64,000 bases of DNA from Podarcis filfolensis (Eukaryota). Location of the stretch: assembly GCA_964270895.1 (NCBI GenBank), contig OZ185436.1. One strand, written 5' to 3'. The notes below the pieces were generated by a model. It saw only the letters and a list, made by a program, of their open reading frames with translations. It made no database searches and was not told the DNA's origin. Both the position numbers and the translations under genes were made by a program. Position 1 is the first letter of the stretch. Every line of letters begins with the position of its first letter. Shown piece by piece: positions 1 to 64,000 of the stretch.

Positions 1-153
1 TCTTCTCTTCTCATGAGGTGGCCAAATTATTGGAGCTTCAGCTTCACGATCTGTCTTTCCAGTGAGCACTCAGGGCTGATTTCCTTCAGAATGGATCAGT
101 TTGATCTTCTTGCAGTCCATGGGACTCTCAAGAGTCTCCTTCAATTCAAAAGC
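1..153 (-). mobile_element. Bov-B (RTE clade LINE) 3' fragment, cut by the window edge
   Basis: The reverse complement matches the Bov-B copies at 43437 and 46884 (gagactcttgagagtcccatggactgcaagaagatcaaac...ggaaatcagccctgagtgctcactggaa). Confidence 0.85.
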
Positions 154-423
154 ACTTTTTGTTTTACTTACATGTAAATGTGCAGAAGCACATTTAAAAA
201 TCTGAACCTCCGCCTGCTTCCTGAAGTGGCTTCCTGAAGTTTATTCTGTCTCCTCAGTATTGCAGCACCTTATTTTACAGTGTGTGGTAGAGGCCAGGGA
301 ATACTGAGAATTGAGGATTTGTGATTTACTGCCACCACCACCACTACCTGAACACATATTACAGCAACGAACAATACATTATCCTTGAGAGAGTCAATGC
401 ACTTCAATACATGAAGTATTAAA

Positions 424-562
424 GCATAAATATGGAACCTGTGGCTTCCCAAATGTTGTTGGGCTCCAACTTGCAACAGCCCCGACAAGCATGGTCTATC
501 ATCAGGGATGGTGGGAGCTGTGGCTGAACATCAGCAGGAGGGCCACAGATTCAACACCTTTG
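424..562. mobile_element. Degraded ~135-bp hAT-type MITE
   Basis: Resembles the ~135-bp element at 3884-4020 (ggaacctgtggc..ccagatgttg...ggagggccacag). Ends approximate. Confidence 0.5.
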
Positions 563-1307
563 CATTGTAGTGATTAATCTTATTGTGGGTAGTGAGGAAT
601 GTTAGCAGCATGCTGGTTTCTAGGAGGCAGCACAAGACTGAATTTTCACAGAGCATAATGCAGATTCACAAGTCAACACATGCTCCTCCAGGAGAAGGTA
701 ACAAATACAAAAAGCCTGCTCAAGGACAGCCTGAGTTGTAAACTGAGAGCTATAAAAAATAATAATATAATGATTGTGGTGGCATGATTATAATTTAGAG
801 GCTAGAGTCACAGGTGAGAAATAGGGTTGAACTGCCTGGCCGAATGTGAAGTAGAGTCAGTAAACAATTGCCAGGCCACTAAATCACTATTCTCCCTATT
901 GCATTTTAGCTTAGAAACATATAATAAACCTATCAAAAAGTCACTTTCCTTTAGAAACTCAGGATATAGCAACCAATCTATTCAATAATACAGTGTTTCC
1001 AGGAAGCTCCCTACAGACTGGATATTTCATTTGATTTTGTTTAAGGGTTTTATGTTTTAGCCATTCCTTAAATATATACCACTAAGATTACAGGCCTCAG
1101 GTAACAACAGCTTCAGGACATAATTCTGGGTGGACACAATATCACTTTTTAACTCCTCTGAGGGTCCGTGCAATGTGATGTCTGAACCAGCAATACTCTG
1201 AACAGATTTAACCTCAAGAACATAAGTAGTACTCCTAGAACCTGGGAGAATCAACAAATTCAAATCCTTACACAGCTATAGATGTACTCAAGCAATGCTC
1301 TGTATTA

Positions 1308-1661
1308 GGTAAAGGTAAAGGGACCCCTGACCATTAGGTCCAGTCGTGGCCGACTCTGGGGTTGTGGCGCTCATCTCGCTTTCTTAGCTGAGGGAGCCGG
1401 CGTACAGCTTCTGGGTCATGTGGCCAGCATGACTAAGCCGCTTCTGGTGAACCAGAGCAGTGCACGGAAACACCGTTTACCTTCCCGCCGGAACGGTACC
1501 TATTTATCTACTTGCACTTTGACATGCTTTTGAACTGCTAGGTTGGCAGGAGCAGGGACCGGGCAACGGGAGCTCACCCCGTCGCGGGGATTCAAACCGC
1601 CGACCTTCTGATCAGCAAGTCCTAGGCTCTGTGGTTTAACCCACAGCGCCACTTGTGTCCC
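1308..1661 (-). mobile_element. Sauria SINE (tRNA-derived head, Bov-B-related tail)
   Basis: On the minus strand: head gggacac..gtggcgctgtggg, B box ggtttgaatcc, (ACCTTT)n tail. 13-bp TSD atgctctgtatta at 1295-1307 and 1662-1674. Confidence 0.95.
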
Positions 1662-1674
1662 ATGCTCTGTATTA

Positions 1675-1765
1675 CTTATCTGTAAAATGGGAATAAAGTT
1701 GTCCTATTTAATAAGGCTGTGGTGGGGATTATAGATGACAAAGGATCCAGTGCATTCATAACTAT
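1675..1765 (+). mobile_element. MIR/CORE-SINE-like remnant, interrupted by the Sauria SINE
   Basis: cttatctgtaaaatgggaataaag...ggctgtggtggggattata resembles the MIR core (ctcatctgtaaaatggggataata...gggttgttgtgaggattaaa), as recalled. Confidence 0.45.
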
Positions 1766-3883
1766 CCACACCCTGTTGTACATGGGGATCTGCCTATAAA
1801 ATAAATACTCAGCATCAGTAGCTTTGCCAGGCTTATTACTTGTTTGGGGAAACATGAATGCATAGGACTGGAGGCAAGTCATCTCATTTATGCTCTATGA
1901 AAGTTTCCACACCAGCCATCAGTCAATGGATGGATGGATTAACCTCTTTTTTTAAAGACTTTTTTCTTACCCCAGACAGCACACTTTTGGCCACATGGGA
2001 CACAATCTAGAAAGTGGTAAGAATAGAAGAAGAGCTCTGTTGGATTAAACCAAAGGGCTAACTTGTTCAACATTATGCTCACCACACTGGCCAACAAGAC
2101 ACTTGTCTGGAAATCCAGAAGCAAGTTATTCTTAGTGGCTTGAGGATGGATTGGAGCAAATGGATACTGAATCTGCAATATAAAAGAAAGGTCTTCCAAC
2201 AGCATTGCATACTGACTTCCTGAAGAACATGGAAGAGTCATAGCATTTAAAAAAAAATATAGTAAAGGCAAGAATTCAGGAAGTTAGTGGGAGAGAGACA
2301 GAGAGGAAAACACAACACCCAAAACTTAAGATAACATGAATTTGATGGTACCAAAAAAGTTGCTTGAAATTTGTATTATTGATTTTCTAGCATTTTGGAA
2401 TATATGTTGAGACATCATAGCTAGTGATAAGATGACCAGTGTTGACAGTTTTGAAAAATGGTTTCCCATGTCATCTAAAAAGGTTAAGGCAAATATTATT
2501 CTCTTTCACTTGTTGGCAAAGACTTAGACTGAAGAGAACTTCTGCTGGGAAGAAGCCACCAAGGATAAGGAAGCAGACTTATCCCTTGATCTACTATTAG
2601 GAAGAACAGCTAAGCTTCTTACAGGTGAAAAGATGAAGGATTTTACATTACACGCCCACATGCATATTCACACCAGCCTCTTCCCCATATGGCTTCAAAC
2701 ATTCATAATAAGCAGACCCAAATAACGGTATATTATATGGTTCAATGAATGACAAATGAGCCATCTCCCTCCTTCACCTCTATTATCCATAGTTAATTTA
2801 GCTTGAAAATTCCTGGGGAAAACCCAGGACTTTCTGAGCTGCTTCTTTTTTCTTGAGATTTCCTATCAGTCCCTGCCTCTCATCCCCAATCAAACTTAAT
2901 ATTGTGGTGGGTATGAGAGTGGGAAAGAAGAGCTACAGTTAGGAGAGGCTTGTCAAGTTCATATTTGCATCCAGGACATTTCAGGACATGCCACTAGGAT
3001 GTACAGGACTTGTATCTTTCTCTGCTTTCTGGCTCCATTCATTGAACTGGGAAACATAGGAAGCTACAGCTTCTGTGCTCTGAATAGTGCCTTGATGGGA
3101 CGCCACTTGGAAATCATACCTAATCATATCACTGTGAGCTCCTTCTAGGAAAAACAAGAGTGTACACCTAAGAAATGAATAGATTCTTCAGCCTCAACAC
3201 CAGAACATTTGCCTTTTTTTAATCAATGTAACTAGAGTGACTCCCACAAAGCTACTTCAATTTATACCCGATTAAGAATACTCTCACCAGGTTTACTACT
3301 TTGCTTATTTCTTCATAACAAACTCAAATGTATTGTCTCTGTGGAGGCATATGAATCTCTCTAGGTATATAAAGTAAATGAGTCTGATTTCCTGCACTAA
3401 ATATGCTCCAAACAACAATTCTCCCCCAGATAGCACCACACAAACCAATAATGAAAAGTTACAACTTGGGACAAATAGGAAATACATTTTCTAGCTCATC
3501 TAGTTTCACTCAGGTCAATAATCTCCTCAGTGCTTTTTATTGCATTTGTTTGTATTTCTTTCTCCATCTCTTTCGTTTTAAGGGTTTTTGTTGTTGCGGC
3601 TGCTGAAAAGAGGAAATTGTCTCCACTTTGAATCAATGTGCTCCAGCCTGCAGCAATAAAAATTTGTGTGAAACAAGTAATTCTTCAGTTCATGGAAAAC
3701 ATTTGTTCACACACAAATAGATAGATAGGTATTTGTGTGTGTTGTATGTTATAATAATATATAGCATACAACACACAATTGATTATTGCATAATCAATAT
3801 ACAAGATATATTATTGTATCATATTGTACACATTTGACAGAAATCTTATACATTGTAACTTTCTACATCTTGTTTCATTAGAA

Positions 3884-4020
3884 CAGGGATGGGGAACATG
3901 TGAACCTCTGGATATAATTGGACTCCAGCTCTCATTAGCCCCAGCTAGAATGGTCAATGGTCAATGATGATGGAAGTTGCAATTCAGCAACATCTGGAAA
4001 ACCACAACTCCCCAACCCTG
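3884..4020. mobile_element. hAT-type MITE
   Basis: TIR cagggatggggaa / tccccaaccctg. Degenerate 8-bp TSD cattagaa / tattagac. Confidence 0.75.
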
Positions 4021-4106
4021 TATTAGACCCACATTGCACTCATTTCAATGTCACTGGTGCTTGTGGTGTTGTGTAGCTGTATGAACATTTCGGCTGGCTT
4101 CCCATA

Positions 4107-4434
4107 GGTAAAGGTGAAGGGACCCCTGACCATTAGGTCCAGTCGTGACCGACTCTGGGGTTGCGGCGCTCATCTCACTTTATTGGCCGAGGGAGCTGGG
4201 CATGTGGCCAGCATGACTAAGCCGCTTCTGGTGAACCAGAGAAATGCCGTTTACCTTCCCGCTGGAGCGGTACCTACTTATCTACTTGCACTTGACGTGC
4301 TTTCAAACTGCTAGGTTGGCAGGAACTGGGACCGAGCAACGGGAGCTCACCCCGTTGCGGGGATTCGAACCGGCGACCTTCTGATCGGCAAATCCTAGGC
4401 TCTGTGGTTTAACCCACAGCACCACCCGCGTCCC
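4107..4434 (-). mobile_element. Sauria SINE
   Basis: Near-identical to 1308-1661, with an internal deletion; ggtaaaggtgaagg tail and gggacgcgggtgg head. Confidence 0.93.
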
Positions 4435-5166
4435 ATACTGATCATCCAAATCATGCAGAAACTAAGCACACCAAGGACACCAATCTCTATGGAAGTAGCA
4501 GCACTAAGAAGGGTGTATGTTATCATACTGTCTAATAGACCCATTTGGAACCCAGTTCACATTTTTACTACAGCTTCCAACAGCCCCAATCACTTGGGAG
4601 CAATTTTCAGTAGCAACCCCAGTGCTGGGTTAACTACTGGTATGTGAAGCAGCAGGAACCCATGTGGCAGTACATATGTCAGACTGCAGTTCCCTTCTGG
4701 AATTAAGGGAGTGCCAGGAAGTTCAGTTCCAGCCCAGAACTAGATGAGACCTCTTCAAATGTCATTTTGTTATAAGCGAGAAAGATAGATTGGGGTAGAG
4801 ATTTCACTGGTCAGGCGGAATCAGATTAATGAAAGGAATAATGCAACTCATTTCAGGGGGTTATTGCTACAGGGGTTTGTTTGTTTTGTGTGACAGGTAC
4901 TAAACTATAACTCACATGAGTATACAAACATGGTTCTCCCGTTTAAGTGGCTCGTGAGGACCAGAGGGGAGGAGCTTGAACTGGTGTGGGTCTGTCAGGA
5001 GGTGAAATAAAATGATGCCATTAAGGGCCTTCTGCCTTTTTTACCATTATTTGAGCTAAATAGGATACCCAAATATGTTTAATTTACCTTTAATACAACC
5101 ATACATGTGAAGTGTGACTAGCTGAAGATGTCTGTCCCTCATTCAAATGCTAAATAACCAGCTCAG

Positions 5167-5168
<2 letters not shown>

Positions 5169-5205
<37 letters not shown>
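5169..5205. repeat. (AC)n microsatellite
   Basis: About 18 perfect units. Confidence 0.95.
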
Positions 5206-5207
<2 letters not shown>

Positions 5208-8193
5208 CTAGAGCCAGCTGTGAGATTATAACATGTGGACTGGTTAATACAACTCCATTCTTCCTCTTTTGCTAGAATAACTTTGTTCAGTTAATGGAAC
5301 AGATGCCTTTTCCAGGGCATATTCAGCCATATGTAAATACCATTTTATGTGGTAATTAGATGTTTTGCAGATGTAGAACTCATCAGTTTATTAGGTGGGG
5401 GTATTAATGTAATTGAGAAGATTTAAAAGAACTTAATCTTAAATGTATTACTTGCAAACCACAGAGCCATCCTCTGAGGGAGGGAGAATCTGTATAGGAG
5501 GATCTGCCGCATCTGAAGCTGTGCTGGCCTCATGCCAGCAGAGTAGAATATGGGGGGAAATTTAACCCTTTTTTCTTGCCAGTAGTTCTTTTTTACTTCC
5601 CTTTTGTTGGCTCCAATGGGTGGGAAAGCTGCAGGGTTGGCATACATTCCCTGCCACCATGTTGCAGGGGCACATGCATAGACGGCAGGGGCTCTGGATA
5701 CAGTGGATCCACAACTTTCCCTGATCTTCCTGTGACCCCCTCCTTTCAGCTGTTACTGCCACCCATGCAGTAATGGCAGTGGAAGTTTCTGCTGCTGTAC
5801 TGAGAAGGCATCTAATGGTGAACTTCCATCTCCACCCAGACAGGGAGGACTGCTATATCCTATTGCCCCTGGTATGCCCCCCCCAGTGACCATTCGGTTT
5901 GCACCCTAAGAAATATTGATTTTAACTGTGAAATTTACTCTGCCTGATGTCTTGCAGATGAAAATATCCTAGCCCTTGGATTTCCTATTTAAAGTTTCCC
6001 AACCATCATTGCAAAACACGTAATCCTAGTAAAACAAAACACATAACAACCAGGAATGTAGGCTGTAATACTCATACACTCAGGAATAAGACCCACTTAA
6101 CTTAATGGGGCCTACTTCTGAGTAGACCTATATAGGTTTGCACTGTTAATTGTTTATACTAGGGCCTAGGAAAAAAATATGGCATGGTTTACTGACTAAA
6201 TTGAAGAGTACTCTGATGCAGCGCTGTGATAAAGTTAATTTGAAAAGTAACTCTTGAGAGTTTTATGGATACTCAGAAGATGGAGCCAAATGACTTCAGC
6301 AAGACTGTTAGTTACCTCTCCATCTGCTTTACGGAGAACATTTGGCAAGCTCGGGTCTTCTTGCTTCCAGCCAGCTAGAGCTGCAGTTTAAACCTTAAAA
6401 TCCAAGTAATACTACACTTCCATTTTAATAGACTGGGCTGTATCTTAACTAACTTTCCCCTTTGTAGTATACTTGAACATGAACCTGATATGGACAAAGA
6501 ATAACCACCTTTAAAAAAACCTGATGGTTTTTAAGACCATGTGATATTAATAAAATGAAAGATCTCTGGGATTAAATGCATAATGATGCTAAGCTATCTG
6601 GTTTTGGTATAGATATAGGCCAGCAACTCACAATGAATAATTTATCTGACATGCTTAGCCTCTCCTTCTGTTCCTGTACCGAGATGATAATGATCTCCTT
6701 TAATTTCCCCCTTTTTTTTGTTCAAAATCAGTAGTACTTTGCCAACTTTCTGGAAGATCATCAGCAGTTAACATTCAGTACTTCAAGGCTGCCTATGTCT
6801 GAACGAAACGAGATGTACCTGCCCTTTAAAGCTTCAGGAAAGGGTAGATGGTGTGTCTTGCCCACCTTTGCAGTTCAGAAACAGCACCTTCCATTCTTCC
6901 CCTTCTAACTGCTGAAAGCGTAGTAGTCCTGTAAAGTTTATTTGCAGTGAACCAGATCAGGCCCTTCTTTCATTTGGTATCTTCCTTGGCAGACACCACC
7001 CTTTTGCTTGCCATAAATGGACTTAAGTTGGCCAACTGCCTACACTACTTTGGACTTACAAACCAAGAACATCCTCAGCCCATTCCTGCTCTTGCTACAT
7101 TATCAACATCTTGGGAAGCTGCCAGGCCCACTGAGGTTTCCTTAGATGGTCAGTGTTTTGTGGGAAGGTAGATAATGCCAGTGGAGCTTATCGCCATTCC
7201 AAACTCCATTCGGGAGTTGGGCTGCTGCTGGCTGAGCCTGGCAGAGGGGAAGCAAGCCTTTTAAGCAGAACCACCCTTTTTGTCAGTGTTAACTGGGTTG
7301 CTAGGTCACATGACTGAGCTGTACAGAGTTTTGAACAGAGGTATGTCTTCCCCTGTCCCATCTCCTGTCCCATCCCACCTGGAATGCCTCTTCTGAGGAC
7401 CTCACCCTCACTCTGGCTGAGCTAGGAATGGAGGACTTCAGCCAGCATAGCCCTAGCTCAGCCCTGTTTCAGATGGCTTAGCTGGAAATCCCTTTTCTAA
7501 ACTCCACCCATCCTGGCAGATCTTGGATTTGGCTTGCTCCCTAAACTGAATTCAAGCTCTCTGTTATGCTGTCACAGCAAATCCACTTTTTAAAAAAGTG
7601 GACTTTTGATAATAAGGAAAACGATGAGGAAAGGCACTAAAAGGAGTGGGTTAACAATCAATTGACAGCAATACAGATAATCTCTGTACAAAGAAAATCA
7701 GGATGAATACTGAGTTTATTCCTTTCCAGAAATAACATGGCCATTCACTGCTATATAGAGCACCATCCACAGTTCAGACTTCAAAGAGAGTGTATGAGTC
7801 ACAAACATCAACCCTCTGCCCTAAGGACCAGAACAACCACCACAGATTTTTCTGGGCATATGGGGAAGTTTTGCAAGGCATCAGCTGTGGCTGATACAGA
7901 ACATGGGAGATGAAGGAAATTGCATGGGTAAAAACTTCTTGTTTCAGCTACAGAAAATGGTTCCTGACATTTTGCACAATGGGGGGATATCTAATAATAG
8001 CCATACTCTGAGTAGACACATTGGAATCAATGGCTATGGTTATCATTGGATATAAAGTTCATCTCCTTTTAGTATCACTGATGGCTACAGGTATCCCAGA
8101 AGAAACTTAAAGGAAAAGGAAATTTATCATTGTGTGATCTTTTCTTGGTTACCAATCGACTTTAACACAGTTTACATAGGTATGTTTTAATAA

Positions 8194-8520
8194 GGGAAGA
8201 GGCATAGCTCAGTGGTTAGAGTATGTGATCTGCATGTGGATGGCCCCAGATTCCCTAGGATCTCCAGACAGGGCTGTGAATGATCCCTGCCCCAGGGCAG
8301 GCATAGGCAACCTCGGCCCACCAGATGTTTTGGGAATATAATTCCCATCATCCCTGACCACTAGTCCTGTTAGCTAGGGATCATGGGAGTTGTAGTCCCA
8401 AAACATCTGACAGGCCAAGGTTGCCTATGCCTGCCCTAGAGAGTCATTGTCAGTCAGTGTAGACAACACTGTGCTAAATGGACCAATGGTCTGACTCAGT
8501 GTAAGGCAGCTTCCTAGTTT
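8194..8520 (+). mobile_element. Old tRNA-derived SINE interrupted by a hAT MITE
   Basis: tRNA-like head (catagctcagtggttagag) and a tail tggaccaatggtctgactcagtgtaaggcagcttcct typical of an old squamate SINE. Split by 8298-8433. Confidence 0.7.
8298..8433. mobile_element. hAT-type MITE (caggcatagg family)
   Basis: TIR caggcataggcaac / gttgcctatgcctg. Degenerate 8-bp TSD ccccaggg / ccctagag. Same family as 25643 and 33636. Confidence 0.85.
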
Positions 8521-9501
8521 TATAGAGGAAGCTCTGGCACATAAGTCTAATCGAGAGATTTCATGTCCCATCTTTTGCTTATCTGCATCAATATAAGCCA
8601 GAGACTGGGATAGGCCCCATAAAACAGATTAATGGTCCTCAGGAAACGTTGAAGGTTCTGCATCACTACAAATGGGCTCTAAATATTTCAGAAATGTAAT
8701 TAAGCCACTGAAGAAAGCTCATAGCAATCCAACAGATACAAGCAGAAAGGCAATACCTTGGAGGCATATCAAATTTCCGATGGTAGTTTTAACTACTGAA
8801 TCATCAGTAAGCTTCTTATCCACTCACACCTTGGGGAGACTTCAAAAGTTCCTTTAAGAATAAGGTGAAGAGGAGGTCATATTTAGCACTTCTAAGGACT
8901 GTCTGAGATCTTGACCTAACTGGACAAAATATAAAATAAAAATAGAAATCTTAATTCATGCTTGCTTGTATGTATCTTGTGAAAGCAATCTGTGGGACAT
9001 GGCCAGCATAATAATGCTTGAGCAATGCTGACTGATCCTGAACATTTAAATTGTAAAGCTTTCCACAATAGCCATTTTCTGATGAACATTTGAAATATTC
9101 CTTCTCCTCTCCCCATACCCCCCCTCCACCCCACCCCACCAAATCTGCTCCAGAGGGTTGGGGGAAAGCCCAGTGTAGATAAAGGTTGTGTGAAGGGAGA
9201 AGAGACTGTGGGAAGATACATCACACAGCTAAAGGTTGTTGCTCTCTGGCAATGCTAACCATTATGTCTGCATCATAACATTGTGTCAGGTGCTATCACC
9301 CAGACTCACTATACACAAACATTTCCCCCCAAAAGCACGATCAGGTATACAAGATAGGAAACATGAAATTTCAAAAAGAGGAAACAGAAATTAGCCAGGG
9401 GTGTGCAGAGCTGAAGGGGCAGAAAAATAATTAGGCAAGGTAGCTAGCTACCTGATACATGAGTTCAAAACAAGTCACCTCATCACTTCACCATCTTTGT
9501 T

Positions 9502-9502
<1 letters not shown>

Positions 9503-9532
<30 letters not shown>
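9503..9532. repeat. (GT)15 microsatellite
   Basis: Perfect dinucleotide run. Confidence 0.95.
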
Positions 9533-9535
<3 letters not shown>

Positions 9536-11229
9536 CAGGAAGATAACAGTTTCCTCCTCATGTCTTATCAGTTTTATTGGGCGTGATACTCTTAGCTGGA
9601 TCAAAGTGGAGAAGGAAGCATTCTCATGGACAGAAGGCAGACCCTTTTGGAAACTAGAACCTCTGTTGCCTCTCTTTTCATAGAGCCCCTTCAAGCTTGC
9701 CCTGGGCCTACCCTATACAGATTTCTCTCTTTCTCTGCTCCACCCTTCCTTCTCAGCCAGCCAAGCTATATTGATAAAGCACTGTTCTCTGGGCAGGCCT
9801 AGTCAGATTGACAGACAGAACACCCAGGGACTGCCTACACCCATGGCACCCGAGTCTATGTATTGGGACTTCCAAAGCCAACACACCTCCAGCGCAGGCA
9901 CCTACCTTTCTCAGTGACTTCTTAAAGACTGGATTTTGGTTTACTAGATTAGTTTATGCTTAAATTGTTATTTTTAGAGTCTAATTTGAAAGTCTGTTCT
10001 TCTCAACATTCCTTACAGGCCACCTGCAGCATAGAATGCCAGTTTTCTCTGTAAGGTCACAGTATAAGCAATAGCAGATTCTTTCTTCCCTCCATTTCAT
10101 AGTTCTGTTCTTGGGAAAAGTTGATTAAAAATCCATACTTCTAAGTCCCAGACTTTATATCTCATCACATTTCCCCCCGAAAAATATGTATTAAAAGTAA
10201 AGAATAAATCACAAGGGAAAGTTATCTCGTAACACAATTACTGTTACAAAATCTTAGCATTCCAATAAAATCCAGCCTACTCAGAGTTTACGCAAGTTTT
10301 TTAGATCTTAATTTCACAGTCATTAGCATCTCCCAATACATCTTCCTATTTTCTCTGTTTGCACTAGGAAAAAGTTATTACCAGTGGAATAAGAGATTTG
10401 CAAGAGATTGTTGTTCAGCCCTATTAATAATATAAAATCAGCCTAAACCACAAAGTAATTTTATTGACTCATGGGACATTAAGCATGCCTTATTTAAAGC
10501 CCTCATATTTTATTTCTTGCAGTTCTCTTTTGAAATCAGTTTTATTGCCTGGTTTAGAATAATTCAACATAAGATATGAATTTTTCAGCTAAGCAGACAT
10601 CACCATCAAACTATTGCATAGGTTTTGGTATGGAAAATTTTGGGAGGGAGGCGAACCAGCTTAAAAAGCAAATTAGCTTAAAGTTTTGTTTCTTTTACAT
10701 TAAGCATTTTTGATAAGATGTTTTAAGTACTGTAGTGAAAGATCAGCATGAAGCAACAATCTCATTTCTTGCCTATATCTGGGGATAAGGCAGAATTCAT
10801 TGGGCCAGCTGTTTGCAGTAGCCTGACCCAATCAAAAACTGACAATTTTGTTTGCAGATCACAGTGAAACTCTGTTCAACTATACACATCCAGATTTAGC
10901 AATGTTGTTTCAGTTTGCAAAGGGCACAGGAAAAAATGCATATGTTAATGAACACAAAATGAGTTTTTTATGGGGGAAATGCATGGGGTAAAGTGAATTT
11001 TTTTTATAATGAAGAAGTGCAGACAAAATGGGTAAATTAATCTTTGTGTTCAAAAACTGCAAAAATGGGATAGAATGGACCTCTGATTGAGCACCATCAA
11101 AATAAAAATGGAGTGGAATTAAGCTGCTTAAGCTATTCTTAATTATATATCTTGTAGTGGATCTCTGGTCCAAGTGGTGAGAAGAGTTTACAAGAAGCAT
11201 TTCTAAACTTCACTGGCATCCCCTCCAAC

Positions 11230-11278
11230 ATGTTGATTCTGAAAACTGGGATGCTTGTCTTTCTGGCCCAGTTCCTGC
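11230..11278 (+). CDS. Candidate signal-peptide first coding exon (MLILKTGMLVFLAQFL, phase-1 donor); gene unidentified
   Basis: ATG with A at -3, a 16-codon hydrophobic peptide, consensus donor C|GTGAGT at 11279, and a TATA-like tatatat at ~11144. No downstream exon could be linked. Confidence 0.25.
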
Positions 11279-11528
11279 GTGAGTCACGTGACCCACTCGA
11301 GATCACAGAGTTCCAAAATGCAATTTTTGGGGGCCCTGTCATCTTTTGTGAGGTCACAATCTCCCACCTTTTGCCCCAAAATTTGTGTTCTGGAGTTCTG
11401 TGATCTTACACATTTTTGAACACCGTGTTGAGAGCGGGGTATGCAGTGGCTACTGCTCCTCAAGGTTGCCACTACACTTGCAATATTTTCCTCACTTCAC
11501 ACTTCAGTCAGGGTGAAAGATAGGGTGG

Positions 11529-11531
<3 letters not shown>

Positions 11532-11561
<30 letters not shown>
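11532..11561. repeat. (AG)n microsatellite
   Basis: About 15 perfect units. Confidence 0.95.
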
Positions 11562-11562
<1 letters not shown>

Positions 11563-11778
11563 CTTCAAACAGTCCTGCATTGTTGTCCATAGATGAGAGC
11601 TGTGGACAGAACATCTGTGTGACATCCATACTATTTTGGAGTGATCTATGTTTTTCAGGGGGAATCTGCCACAGGACTAGGTTGATTCAGAGTGGCAGGC
11701 CCGGATAAGGAAAATATTTAGCAAAATTCAGACTTTTATTGAAAATAATAATAATCAACTACTACGCTGCTGCATCAG

Positions 11779-12125
11779 GGACGTGGGTGGCACTGCGGTC
11801 TAAACCACAGAGCCTAGGGCTTGCTGATCAGAAGGTCGGCAGTTCAAATCCCCGCAATGGCCTGAGCTCCCATAGTTCGGTCCCTGCTCCTGCCAACCTA
11901 GAAGTTCGAAAGCACACAGTGCAAGTAGATAAATAGGTACCGCTCTAGCAGGAAGGTAAACGGCATTTCCATGTGCTGCTCTGGTTCACCAGAAGCAGCT
12001 TAGTCATGCTGGCAACATGACCTGGAAGCTGTACACCGGCTCCCTCAGCCAATAGAGAGAGATGAGCGCTGCTACCCCAGAGTTGTCCATGACTGGACTT
12101 AATGGTCAGGGGTCCATTTAGCCTT
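11779..12125 (+). mobile_element. Sauria SINE
   Basis: Head gggacgtgggtggcactgcgg, B box agttcaaatcc, tail ggtccatttagccttt. 16-bp TSD ta(c/t)gctgctgcatcag at 11763-11778 and 12126-12141. Confidence 0.93.
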
Positions 12126-12803
12126 TATGCTGCTGCATCAGTGGCACTGCTAGAGTTAAACCTCATGACTGAAGTCTGGGACCACACAGCTCAGGTCCCC
12201 TTCCCCCAAATGACCACAAAGAGAGAGGGGTAGATGATGAGGATCATTGATTAACTGGCCTTGTGCCAGCATTTGGGTCAGCATGCACATGCCAGGGCCC
12301 ACTGGGACTAATGTTGCAATCTTCCTCCTCCTCCTAATTATGGCAACCAATAAGGCATGTACATGCTACTGGTGCATATTTTAAAATTATTATTCATTAA
12401 AAAATATATTAACCTTTCCTGCAACAAAATGTTGCTTCCCCCACATGAACCTGCCTAGCACCAAGGCAGCAGAAACAAACTCTGTGTCTATGGCCTATCA
12501 GCAATTGCCCCCCCCCCCCCCGCAAGTTTGAGCAGAAGTGGCTCCCCCTGGATCCCTTTAACAGGATACCTTGATTCCTTGGAGCGAGTGGTGGCACTTC
12601 CACACACACACACACACACACCGTCCACCTTGACTAAGCATCCAACCCAATGCCTTATCCCCCCTGAAGTTGTGAAAATTGCAACAATGCATCCAAAACT
12701 CCTAGACAGGCCCAATTTGTCTGAAGGCAAATTCTTCCCTGGCCCTGAATACAGCAACCAAAGACTTCCACAGCAAGGTCTTACACACAACCTTCCCGCT
12801 TAC

Positions 12804-12891
12804 CTTCAGCCAGAGCCATAGCACATATGCGAGGGGGGTGGGGAATCCAGCACTATCTGATGCTAATTCCCGGGCACATCTGGTTTTTATA
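12804..12891 (-). promoter_or_regulatory. Candidate TATA promoter plus short first exon (MALAE, phase-1 donor)
   Basis: Minus strand: TATAAAAA at 12891-12884, Inr-like TCAGAT ~30 nt downstream, gctATGG in a good Kozak context, donor AAG|GTAAGC at 12803. Confidence 0.3.
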
Positions 12892-15800
12892 GCCAAGGAG
12901 TGGACCAGAGGGAAGAGGTTTTCCCTGTGCTTCACTCCCCAGTCTGTGCCCCTGGCTCACCTGTGGTTGACTGCAACTGCTGGTGAACCCCAGCCATGGG
13001 CATTTATGTTGGGGGGTGGGGCAGAACCTCAGTTAGTTAAATATTTTGTACTGATTTACTTGATTGGGGGGTGCAGCTGCCCCTCCCTGGCTACACCCAT
13101 GGCCCCAGCATCCATCATGGGTGGTGAAGGAGGAAGTGGCATCCTCCCAAGGCTGCACTGAAGTTGAAAAACCACCTGGCACTGCTGTGGCCATGCTGGA
13201 CCTCAACCACCATTCTCCTCTAACTGGTGGAAGGGGTCCTTCTGTGCAGACAACAGCTTCATTCTACCCTAAGGCTGCAATCCTTTATCTGCTGAGCTGG
13301 CAGTAAACTCCTGGAACTTACATTTGAGTTGGCAAGTACAGATTCCGCTGTTACAACCTGATCATATGAATATTTTCCTCAAAAGTAATTCCTACTTTAT
13401 TGAGGAGATATATTTCTAAATAAAATGTATGTAAGACTGCAACCTTGCCTCACATCTTTGCATATGTTCCGGAAGCACTTAACAGAAATGTCTATTTTCT
13501 CTCAAATGGCATATAATTCTGAAGGACATGTCAGCTGCATAACCAAAGGCTTTTGATTATGTTCCTAGATTGCAATACAGGCTCTGTTTAGCCTCAAACA
13601 AATATGTTTTATAGCAGCTTGTAAGTATGCATGCTTATTCAGGAAGTATCTGGATTTCAACATGAGAAATTTGACAAATCAATTTTTAACTTTTTTCATT
13701 GGTGATTTACATCAATTATTTAAACTGCCTTGATTTAAATTAATCCCCACAGTTTATAAAGTAATGTGATCCCAAGATAATATAGTATTTACTACAAATG
13801 TTTTCGTAAGTTTGAACTGAGATGCAACAGTGCTGCCTTATCACAAACATACAGATTATCACCTGGTTTTGCTTGAGTTTCCCATTTCTTCCATATCCAC
13901 CTGCAAGTTCCTTAGGGTAACCTCTTTGTCTACATCCACTTTGCGTGGTATGAGCTTACTGCAAGCACTGTCACAAACCATAACTAATGGTGAAACTCGG
14001 AGAATGTTCTAGCTCTGTGTGACTTTACAGCTTGATCTTAACTAAGTTTACTCAGCAATAAACTGCCCTGAGTTCATTGGGACCAACTTCCCTGTTAGAT
14101 CAATTTAGTGCCCATATCATGATGGCCAACTCACCACACCGATAGCTGTCTCCTTAAAAAACCAGACAAACTCTGATTCACATAGTAGGTGGTATTTGGA
14201 TCATGATCTTTTTACATGCCTTGCTGTTTCGTCCAAGATACTAAAAATAATAAATACAAATGAACTCCTTGAATCATTTAGCTTCAGATTTCAGTGCTAT
14301 ATAAGCAGACCTTTGAATAATCAAATGGCCATTACTGAAAATATCTCAGAAAATATATTGCATCATAAAAATAAAATGTTTTAATGAGCGAGCATGAATG
14401 GAAATCTCCAACATTATTAATTATAACACTTGATACTTGAAGTGCTTTTTAATCAAAATGTGAACAATCAACCCAGTTATTCTTGTAGTATTACTCATGC
14501 CCTCCCTCCCACCCAAAGGAGCCTAGGACAGCAAACAGCAAAATGATTTGTTTTTTTATATAAAATAAAAAGAAAACATTAATAACAATTAAAAAAAATG
14601 AGAGGAAATAAAAGCCTGGCTTCTTCAGTCATTAAAATGCAATCCACTGTTAAAATATATTTTTGCCACATTTTTTTCCATAATACTAAGAATCCTCAGC
14701 TTGTTCACAATTTTATTTACATGAAAGCAGATGAAATAATTCCAGTGTTACACTTTTCTTCAATAGGACATATGTGTTAACCTTTGAATACTATATAGAT
14801 GTTGACTTAACAGGTTAGAGTCAAAACCAGAAATCAGAAAGAATCCAGTTGCAGATGCTTTTCTGCAAAATTTACATGGATTTCTGTCACAGGCAGCTGC
14901 TGTTTTTCTTCCACAGAAAGGAAGTTTTATGTCTGAATCAGTCCAGCGATCACTGATAATTGCACCTTTATTTTTAGCATGGTCTATCTGTACTCTAGGT
15001 TCCTTGCAGTGTCTTTGGAGATATAGGGGTTTTTTATGACAGTTATGAAGGTCCAGATGCAGGAAGCAGTCACAAACAGCAAGACCCAATTATTTCTATT
15101 GTTTATTGTTTCCTTAAGGGGGGGGGGGAAACACCCTCATTTGAGGGTTAGGCTTTCACATCTCTGGCCACTGGGTGCCACTGTTTTGCTGCACAGAAAA
15201 ATAGCTGAAACAACATTTTTGTGTCATTAATAAGTTTTGATTGTTAAAGCAGGTATCTCATAGGTACATCACTTGAGGACATGTAAAAATGAACTCTGAG
15301 ACTAGCAAATGTTCTGAAACCCAAATAGTGACTTGTGCTGTGAACTTTTCTCTGCATTTTGTCTTGAATTTAAGATTTCATTGTATTGTGTGGCTTATTT
15401 TTTATTTTATTTCTGATTGCAATAAACTCTTGGTGGTGATATGCAGATGCAAACACAAACACATTAAAATGTCTAAAGTTTGATGTGGATTTTATTCCCA
15501 GTGGAAATCCTCAACCTCTTCCATTAAGCTACAACTTTGATCCACAGAGCCAAAATACTTCAAAATACTTTGATCCACAGAGCCAAAATACTTCAAGTCC
15601 TTCCAATAAGTATTTGAAGCTGACACACCCAGACCACATTTCTTCCATCTGCATGCTGTTAATCACACAACACACTGGCCTGCCTGTCCACAACTATCAA
15701 TACAAGTTGTAGGTGCAGATAGCATAGATAGCAGAAAACCCAGTAAGTGTACCTATTAATGCATGTGGGCTTATGTACCAATATATAATATATGTTAACA

Positions 15801-16074
15801 CATGGAGGAAAAAGCAAATTAGGTATATGATAAGTTCAGTAGGGTCTGGGGGATTGCGGCTGTACTGCTGAGCTGGCTGACTAGCCAATGTGGCAGTCTT
15901 GCCACTGCACTCACACCACACTGAGCTTTCCACTGCCTCACTGCCCCATCAGTAACCAGCAGTTATGTGTATCATTGGGAAGCTAAGTCAGCAGTACAGT
16001 CCTATCCACACCACCCACTACTGGGTAAATGTGTATTAGAATCTAGTCTATACTAGGTGAAGGTAACTTATTTG

Positions 16075-16410
16075 TGAGAAAGTCTTCGGGAGGAAACCAC
16101 GAGGAACACTCTGTACCTGCTGCCTTGTGGGACATCTTCAGGAGAAGAAAACACTAAGGAGTAAACCTGACACAAATCCAGAGTGGAGTATCTAAGGTGG
16201 TTGGGTGGCATCTTTTATGTCTCAGTCCAGCAACTACTGTAGCCAAGCTGGTGACAGATGTATTGCTGTGCTTTCCTTTGGACCACATCAGCAAGGCTAA
16301 GAGGGGGGTCTTGCCATCTGGGCAGCCCAGAACCCCCATACACACCACCCAGGCTTGCACCCAAGAGAGGTCACTTTGGTACTGCAAGCACAGCAAAAGC
16401 AATGTGGGAG
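16075..16410. mobile_element. Dispersed repeat remnant, family unassigned
   Basis: ctttggaccacatcagcaaggctaagaggggggtcttgccatctgggcagcccag resembles a common lizard interspersed repeat (recall only). Confidence 0.3.
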
Positions 16411-17269
16411 GCAGCAGTTATGAGTCAATGCTGCTACAGAAACCAGCACATATCTGTGCTGGACTCAGTGTGAAGGAAGAAGATGGACAAAAAACTGCTT
16501 TGGCAGGCTGTGCTAATAGGTTTGCCTCCTTTGCCAAATGCTGCAGGAATTGAGGTGATATAAGCCACTGTTTGCAGCTCAATAGGACTGCAGTGCCTAT
16601 TGGTGAATTCAGAAGAGGACATCCCCCATTAACTAAGCAGATATAACCACCATGCCTTCATTCTTATTCTGTGCCCAACACAATGCAATTTGTGGGCATG
16701 TGTTCCTGTAGTGGAACTTCTATAATCCAGAAAATTGAATTTGGGAGTGGGTATGTTTCATAAGCATTTTATTCTCAAGCTACTAATTTTAAGAGCATTA
16801 CAACACAAACCACATCCTTGTGCTTCAGGGTTTATGGGACAGAGAGAATCATTTTTATAGATAATCCCTTATCAACAGAATAGCTGACCTTGCAAAAGAA
16901 AGAGAGAAAATTATATATATGCCTACTCCAAAGTAAGTCCCACTGAGTTAGAGGGGGGCTCACTCCTAAGTAAGTGGGTACAGGATTTCAGCTTACATTA
17001 ATTTATTAAAAAGTGACAGGAGTTAATAAAGTTATACCATAACTCATATGTGTAACCACCCAGGGGCCACATGTCAGTAGTGGCTGGGGCAAGAGGCAAA
17101 AAGTGAGTGGACCAACAAATGCAGTTCTTTCCTTGTATAGCAGGTGACATTCCAAACAAGAAGCATCATCACAGTTCAGGGACACATTTCAGACAGGGGG
17201 AAAAAACCTTCATGAGATTGCACAGCAGATGAAGGGAATGATCTGGGGAGAGGATGTGGCCACATCAAA

Positions 17270-17775
17270 AGTATTGTTTACAGTTCTGGGCACCATAATT
17301 TAAGAACGATATTGACAAGCTGCAATGTGTGCAAAGGAGAGTGACCAAGATGATAACGGATGATTGGTCTGGAAACCAAGCTTTATGAGGAACAGTTGAG
17401 GGAGTTGGGTATGTTTAGCCTGGAAAAGAGGAGACTGAGAGGAGATGTGATAGCCATCTTCAATTATCTAAAGAGCTTTCACATGGAAGATGGAGCAAAC
17501 TCATTCTCTCCTGCTCCAGAGGGCAGAACCCAGACCAATGGATTCAGGTTACAAGAAATGAGATTCCAGCTAAACATCAGGAAGAACTTTCTGGTGGTAA
17601 GAGCTGTTTGACAGTGGAATGGACTCGCTTGGAAGGTGGTGAACACTCCTTCCTTGGAGGTTTTTAAGCAGAGGCTGGATGGCCATCTGTTAGTTGTGAT
17701 TCCTGCATTGCAGGGGGTTGGACTAGATGACCCTTGGGGTTTCTGCCAACTCTACAGTTCTGATTCTTTGATTCT
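17270..17775 (+). mobile_element. CR1 LINE 3' fragment
   Basis: ORF 17360-17611 (LETKLYEEQLRELGMFSLEKRRLRGDVIAIFNYLK...FQLNIRKNFL) is the CR1 ORF2 C-terminus. Followed by the 3' UTR stem (gggttggactagatgaccc) and a (TGATTCT)-like tail. Confidence 0.92.
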
Positions 17776-20516
17776 GTTTTATCACGAAATTCCTTGTCTG
17801 CATCATTGTTTATTCCTACCCCGAGCAGGTTGTCATAAAGTGAGATTGTGTAGGTTATGTAGTTAGTACTCAGGACCTTTGTCAAGTGCCTATTGACTAT
17901 TTTTAAAGATGTTATTTCCCCACTCCTTTCAGTCTTCCCAGCCCTCTGGATATTGTACAATGAAGAGGCATTAAAATCTGAATGAAAACTTGAACTTCCC
18001 TGCAGACAGCTAGCAGGATATCAAGCAAGCAGGAGAGAAAGAAGGCAAGGCTGCAGACTCTTCTTGGCTTTCATGTTTAGAGTTTAATAGGAGGGGGGAA
18101 AGAAAAGAAGTTTATGTTGCCTGCCTCCCCTTCACATGAACTGACCAGCTCTGTTGCAGTACAATGAAAATTGTTCTACTCCAGGGAACTGATGAACTGA
18201 AGGCAGAAGGCTGTAAAGATGGATGTGACCCAGGGCACTTCCAGCTGCCCTGACTACAGAAGATCCTGGAAAGCCTTCTGTCTTTAAGACAACGACAACT
18301 GATTTTTTTTTTAAGGGTCCTAAGTGCTAAATAACCTACAGAATGTCACTGCTACTCAGGGTAGGAAGAAACAACGGTGAAGACAATGACAAATCCACAT
18401 GTGAACTTGGCTGCATAGTTCAAAGTTATGGCTGTATAAAAATCCAGAAAGTTAAGTATGACTATAAATGGAGAGGGGGAAGTCAGCAAGGGAGAAGAAT
18501 GAGATTTGCAGAGATTGCTTGCCTCGGTTGCATATAAAAAGATCAGCCAGTGAATCCTCTGCTCGCATTGCTTTTGTCTCATGCTCACAGCAGCCACCAC
18601 ACTTCTGTCAATAAACGTGAGCCTTGGATCATAGGTTCTCCTGGCAGTGTGGCTGCGACTAAGAACTTTGTGAGAAGTGCTCTGTGAAGTTAGATGCTTG
18701 TATGGTCTGGGTCACTTTTAGCCACACTACTGATTTTTCTCTCTCTTCAGTATTGTTAATATGTTCAAGAAGCTAATCCGAGCCAGCAGAGCGGGGCTGA
18801 TGCAGTTAGATTCCCAGTGGCAGCCCTGTTACCATGACATTGTATGACTGGGCCTAAGTAAAAGAACAAGGTGTGTTATGAAGTTGAAATTAATGCACTA
18901 TGAGAGATCCTTTGCATTTCATGATTTCAAAATACAGAGCAGAATACAGACTGACCCTTCATCTTATAGTAAATTACTGATACATATATAAAAAAAGCCT
19001 TAGTTTTTGTAACAAATAACAATCACTTTTGAGGAAGATGCTATCGTCTAATTGGGTAATATAAAACTGTTAAGGAAAAATAAGCTTCTAGAAAATGGAT
19101 CTCTGCAGAATTAAAACAAAATATTCAGGTTTTTTTGGTTTTCAATCAGATAAAGGGAAAGGTAAGGTAGAATAAGATTAATAATAAACAGGAGGTGGCT
19201 AAGGTCAGGTTTTTCTGTGTCAGCTGGAACAGGAATCTAATGTACCAAACCATGCTAGTTGCTGTTTGGGGCTAATTTTTTCTCAATTATAATCCAAACA
19301 CTCCGGTAACACACCCATATATGCCATTAAATTTCTGCAAGATAATTTCTCCTTTTAGATATTAAAAGTAGAAGTGAGATGTGGATAGTTAATGTACAAC
19401 ACATATTTTGTGAACAAGTCCTGAAATATAACAAATATTGTGAATTCGATAAAACAATGAGCTTGAAACTATCTTCAGGAACCCAAACTTAGTATAAAAG
19501 CAGTTTCTCCCATAAGTGGGTGCAAATAAGAAAATTCCAAGGCAATCAATCTTGCCTGAGGTTGTTCAGTGTTGCTCCAAGTGCTTGGGAGAATAATAGG
19601 CTGCCAGAGGTCAGTTGATGTTAAAATGCATGCTCACACCTGCAGCCACAATAATCAGGAAAGTCATATGGCTATGGCAAAGTCCCAAGGGCATTCAGCC
19701 AGCATGCCTAATTTCCACGATAGATGGCACTCAGATTCAAGATTGTCATGTCATCATGCTATATACCCTGGAAACCTTTTTCCCTAATACCAGGAGAATG
19801 TGGACCAACTGGGATTCAACTGAGAGACAAAAGCACTCAGTACATGCTCTAAGTCACTGTCTTCACATAAAGAGAAATTTTACATAATTTAAAAATTGAG
19901 TAGAGCCAGGATTCACACGCCCTCTCTGAAAAGCCAGCCAACTTCTTATCTGGGAGTGGGGAAACACACTTTAGTTGAAAATAAGATTTCAAGAGGTTCA
20001 CAAAATCTCCCTTTCTGTAAGATATTTTGCTTTTAACATTGCTTTTTATTGACATTTGTAATGTATATTTTATATTCTTTGTAAACTGCTGATATGTTTT
20101 ATTTACAGTTCAGCAATATGCAGCTTTTGTTACCTAGCTATCTAACCACTTTCCTCCCTTCCACTCTTTACTGCACTCTCACTATAATCTATGAAAATGT
20201 TCAGCTTTTATCCTTCCTTCCTTAAAACTCCAGCTGATTCAGGAGGCCTGAAGAATATTACAAGCCTGGACAGAGTATTCCACATATAGGGTGGTCATAC
20301 CCTATGATACTTTATTGCAGATCTCACTTACAGGAACCCTATTACTGAACACAGTTTCCAAGTCCAGTCTCAAATGAAGCCCTGTCTAGGGATGCCTCCA
20401 AACTGTTGCTGTTTTCAGGTGAGATTCAGTCTGTCAAATTCAGGTTGCACAATTAAAGTTCATTTGTTGCACTTGCACAAGTCTGTTTCCCCCCCCCCCC
20501 CCAAAATCTGAGGTGG

Positions 20517-20591
20517 TTCTTCTTCTTCTTCTTCTTCTTCTTCTTCTTCTTCTTCTTCTTCTTCTTCTTCTTCTTCTTCTTCTTCTTCTTC
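20517..20591. repeat. (TTC)25 / (GAA)25 trinucleotide repeat
   Basis: 75 nt, perfect. Source of the poly-E, poly-K and poly-R ORFs in the track. Confidence 0.97.
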
Positions 20592-21189
20592 TTTGTAATG
20601 AAGAAAGTGATGGCAAAATGTGTTGGAAAGTGTGGGATAACACTTGATTGATGCAACATTGTCTAACCTCCCCATTTCAGAAGAAATCATTAATAAATAG
20701 CTGATGTTGTCCAATTTCCCTGCATACTTCGTGCAAACAAACTAAGGTGCTCAATAAACTTGTCCAGAAGTGACCTAGGAATTAAGTCACATTCTGGGAG
20801 TAAACATGTAAAGACTTCACCTGGTTCAAATTCAACCAGGTCAGCCAGATTAACTGGTAACTTAAAATTGCCTTCTGTTTTCTTAAAGGTTGACAAAAAG
20901 AAGAAGGAAAGGAAAGTTAGAGAAGTTTTGCAAGATGAACTGTCCAATAAAAGCTTCAAATGCACCGTCTGTGTTCTATCCTTTCCCAGACATAAATACA
21001 TTTAACCCTAGAACAAATTGTCTGAAAAAGTCATTAGAGTTCCATGCAAAGTCATTAAGAGTAATTAAGAAAGGGTTGTGTTTTTTTGTTGTTGCTTTTT
21101 GCTATGCATTTGTTTTTGCTTTTAAGCCCAGACAATGAAGCTAGTTGGAGCAATTTCTTCAAGGCAAGGTTTTTTTTTGCTCTCTATAA

Positions 21190-21530
21190 TTCTAAAACCC
21201 GAGGCCACCCAATGATGCTGAATGTTGGAAGATTCAGGACAGACAAAAGAACTAACTTCTTACACAGCCTATAGCTAAAGCATGGAATCTGCTCCATGAA
21301 GTTAGTGACAGTCTCCAACTTTGATGGCTTAAAGAGGATTAGACAACTTCATGAAGGATAAGGCTATCAATGGCTACCAGTCATGATTGCTATACTCTCC
21401 CTCCAGTTTCAGAAGTAGTAGGACTCTGTACACCACAACTATGGAGTAGGCTATTGCACTCAAGCTGTGTTTACAGGCTTCCCACAGGAATCTTGGTTAA
21501 ACACTGTGAGAACAGGTTGCCGGATCAGGG
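21190..21530 (+). mobile_element. Older CR1-family 3' fragment
   Basis: gctgaatgttggaagattcaggacagacaaaag...cttacacagc...ggctttaaagaggattagacaa-like sequence and a 3' UTR ending cactgtgagaacagg. Confidence 0.65.
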
Positions 21531-21689
21531 GCGTCAACTAGAAGGAGCAGGCTGGCCCCCTCAAAATCCCATAGCAGTCATGTGTGCACTCCATAGGGGA
21601 TCCTCACATCACTCACGCATGCTGTGGGGTGTGCACACAAAAGTCAGCTGGGAGAGGAAACTCTTGAGATATAATGCAGAAAGATGATA

Positions 21690-21931
21690 CAGTGGTACCT
21701 CGGGTTAAGTACTTAATTCGTTCCGGAGGTCCGTTCTTAACCTGAAACTGTTCTTAACCTGAAGCACCACTGTAGCTAATGGGGCCTCCTGCTGCTGCCG
21801 CGCCACCGGAGCACGATTTCTGTTCTCATCCTGAAGCAAAGTTCTTAACCTGAAGCACTATTTCTGGTTTAGTGGAGTCTGTAACCTGAAGCGTATGTAA
21901 CCTGAAGTGTATGTAACCCGAGGTACCACTG
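21690..21931. mobile_element. Tc1/mariner (pogo/Tigger-type) MITE
   Basis: TIR cagtggtacctcgggtta / taacccgaggtaccactg, TA target duplication, internal (aacctgaag) repeats. Confidence 0.92.
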
Positions 21932-23573
21932 TATTATGCATATTAAGCTAGCCATTGGGAACTTGCAGCTATTATTGTTCCTTTTTCAGCGGGTGGAAAC
22001 AGCATTTAAAGCATGCACATGTGTAACCACCCTGATAACATCATGAGCACCAATTTACTGATATGCTGTTCCAGTGTTTAGTCCAGGTATAATGATCAAT
22101 TTCACAATGTAGATCTCCTTCCCCAACAGCCTTTTAACCCTGGTAGATTTACCATATCTAGTGTCACCAACTGCCTGTAAATCTTAGAAATATGACCTTT
22201 AGAATCTCTGTCAGTTGTGGTTACTCTCTGTTCAAGTTATGTTAGGCTCCTCATAGCTTGAAACGTTATTGGACACACTTTGACATCTCTGCATCTTAAG
22301 TGTATCCACCTTCCTTGTGGCAATTGAAATGGAAACAGTGATACACAAAAGGGCAAACGAAGTCAACCCCAAAATGATTGTTTTCATAGTATGAAACTGA
22401 AATAAAATGAGAAAGAATCTTGGAAAAGGGCCTTTTATTCTGGAAAAAGGCATTACATTTTAAATAATTTCATAGTTGCTAATTTGTGTTGCCCTTTACT
22501 GAAATTTGCACTGATTGGCTGGATAGAGGTCACTGCATGATATGTCAGTAACTATGTTTCGGTGTAAAGAAGACGAAGTATGTATCTGTATTCAGTACAG
22601 AGTAATGTTTTACCAGGGTAGAAAAGAGCATTTATGACCATATATCTTGGCCTCATTTAACTCCAGTCAAATTAAAAGAATTCATTTAATTTGCCATTCT
22701 CTTTTTGAAAAACTATTTCAGTTTTATCATCAATATGTCTAACTGATGTCTACCAAAGACATGCTTTTAAATCTCACATCACGGTTGACCTAGACTTAGC
22801 ATCTGACTCCAGCACAGTTACCAGCTGATATAGATTAGAATTTCTGGGAAATGTAAAATTGGTGTAATGAATGTTTTATTATTCTGCTTAATCAAAATAT
22901 ACATATGAGCAGTAAAACCTATAAATCGTGGCCACGGAAGGCAGAATATTGTATTATTAATTTGACACACTTCACACTAAAATAAATACATCAACCATCA
23001 AAATAAATGTCTCCCCAGCCCAAGACGGGAAAATAGATCAATGTCAAAGAAAATAGTTCACTTACCAAACCAAAACAGCCTCTATTGAATCACAAATTAT
23101 TGAATATTGAATAAGATGCATCATCTATCAAACACAGAGCTCCTACAGTAAATCAAAGACTCCATCTGATTCAAAGGTGTCTCCCACTAAATCAAAAGTA
23201 CCACCCAATGCATCAAAGTCATCTTGAATTTAAAGATGAACCTTACATACCACAGCAAGTTAAATAATATCAGGTTGCTTCTTATTCAAGCAAACACATA
23301 GATGTAAGGTGTCAGGGAGTGCTCTTTTGCTAACTTTCTCATGATGTTAGATATCCTGTCTGACACCCGGCTCAGGACAGAGTGGTAGTTCTGAATCTCG
23401 CTACCTTGCCTGCCCCATTCATTAGCCCTATTCCGGCATGCTGCGGCACATAAACAAGGTGAGTAGAGATGGATCTTTTAACCCCACTGCATTGCTGTGC
23501 TATGGCACTCCACAAGTTGAAATCTGAGGAAGGGAGCCTCCTCTACCTACACAATTTATGTCTTTGGGTTCTA

Positions 23574-23576
<3 letters not shown>

Positions 23577-23618
<42 letters not shown>
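23577..23618. repeat. (TAT)n microsatellite
   Basis: About 14 units; gives the poly-Y ORF. Confidence 0.95.
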
Positions 23619-23620
<2 letters not shown>

Positions 23621-23840
23621 CACATTGGGAGCTTTGAAAAGAAAAGGAGGCTCACCACTTCTAATGGAGAGGGAGCTTAGCAAGCTAATTTTCACTTGTC
23701 CTGCTCATATGTAATATTTACATGCATGCAGCATGGCTGAATTAAGCTATGAATGCTGACCACACCCAGCCTTACTTGTCTTTAACATTGTATTTGATAT
23801 TGTGTGTCTTTATCTTCATGCCTAAAGTCAGTTATATAGA

Positions 23841-23914
23841 GATAGATGATAGATAGATGATAGATAGATGATAGATAGATAGATAGATAGATGATAGGTG
23901 ATAGATAGATAGAT
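23841..23914. repeat. (GATA)n tetranucleotide repeat, imperfect
   Basis: GATA units interrupted by GAT. Confidence 0.92.
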
Positions 23915-24788
23915 CTGTTTATCTATCTACGGTACTCTGGTTTTTTCTGCTGAAAATTTTATTCTATTTTAATAGATAGGAAAATAAACATGGAGGTTTA
24001 TTAGTAAGCAACTTTTGATCATCATAATTTCCTTTTGTTGCATGTGACCACATGTCCTCTCACAGTGGTGACTTTTTGGTTATCTATCTTAGAGAGCACC
24101 AACTTTTATAAATGTCATAGGGTTCTAACTTGGGTGGCAAATACATTTCCAAAATAGGTTGAGCACAACAAAATCCTTCATAGATTAAGAAAGTGCAAAG
24201 GCATATTGTGGGATGCTCCCCTTGTGAAAGAAATACTTCCAGCGTCATATCTAATGTACCATGTCCTCCATCAATGTGATGCCTTTTATTCATCTCCTTA
24301 ATTATACTTTATGAGCCAGTCTATATATTCCTTTTCAGTGTCAAAGAGAGGCCTGAGGGGTGTTTGTTGAAAAATACACCTGTTTAAGGTTTGAAAATAA
24401 CTTACAGATAGTTTATGGGTTAGTCAATAGGCCCATCCCTTCTTTATTGAAAGCTGTTAAAAAGCACGCCACAACATGTTTATTACTGACCTACAGCTTC
24501 TCATTATTGCCCTGCCTTTGTCAATATGAGCATTGATTGTAATTGCAGTTTTGGCCAGCTCAGATTGATTGGAGCATAAAGTAACAAGAATTGTACAATT
24601 ATGTCAAAAGGAGGCTAAAGCTCAATAGCCAAAGCAGATGATGTGCTGATTCAGGCAATGGCCTATTGTCCCACTGGGCTAAAGAAGTAAAGAAAGGGGA
24701 TGGGGGCATCGTCACCATTGATCAGAGTCGTATGCACTGGCATTTATGTTTGTGGTCATTATTTGAAAATAGCAGATTCTTAGTACAG

Positions 24789-25397
24789 TGTGATGGCCTG
24801 GGATTCGGACTCAGAGGCTGAACCTGAGGAATCCCAGCCTGCACAGGAGTCCTCACCTCCAGAACCAGCTGAGCCAGGGCTGGGGCCTGAGCCTGAAGGG
24901 TCCTCACTTGTGCTGGATCCTCAGGTGCAGGCACCAGCTGAGTCTGCTCTGGCCCCTGAGGTGATGGAGGACCCATTGCCTGCAGGTGCTCCACTCTCAG
25001 CCCCGTCAGGGGAAGAGGAGGTTGCCTCTGGGTCCGGTAACCCTCCAGCCTCTCCTGAGCTGCAGAGGCTCAGGGCAGAGAGGCGGAGGGAACTAAGTTC
25101 CCACAGGAGGAGTGCTCGCCTCCAGGCCAGGAGAGGTGAGCCACCTGTGGACCGTGGCCGCCCTATGCCTCGGGACAGATAAAAGCCAGTCAGCCCCAGT
25201 CCCAGGTTGCAGGAGCAACGTTGTTGCTAGCCTGTTCCCGCCTGCACCCTGTCCTGCTCTTCTGCCAGAGTTCCTGACCCCACCCGACTCCTTGCCTTGG
25301 ACCCCGCTACAGCTTTGACAGACAGCCTCCATACTGCACCATCAACCTCGGACTGGACTCGGACCTAGCCTCTCGGTTAGCCCCCAGGACCAGCACA
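24789..25397 (+). mobile_element. Solo LTR, 609 bp, probably Gypsy-type
   Basis: TGTG...CACA termini, 5-bp TSD tacag / tgcag (1 mismatch), TATA-like gataaaag at ~25178, and GC-rich against the AT-rich flanks. Confidence 0.8.
24793..25182 (+). CDS. LTR U3-encoded ORF, 129 aa, acidic/Pro-rich with a C-terminal basic RRSARL segment; expression unknown
   Basis: Uninterrupted ATG...TAA frame occupying the U3-like part of the solo LTR. Confidence 0.3.
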   Translation: MAWDSDSEAEPEESQPAQESSPPEPAEPGLGPEPEGSSLVLDPQVQAPAESALAPEVMEDPLPAGAPLSAPSGEEEVASGSGNPPASPELQRLRAERRRELSSHRRSARLQARRGEPPVDRGRPMPRDR

Positions 25398-25499
25398 TGC
25401 AGTGAGGTAGCCCAGTTTGCTGATGGTTCGGAATTGTTCCAAAGGGATTGCAAGTAACTCTGAAAGAATCTCTCCAAACCGGGCAAATGGGCATTAAAT

Positions 25500-26020
25500 A
25501 AATTTAGTGTGTGCAGGTGTAAAATGGTGCATATTGGGGCAAAAAACAAACAAAACCACATCCCAATTTTACATAAAAACCTAATGTAGTTTGAAATGGT
25601 GGTGACTGACCAGGAACAACCTTGGGGCTTTAGTGAATAGCTCAGGCATAGGCAAACTTGGCCCTCCAGATGTTTGGAACTACAATCCCCATCATCCTTG
25701 ACCTCTGGTCCTGTTAGCTAGGGATGATGGGAGTTGTAGTCACAAAACATCTGGAGGTCTGAGTTTGCCTATGCCTGGAATAGCTTGAATAAAATGTTTG
25801 CCCATTGCATGGCAGATATGGAAAAAGGTGGATTCCATGTTAAAAGGAATAAAGAATGGGATTAAAAATAAAACTGCCAATATTATAATGCCTAGCTACA
25901 TCTATGGTTCAATAACATTGAGAAAATAGCTTTCAAAACTGCACAACAAAAGGATGCTGGAAAAGGTGCAGAAAAGGGTCTTGAGCATCTGCTTTATGAG
26001 GGAAGGTTTTTTAGATTAGG
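25500..26020 (+). mobile_element. Old CR1 fragment interrupted by a hAT MITE
   Basis: gtgactgaccaggaacaaccttgggg...gctggaaaaggtgcagaaaaggg...gagcatctgctttatgagggaagg is decayed CR1 ORF2-like sequence. Confidence 0.55.
25643..25777. mobile_element. hAT-type MITE (caggcatagg family)
   Basis: TIR caggcataggcaaac / gtttgcctatgcctg. Perfect 8-bp TSD gaatagct. Confidence 0.92.
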
Positions 26021-27387
26021 GTTCACCAAAGGGGTGTATAAAATAATGCACAACGTGAGATTTTTTCTTTCTTTCTTCCTCATGATAGCAGAGTCTGAGA
26101 TCACCCAATGAACTTGGAGGATCTGGTTTTCTGAACAATGCAATGTGCAGATATTTGTAAGAGACACTCTAATGCTGTGCTGTTTTGTTAAAACAGCTTT
26201 GGAAGGTGTACAATTTGGAGTACAGAAACAATAAAGACTGAAGGTATTCCTTTTCCCACCTATTACTCTTCTGCTCCAAATTATCTCTCGCCCAGAGTCT
26301 CTCTCCACCCCTATTTAGCTTCTCCTTTCCTAACAAACTAACAAACTGGTATTAGTTCTATCTTATAATTGTATACATGTCACATGGACAGTGCCGACTC
26401 TATCATTAGACAGAATCAGGCAGCAGATGCTGGGGATTCAACTGCCAGACCAGTCAATTTCTCTACATAGAATTGGAGGGAGTGCCATCTTTTCTTTTGC
26501 CTCAGGCAGCAAAATGTCTTGTGCTGGCTGCACGTGCAATTATATCTTTAGGCTTGTTCCTTATCAGGCATATACCTGATGGCCAACTAGTGGAGTGGGG
26601 TGTGTAATGCGAAAGATTGTGTAAGCCCCTGTGCAGCCAGGGTATTGGACTGTGCCCAATAATTTTAATTGTGATGACATTAATAGTTATAATGTAGTAA
26701 CAGTTTACTAATTCAGTAGTTGAGATCTTTCTTGGGGACAACCATTTAACATGCTGTTATATATTACAAACTTTATTCCTGTGAAACTATGCATTTACAA
26801 GTGAGGAGAGGGGCTAATGGGGGAGGTGATTATTATTCATACCTCAGTTCATTCTTAATCAAAGCCTAGAATTTCACAAGGAGTGGAAAATTGACAGTGG
26901 CTTCTGCAGCGGGGCCCTGAACAATTATGACTTGATTTATAAGGAGCCACTTAGCTACACATTTAAATATAGTCATCTACAAGATTTGGGGGAGGTTTCA
27001 GATAATCAAAATGCCACAGATTTAGCACGTTTAATTTTTACCCCATCTCCTGTGAGCTTGAACTCTGATTGTAATTACAGTTTCATCCTCTCCTCAATGA
27101 CATTATTTTATCAGAGTGTGCCACTGTATCAGGAGTTACAGCTTGATAGGAGAGGAATTTGCTTGCCATGGGAAGCAATGAGCAGACCGTAAAAAATGAG
27201 CTAGATAGCACTGAAGCAAATGGAGGCAGCAATCTCCGGCCCTTAGACCTGAATGAGCTGTAGGCATGACACATAGAGTGGCAGGCTCCCCTGCGTGTGC
27301 CCCGGCTTAGAAGGGATTTTATATGTAAAGGGGGGCTGACCATGTGATCTCACAGCTGGAAAACGGCGTTCTACAGTGCTGCCATTA

Positions 27388-27520
27388 TGGATACCAAGGA
27401 AATTGTGGCCATCCAGATGTTGTTGGATTCCAACGTCCATCAGCCCTAGCCAGCATGGTCAATAGTGAGGAATGATGGGAGCTGAAGTCCAGCAACATCT
27501 GTGTGGCTATACAGGTTCAT
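27388..27520. mobile_element. Degraded hAT-type MITE
   Basis: Internal sequence like 3884-4020 (ccagatgttgttgga...tgatgggagctgaagtccagcaacatctg). Confidence 0.55.
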
Positions 27521-30093
27521 AGTGCATATGTCAAGTATAGTGTCAAGCGCCTGTTTGCAGCTTGGTGGAAAGAAGAGTTCCTCATTTTGAAAGCACTGTC
27601 ACTATTAGCAATGGTTTGCACTGTGTTTAAATCTGTGGCGAAATGGCCAGGAGATGGTCATTCATGGAAATGGATTTTAATTTGCTGAAGGTTAACAGAG
27701 GAAATATGAAAGTTGTGATGTGTTTTGGGTAGCAATATGATAACAATGTTCAAATGGTTTTGTGTACCCCCCCTTTTCTCTAGCATTTTGGGAGGCTTTT
27801 AGTTTAAAAGCATTAAGGAGAAGGGGAATGTTGTTGGAAAGTGGCCCACACTCTACCACACACTGCTTCTCCGCTCAGATTTGTCCAATCTTTTAAGGAG
27901 GGGGGAGTTGAACTTCCATTAATGAAGTTGTGCATGATGCATTGTTAATTCCTTATAAATGATGCAATTTGGAAAAGTCAATGCTGTGTATGGAGTTGTC
28001 AGCTCTTAATAGATCTACCTTACTTGTTTGCTGTACTTATAAAGCCCCCCCCCCCCGCTTCACCAAATGGTTTCAGAGTGGGTTACAAAAATATTGCAAT
28101 TAAAATAAGAAACTAAAATCACAAAACAATTAATATCAGAGTGACAAAATAATAACACAGAGTGGCAGTCCACAGCAATTAAAGTAATGGTCTGCCCATT
28201 CCTTGATGAAAACATATTAAGTACCATCCCTTAGTCTAATTGTTTCTGCAGATATTAAAAGTCATATATTTCAATTTTAACTGAATATGGTTTTGTAGAA
28301 TATGAGTTAATATTGTGGAAAAACAGACTTAAAAAACCATAATTTGAGTTTTATCTAGCTCCACATTTAAGCATTAAATTAAAATTCATCTATCCAGACA
28401 CATCTGTCAGTCACTGTCTATAATTTTCTTCATGCTCACAAGGATAAATTATATCATTTCTTTTCATTGTATAATATTTAACAGATAAAATGTTTGGAGG
28501 GGCAGCTAATTAACAAAATCATAGCTACTATGTATAGCCTGAACATAATGATTTCCCTGCTGTAGAATATCTGAATGCAAAATCAAGGCATTTTGATACC
28601 TGCTACATTAGAAGCAAAATGGTATTACAAAGTCTTCTATATCAACATTAGATGAAGCACCTGCTTCATGTTCATTATCTTCTGTGCAACTTCATGTCCA
28701 AGTTTTTAGTTCTGTTTGTCTTGATTCAGCAAACTTCTAGATGAATATCTTCCAGAGATGACAAAGACTAGCCAAGTTGTCATGGGATTATTCAACATGA
28801 CATGTTTATTTTGCCCAACACTCATCCATGAATCTCCTGTACCATTATGAGTAACACTGATGGACAGGAAACTACCTTGGATGTTGAAAGCACACATAGG
28901 GCGATGTGCAATTGTGGCAGCCCACAAGGGGAGCTTCATTTTTAGCAGAGCATAGTAGCCAAACCCACTGGGTGCCTTGCAAAAAAATGTGGCACATGTG
29001 ATGCCTGTGAAAAACTCCTATGAAAGGTCTCGGTAAAGATCCCTCATAAATCCACAATCCACAAGACTGTTTGATCTTCCTGCTAAGTTCAGGATTGCAT
29101 TGCCTTGGCCTCTGCTACATTCCACATGCCCCTTAACCATGCCCCCCCATTTGGGGGGGGGTTTAGAATTTGACACCCGCACCCCACACCCTTTCATTCT
29201 GAATACAGGGGAATTGCAAAGAGCTTCTCTCTGTGAGCAAATATGGGGGTAGTTGATGTAGGTGGTTTCCCCCCCCCTCAGTTTATAAGATGGCTAATGG
29301 TAGGGGTCATGCCCATATCATTTGTGGCCCTCTGTTTTTTCTAGATGTGGCATACATATTGTGTTATGCCACACCCGTCATAGCAGCCATTTTGCGTTAT
29401 GTCACTGTTGCTATTTTGTGACCAGCAACAACAGCACTCTCTTGAAATTCCAAATATGACCACTGACCCCAAAGGGTTGGTAGCCCCTGCTAGCTCAGCT
29501 GCTATTGACAAGTTATTGACAACATTATAATACAGTTAAGCTTGTGCACCACTTGCATAACAACACCAACTGTCAAATGTCTTGTACTAACCTTACACTG
29601 GATTTCACCAAAATTAACACTGCGTGCTTTGGGTATCTGCTATATTAGGAAGAGTTTAATAGCATATTTTTTGCTTGAAAAACAGACAGTGTAATTTTAT
29701 GCAGCTTTACTTAATAATAAGCCTCACTATAGTCAGTGAGACTTACTTCCAGATGTGCACAAGACTGCAACATAAATTGCAGTTGCTACCATAGACAGAA
29801 ATTTCATGACAAAATATTCACAACCAAGACCAGCAAAATGCCTTTTATTTTCTTTGTAACAGTATAGTATTAAGAGTAACTTGAAGGACAGATTGGTATT
29901 GAGGAATAATTCTGTCTGATCCCCAAAATACAGCCGAGAAAAGGCCCATGCAATTTTCTCATCCGTAACATGGTCTTTTGGTAGTGGCTTCATTTGCACA
30001 AGAGATCAAGCTAGCTCAATCCCTTTGTATTCTCAAGCAGGTGCTGAAGACCCTTTTTTCCACTGCAGCATTCCCTGCATGATGCAAATTGGG

Positions 30094-30440
30094 TGTCAGG
30101 GACTGGCCTGCACACCAGAGGCAGGAGGGCTGGAGTCTGACTTGGGAGAGAGGGGCAGTGGTTTGAGGGGCCCTGTACCAGCCAGGAGGTAAGAATCAGA
30201 GGGAGGGAAGCTTCAGAGCTGGAGGGTGGAGCGCAGGGTGGGTCAGAAGAAGAGGACAAAGAGGCAGGTGAAGGACCAGGTGCTTCCCCACCCCTCCCCT
30301 GTGTCCCTGTCTCCCAGAATTAGGAGGGAATTGAAAAGAGAGGAGCAGAGGAAGTTTCCACACAGGCACAGTCTCCAGCTACATGCAGACAGCCTGTTGG
30401 GACGAGAGGGGAGGGGGAGTGGTCCCCTGTTGCTGCATCT
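30094..30440 (+). mobile_element. Decayed LTR-like fragment
   Basis: Starts tgtcaggg, GC-rich, with frameshifted acidic (SEEEDKEAGEGP) then basic (SPRIRRELKREEQRK) coding potential like the 24789 LTR. No 3' end found. Confidence 0.4.
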
Positions 30441-30489
30441 GCTTCATAGAGTATTGCTACCTGATATTTTTCAATGAATCCAGGGACAT

Positions 30490-31035
30490 TTTTCTTTTTT
30501 GAAGCTGAGTATCAATAGGGAATCAGTAGTGGGGATGGTGAGGCAAAAGACCCTGGGCCCAAGCACACATGCATATTGTATAAAGGTGCAAAGCCCTTCT
30601 ATCGCACACTGTGAAACATAAATGCGCAGAGACTGGGCAACGGCATGCCCCGTGCCCGTGACCCCTGAGCCTTCCCCGATTTCCTTCCCCCTTTGTTTTG
30701 ACAGATCAGGGGAGGCTCGGGAGTCACGGGCAGGCGGCCATTGCCCAGGAGGGGCCAGCCAGGTAGTGCAGTTGGCTCTGGCTGGCTTCAGGAGCTGCTC
30801 GCTGCCTGCTGCATTGGCGCAGGAAAAATGGCGGGCGCCACAGCAGTGAGCACCCCCTGAAGCTAGCCAGAGCCAACTGCACTAACAGGCTGGCTCCAGG
30901 CTGCTGAGGCTGCCCTACCACGTTTCCCGGGGACAGATTTGCAAATCTGGGGACATTCCAGGGGCAGATTTTGTCCGGGGACAGATTTACAAATCTGGGG
31001 ACTGTTCCTGGGAACCGGGGACGTCTGGTATCTCT
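30490..31035. mobile_element. Probable non-autonomous DNA transposon with subterminal repeats
   Basis: Repeated ggggacagattt(g/a)caaatctgggga units at 30927-31002, a terminus-like tctggtatctcta, and an internal 29-bp inverted repeat. Left end uncertain. Confidence 0.45.
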
Positions 31036-31138
31036 ACCATAGAGTGTGGACCTGGTTTAGGTAGATATACAGAGCTGTAGAAGTGACTGTGAATGTTATA
31101 TGTAACAATAAATACTTCAGTATCTGTTGAGTGCATTC

Positions 31139-31454
31139 CAGGGGAGCCGATTTGGGCCCCAGGTTATGGGTGCCCAGTGCGTGTGACATCATGACTTCAC
31201 ACGCGTGCCCTGGCATCAGAACCTGACTTCCAGTGCCACTGGAAGACCTTGTGAGACCTCAGAAAGAATTTCTTGAGGTCTCATAAGGCCTTGGAGATGC
31301 TTTCTGAGGTCTCACAAGGCCTTAGACGTGGCCTCTGGTGCTTTGTGAGGGACCGGAAGTTGCTTTGGGGGTCTGTGGTGTGGGTGCTGAACACCCACAA
31401 CAAAGTTTTGGTGGTTGGTTGGGCACCAAGAGCCCCTTATAGTTGGTGCCCCTG
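31139..31454. mobile_element. hAT-type MITE
   Basis: cagggg.gcc / ggtgcccctg termini, 8-bp TSD gtgcattc / atgcattc, internal inverted ccttgtgagacctcagaaag repeats. Confidence 0.75.
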
Positions 31455-31917
31455 ATGCATTCTTTTTGCTGGGAAGTGCCTTGACATTTGGCTACCAAGA
31501 TGACAAGATGAACTGAAAAATCCATTTAGTTTACACTGATTGTTTTGTGCTTGAAAGTTTGATTATTATGAATTCTGATTGTTTTTAATGCTTTCAATGT
31601 TACTGCATTGGCTACTATTCGTTATTTGTACATGGCTTTGTGATTATTTCTTTTCTTTTCTTAAACTTTACTAAACTGAAACCTGACATTTGAAATGACA
31701 GTCCATCAGAACGCTAGATAGGCTTTATAAAAGAAAAATATATAGATAGATTATAGATATACAAGCTTATCTTCCAACTCCAATTCCAGAAAAGCTGTGT
31801 ATTCCTTTGAAAACTAACTTCAGTGGGCCTGGCAGTGCAATTCTCTCCTTGTGTACTTAGAACTAAGTCATTGTTCAATGGGATTTGCTCCTTAAGAAGT
31901 TTGTTTAGTAGCCTTTG

Positions 31918-32234
31918 TGTCAGGAGTCAGGAGCGGGTCAGCAATAAAACACCCAGTGTCAGATAAGTTTAACTCTTTATTCAAACAAACCACAACAGTG
32001 TAGGCCTAGTGATCACAGCAACCCTTCCCATGAGAGGCAGCTGCCAGGACTGTAGGTCCCTGTCTTCCCACCCATTACAAAGGTCTGGGTAAAAAGCTTT
32101 CCACCTCACACATAAATGAGGCCAAGGTGAAGGACAAGCAAATGTCAATTGGCAAGGAGATCCATAATCAGGGGGCCAGCTGTCAATTATGCCCTGTCTT
32201 CACTCACCCAGCTGAAGAGAGACTGTGAATAACA
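31918..32234 (-). mobile_element. Probable solo LTR (~317 bp)
   Basis: Minus strand reads TGTTA...AATAAAGAG...CTGACA. No TSD found. Confidence 0.5.
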
Positions 32235-32441
32235 AGCAGGATATTACCAGCAAGTCACAATAGGTAGGTGAAGCAGTAGAATAGGATAGGTTGCACAGGC
32301 TACTTTTTTGCAGCCAAAAAAAGATTATCTAAGTTGCCATATATGATCTAAATAAAGTGGGTGTGATTCAGGCCAAGTTAAATATACTCAAGTCCTATTG
32401 ATTTCAATTAGCATGATTTCAGCATGTTTTCTCCCACTAAA

Positions 32442-32809
32442 AAGGTAAAGGTAAAGGTACCTTTGCCCGTACAGGCCAGTCGTGTCCGACTCTAGGGTTG
32501 CGTGCCCATCTCGCTTAAGAGGCCGGGGGCCAGCGCTGTCCGGAGACACTTCCGGGTCATGTGGCCAGCGTGACGAAGCTGCTCTGGCGAGCCAGCACCA
32601 GCGCAGCACACGGAAACACCGTTTACCTTCCCACTAGAAAGCGGTACCTATTTATCTACTTGCACTTAGGGGTGCGTTCGAACTGCTAGGTGGGCAGGAG
32701 CTGGGACCGAAAGATGGGAGCTCACCCTGCCACGGGGATTCGAACCGCCGACCATGCGATCGGCAAGTCCTAGGCACTGCGGTTTTACCCACAGCGCCAC
32801 CCGCGTCCC
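32442..32809 (-). mobile_element. Sauria SINE (different subfamily, CpG-rich, young)
   Basis: (ACCTTT)n tail, gggacgcgggtggcgctgtggg head, B box ggttcgaatcc. Perfect 14-bp TSD tttctcccactaaa at 32428-32441 and 32810-32823. Confidence 0.95.
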
Positions 32810-33635
32810 TTTCTCCCACTAAACCTACGAAATTAAAAGCTGCAATTCCATGCACATTTAAACTGGAGGTAAATCTCACTGAAATCAGTAAATCTTATTC
32901 CAGTTTATTCTGTCTTCGGATCAGATGGGAAATAACGCTCGACTTCAGCAAAAACATGGACAGCTAGTGTGTTTTCATTTTACAGTTCAGTTTGTATAAA
33001 TAGAGGTACCTTCTAAGGCAGCAATGAATGCAGGACATGGCCATATTACAGCCCTTGCCAGCAGCCAACCTAGTTCACAAAAGTAGGTATGATATTCCCT
33101 TAACATCCCACACATTTAAAGTAGGTGTGTTACTGTTCCTAACCTCACCTCCATAGCTTTTCTGCTAGATTAGATGGAAAATCAAGACACAGAAGATTAC
33201 CCTAGTTTTTTTAGTCGTGATGAAATAAATGCATGGATGATTATCTCAAAAATCAGTGGTGTGAAGAAAGTAACATGAAAGGTGTGCCTCAAGGACTGTC
33301 TTTAAAAGCTTTGCCTAGGACCATTTCAGCAAGGTAGTACTTAAGTGTATGGGTCTGGGTGAAAATTTCCTAGCTCAGGTGAGTATCCCTATAATCTTTT
33401 GTGAAAGAGGCTAGTACCCAACAATTCAGCTATGACCTACTGATCTTGTACTTCCATTGTGTGCTTAATTATTTGTGTACTTGACCTTGCAACTGCTTTG
33501 TAGGAATGGCTATCATATCTCCACTATTTCACTGCTGAAAGTACAGATGAAGGTGTTTTGGTTTTAAGACTTTCCCTGAAAAATCAAGGGTGACTTGATC
33601 TCAATTTTTCTGAGTTGTTCTTTCATCATGTAACT

Positions 33636-33772
33636 CAGGCATAGGCAAACTCGGCCCTCCAGGTGTTTTTAGGACTACAACTCCCATCATCCCTAGCTAA
33701 CATGACCAGTGGTAAGGGATGATGGGAGTTGTAGTTCCAAAACATCTGGAGGGCTGAGTTTGCCTATGCCTG
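33636..33772. mobile_element. hAT-type MITE (caggcatagg family)
   Basis: TIR caggcataggcaaactc / gagtttgcctatgcctg. Perfect 8-bp TSD atgtaact. Confidence 0.93.
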
Positions 33773-36019
33773 ATGTAACTGGTGTAATAAAAAAGGGGGG
33801 AGGGTATGAAGAGTTACTTTGCCAGTCAGGTCTTCTTTTTTAAAGTTTTATACAGGAGACAACTCATTATTTCAAGAAAAGTCTAAGACTGAAACCATAG
33901 GAAGAAACACTTAATTAGATTAATCACATAGATAATTACTCATTAGTAGAAAAAGGCTTAGGAAAAGCAATACAGAGAGGCATACATATTTATACAATCT
34001 GTGTATTAAACACATCCTCAGTATTTCCAGGTAGAGTAATATGGGATGTGACTTGAGGGCCAGATTAGTACTGAAGGAAAAGTGAATAATAATTCCATGT
34101 GCACTAGCAAATAATTTGTAGATATGTGCTGGATTACTTATTGCAACGTGGAAGATTTCTGAATGCAGTGAGACATCTCTGCAAATTAAAATAAAAAAGG
34201 AACATGGTGCAAGCTCAGTCTGTGTGTGCACCCCACCAAAGCATGCTCCTGTGCAAATATGCAGCTTGAATAGGGGCTCTAATAGAAGCAGAATGTAATA
34301 AAATGCAACCACTACAAGAACTCATTCAAACAATAAGGGGATTTTAAAAACCTATCCAAATAACTTTCAGGCTGTTGTATATGCCTTTCCTTCCTTCCTA
34401 CCTTCCTTCCTTCCTTAAATGTGACTTTGTTATTTACTTTGCTCCATGCTCTTTGTGATCTGATGGTAGCTTTAGGAGAGGAAGCCTAGTCATACAAATC
34501 ATAGTTTAATTTCTCTCCAAGAGCATTTCAGAGCTGACCATTTGGAATCTACCTTTCCCTAAAGCAGAATTTCCACCTTTGGTGTGGAGCACGTCCTGCT
34601 CATTCAGTTGGCTTGCTAGGGAAGAGAGCTCAGCGAGGGAATAAATTAGCAGAAAAATAGGCAGAGTTTCTAGCCTTTACACATCTCTAAAATATCAATA
34701 AATATTGTTCTGGAGTTGCAGGAAAATGATGTGCTTGAAATAATGTCCACGGAGGCTACTGACCATACATTATTTAAGCCATCCTGCATTCTCTTTGACT
34801 AACCCCAAACTTGAGGATTTAAAAAGGATTTTAAAGCATTGCTCTCTTCCCAAAAAGAGCATTTCTTTTTTAAGGAAACGTGGCAACTTTGTCACTATAG
34901 CTTCAGGGGTTATTGGATGATATAAATCTGATGGACTAGCCAGGGATGCAACTTCAGAAAGCAAAGTCTTTTCCTAAGAGGGACAGCAAAGCTTAGAGTC
35001 ACTTTTGACACCTGAGTAATGTGCAAGACTGCAGGCAGGAGGCTCACAAGAAATCACTGAATGTAAGCTGCCAAGCTTAGGCTTTCAAACCGAAGCTGTA
35101 CACCGTGAACCTGCATTGAAGCACCAGAGATTTAGCTTGTGTGCTCTCTGCGATCTGCCTTGCAGGTCAGAGGTTCATTAAGCTTTCATGCACCCTTTTC
35201 TATTTCCTAGTGGATGGCTTTTTGTTTTGTTTTTGGTACAGCCTACAAAGTGTGTGAAAGGAGATGGGATGTATTTTAAAGGAGGCAAGTAATCATAAAG
35301 TATCATTCAAAATGCCACAATAATCCACCACGTTTGATTTTCTGATAGTGATATTGTTCTGCTGAAGTTCTCTGAACTTTCTTTAAGATTGATATCAGCC
35401 AGATGTGCAAATTAAGCAGAGAGGATGCTTAATTGATGCATCAGAATATACCCAAGAATGTACACCTGAGGTAGGACAAATGGCGACACTTTGTTAAGAT
35501 CTCAATAGGATGTACATTCCAGTGTGAATTGTCACTAGTGCTAATTATCGTTAATCACCAGAGTTAAGTACCATTATGATCATGCAGAGAGAATGACAAT
35601 TCACTATTCTAGACTATTATTTAAATTCAAAGTGAAAGATTTGCCTTTAATGAGCAGACATCTTTTAATGGATGGCAGACACAAGCCACTAGATATATCA
35701 ACTGTTCAGGTGGAGCCTGGAAGAAAAGGGTGGGGGATTGAAATGCTGCCAGCAAGAGGGACATAATTTTGAGTTTTGAAACTGGGTGGCAAGGAGCCAC
35801 TCTTGCGTTACAGATTAGCACAAGGTGGGTGACTGCTTCCTTCTCTATCCCAACCTGGAATACCAGAGGAACATTATCACTAGGAAACTAAGCAAGGAAA
35901 AAGACAACGCTTGCAACTTCCTACCACTTGGAGAAGAGGGGAGCTCCAAAACAACGCCTCAGGACAGCTATACCTCAAGCACTGCCTCTCCACATATAAA
36001 CCAACCCGGACCCGGTGAT

Positions 36020-37095
36020 CACCATCTGAGGCCCTTCTTCATGTTTCTCTTCCACTTGAGGTCCGGAAGGTGGCAACATGAGAATGGGCCTTTTCTGCAG
36101 TGGCTCCCCAACTGTGGGATGCTCTCCCCAGGGAGGTTTGTCTGGTGCCCTTTGTTACATATCTTTAGGTACCAGGCAAAAATGTTGCTCTTCAACCAGG
36201 CTGATGAAATATTCTACAGCCTTTTAAATGTGTTGGGTTTTTTTTGGGGGGGGGGTGTTAACGGAAAAATCCGAGGGCTCCCTTGGACAAAAACAAAGAC
36301 ACCAACCAGGATAACTTGGAGCAAAAAAGCAGCCTGTAGGCTCGGCCTTTATTGAATACTGTCACGACAGGACTCCCACCCGCAACAAGATGAAGCAAAA
36401 TGGAAGTCCAGAACAAAAGAAGGCCCCAACTTTTATTAGTTACTAATCCCCCAAACTACACCCCTAAGACTACATCATAACTACATCACAACTACATCAC
36501 AAAAAAGGAGGGGTTGAGGGAGGAGTTGTGGAGGTAACCTGAGTATCTTGTCACCTGGCTGGTTCCTCTTCTCCCCCTCCCCATGAGTCATTTCCAGAGG
36601 ACAAAAGGGAGTTGGCAGTTTCCTGCCCCCAGAGGGAAGATCTGATCATTGTCCTTTGTTTCAGTCCATGTTGAATCCACTCCCATATGCAAGTCCTTTG
36701 TGACCTGGATGGTCTTCTGTCTGGGACCATCAAGGTTGTCATGCCAACTGGGTAGGGCTCCTGTGTATGTGCTGGTATGGTTAAGGGATTATGGCTGTCC
36801 TGTTATCAAACCATCCCCCTTTGATAGTCCTTCCTTCATGGAGTAAAATAAAAGTGGACTGGTGTAAATCCGATGTATGGTTGATTTACTATGAATTTAT
36901 AACAGAAACGTCATGTATGGTGTGTGTGTGTGTACAAACTGAATGATTGGGGGGGTTCCTGCAACAGGGGGGGTATTGCTTTGTTATTTCTGTTTTAACT
37001 ATTTATTTGTGCTCTTATCCTGTGTTTTTATCTGGTGAACCACCCTGAGATCTTTTGTTGAAGGACAGTATCTAAATCTAATAAAAGAAAATAAA
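36020..37095 (+). mobile_element. L2-clade LINE 3' end, split by an ERV LTR
   Basis: gggccttttctgcagtggctccccaactgtgggatgctctcccc on the left and the L2 tail gtgaaccaccctgagatc...gaaggacagtatctaaatctaataaa on the right. Confidence 0.6.
36256..36838 (-). mobile_element. ERV-type solo LTR (~583 bp)
   Basis: Minus strand begins TGAAGGA and ends ccgttaaCA, with a TATA-like taataaaag and a downstream AATAAA. TSD unclear because the left flank is poly-G. Confidence 0.68.
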
Positions 37096-38505
37096 ATTTC
37101 TGAGCACTTCTTTTCTGAAACCATGGACCAGGGTGCGCATTCACATTGTGGTTTGCTAAGCCAATGGCTCATGATATATCCGCATATACCGTATACACAT
37201 GGAATTGTGCTGAATATCATTCCTGTATATTGCATTTTTGGTTAAAAAATATAGGACTCAGAATAGGACAGTCTGATACAGCCAAAGGTGTCAAAATATA
37301 AAAGTAAACTATAATACATTTCTTTATAAATTACAAAGCTAAATTTACTTTAAAAATAATTCCTAGGCAAACACTTGTTTGTTGTTTTTTAAAAAATAGA
37401 AATCTCTACGCCCCCCCCCCCAAGGGTATTTTATTGCAAAGAGCAAAAGCTGAGATAGCAGATTTCTTCTTGGCAAGTACCTCTGATGGTTCAGAATGCA
37501 GCAGCCAATCAGGATGGAAACATTAGAATCGCAGGAGTAGATAATTGACACATTCACTGCACCATTACTGAAGAAAAGCACAAAGTGATTGTTCAAATCT
37601 ATGCCCTCTGAATGGCCAGTAATGGCCATCTGCCAATCAATGAATTGCAATTTACATGCTGCCATTTAGATAATTTTACATCATGTAATGATTACACAAA
37701 TCAGGAACATTCAATCAAATCAAAATGTGGGGGAAAGAAACACAGTAAAAGTAGCACCTGTATCAGTCCTATCAGCAACTATAGAGCATTGTTAGACTTT
37801 GATATATATATATCTCAAGCATATATATAGATGCTTAATATATAGATATAATCAATATATGACACTACAGTGATCATGCTTCAAACCAAGTTAAGATTGC
37901 CTGAGCACATAAATGAGGGGTGTTCTGCGTTATGAATCTTCATTGATTACTTAATTTCTATACCGTTTAATATATTTAAAAATATCTCTAAGTGGCGGAC
38001 AGAAGACTGAAGTATCAGGAAAACTTAAACAAAACATTACAAAAATACACGTTACATATAAAAATGTTACATTGATACAAAGTTACCAATACTATAAATC
38101 AGTGTCAATTCATTTTCCTGCTGACACACCCTCCTTCTCAGCCTCTGGGTTCTCACTGAGGGTCCAAACAAACTCTCAGCTCACCCACAAAAGTTTGAGA
38201 AGACTTGAGTTTCTGGAAACGGCAGATTTCACCCTAATGTTTCACTCTAGGCATTCCAGACGGAATGTAGCCTGCTATACAGAGGTAAGAGTATCAGCCA
38301 TTGCTTTCCCCTCTTTTCCCTCTGGCTCCACGCCTCTTGTATGTGTGTTCCAGAAGCTTTTCCATGGGGAAATGTGGCCCATGAGCAGGAAAGAGCTCCC
38401 CACACCTGAACCCAGCATTCTGGCTTGCACCCTGAAATGAACTCTCAGCCGGTGAAAATGCTATGCTGGCAGTCATTTCTCACTTATCCCTTCCACTTTG
38501 TCCTC

Positions 38506-38754
38506 AGAAAGAAGAGGAGGAGTTTGGATTTGATATCCCGCTTTATCACTACCCGAAGGAGTCTCAAAGCGGCTAACATTCCCCTTTCCCTTCCTCCCCC
38601 ACAACAAACACTCTGTGAGGTGAGTGGGGCTGAGAGACTTCAAAGAAGTGTGACTGGCCCAAGGTCACCCAGCAGCTGCATGTGGAGGAGCGGGGAATCA
38701 AACCCGGTTCACCAGATTACAAGTCCACTGCTCTTAACCACTACACCACACTGG
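38506..38754 (-). mobile_element. tRNA-derived SINE with L2-type tail (Squam3-like)
   Basis: Minus strand: A box gtggtgtagtggtt, B box ggtttgattcc, tail gtgagccgctttgagac...cgggtagtgataaagcgggatatc and a (CTC/TTC) end. Confidence 0.85.
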
Positions 38755-41030
38755 TTAACACTATCCACCTCACTCACCCTTCCACAAAATTTTATTCTGT
38801 TCCTTTCTTCAGCATGTATGTGCTGAAGCCGTCTTTGCTTCCCTGTATGACTTGATTTAATCCTAGAATGTATGTATTTTTTATTTTAATTGGTTGATTC
38901 CCCACCCCCTTTGCAAAATAAACTTGCCATTATCCTTTATAAACCAACTCCAAATCTGAAGAACTGGACAAAAAATGTTATAAGTCTTGGGATCTTAACA
39001 TGGTATAATCTTTCCCATTACAGTATTGAGTTCCCATTCTCATCCTCCAGCAGTTCACTTAACATCCATTCCAGCCTTCTTGATCTCTACTTAGTAGTGA
39101 TTCTGATGGTACTGATGCCCTTAAGTCAGACGTTAGGCAAATAAAGATGAACTGATATTTTCATGAAAATAAGCAGCCTCATCAAGTTTTGATATTGATG
39201 AAATGATAAAGAATAATAAAATGCATTAATTAAACATAGTGAGTCTAATGGGTGTACTGGTTTGTTTTTTTTTACTTTTTGCATCTTTCAGTTCATTACT
39301 CTTAGATATCGCTCACCCACTACTCACAGCTTAAACCATTATTAATCCATTTAATATATATCACTAGAGCTAGAGAAACCAAGAGGTAAACTAGCACACA
39401 TATTTTCAACTATACGTAGAAATGCTGTATTATTATCATTGTTGAGCATACTTTTTGCATAGATGCCAGCAAAATATCAATACAGGGCTTGGATTTGTGG
39501 ATTGTAGATTAGTTTTGGTGAGCATTATGAGTACTGAATTCCAAGCCAGAGAAGAATTCCTGATTTATCCTCTCTTTATGAGGCTTCACCTGAGGCAAGA
39601 CCCCCGACTAGCCCCTGCTGCCCCCACTGTAGCTATGGCAGTGCCACACCTCTCCATCCAATCTCCATTTAACCATCCATTTTGGCTTTCCTTATTTTTC
39701 TCTCTCCCTCAATTAACACAGGCTGGAACTGTCAGAAGGTGTTTCCCCCTTCCTTCCATTTGGCTGTCTGTTTTCTCCCTTCTCTCTTGCAAGGCCTCCT
39801 TTTCTCCCTCCGAGCTCCCCATACCACAATAAGGCTCACTGCAAGACTTCCCCTCTCACTGTGTAGCAGCTCTTTCATTCTCTTTTTCTCTCTTCCTCAC
39901 ATATACACATGATGTGGAAAAAAAGGAAGTGACTCCAATTTGTGTATCTAGACAGCAGGGGTGTTCCTGCAGGATACAGAGCACTACATAAAATTAGAAC
40001 ATGGGCTGCACACATTCTCAGGACCACAGGTTCTCCATCACTGACTACATATTTTCAGCTGCTGCTTGTTGATCATTGCATGCTATTTCCGTTCATCAAC
40101 GCCACACAAGTCTTTCTCTTTTAGGATCTTGTTTATCCTAGACATTGAGCAATATAGACTTTGTCCAATGTTTGCCTAGAAAGTGGCAGAGCTCTCACAA
40201 TAATAGTTCTAAGGACAACACTATACCAAAAACTGCAACAAAACAACCCCCCAAACCCCACAGCAATTAATGACATACAATGATAGGTAGTGCTTTTTTA
40301 ATACTAGCCTGTTCCCATAGGGGAAAAGCTAGATACTCAATGTTTAATTTGCAGTCCGTTTCGAATAAAGTACCCCAATAGATCAACTTGCTGTTAATCC
40401 TTTATATATGGTGCCAGTTATACACTGCTAGCATTGACCCTGTAATGATATCCCAGTAGCTTAAATGTATATATGCGTTACATCAGCTTTTCTAGCATTT
40501 CTGCACTCAGAACTGTTTACTATAGATTTCAATGTGGCATTTCAAACTCCGGCTTAGAGTGGTACTAGCCGTGTCCCAAGATACGCAGGATCTTGTTGCT
40601 GCTTGGGTTTCTCATCTACAGCTTTCTTAGCTCCATCATGTTGGCTTTAGTTTAGCAAACAACTTTGCTGGAAATTGCTTTTTGTGCACTACATGTTTTC
40701 CTAAGTGATATTTCCCCAGAGCTGGCAGATTGCTTTATCGTAGCAGATGTGCATGTTTTTGGAAAATCACTACCATAAGGAACAGCATAATTACATTTAC
40801 TGCTGTTTGCTAGTGAACTAAATATCAAATAGAAGAGATGGTACTCTATATGAGCCATACCATGTTGCCTGGAGCCCCCTCCTAAACATCCTTAGATAAT
40901 TAACTTCCCATTTCTAAGTGGTGTGTTCTATGTACTGCTTTTAAGTCTGTACTCCATTGTGACTCTCACACATACCTCACATGTAAGTGGTGAGAACATG
41001 TGGAGAGGCATGCTTTTTCCTGATACACAT

Positions 41031-41410
41031 AAAAGTAAAGGTAAGGTAAAAGACCCCCTGGATGGTTTAGTCTAGTCAAAGGCGACTATGGGGTTGCAAC
41101 ACTCATCTCACTTTCAGGGCGAGGGAGCCGGTGTTTGTCCACAGACAGCTTTCCGGGTCATGTGGTCAGCATGACTAAACCACTTCTGGTGCAACAGAAC
41201 ACCGTGACGGAAACCAGAGCACACGGAAATGCCATTTACCTTCCCGCCACAGGAGTACCTATTTATCTACTTGCACGGGAGTGCTTTTGAACTGGTAGGT
41301 TGGCAGGAGCTGGGACAGAGCAACGGGAGCTCACCACCATTGTGTGGATTTAAACCACCAACCTTCTGATCGGCAAGCCCACGGCTCAGTGGTTTAGACC
41401 ACAACACCAT
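41031..41410 (-). mobile_element. Sauria SINE (older)
   Basis: gtaaaggtaaggtaaa tail, body tacctatttatctacttgcac, degraded tRNA head. Confidence 0.88.
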
Positions 41411-42406
41411 AGTACTCTAGGATGAACAGTGGGGCTGCAGGACCAGGCCTTCAGCCCCATCCCCAAGGGTGCACATAATATTCCATGATAAATGGAGTTA
41501 CACTTGGAGCTTTTTATAGAAAAAAATGAAAACTAAAAACACCACCTTTTGCCACAGACGGAAAGGCAAAAGACTCATTGGCATCCCCATACACCACACA
41601 AAATTGGTGGCACCAATATAAAAGACTGCATTGAAAAACAGTGGTGCACATATGTAACATTAGCCAGAGCAAGTCAGGTAAACCTAGGTTATACTGCAGT
41701 CACTGGGGAGTTGAGGGCAGGTGCACACATGCATCTTCACTGATTAATGACTTCAGCACCCAGTGAGGGCTTGCCTGTGTGAATTAGCCATTACATGTTA
41801 AGCACTGCACTTTCATATCACCTCAAATAAAAAAGTTTTCACACACACAGTTGCCTTTCTCAAGCCCTAACTGATCAAGCAATTAGAAATGAAGTGCCAT
41901 AGGTGTAAGTGGGGGTGGGGAACCCATAACCGGGAAATTAAGATTATGGAGACCAAAGAAGTCAGTTCCTGGATTCCCCCCCCCCCCTTTGGACGAATTA
42001 GGCAATAGATTACATGTATGTATATATGGCACCAATAAAAGCTCCTCTCCCATTGACTAATAGTTGAAAAGAGTTAGTTCACCCTGCATGCAGCCTAGAT
42101 CCCATTCTCCCCTGCCCCTCAGTTTTTTATTTAAATAAAAACCATTAAGCAAAAAGTTGACGCACTGAAAACATACGTCTAACATACTGCCTAGTTAACA
42201 CATTGAAACTCCCCCCTAGTACATATTGGGCAGGCACCCATCAACATCACCATTTTGGTACCTATTGAAGACCTTCCTTCTCCAAAAAGCCTTTTAAGTA
42301 GATATTTGTTTTATATTCCAGGTCATTTCTGTATTGCAATTGAGACTGTTTTTTATATATGCTTTTATTGTTGATGCTTTTATTGTTAAATTACTTCATT
42401 TAAATA

Positions 42407-42631
42407 CAGTGGTACCTCGGGTTACATACGCTTCAGGTTACATACGCTTCAGGTTACAGACTCCGCTAACCCAGATATAGTGCTTCAGGTTAAGAACTTT
42501 GCTTCAGGATGTGAACAGAAATTGTCCCCTAGCGGCGCGGCGGCAGCAGGAGACCCCATTAGCTAAAGTGGTGCTTCAGGTTAAGAACGGACCTCCAGAA
42601 CGAATTAAGGACTTAACCTGAGGTACCACTG
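42407..42631. mobile_element. Tc1/mariner-type MITE
   Basis: TIR cagtggtacctc / gaggtaccactg and TA TSD. Same family as 21690, opposite orientation. Confidence 0.92.
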
Positions 42632-43436
42632 TAAATCATCAGTAGTTTAGCTCTAAAGACTCCCTCTAATATGTCCCCAAAAACCCAGAATCCAGGTCGA
42701 ACTCAGCAGGTTGAAGAGGGCAGGTGCAAAGTTCAGTGATCAACTAACATATGTTGAGTTGAACAGGACAAACTTAATGGGCTACGTTCAGGAAGTCTAG
42801 GAGGAAACAGAAACCCTGGAAAAGAACAGATTTAACACCTACCCAGGCCATATCCCTAGTGCCCTGCTTTGAAGCTTATATTATGTGGGGAACAACTTTG
42901 GGCTGAAGGCACACCTACTACCATACACTTCATCCTGGGCAGCTTTTCCCAGTGATGCAGCTAGGTAATTTTCTACCCTGGACACACCTTAAGACTGTAA
43001 TGTGTACTATTTCACTTCTAAACATGTGGAGCACACATTGAACCCCATTCCACTGCCTCTACCTATGAGCAAACATGGGGTAGCATGATCCTATCCATGC
43101 TTATTTAGGTGTTGAGCACTATTGTGTTCCACAGAGCAGGTACCCCTGCTTTATGCTAGCACTGAACCTGTTCAAGAAGTTTTATATAAAACAGTTCTGC
43201 TTTGTCCTTAAACCCAGGGTCCACTGAAAGTCACCACTCCAGCACCTCACCTACTCAACCTGTCTGGATAGGCCAGAATTCAAATTATTGGTTTGCGGGA
43301 AAGCCTGCTAATCCAAGCAGCTAGTATAGAAATTTCTCAGTTGCCAACTACCTAGTCCTGCGTAGCTCTCCAGGGGACATAGCCCCTTACAACTGACCAC
43401 CCCATGACTGAATAAGCAACCATTATCTATCATCAT

Positions 43437-43936
43437 GAATAATGGTGCTGGAGGAGACTCTTGAGAGTCCAATGGACTGCAAGAAGATCAAACCTCTCCA
43501 TTCTTAAGGAAATCAGCCCTGAGTGCTCACTGGAAGGACAGATCGTGAAGCTGAGGCTCCAATACTTTGGCCACCTCATAAGAAGAGAAGATTCCTTGGA
43601 AAAGACCTTGATGTTGGGAAAGATGGAGGGCACAAGGAGAAGGGGACGACAGAGAATGAGATGGTTGGATAGTGTTCTTGAAGCTACCGGCATGAGTTTG
43701 ACCAAACTGCGGGATGCAGTGGAAGACAGGAGTGCCTGGCGTGCTCTGGTCCATGGGGTCATGAAGAGTCGGACACGACTAAACGACTAAACAACAACAA
43801 ACAAACACCAAATAATGGGTGAAAGGCAGGTTTTATGGGCAAACTCAAAGTTCTGAGTCATAGAAATAAAATCAGGACATTGTTCAATTCATTATCGAAC
43901 ACGAAGAGTCGAACACGACTAAACAACAACACCACA
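43437..43936 (+). mobile_element. Composite Bov-B insertion: Bov-B 3' end + transduced unique flank + second Bov-B tail
   Basis: Bov-B ORF C-terminus (...RSAWRALVHGVMKSRTRLND*). 43801-43896 matches 47411-47506. Extra tail cacgaagagtcgaacacgactaaacaacaac. 12-bp TSD atctatcatcat at 43425-43436 and 43937-43948. Confidence 0.9.
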
Positions 43937-45776
43937 ATCTATCATCATATTAATTACTACACCAAACTTACTGCTTCAAACTCTTTACGATCCCCAATTC
44001 ATTCATTCTTTTTGAAAACCCTTGGCAGATAGGTTACATTTTTTGTATATCCTGACACCCATTTGAGAGATGGACAAAACAAGTGTTAGAGTGAATTGTT
44101 CAAGGATACCCACCAAGCCTTGGCATCGACACTTCCAACACTGACCGTGTCCTTGGCCAGCTTCAAATTAATTGTCTCCTAAGTTCTTTCTTTTCCTGTA
44201 AAAAGTTACACAGGGTTAGCATTCCCCACCCCCATGAAATCAAACTGGAATGAGGATCAGTCAAAACTGCATCAGATACATCACTTATTTCTACATAGCA
44301 AAATAGTAATAGAGGCATTCAAGTGTCTGTGTGGGAGGGGGGAGGATGTGAAAAAAATGGGATGGGAGGGAGGAGAAACAGGATAGAGATTCTGGAACCC
44401 TGAACTCTACCCTGCAACAGTTTGGGAATACTTTGCTGTCTATAATAAAGAATAAATATGGTTTGACACAGGAAATAATGTGATCCCCCTCCTGCCCTGT
44501 GCTGCATAAATTATGGGTAATACATACTGGTTCTCCGTTTAGCCAGAGGTCAGTTATACTGTTATGTTAGTAAATTATTAAAACTAAATGATTGTTGCAA
44601 ATCCTTAAGAGAATTCTGCAGCATATCTATGCTTATTGTAATTAATATTTTAGCACAAGACAATGTCTCTGATGTGGCGTGATTAATATAGAGGCCACAG
44701 TGTATGGAAATGAGTTTGACTTGATATTAAAACCGTGAAGACACAATATCATAGCCAACTGCAGCATCCTATGTTTGTTCTTGTCATCCCTCATGATACA
44801 CATGCAGACAATTGTAAGGAAAAATATATTCTTGGGTGTTGATTTTAGTACACAAACAAACCAGACAAAAGCTTCAGTTTATTTAGAGGGGGGGCGGGGC
44901 GGATTAAAATACAATCTAAGTAAAATGCAAGCAATATATTAACATTCTATGCAAGATTAACTAGAACAGAAGTCCTGTGTGCTCCTGCCAAAATGATGCT
45001 TAAGAAAAGCTATGTCTGAAATCCTAATCACTGTTATTAAGGAGTAAATCCCATTGAACTAAATGGGAATTATTTCTGAATAAGTATGCAGAGGCATGCA
45101 TAGTAAGTAGCCTTTTTTCTATGGGATTTTGCTCTGTAACATCTGTATTTAACACTTATAAAATTTGTTTCTCCTATGCTTCTGTTTTAAGGGACCAGCC
45201 ACTTTGGGGTCCTCCTCTCCTCCAAAAAAAAAACCCCATTGCACAGAAGAAAATGTCTTCTACACAGGGTACAAAAATTGAGCCAAAATGGAGAGATTAA
45301 TGACTGGCAATACTGCTGCACTCCATTCCCTGGGGACTTTGGGGAGTGTTTGAGGCTGCTGGAGTGTAGTACTGCACTTAGAGAAACTTGGATCCTGATT
45401 CTGGCACACTGCCATCCCCATGTCATATCCCATCTTCACCCACAAGTGATTCCTCATAATAAGTTGCACTTATGCAGCTGCAGTATTCTAGCCTGGCCAC
45501 CTAAAAATGTTAAAGAAGTACTATCTTGGGAGTGTACTATAAGATGACAATGCAGCAGCACAGAGAAGTAGGCATGATTTTGTCCAACCAATTATTCCTT
45601 GTTAGAGGGTAGGGCTGGAGTGTTAGGTGCATCAGACAAAACTATTAATGTGCTGTATTTAGTTTCTTTTCAGATATTATTCTAACAGTCAGATCACTAC
45701 ACTGTGTTTAAAATTTATGGTAATCTTGGAAGAGTTTTGGTTCCTCCCCATTCTTCTGCTGATCATCTTTTAAATC

Positions 45777-45998
45777 AGATAGGTAGCCGTGTTGGTCTGC
45801 CATAGTCAAAACAAAAAAAGTTTTTTCCTTCCAGTAGCACCTTAAAAACCAACTAAGTTAGTTCTTGGTATGAGCTTTCGTGTGCATGCACACTTCTTCA
45901 GGTATCTGAAGAAGTGTGCATGCACACGAAAGCTCATACCAAGAACTAACTTAGTTGGTCTTTAAGGTGCTACTGGAAGGAAAAAAAATTTTTTGTTT
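45777..45998. mobile_element. Penelope-like element remnant forming a ~93-bp-arm inverted repeat
   Basis: Arms ~45809-45901 and 45906-45998 are near-perfect reverse complements around a 4-nt loop (gtat). Flanking aggtagccgtgttggtctg is PLE pseudo-LTR-like. Confidence 0.8.
45901..45940 (+). ncRNA. Minimal type I hammerhead ribozyme motif (Penelope-associated)
   Basis: GGUAU-CUGAAGA-A-GUGUGCAUGCACAC-GAAA-GCUC^AUACC: helix I GGUAU/AUACC, core CUGANGA...GAAA, palindromic helix II, palindromic helix III AGCU, CUC cleavage triplet. Confidence 0.7.
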
Positions 45999-46883
45999 CA
46001 TCTTTTAAATCGTTCAACTAATCCTTTTTTAAAAAAATGCAGTTGAATTGTCACTTGCAGAGCCTGAGTGCATTTCTTTAAATAAATAAAACATAGATTA
46101 TTAAGTCTTGCTCCAGTAAGAAATATCAGTGAAAATAGTTCTCAAGATTTTTGTGTTACAGTGTACACTTTTACATGTGTAAATGATCTATCTATCTATC
46201 TATCTATCTGCGTTAGAACTTTGGATATTGTCACTGTTTTTCAGATGTCAGCACAGAATGGAAAGATGAATCTCTGAAAAACCAAAATCCTGCACTGGGA
46301 AGTAAATTAATCTTGCTCCTCTTACAGAAACAGCTTGTTAGTTAGCTGGAACTACATACTGAGTTTTATCAGAAACCTAAGAGTTCAAGCTTAAGATGTG
46401 TTGAAAAGTGTTCTCTGTGTCAGGCATTTATATGTCAGAAACTCAGGTTTTAAACTCTGGGGGAAAGTGAGCATTTATCGTATAGATCAAATAGTATGTG
46501 AGATGCATGGAAGTTCTGTCTTGTCCCACTAGGGAAATGCTGTGTTTATGGACTTACATCTGTATACAGGCATCATTATTTCCTGCATTGTCAGTATGGA
46601 GCACTCTCTCCCCTGTGCCATCCTGGCTTACAAATTAGCACATGCAGCAACAGGTCCTGAGCAGTTAACTACTCCATGGAAATATCTCCCTTCCTCTCAA
46701 CTTAACAGAAAGGAAATAGTTCCACTATGTTTATGTCTGCAAGAAATGAGATGTTATGATTTAAAATGAAAATGAAATGCCTGGACTCTATGAGCCTTTA
46801 TAAATATATCTAAAATAGCAATAAGTGACCAAAAACAAAATTGGACAAACCACTGCAATTAGCTAGCAGCTAATGAACACCAA

Positions 46884-47409
46884 TTAAAAGATGCCTGCTT
46901 CTTGGGAGAAAAGCAATGACAAACCTAGACAGCATCTTAAAAAGCAGAGACATCACCTTGCCAACAAAGGTCCATATAGTTAAAGCTATGGTTTTCCCAG
47001 TAGTGATGTATGGAAGTGAGAGCTGGACCATAAAGAAGGCTGATCGCCGAAGAATTGATGCTTTTGAATTATGGTGCTGGAGGAGACTCTTGAGAGTCCC
47101 ATGGACTGCAAGAAGATCAAACCCATCCATTCTTAAGGAAATCAGCCCTGAGTGCTCACTGGAAGGACAGATCACTTTGGCCACCTCATGAGAAGAGAAG
47201 ACTCCCTGGAAAAGACCCTAATGTTGGGAAAGATGGGGGGCACAAGGAGAAGGGGACGACAGAGAATGAGATGGTTGGATAGTGTTCTCGAATCTACCGG
47301 CATGAGTTTGTCCAAACTGCGGGACGCAGTGGAAGACAGGAGTGCCTGGCGTGCTCTGGTCCATGGGGTCACGAAGAGTCGGACATGACTAAATGACTAA
47401 ACAACAACA
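46884..47409 (+). mobile_element. 5'-truncated Bov-B LINE
   Basis: RT C-terminal ORFs (TNLDSILKSRDITLPTKVHIVKAMVFPVVMYGSESWT...), a (CAA)n tail, 12-bp TSD aa(t/c)gaacaccaa at 46872-46883 and 47410-47421, and a 19-bp internal deletion. Confidence 0.93.
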
Positions 47410-48267
47410 AACGAACACCAAATAATGGGTGAAAGGCAGGCTGTATGGGCAAACTCAAAGTTCTGAGTCATAGAAATAAAATCAGGACATTGTTCAATTC
47501 ATTATCTGATTTGACATATAATATCATAGCATTCCATTTATTTTACCAAAATCCTGGCCTATGGAAAGAGAACCATGCTCATTAGGACTAGATGTTCTGG
47601 AACAGGAGGTCTAGGTTAGGAACAATGTAGCACAGATATTCCAAAACTCTTTGAAGTGAACGAATGGGAAGTCAATGACCCTGGTAGACCACCGCAGTCA
47701 GAAATACAGAAAGTTTCATTTTGTATTGCTGCTAGCTTGCAGAGTACAGGGGAACCCTTTAAGAGAACTTGCTAAATGAAAAAGACCTTTTGCTTGCCTC
47801 TTTTCATTTTCAATATCCTCGCAACATTCTTGCACGCTCTCTTGCCCAGGCAGCTCTTAGGCTGTACAGTATTTAAAAGTCTGTGGACTGGCTCCAGAGA
47901 AACACATGCATGACAGGACTGGTGGAAAATGAGTTCTCTGCCACTGCTTCCACAGTAGTTGCTGATGCCCCATGAAAAGGCTCCAGTAAGGATCAGGAGA
48001 CCCTGCTGAATGGAGATGGGCTCTGGTGCAGGGGGCTTAGATGGAAAGGAAAATCTGGGGGGGGGGTCAACAGCAACCTAAGCCAATTGGCTTTGGCTGG
48101 CTTCCCTAGCCAACAATGCAGTCACTTGGGGGAGGCAAGGAGGGATGGACAGTGATAAAGTTGCTTTCCCTGACATTTTATACATGCATTTCTCCAGATC
48201 CATCCCTATATAACAAACCTTATTGAAAAACATCTTATAGCGTGGTGTCATAGTTGGAATACAACTA

Positions 48268-48479
48268 CAGTGGTACCTCTGGTTACAATCTTAATTCATT
48301 CCAGAGGTGTGTTCTTAACCTGAAACTGTTCTTAACCTGAGGTACCAGTTTTGCTAATGGGGCCTGCTGCTGCCGCACAATTTCTGTTTTCATCCTGAGG
48401 TAAAGTTCTTAACCCAAGGTACTACTTCCAGGTTAGCGAAGTCTGTAACCCAAAGTGTTTGTAACCCGAGGTACCACTG
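48268..48479. mobile_element. Tc1/mariner-type MITE
   Basis: TIR cagtggtacctc / gaggtaccactg and TA TSD. Confidence 0.9.
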
Positions 48480-48996
48480 TATTCCACGCTCTCAATGCAT
48501 GCATTATAGGGGAGGGAGACATGGCATTTTCAGATCAGAAGTCTGGGCTTCAGGCTTGTGGGGTTCACCTGACGTGCTCTTGCTCTAATTTAGAGTGTGA
48601 CATTCAATGAAGTGTTCCTCAAAGTAGACCCACTGAATTTAATGAGTTCTATTAATGAGGTCTATTAATTTCACTGAGTCTATTCAGAGTAAAACTTAAG
48701 TGAATAGCACCCATGGACAGTTAAATTTTCACATAGATTTCTAGCAGGTCAACCTATTCATTTCAATGCATTTGCCTGACACATAAACATAATTCTCTGT
48801 GGGTCTGAATGGGACACTTGCATTGACATAAATGGAGAATGGATGAGACAACTGATTAACTACAGAAACTTCTTAATGAAGCACAGCAATGAGATTTTAA
48901 TAATTCCTAGTGACTCAGGGTGGAGGTGGGGAATAACTTTTAGGCAGGAGAGGAAAAATGGACAGTACCCAACAAAGCACATTCACTAGTGTGGGG

Positions 48997-49184
48997 CATA
49001 GCTGTCAACCTTCCCTTTTTTTGCAGGAAATTCCCTTATTCCAGCACTGTTTCCCACTGCTTTCTGCTGCTATCCTGGATTGTTAGATATCCCGTAGACT
49101 GTCCCCAGGACAGGTGAGGCTGCTGATCCCTTATTTTCAAGGCTGCTGATCCCTTATTTTCAAATCTGAAAGTTGACAGCTATG
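48997..49184. mobile_element. hAT-type MITE with internal 23-bp tandem duplication
   Basis: TIR catagctgtcaac / gttgacagctatg, 8-bp TSD gtgtgggg / gtgtgagg, and aggctgctgatcccttattttca repeated twice. Confidence 0.85.
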
Positions 49185-49228
49185 GTGTGAGGATTTTCAC
49201 TTGTGCAACATAAATCCCCCACCCTCTC

Positions 49229-51455
49229 TGAAACGTCCCTCTTTCAATCGGTGTTAAGTTTTTCTCCAAAACCTTAGTTTTTGACTTATTCAATTTAAAT
49301 CCTGCCACTTGACCAAATTCTTGAATTAGTTCTAAAACTCTTTTGGTACTAGATTCTGGCTCCTGTAACGTCAAGACTAGATCATCTGCAAATGCTCTCA
49401 ATTTATACTGTTTGGCTCCGACCTGAATACCTTTAACCAACCGGTCCCTTCTAATCATATTCAGCAAGACCTCCAGGACCGAAATGAAAAGCAGTGGGGA
49501 AATTGGGCATCCCTGTCATGTCTCTTTCTCTATCTTAAATTGTTCTGTAACCACATTATTTACAATTAGTTTAGCCTTTTGTTCAGAATATATTGCACCA
49601 ATACCATTCTCAAAACCTTGGCCTACCCCCATACCCTGTAGGTTCTTTTTCATAAAACTCCAAGAAATATTGTCAAAGGCTTTCTCCGCGTCCACAAATA
49701 TCAGAACTGCTTTAGTGTTTATATTCACTTCTAGTTTTTCCAAAATATCAATTACGTTCCTCAAGTTGTCAGACAAATGTCTTCCCGGGAGAAAGCCCAC
49801 TTGGTCCTTATGAATCTCTTCCATCAGTACTTTTTTCAGTCTCTTAGCCAAGATGTCAGCAAAAATTTTGTAATCCACATTTAGTAAGGATATCGGGCAG
49901 TAGTTCTTAAGTTGAGTCTTTTCAGTTTCCGTTTTCGGTATTAGTGTAATATAGGCCTCTTTCCACGATTCTGGTGCCCTTTTCCCTTCCAAGATCTCAT
50001 TGCAGACTTCCTTCAAAGGTTGTAATAGCCACTCTTTCAAAGATCTATAGTATCTGGAAGTCAGCCCATCCGGTCCTGGAGACTTGCCTAATTGCATATT
50101 TTGAATGGCACCTTCTATCTCCTGGTCTGATATTTTACAGTTCAGCATTATTTTACTTTCTTGTGAGATTTTTTGTAATCCATTTGTTTTCAAAAAACAG
50201 TCAATGCCAATTTCATTCTGTGGCCCTTGTGCATATAGTTGTTTGAAGTACCTCTGGAAGCAGTTTCTAATCTCATTTGGGTTATGTATATCTTTTCCTT
50301 CTACTTCCAAATTTGTGATAGTATTAATTTTTGTCTTTTTTTCAGTTGCCAAGCCAGTAATTTCCCACATTTGTTCGCTGATTCAAATGTCTTCTGTCTC
50401 AATTGTTTAATTTTTCATTCTATTTCCTGGTTCATCAGTTCCATATATTGTACTTGATAAAATTTTATTTCTCTCAAAATCTCCTGCGACTTTGGCTTTG
50501 CCCTCAATTTTTTCTCTCCTTCTTTTATTTTCTCCAAAATTTTATCTTTTTTCTCATTTCGACTTCTCTTCTTTATTGCATTCTGTTGTATCAAAAACCC
50601 TCTCATTACGGCTTTACTTGCGTCCCAGATTACTCTTTTTTCAACCTTTGTTGACATATTTATCTCAAAATAGTCTTTCAGAGTTTTTGGGCCTTCCTGT
50701 GTACTTCTTCATCTCTAAATAGGGCATCATTCATCCTCCATCTAAAGGTACCGGTTGTTATTTGCTTCATCTCCATCTTTACAGCATTATGGTCAGAGCA
50801 AGTTTTAGGGCAGATTTCCACTTTTTTTATCTTTGGTGCCATTCCTCTAGTAATCCAAATTTGGTCAATTCTAGTCCATGTCATCTTAGCTTCAGAGAAG
50901 AAGGTTCCCTCTCTCTCCAGAGGGTTCTTAGTTCTCCAAATGTCAATCAAGTCCATGTTGTCAGTCTTTTCAAAGACTACCATCTTTAGTGACTACCTGT
51001 TTTTGTGCCTTATCCATATTTGTAGATACAACTCCATTCATGTCCCCCATCAAAATTATATTATAGTCCATATAGTCCAAAAGTACCTCATGCAACTTCT
51101 TAAAAAGTTCAGCTTTCCCCTCATTTGGTGCATACACCTCTAAAGTCAAAAGTTTCTCTCCTTGAAATTGAATTTCAACAGCCAAGTATCTTCCTTGTTC
51201 ATCTTTAAAAATTAATTTTGGTGAAAGTTTCTCTTTTACATATATCACCACTCCTCTCTTTTTGACCTTGTCAGACGAAATAAATTCTTGTCCCAATCTC
51301 TTATTGATAAGTATTTTCCTGTGTAGCCTCATTACATGTGTTTCCTGAAGACAAATCAAGTCCAATTGTTCTTTTCTTAATATATGAAAAACACCTTTTC
51401 TCTTTCGAGGGGAGTTAAGTCCATTACAATTCCAACTTAGAAGTTGCAAAGCCAT
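49229..51455 (-). pseudogene. L1 ORF2p (APE endonuclease + reverse transcriptase), disrupted and truncated
   Basis: Motifs SWNCNGL, CLQETH, MGDMN, SDHNAV, KSPGPDG, PISLLNVDYKI, DAEKAFD, QGCPISPLLF, FADD. At least 3 frameshifts (~50975, ~50670, ~50325) and 2 in-frame TGA (50415, 49516). Confidence 0.92.
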
Positions 51456-51461
51456 GATGAA

Positions 51462-52565
51462 TTATTTGATTTTCCCTCCGACTGCACCGAGTTGTTGTTC
51501 TTCTTCTGTCGGTGGTGTGTCTTTCCCTAGGCCAGGAAGTCCATATGATAGATTTGCAATCTCTGAAATTCCTAGTCCTGGTACAGTTGGCTCCTCTCCA
51601 GAATCCACTTCCTTCTGTAAGTCCTCCTCGTGGTCTTTCAGAAAGTTGTCTTTATCATTTACTGTTCTTATTCTTATTTTTCTTCCTTTATACTTGAAAG
51701 ATAGACCTTGGGGAAATTCCCACCTGAAAAGTATCTTGTTCCTTCTCAGTAAAACAACGAGATCTCTGTAATAGGCCCTTACGTCCAGAATGTATTTAGG
51801 TATGTCCTTAAAGATCTCCACAGATGAATCTCCAATTTCCAGAGTTTTTTGATAGTGCAAATTCAAAATTTTGTCTCTTTCCTCTTTTGTTCTTAAAGTA
51901 ATCAAACAGTCTCTTGCCTTATTCCTTCTTTGTCTTCTACCAAGCCTAAATGCACTCAGTATCTTAAATTCATCCTTCCCCAGGTCCTGTTGCCAAAAGT
52001 CTGTAAATTCCTTTGTAAGGAAGTCTGCCAAATTATCTTTCTCACTTTCAGGTATTGCTCTGAGTCTCAAATTCCTCTCTTTTCCTTGTAATTCAATCAT
52101 GGACAGTGTCAAGTCATGTTCCTCAAGTTTCTTATATACTGGTGGTATCTTTTCTTGAACAACAGTTGCAATTTCCTTAGCCTCCTCCGCTAATTTCCTA
52201 GTCGAGGCCAACTCCTCCAATAACTTTTCTATAGACTGAGTATTTGAATTCACCTTCTTTCCCAGCTCATTAATACTTGTAGTGTTCAAGTCTATTTTTG
52301 CTGAGGCCTCGGCTACTTGTTTATTTGTCTCTGCAACCTGTTTATTAGTCTCTGCCACCTGTTTAGCTAAATTCTCCAAAGATGCATTTACTTTGCCAAG
52401 TGCCTGGGCCAACAAGTCTTCAGATGTCATAGCTTTTGACTTAACTTGTAAAGCAGCTGCACCTGCTGTGCCTGCTGCACCGGATGTTGAGGCCCTTCTC
52501 TGTTGTGGAATATCTGTCTTGTATTGTCTCCCAGACCTGGTAGTCTTTTCCTGTCCATCCGCCAT
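51462..52565 (-). CDS. L1 ORF1p (367 aa; coiled coil + RRM + CTD RNA-binding chaperone), frame intact
   Basis: ATG at 52565, heptad coiled coil (ENLAKQVAETNKQVAETNKQVAEAS), RRM start KERNLRLRAIPE, and a C-terminal region FRWEFPQGLSFKYKG. Confidence 0.88.
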   Translation of the reverse strand: MADGQEKTTRSGRQYKTDIPQQRRASTSGAAGTAGAAALQVKSKAMTSEDLLAQALGKVNASLENLAKQVAETNKQVAETNKQVAEASAKIDLNTTSINELGKKVNSNTQSIEKLLEELASTRKLAEEAKEIATVVQEKIPPVYKKLEEHDLTLSMIELQGKERNLRLRAIPESEKDNLADFLTKEFTDFWQQDLGKDEFKILSAFRLGRRQRRNKARDCLITLRTKEERDKILNLHYQKTLEIGDSSVEIFKDIPKYILDVRAYYRDLVVLLRRNKILFRWEFPQGLSFKYKGRKIRIRTVNDKDNFLKDHEEDLQKEVDSGEEPTVPGLGISEIANLSYGLPGLGKDTPPTEEEQQLGAVGGKIK

Positions 52566-53758
52566 AACACTCTCATGCACAGCCCAAGGTCAATCCCACG
52601 CCTGGGGAAATTTGTTTTCAAAAGGAATTTTCCACAGCTTGGTTACTTATTGGCTTAGTTGTTATTGCAACAAAGTCTCCTCTAGGGGGACACACTTCCA
52701 ACTTCACTTTGTAACTTCACTTTGTAACTTTTCAAACAAATAATCCTTATAAGTCTCTAATATCTCTTAAAAGTCACTCTTTCAATGTCCTTAAACAGTT
52801 ACTTTCAACAATAATTGTATCTTTCTTTCAGAGTTAAATAAAAAAAAATTACCCTTAAGGTGTTGACAGTTCATCAGCTTCCCTGTCGTGGGCAGTCCGT
52901 TTCCAGGTTTTAGAAGCAGCAGATAAACCTTTTCACCCTTTTTTTCCTCCTTGCAGGAATAAATCTTGCTCAATTTCACCCCTCTGTCCCTGCCAACAGA
53001 AGGGGGATCACCCTTTTGGTGCTGGATTTTAAATCTTTAATAACCTCTTCCCAAGTTGTAGCTTTAAAGTCTCTTTGCTTTGATCTATTTACAAGAACGG
53101 AAAGGCAGACTTCCTGTTTGTACCTTTCCCGTTTCGGCCGAATTTGTCTTAAATTTCCTCCAAATATTTACTTGATCCTACTCACGGGTAGTTGTTTTAG
53201 CATCCAATTGTCCAGAAAGGAATCAACGCTCCCCGGCTATGGCTTGCGGCTTCACTCCGTGAAGAGGGTAGACGGCTCTCAGCTCCGCACCACACACCCC
53301 CTTTCCGCTCCGGAGCCTTTAAAAAGGCTCTTTCGCGGTGGAGGGGGGCACAAATGGAGCCCCCTGAGCCTCCAAGCTCACAGGCTTCACCGCCTGTGAT
53401 TTCTTCGGGTCTCCGCTTCGCCGCAGCGGTCAGACCCTCTCTTCACCAAGCCGATTCCCTCCGGAACTCGGAGGGAATCCGCCATTAATTCCGCTGGCGC
53501 TGACCGGAAGTCCACCCTCTCCTCTCTCCATGTGCCTATCACAAACATACCCTGGATGGTTGCTGGGGTCAGGCAGATTTATGGGGGCTGCAGGGGAAGA
53601 GGAGAGGAAGAAGTTGTGTTGTGCAGCCAAAAGTGCTTGTGCTGGAGGAAGAACTTCATTGGATACCATCCCTCCAAAAATCTATTCTTTCTACAAAACA
53701 ATATTTATCATTGGTGTGCAACGAAATCTTTTGCTTCCCAAACACCCAAAATGAAATA

Positions 53759-53990
53759 CAGTGGTACCTCGGTCTGCAAACAGTCTTATTAATGAATGAT
53801 TCGGACAACAAACTCAGCAAAACTGGAAGTATGTATTCTGGTTAGCGAACTTTGCCCCGGAAGCCGAACGGAAGCCGGACACCAGTGGCAGGAGGCCTCA
53901 TTAGGGGAAGCACGTGTCTCGGTTTAAGAACGCTTTGGTTTAAGAATGGACCTCCAGAACGGATTAAGTTTGTAAACTGAGGTACCACTG
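53759..53990. mobile_element. Tc1/mariner-type MITE (related subfamily)
   Basis: TIR cagtggtacctc / gaggtaccactg and TA TSD. Confidence 0.88.
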
Positions 53991-54237
53991 TATATCCCTA
54001 GGAGGTTGAGTGCATATCTGTCAACACAATGTAACTAAACAGATTAAATAAAAGGTAACACCAGCCATGTCAGACAATGTGCCACATAAAATGATTTTGT
54101 GCTTGTGTGGTGAGACTGTAGATTTCTCCCTTCTCTGGCTTGTGTATGTTCATCAGACTTCCTGTACAGAGCCTACATGTGCCGAAAGTGTTCACAGAAA
54201 GCAGGATACAAATCATGTGGACAAAGCCTCTGTGCAT

Positions 54238-54238
<1 letters not shown>

Positions 54239-54270
<32 letters not shown>
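54239..54270. repeat. (GTT)n microsatellite
   Basis: About 10 units. Confidence 0.93.
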
Positions 54271-55783
54271 ACTATTCAGCTTGTGTGCACACAGTTTCTG
54301 CACAGCATAGATGAATGTGTGGTATCAGGGATGAATGTGTGGACCAACAATTATGACTTCTTTCTCCCCATCCAATAAATTCATTGTAGCTCATGACCAG
54401 GAAACTATTCAATCATGTTATAATAGCATATATGGATGAATTAGGGGATATTGTTGTGTTTCCCAAAGACTCTGAAATATGGAAATCTAACCTTGTGAAA
54501 CAGCAGGCCCAGTCTCATAGGTGACTTGAACAAACAAAAAGAGTCAAGAGTTTTGCAGAGCCTTAAAGACTATCCAACTTATATTGGTATGAGATTTTCT
54601 CTGTGTGAACATAATTAATTGCTTTCAATTGTACATATGTTTGAATGTGCATTTGAATGCACATCCAATCCACTTTTGGCACAACTAGTTATCTATGCAC
54701 ACCACTTTTATAGCAGTGGATAAGTCCATGTCATCATATACATGATGGAGACAAACAAGATCTAAAATGTACCTACTGTACTAGCATAATATTGTCATAT
54801 GCAGATACTGCCTCCAACTTCTACTATCTTTATGTCTTCTGTCAAATACAGGGTTTAAATTTCTTTCCAACTTTGCATAAAATAACAGAGATCAATGACT
54901 TTGTTATTCTTCTAATAACAGTGATGGTTGTTTTTTTACTTATCTTAAATATGTGCCCTTAATAACTCTGCTTCCCTCTCCCCGCCAAAAAAGAAGACTC
55001 AGAAACTGCTATTAATAACAAGCAAGCAGACAGAACTCTGCATCGCAAATGTATGCATGGTGTGTATAGCGCAGCTCTTGCAATGAATACTGAAGATTAG
55101 TCCTGCATGCCCACTTGAGCCCTGCTTTGCATTTGCCAGTTTATCAACCTCTGAATGATAACGAAAACAATAAATACCCAGAACACACAGCCACCTTGCA
55201 GGGCAAAATCCAGAGATGTGAAGTAAGTGGCAAGGCCATCAATACATTCATTCCACTTGTATTTATAGATGAGAGCTGTAATCTTTTGATCAACGCAGGA
55301 GAGTAAGCACTTCATCATATGCTGACACTCCTGCACCTGCCAACAAATTAATGTTGGCCTCCTTGGCTGAAAGTTAATTCTGGATAGACGTGCTGCTGTA
55401 AACTAGACAGGATAAGTGAGTCTTACTAAAATATTCCCTTGCAGTTGAGGGAGGAAGGCAAGTGGCAGAGACTTCAGTTTCTAACCGCTGAGCTAGAGCC
55501 AGTTTATTATAGTGCACTTTGAGACTCCTTGAAACTTGAAGGGCAAGACTAAAGCCATTGTCATGGGCCCCCAGGTAATTTTCCTGGCCAATCACCAGGT
55601 GTGTGGCTACTGTGGCTATGCCTGGACCTTCTCCAAGAAGCCATGGGACAGGGATAAAGACTAGCAGATAATACTTCCTAGGAGGATAGTGGAGAGAGTG
55701 TTTCCACATCCAGCTATTCCTATTGTATCTATCCAGAGATAGATTCACAAAGCTATAGGACCCTTGGGCACATCCAGTGCAGC

Positions 55784-55793
55784 ATTATTATTA

Positions 55794-55834
<41 letters not shown>
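55784..55834. repeat. (ATT)n microsatellite
   Basis: About 17 units, one interruption. Confidence 0.93.
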
Positions 55835-55835
<1 letters not shown>

Positions 55836-58800
55836 GCTTTTTAAATGATCAGGTTTTTAAAAAATAAAATAAAATGTCATTTTATAATGTTTGGTGTTAG
55901 TTGTTTAGGGCATTTATTTGCAGAAAATGTAACACATTCGTAAAATTAATAATCACAAATAATAATGTTTAAATATTATGTTTATTAAATTATCTCAGCT
56001 GATCAATGAAATGAATAAGTCCACCAGAAATCCCGTCAATCCCAGTGCGGCTCCTGGTAGTTTGGGCTGGCTTAATCCTCCCCAGGCTGGATACCTGGAG
56101 GTCTCCGCCTACCTCAGCCAATCGCCCAATCCCGCCTGGGGAGGCATTGCCAGGGGATTGGCAGGTAAGGGGAGGGACCACCCTGCCCACACAACAGAAG
56201 GTGAATCTTACCTGCTAAGCGTCAGTTGGCTCCAGAGCTTCTCCCACCCTGCCCTCCCTCAATTAAGTCTTCTTTTGCAGGTTAACCTCTTTTCCACAGG
56301 TACGCAGGTGCTGCTATGTCAGGGTCGATGTTGAAGGGCCAGAAAGCAATTTTCCTGCATTGGCAGGTTTTGCCTTTCCTGTAGCAAAACGTCACAACTT
56401 TGGCGGTTTCAGGCCTTGGGTGGAATCCTTTAGTCTATCTTCCTAAATGGGGGGGGGGGCGTGCCACTAAGGACTTGCTTCATCATAAAAAAACCTGAAG
56501 CAGTTTACTCTGGTTAGTAGCATCTTGGAGAACTCCCTCTTTCTGTGTCATTTAAAAGAGTCTTGTGACACCTTAAAGGACAAAATAAATATTTAGTATG
56601 GAATAGGTTTTCATGGACACAAGCCCACTTCATAATTAATTGTAACCAATTAATTTAAACTGTTTTTTAAAAGGGAAAATAACAGTTTAGAGTGTGGCAA
56701 TAAGGTAATGAATTGCTAAAGTCAACTCATCTGGACTAAGAGATGGGCATGGATACAAGTCTTCTTCAGAATCCATACTGCAATGAATTTTGTGGTCCAA
56801 TGGATTTCTTTTCTTTGCAAAACTAACCTCCATTTTTAAAATAGGTAACAGCCATCCAAGTGGCAGTAGCCATGATTTCTAGCCACTTCAAACATTTATT
56901 ACAAGGTTTTGCTCTTCTTAAAGGTGCCCCTTGGACCACCTAATGAATTTTGAGTACTTTTTAAAAAACAACAACCAAGAACCATATATTTGTGTGTAAA
57001 GATAATAAAAACAAAAATAATAGCACATTACTATGGAAGCTGAATGTAATGGGCTTAAAACTGAATACATGTGAAATTGACACAAACCAGATTTGGACTG
57101 ATCTATGCCTGTCCACACATAGTGGGCAGTGCCAATTTTTTTATTTGGCATTTTATGTGCAAACTTTTCAAAATCAAAGATAGAGCCTAAGTATGTACAG
57201 CACAGCTCTCCTAATTCAAACCATCTAATCTTCTTTTCTCTTCAGCTAAGTACTAGAGATTCTGTAACTTCTGTGGTTGCTGGCTTCCAGAGCACACAGA
57301 AATAAATATCCAGGATCGCTTAAATTCAATACTGGCTGTATTGCAGAGAGCTTGCAATCTTTCAAAATGAATTTGACTAATCCAGTAGGTTCATACTTTC
57401 TTGATGTCCACACATCATTCAAGGTCTGAATTACTTGTGTAATATAGTGAGTTCTTCCCCCCTCCCAAAAAAAGACTCTGTTATACACCTGATTCCAGAG
57501 TTAAGTACATCCAGTCAACAGTTTTTGAAAAATGTAAATACTAAAAGTTCAGGACACACTGTTTTTGGCTACTTGTTTCACCTAAAGCTAAACTGGAGAA
57601 GAACAAGACTGACCAATGCAAGGCTTCACAAGGCACATGACAGGAAAGCAGAGAAACCACATCAAGCTTTGCCAGGCCAAGTGGAGAATTGTGATCAGAG
57701 TAACTATGAGTTTGATAACTTTCATCGTTACAATAACATGCTGATCGTAAACAGATTAACTGAAAATAAATCCTGCCATTTCCAAGAGACTTACTTCCAA
57801 TTAATGTGTTTACGATCAGGCTGTAAGCCATAAAAGGCTCACTTTATGCCAAACGGCTTAGTGCATTGAGCATTTAATGTTGGGGGAGCTTTTGTCTTTC
57901 TGAACATGATGATCTTGGGCTATTGTTTTCCACATGGCAAACTAAGATTCAGCAGATTTGGTCTCAGAGCTCAAGCTTCATCTGTCTCCATAACTTTGGA
58001 CACTGTCAAGGAAGAATGCACTTCAACAATTCAGCTTTTGTTTATGGGATTTAAGGTATTTTGTAAGCTGCCCAAGAATTAAGAACCATAAATTTCATTG
58101 AAAGGACGCTGCTTACCAACTACACACCACTGTAGAATATGCTGGCTTCAATATTCTATTTCTTTAGACAGGAAAAATATTCCCCAAGTTTACCATCACA
58201 TTCATCATGCCACATCAAGTGCCATACATTCTCCCTATTTCCATTTTAAAGCCAAGTCATAGATCATAGATCATAAATTATTGATGGAGTTAGGAACCCA
58301 TTGTGAACAGTTTCTTCAATGAACCTTTCGGGTCCAAGGGAATGATGAACTGTCACAATTTTGCTCTGCCAGCCTCAAGACTGTTTCACAGCCTCTGAGC
58401 ATGCTAAATAGTTCTCTCTTCCTCATCCAAAGTTTTATTGGGAGTGAGATTCCTTCAAGTGCTCTCACTAGAGCACAAAACTTGGTTCTATTAAATTCTC
58501 CTAAGTAAAAAACAACTAGCAAATAATAAAAAAACTCTCAACTTCTGACTCCCTGAAAGCACATTTTCACTCTTTCTGCACTTGTGATTCTGTATTAAAC
58601 TAGAGCCATTGAAATAATGCTATTGAAGCCCCATGTGCACTATACTTTAAAGCACTAACATGCCAGTTTAAACAGTCATAGCCTGCCCCACAGAATCCTG
58701 GAAGCTGTAGTTTGCCAAGGGTACTGAAAGTTATTATGAGATCACTATTCTCCTCACAGAGCTATAATTCACATAGTTCTCTGAGAGGAAGGATTGGCTG

Positions 58801-60181
58801 TTAAACCACTGACAATTGTAACTTTAAATTGCAGGTGGGGCCTCAGTTGGGGTCTTTCCATCATGCGCTGGGTGAAGACAGGAGGGCTTAACCCTTCAAG
58901 CAACAAAAGGGGCCCAATATTTTTCATATCCATCCATCCATCCATCCATCCAATCTATATAGGCAAAAGAATATATTTTATTCCCAACACATTTCAAATT
59001 CCAGTCTTCATAAAAATGCAACAGTGAATAGACTTGCTTCCTGAATGGTCAGCCAATAGTCAGCATTCAAAAAGTGTTATTAAGAAAAATGAAAGTCAAT
59101 CAAGAAGCTCATTTACCTAATGTTATAAGGTTAGCAATGATCCTCATGCTCTAACCAGTGCAAAAATAAACCACTTCACACCTCCAATATGAATGTTGGT
59201 CATAACATGAATATGAAGCAAAACCAGGCAAGAGAAATGCCCCCAAAGAAAGCTTTGTGTGGAGACCCTTTCTTTTTTGACTAGAATTGGCATAGGTTCT
59301 CTAATTTTGGAATGTTTGTATACCCTCGCAGAGAAGGAAAATGACCACAGTATATTAATTTATTTTTTAATGAGCTATAGTTTTGAATAGTTAAAGAAAT
59401 ATTTTCAGCATGTGTTGTGACACTAAATAATGATTACCCCCTAATTAATTCTATTTATGACTACATCAAAGCTCTAATTATAGACCAACATCTGCTTGGT
59501 ACCAAACATTCAGGTTTTCTCTTATCGGGTAAAATATGATGTCTCATTAAGGTTGAAACAGCAAATTTTCAATAGGATGTCACTGGAATCCACAGTCCTT
59601 CTCGATTTCTAAAGCTGGATTTCTGGAGTGTCAGAAGAAATGAAAATACACATTTTACTGTTACATAAACCCAACCTATCTAATTAGGATTTGTTTCATC
59701 CAGAAAATGTTGGTTTTTGGTTTTTAAAAAGAAATTACAGTGTAAGGGTGGATACACAAATAGGGATGTAGAATCCCTTTTTAAATATGAGTAGACCCTA
59801 AGGGCACCAGAATGGCAGAACAGTAAGGGAACATAACATGGTGGACCCCACTCATCCCTCATGTTGACCTGAATGATACATGACAATGCAGTTCAGTTGA
59901 AAAAAATTATAAGTGGGGTCCACTGAAGTTATAAACTTGTAGCGTGTCAATCTAGAGATGCCTAAAGCAGCTTTATTCACCACCATGTGCAGAACTGCCA
60001 CAGACAATAGCCCCAGAAAGCCAAAGAGCTATAGTTATTGTGACGGATGCTTGCAGTCTAAATAGTGTTGATGGCTGATTATTTTATTTTATTTTTTAAA
60101 AAATGGGATAAGCAAAGCAACACCGAACATTTGAAACAAACAAACGTGTGTAAGGTCAATTAGTTGTGCTGCATAGCCCAG

Positions 60182-60256
60182 CAAGACCCTGATGACCATG
60201 TATTGAGTCACGTTAAGAAAGAGCCCGAATCTGATACCAACAAAACATCAAGTAAG
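60182..60256 (+). CDS. Candidate internal coding exon (QDPDDHVLSHVKKEPESDTNKTSSK); gene unidentified
   Basis: cccag acceptor, 75-nt open phase 0-0 frame, donor AAG|GTAATG, and protein-like composition with a VKKE SUMO consensus. The polypyrimidine tract is weak. Confidence 0.25.
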
Positions 60257-61149
60257 GTAATGTTACTCATCAAGTAAGGTGGCTGCTGTTGATCCATTCC
60301 ACATGCATCAGAAGAGTGAATGTTGTGTCTGTCCTCCTTTCCATGCCCCTGTATGCCCACCCTACCTGACATCCCTGGATGATGATGTAACATTGGAATA
60401 TGGCTTATTTCCAATAGACATGGACCTTTTTTACAGCTGATTTCTGAGAAATCAGCCATGTAATCTGGTGTCTTTGTGCTTTGGATTTTAAATACCTAGG
60501 CAATATTTGCATTGTATATATTTTTTTTTTGTGTGTGTGTGTGTGTCCAGAGATGTCAGGATGGCATGCAACAAGGAAGAGTGGATGCACTTGGCACCTT
60601 TTCACAGGAATTAGGAAGAGGTATAAGCTCATACAGTTCTAGGACTTTGTGATCGAGAAACATTTCAACACTTTTTCAAAGTGCAAACTGATGCGCTTGT
60701 ATGGGACAAACTGAGCGACTCTGAACTAACTTTCACATGTAAACTCACCTATGTAGCTTAGCATTAGAAGAGTCAGGAACAACAAAGCTAAAAAATGGTG
60801 TCTTATCAGCTATGAACTTGCACTGAACAGCAATGAATGGTATCAGACAATTTAGTCTTGAATGCTGGATACTAGAGACTACAAATATTGTCTCTCAATT
60901 TGCCATTGCTAAAAAACCACTTAAAGGCTATTTTATCATTTGCCAAATTGTCTGCTCTCCATAAGACCAGTCAACCACAAATCCCAACCTAGTTGCAGAG
61001 ATCTTACAACAGGCTTGTTTACACATTACACTAAGGGTAGAAGCTGTCTATACACATGTACAAACCTGTTTGAAAGAGTGTACACCTGCTGATTTGTGCA
61101 GCTCAACTTTTGTGTACACATATCTGCACACGGTATACCATAATTTTCT

Positions 61150-61960
61150 AACATGGTACATTCCAGAGGTTGTTGGATTTTTAAAAGGATAAAACGATAT
61201 AAGAACGTCTACAAAAAAGGATAAACTCCTGTCTAAAATGTATAACCTTCTATTAGAATGGGAAACAAAAGATGAACTAGTCAAAGCTTCAATGACACAC
61301 TGGGCAATAGATATAGGACACAATATAGATTTCTCCTCTGGGAGAAACTCTGGAAAAGTGATTTGAAATTTACTGCATGTTATTCAATGAAAGAGAATTA
61401 TTTGAAAATGATTCCTAGATGGTATTTAACTCTGAGTAGGCTGGCTAAGATGTATAAAGTAGAATCAGATATGTGTTGGAAATGTAAAGAAATGGAGGGA
61501 ACTTTTTTTCATATGTGGTGATGTAAAAAAGTAAAAGAATATTGGGGAATGATTTATAAAGAGTTGAAAAAAAATGTTTAAAACTATTTTTCTCAAAAGA
61601 CCAGAGTCCTTTCTATTGGGAATAAGACAGACAGAAACCCCTAGGTGTCAGAAAAGTTTATTTATGTACACAACAACAGTGGCCCGTGTTTTGCTAGCCC
61701 AAAAATGGAAAGTGAGCGAGATCCCCCGAAAAGAGGATTGGCAACCTAAGATGTTAGAATATGCAGAACTCACAGGTTTAACATATAAAACAAGAGAGCA
61801 AGAAGAACATATATGGCTAAGGCAAAATATGCAGGAATAGAGGACATACAAAATGAACCACGGAAGGAGAAGAGAAGTCACTGGATATTTTAAAGTTTGT
61901 AAAACGTTTATTTTGAAATATCAAATTGAAAATCTAATAAAAACATTTTTTTTAAAAAAG
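61150..61960 (+). mobile_element. L1-clade LINE 3' fragment (ORF2 C-terminal domain + 3' UTR), decayed
   Basis: KENYLKMIPRWY...CWKC...FFHMWW*C (CCHC knuckle), FLLGI, ARVLLAQKWK, then AATAAA and an A-rich end near 61935-61960. Confidence 0.85.
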
Positions 61961-62168
61961 GAATGATGTGAGTTGTAGTTTATTGCAACTACATCTCACA
62001 TCACTCCTTAAAAAAATAATAATTATGTTGGGCACTGTGTTGATTACCTTGCTGTACACTCATTGAACATGACATGTGAATAACTCTACAAGCGTAGGGC
62101 TCAACAATTAATCTATATGGGTACACCCATTGTATACTCATTGAATGTAATGTGTGAACCCCCCAGGG

Positions 62169-62636
62169 CAGTAGTTTTCAACCAGTGTGCCGTTGCACCC
62201 TGGGGTTCCTTGAATGATGGTCAGGGGTGCTGCGGGCAACACTGCTCCCTGTCCCTCTTTCTTTCCCTCCCTCCTCTGAAACCCTCTCATGTCTCTGCTT
62301 CCCAAAGGCTTTCACAGCTGTTTATTGCATCAGCCCTGGATATAAGCTCTGCAGGCAAATGGTGCCTCCAGGACGCATCTCTCTCAGGAGGGGGGGCAGC
62401 TCAGAGACCAGGGATGGCAGCAGCAGCTGCCCGGAGGACTCCCGAGGAGAGGGGAGGGGAGATGAGAGGAGGCTGAGGGAACACTCCACAAGGGAGGGTG
62501 TTTGAAAAAGAGTGAGAGGCTGCCAGATCTGCAGGCAAGGGGTGACATAACTGGGCTCCTGAGCCCCACAGAGCAGCCGCAGAAAGAATGCTGTTGGTCA
62601 AGGGAGCCGTGGACTCAAAAAGGTTGAAAACCTCTG
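62169..62636. mobile_element. hAT (Charlie-like) non-autonomous element
   Basis: TIR cagtagttttcaacc / ggttgaaaacctctg, degenerate 8-bp TSD ccccaggg / ccctaagt, GC-rich interior. Confidence 0.7.
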
Positions 62637-64000
62637 CCCTAAGTCAACAGCTAGATGGTATCAGATCTCATGTTTTAGTATGGGATGGGTTTAAATACAG
62701 AAATATGTATGCAAAGCACATGATCTACCACAAATCTATGAAAACTCCCTTTGTATACAGGTTGGGGAGAGGAATCTGAAGCAGTATTATGTGCACTAAA
62801 GGTATGAACACATTGGCACCTGGCCATTTTAGCATTTTCTAATTTTATAAGCAATCCAACAAGCAAGTCAATTTCACATAAATACTTTTTGGGAGCCTTT
62901 TCACTCTTCTATCACACAGGCAATACTGTGCCTTCCACAATATGACAACTTAAACTTTCAGTTCCTCTGATTTTTTTTTTATGTTGTCAATATGTTCTAC
63001 CAAAGCTTCCCTGCAAAAACAGGAGTCACGTTATCCCAAGGGGATTTTCTTTAATATTCCGTTTTTAGAGTGCAGTTTCTATAAAAATGTTTCATTTTCC
63101 AGAGTTTAAGCCATAAAATTGGTTACAATTTCCCATCACAAATCACTTTCCCCAACTTTTTACAAGACATTAAAATTTAATGTGTGATACATTTGATATT
63201 CCGCTGGATACACATTTTCTCCACTAATTATTTTGCTGGCAACATCTGTGTTCAGCAAATTGAAGTTCACTGAATAGGGTTACACTGTATTAATAAGCCT
63301 AAAATCTCTTAGTCCTGATGTTTAATTCATTGTTTTTATGAGTATTTCCAGGAGAAGATTTAATTTGTACATATTAAACACCCCAACCATGTAGCATCAT
63401 GCTCAGGATGTATTTCATTACCTATAATCCCTAGTAATAAATCTCAGGTAAACACACTCAACCTTCTATCCTTCTGTTCATTTTAGAAGGGAAAAAACCA
63501 CTAAATTCATTAAGGAGGAAAGTTAAAGATTCTTTGTTAAATAAAATACCATGTTTATTCTGCATGGACATCTAATTATCTCCTTTCGTTCCTTCAGTTC
63601 CCCAGCAAAGCTTCAACCACTTGGGGGGTAAATTCCATTGAACTCAATGGGACTTACTTTGGAGTAAGCATGTATAGAATTGTGCTGTTGTGGAATAAGG
63701 AAATGGTTCAGCATTTGCCATTAGGGGCAATATCTTCTAATCTAACTAATGATATGAATCCTCATGTCTGTCACAAGGGAAGAACTATACTTTAATGCAA
63801 TTAATTTCTATACACTATGCAGGCAGGTGGCAAATGAAATAAAATCTAATAAGGAATATTAGTAATAGGGAAATGAGCATTTACCAGAAATACAATTTCT
63901 CAGTGAAGCACAACACTTCTGGGGGAAATTAATCATCTATTTATTTAAAGCACTCAGCATTTTAAGAGTTTGTGTATCAAGGTCCGATTATAGGATTATC

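What the first reader, a model, noticed from the sequence alone, without database searches (positions are those of the whole stretch)
43425..47506. Bov-B 3' transduction capped by a second Bov-B tail, landing 3.6 kb from its source
Seen in sequence: the copy at 46884-47409 has its own TSD (aa[t/c]gaacaccaa), so what follows it is genuine genomic flank. The copy at 43437 reproduces that Bov-B end, that TSD and 96 nt of flank (3 mismatches). It stops 26 nt after an AATAAA (43865-43870), then carries a separate ~34-nt Bov-B terminus (cacgaagagtcgaacacgactaaacaacaac). The whole 500-bp unit lies inside a new 12-bp TSD (atctatcatcat). Established: RTE/Bov-B reverse transcriptase recognises its specific 3' tail, so flank transduction is not expected the way it is for poly(A)-primed L1, and Pol II cleavage occurs ~10-30 nt after AATAAA. 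Inference: an RT primed on a Bov-B tail, then jumped onto the processed 3' end of a local read-through RNA from a promoterless copy. That would let a stringent LINE capture and duplicate host sequence.
Basis: partly seen in the sequence, partly recalled or inferred. Interest (0 to 1): 0.78.

Follow-up and report, generated by a model that had tools for sequence, protein, structure and literature searches.

The report
Bov-B copy carrying its neighbour's flank
A 500-base insertion in a lacertid lizard genome is made of the end of a nearby Bov-B jumping gene plus 97 bases of that copy's own flank, capped by a second, separate Bov-B tail; it is a real, single-copy oddity, but whether it arose by a reverse transcriptase switching RNA templates or by DNA repair between two neighbouring copies cannot yet be told.

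Summary
Copy A (43437-43936) holds a 5'-truncated Bov-B body, the 3' target-site duplication (TSD) and 97 nt of flank of copy B (46883-47410, 3.6 kb downstream; 3 mismatches), 3 filler bases and a separate 37-nt Bov-B tail, all inside a perfect 12-bp TSD. Contigs of three related species hold both junctions of A and of B. Hundreds of family contigs diverge exactly at the Bov-B ends, and the flank lies at single-contig depth, so it is unique DNA and not part of a subfamily consensus. A came from the B locus.

The mechanism is not settled. I slightly favour one target-primed insertion that started on a Bov-B tail and then switched to a local template carrying B and its flank, an L1/U6-type chimera made by an RTE-clade enzyme. 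An almost equally good rival is DNA-level repair of an older ordinary Bov-B insertion that copied from B into its flank and was then end-joined.

AATAAA at that distance has about a 2.4% chance expectation, but the junction carries no A-run. Rare variants shared by A and B exist only in 43655-43715. A mosaic test was not significant, and no informative ortholog could be fetched.

This is a new variant of a known kind, of moderate interest.

The parts
43425..43436 (+). 5' copy of the TSD of unit A (atctatcatcat)
   Evidence: a perfect 12-bp match to 43937-43948
43437..43799 (+). 5'-truncated Bov-B body and first tail of A; the open C-terminal ORF2 fragment is 43443-43787
   Evidence: (87-90% to Podarcis lilfordi Bov-B ORF2 fragments); family contigs diverge after 43799/43800
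43800..43896 (+). copy of B's 3' TSD (43800-43811) and of B's unique flank; AATAAA at 43865-43870
   Evidence: 94/97 to 47410-47506; single-copy depth; 121-nt contig in organism C
43897..43899 (+). 3 filler bases (gaa) at the junction; no A-run
43900..43936 (+). second, separate Bov-B LINE-type tail with a 5-bp hairpin AGUCG-AACA-CGACU
   Evidence: it differs from the Sauria SINE termini in the window
43937..43948 (+). 3' copy of the TSD of unit A
46872..46883 (+). 5' TSD of source copy B (aatgaacaccaa)
   Evidence: contigs diverge before 46882
46883..47410 (+). source copy B: a 5'-truncated Bov-B with a 19-nt deletion after 47172
47411..47506 (+). B's 3' TSD and the unique flank that A reproduces; homology ends at 47506

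Best explanation
I read this as one target-primed reverse transcription event by the Bov-B (RTE-clade) machinery at 43936/43937. Synthesis began, as the enzyme requires, on the 3' tail of a Bov-B LINE RNA and copied about 37 nt including the hairpin. It then added about 3 untemplated bases and switched to a second template from the immediate neighbourhood, most likely a + strand transcript running through the promoterless copy B and 97 nt of its flank. It copied 460 nt of that template before stopping. The product is a chimeric retrocopy inside one 12-bp TSD, an RTE-clade counterpart of L1/U6 chimeras and of the step thought to create SINEs. What is shown: the structure, the B-to-A direction, the uniqueness of the flank, and the age (shared by three species; 4.5% A-B divergence). 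What is inferred: that the second template was RNA, that it was local or nascent, and that its end relates to the AATAAA.
For: One perfect TSD encloses the whole unit, with a LINE-type tail abutting the 3' TSD. A carries B's TSD and flank, so it comes from the B locus. The flank is single-copy and the Bov-B ends are exact. A-B divergence is similar in the body (17/344) and the flank (3/97). The change-point test is not significant after correction (p=0.26). A and B share rare variants (43655, 43670, 43689-90, and 43715/47325, where 98% of family contig depth has G). No + strand Bov-B tail lies downstream of B, which excludes simple read-through into a second tail. AATAAA lies 26 nt before the junction, against a 2.4% chance rate. 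Template switching by LINE reverse transcriptases, and RTE chimeras that give rise to SINEs, are on record (10.1101/2025.02.02.635956; 10.1101/2022.11.04.512097; PMC3747384).
Against: Landing 3.6 kb from the source is not expected for a diffusible RNA (roughly 4e-6 in a genome of about 2 Gb, a size I assume) and needs a nascent or tethered transcript. There is no A-run at the junction, so the template was not a mature polyadenylated RNA. No evidence of + strand transcription was obtained, and the gene context is unknown. All rare variants shared by A and B lie in 43655-43715, with none in the 5' 218 nt. All 10 differences in 43437-43627 are non-CpG, against 4 of 10 further on (nominal p=0.025). 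Both patterns fit a mosaic origin.
Confidence: 0.45

Rival explanations
1. Two steps at the DNA level. An ordinary 5'-truncated Bov-B (A0) inserted at 43437 with its own tail (the present 'second tail') and TSD. Later a break or a stalled fork near A0's tail was repaired by one-sided homologous invasion of the neighbouring copy B. Synthesis ran through B's tail, TSD and 97 nt of flank, and the end was joined to the remaining 37 nt of A0 with 3 filler bases. This is SDSA or template switching finished by end joining.
For: It explains the 3.6-kb proximity without needing any RNA. Shared rare variants occur only in 43655-43715, next to the copied part. Non-CpG differences are concentrated in 43437-43627 (10/171 against 4/247, nominal p=0.025). 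There are 7 A-private non-CpG changes in the 5' part against 0 in the 3' body. The second tail is of a different type from B's. Ectopic repair between dispersed repeats, and copying of non-homologous sequence from ectopic sites, are known (PMC7407515; reference lists of PMC4888836 and PMC7407515: Nassif 1994, Belmaaza and Chartrand 1994, Tremblay 2000; these were not read here).
Against: The change-point signal disappears after correction (p=0.26). It needs two events and a break placed in the last ~40-100 nt of A0. Synthesis must also have bypassed annealing at the tail homology. The AATAAA spacing would be coincidence (2.4%). No pre-conversion allele was seen in three species.
Confidence: 0.37
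2. The same single insertion event, but after the 37-nt tail the polymerase switched to single-stranded DNA of the B locus (R-loop or replication intermediate) rather than to RNA.
For: It explains the proximity and the lack of an A-run. The structure is identical to that of the best explanation.
Against: There is no homology or microhomology between the tail and 47500-47506 to guide the switch. No precedent was checked here.
Confidence: 0.1
3. Ordinary retrotransposition of a read-through RNA from an unseen paralogue or lost allele of the B locus that had a short Bov-B tail right after the flank. Alternatively, A is one member of a multicopy composite family.
For: It needs no template switch.
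Against: The flank lies at the depth of one contig per copy in three species. No + strand tail lies downstream of B in the window. B's flank runs on into unique DNA.
Confidence: 0.05

Closest known systems
L1 chimeric retrocopies (U6/L1, mRNA/L1) made by template switching during target-primed reverse transcription
   Same: The 3' part is a 5'-truncated LINE end and the 5' part comes from another template. Both parts have the same orientation, one TSD encloses both, and there is no TSD between them (10.1101/2025.02.02.635956).
   Different: The enzyme is RTE/Bov-B, not L1. There is no poly(A). The LINE part is only 37 nt. The partner is another Bov-B copy with its flank from 3.6 kb away, not an abundant small RNA.
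L1 3' transduction
   Same: Flanking DNA downstream of a source element is duplicated along with the element's end.
   Different: There is no poly(A) tail after the passenger. The passenger is capped by a specific LINE tail. The source is a promoterless fragment, and the copy landed next to its source.
Birth of RTE/Bov-B-tailed SINEs (Sauria SINE, Bov-tA, Ped-1/2)
   Same: Foreign sequence is joined upstream of a short Bov-B 3' tail that carries the recognition hairpin (PMC3747384).
   Different: It has no Pol III promoter, is single-copy and shows no sign of amplification. The Sauria SINEs in this window end differently.
Ectopic gene conversion or one-sided invasion repair between dispersed repeats
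   Same: Nearby repeats in the same orientation, a copied tract running out of homology into the donor's flank, and a filler bases junction.
   Different: The tract boundary is not demonstrable statistically, and the ends coincide exactly with a retrotransposon TSD and tail.

Membership tests
Bov-B (RTE clade) LINE insertion | Homology to the Bov-B ORF2 C-terminus and 3' tail | tested here: met
   (87-90% to Podarcis lilfordi proteins, one of them named reverse transcriptase domain-containing). (87-93% DNA identity to 5 lacertid copies). (tens of thousands of family contigs).
Bov-B (RTE clade) LINE insertion | A specific tail at the 3' end abutting a TSD of about 12 bp, with no poly(A) | tested here: met
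   The tail hairpin is kept.
Template-switch chimeric retrocopy | Two parts of different origin, in the same orientation, inside one TSD, with a LINE 3' end as the 3' part | tested here: met
Template-switch chimeric retrocopy | The second template was RNA | not testable with these tools
   No intron loss or poly(A) is available to mark RNA. No RNA reads were laid on the locus, because the single read-laying run was used on DNA contigs.
L1-type 3' transduction | The passenger is followed by poly(A) at a downstream polyadenylation site | tested here: not met
   The junction reads cattatc-gaa-cacgaag with no A-run.
SINE or composite non-autonomous family | Many copies of the same unit | tested here: not met
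   Single-contig depth over 47428-47591, and a 121-nt A contig at single-copy depth.
Ectopic gene conversion tract | A mosaic: the part outside the tract is unrelated to the donor beyond family level | tested here: inconclusive
   Nominal p=0.025, corrected p=0.26. Shared rare variants lie only in 43655-43715.

The most novel reading that the evidence does not exclude
A stringent, tail-specific RTE-clade reverse transcriptase switched from its own tail to a nascent local transcript. It thereby duplicated host flank a few kb away. This would be a direct snapshot of how such LINEs capture host sequence and found new SINE-like elements, and it would show a cis preference for chromatin-tethered RNA.
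Probability: 0.4. Interest if true: 0.6.

Novelty: new variant of a known kind. Interest (0 to 1): 0.45.

Why it matters
Tail-specific LINEs (RTE, CR1, L2) are held to make few retrocopies and no 3' transductions, because priming needs their own tail. A clean single-TSD chimera would show that a Bov-B enzyme can still move host sequence by template switching. That is the step assumed, but rarely caught, in SINE origin. If the case is instead DNA repair, it is a tidy example of repeat-guided repair copying a donor's flank, and a warning that such structures can mimic retrotransposition.

Tried and rejected
- **Multicopy flank or subfamily consensus:** rejected by contig depth and loose ends.
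- **Read-through into a downstream + strand tail:** none is present in the window. The three other hairpin hits are minus-strand Sauria SINEs.
- **Splicing at the junctions:** I read no GT at 47507 and no AG before 47065.
- **Assembly artefact:** rejected, because the junctions are present in contigs of three species.
- **Family consensus from read laying:** only two high-copy rows were printed (43608 and 47325), so I fetched 5 lacertid copies instead. P0004 was not on record.
- **Ortholog hunt through neighbouring ORFs:** 45239-45547 gave one 1.1-kb contig (L006), which does not reach A or B. 44322-44507 gave nothing.
- **Gene context:** the long-ORF list and one atlas search of 24790-25179 were uninformative.
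- **Earlier notes of this scan:** none near this place.
- **Literature:** searches for Bov-B/RTE transduction found no direct precedent. Tremblay 2000 is not held.
Full report
**What is there.**

Unit A spans 43437-43936, exactly 500 nt. Its parts are:
- a 5'-truncated Bov-B body with its tail (43437-43799), holding an open 115-codon ORF2 C-terminal fragment;
- aacaaacaccaa (43800-43811) followed by 85 further bases. Together these match 47410-47506, directly downstream of copy B, at 94 of 97 positions;
- three bases, gaa;
- a separate 37-nt Bov-B terminus (43900-43936).

The whole unit is flanked by a perfect 12-bp direct repeat, atctatcatcat.

Copy B (46883-47410) has its own TSD: aatgaacaccaa upstream and aacgaacaccaa downstream. 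A therefore carries the downstream TSD copy of B. B also extends 182 nt further 5' than A, and its flank runs on into unique DNA. So the direction of copying is B locus to A.

B has a 19-nt deletion that A and a third copy (C, 1-154, minus strand) lack. That deletion arose after the copying.

**Independent support from other genomes.** The stretch is held by runs of three coded organisms, at 31-mer shares of 0.84-0.90, 0.67 and 0.63. I laid Logan contigs of one run of each on 43000-47900.
- All three have contigs crossing A's 5' junction and contigs starting in the second tail and running on to B's 5' junction. A and B are therefore fixed and older than the split of these species.
- 216-295 contigs per run leave the reference right after 43800 and 160-169 after 47410. 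This marks the true 3' end of the family.
- 62-82 contigs per run leave before 46882, and their consensus continues as Bov-B. This marks B's truncation point beside its TSD.
- The bin 47428-47591 has exactly the depth of one contig. In organism C, a 121-nt contig with A-specific letters covers 43776-43896 at single-copy depth.

The flank is therefore unique DNA present twice, not part of a subfamily consensus.

**Family.** The ORF fragment is 87-90% identical to Podarcis lilfordi proteins, so this is a lacertid Bov-B. Ruminant-type Bov-B copies score lower.

The second tail has one gactaaac unit, whereas the first tail of A and the tail of B have two. It keeps the 5-bp hairpin AGUCG-AACA-CGACU.

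Three other hairpin matches in the window are minus-strand Sauria SINEs. They end in a different sequence, so the cap is of LINE type. No + strand tail lies downstream of B in the window.

**Shared derived bases.** I fetched five lacertid copies, L001-L005, and aligned them.
- A and B share letters that are rare or absent in the five copies at 43655 (A; G in all five), 43670 (T; shared by L004) and 43689-90 (GG).
- At 43715/47325, A has T, B has C and all five copies have G. In the contigs, about 98% of family depth has G at 47325.
- Among those of the 120 listed proteins that hold the motif, none has the resulting Gly or Asp.
- All of these sites lie in a 61-nt stretch that is the most variable part of the protein alignment. 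None lies in the 5' 218 nt.

The test is therefore met only for the 3' part of the body.

**Is A a mosaic?** A and B differ at 20 of 441 aligned sites (4.5%).
- The ten differences in 43437-43627 are all non-CpG.
- Of the ten further on, six are CpG transitions.
- Non-CpG differences number 10/171 against 4/247, a nominal p of 0.025. Allowing for the free choice of the change point, p is 0.26.
- Polarised with the five copies, A has 7 private non-CpG changes in the 5' part and none in the 3' body.

This is a hint, not a demonstration, that the 5' part of A has a separate history.

**Mechanism.** Plain read-through transduction does not fit. The passenger is followed by a specific LINE tail and not by poly(A), and no downstream tail exists at the source. 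Two explanations remain.

1. *One insertion event with a template switch.* Priming occurred on a Bov-B tail and 37 nt were copied. A few untemplated bases were added, and synthesis then switched to a template carrying B and its flank. Template switching by LINE enzymes and RTE chimeras that seed SINEs are described (10.1101/2025.02.02.635956; 10.1101/2022.11.04.512097; PMC3747384).
2. *Two events.* An ordinary Bov-B insertion with its own tail was later repaired from the neighbouring copy B by one-sided homologous invasion that ran into B's flank and was end-joined. This type of repair is reviewed in PMC7407515 and cited in PMC4888836. The primary papers were not read here, and PMC85044 is not held.

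The 3.6-kb distance needs a local template in either model. For a freely diffusing RNA the chance is of the order of 4e-6, assuming a genome of about 2 Gb. The RNA model therefore needs a nascent or tethered transcript.

AATAAA within 10-30 nt upstream of a random position occurs at 2.4% of positions in this window, which mildly favours an RNA 3' end. The absence of any A-run at the junction argues against a mature polyadenylated RNA.

My estimates are RNA switch 0.45, DNA repair 0.37, switch to DNA 0.10, and unseen paralogue or family 0.05.

**What could not be done.** An ortholog from a more distant relative was sought through neighbouring ORFs. One 1.1-kb contig was found (L006, about 3.3% substitutions), and it does not reach A or B. 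The second try was blank. Gene context and strand of transcription remain unknown.

**Verdict.** The structure is real and rare, and its derivation from the neighbouring copy is secure. The proposed RNA jump is plausible but unproven, and the poly(A) detail is weak. It is a new variant of known kinds (LINE chimeras, or repeat-guided repair), of moderate interest.

Noticed in passing
window 45763-46011: A 221-bp high-copy element (45777-45997) has a 93-nt near-perfect inverted repeat (45809-45901 / 45906-45998) and a perfect 14-bp TSD, tcatcttttaaatc. It is absent from contigs of another run of the same organism label, from two related species and from L006. Their contigs run straight from 45762/45776 to 45998. 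This looks like a very recent or polymorphic hairpin-shaped insertion.
   Followed up: partly
window 1270-1680, 4070-4480 and 32400-32810 (minus strand): Three Sauria-type SINEs share only the hairpin agagtcgg.cacgact with Bov-B. They end in ...ctggacctaatggtcaggggtccctttaccttta rather than in the LINE's aaacaacaaca terminus. The one at 32475 has the TSD ttagtgggagaaa.
   Followed up: partly
window 49180-52580 (minus strand): A largely open L1-like element: a 372-aa ORF1-like frame, a 161-aa endonuclease frame and a 284-aa reverse-transcriptase frame, broken by a few frameshifts.
   Followed up: no
window 24500-25500: A GC-rich patch (0.50-0.59, against a window mean of 0.41) holds a 130-aa acidic and proline-rich ORF on the + strand (24790-25182). 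It could be a first exon or CpG island. The atlas search gave nothing usable.
   Followed up: partly
window 43592-43608: Three C-to-T changes private to A lie within 17 nt (43592, 43596 and 43608), with a G-to-A at 43580. For 43608, about 98% of family contig depth has C. The cause of the clustering is unexplained.
   Followed up: no
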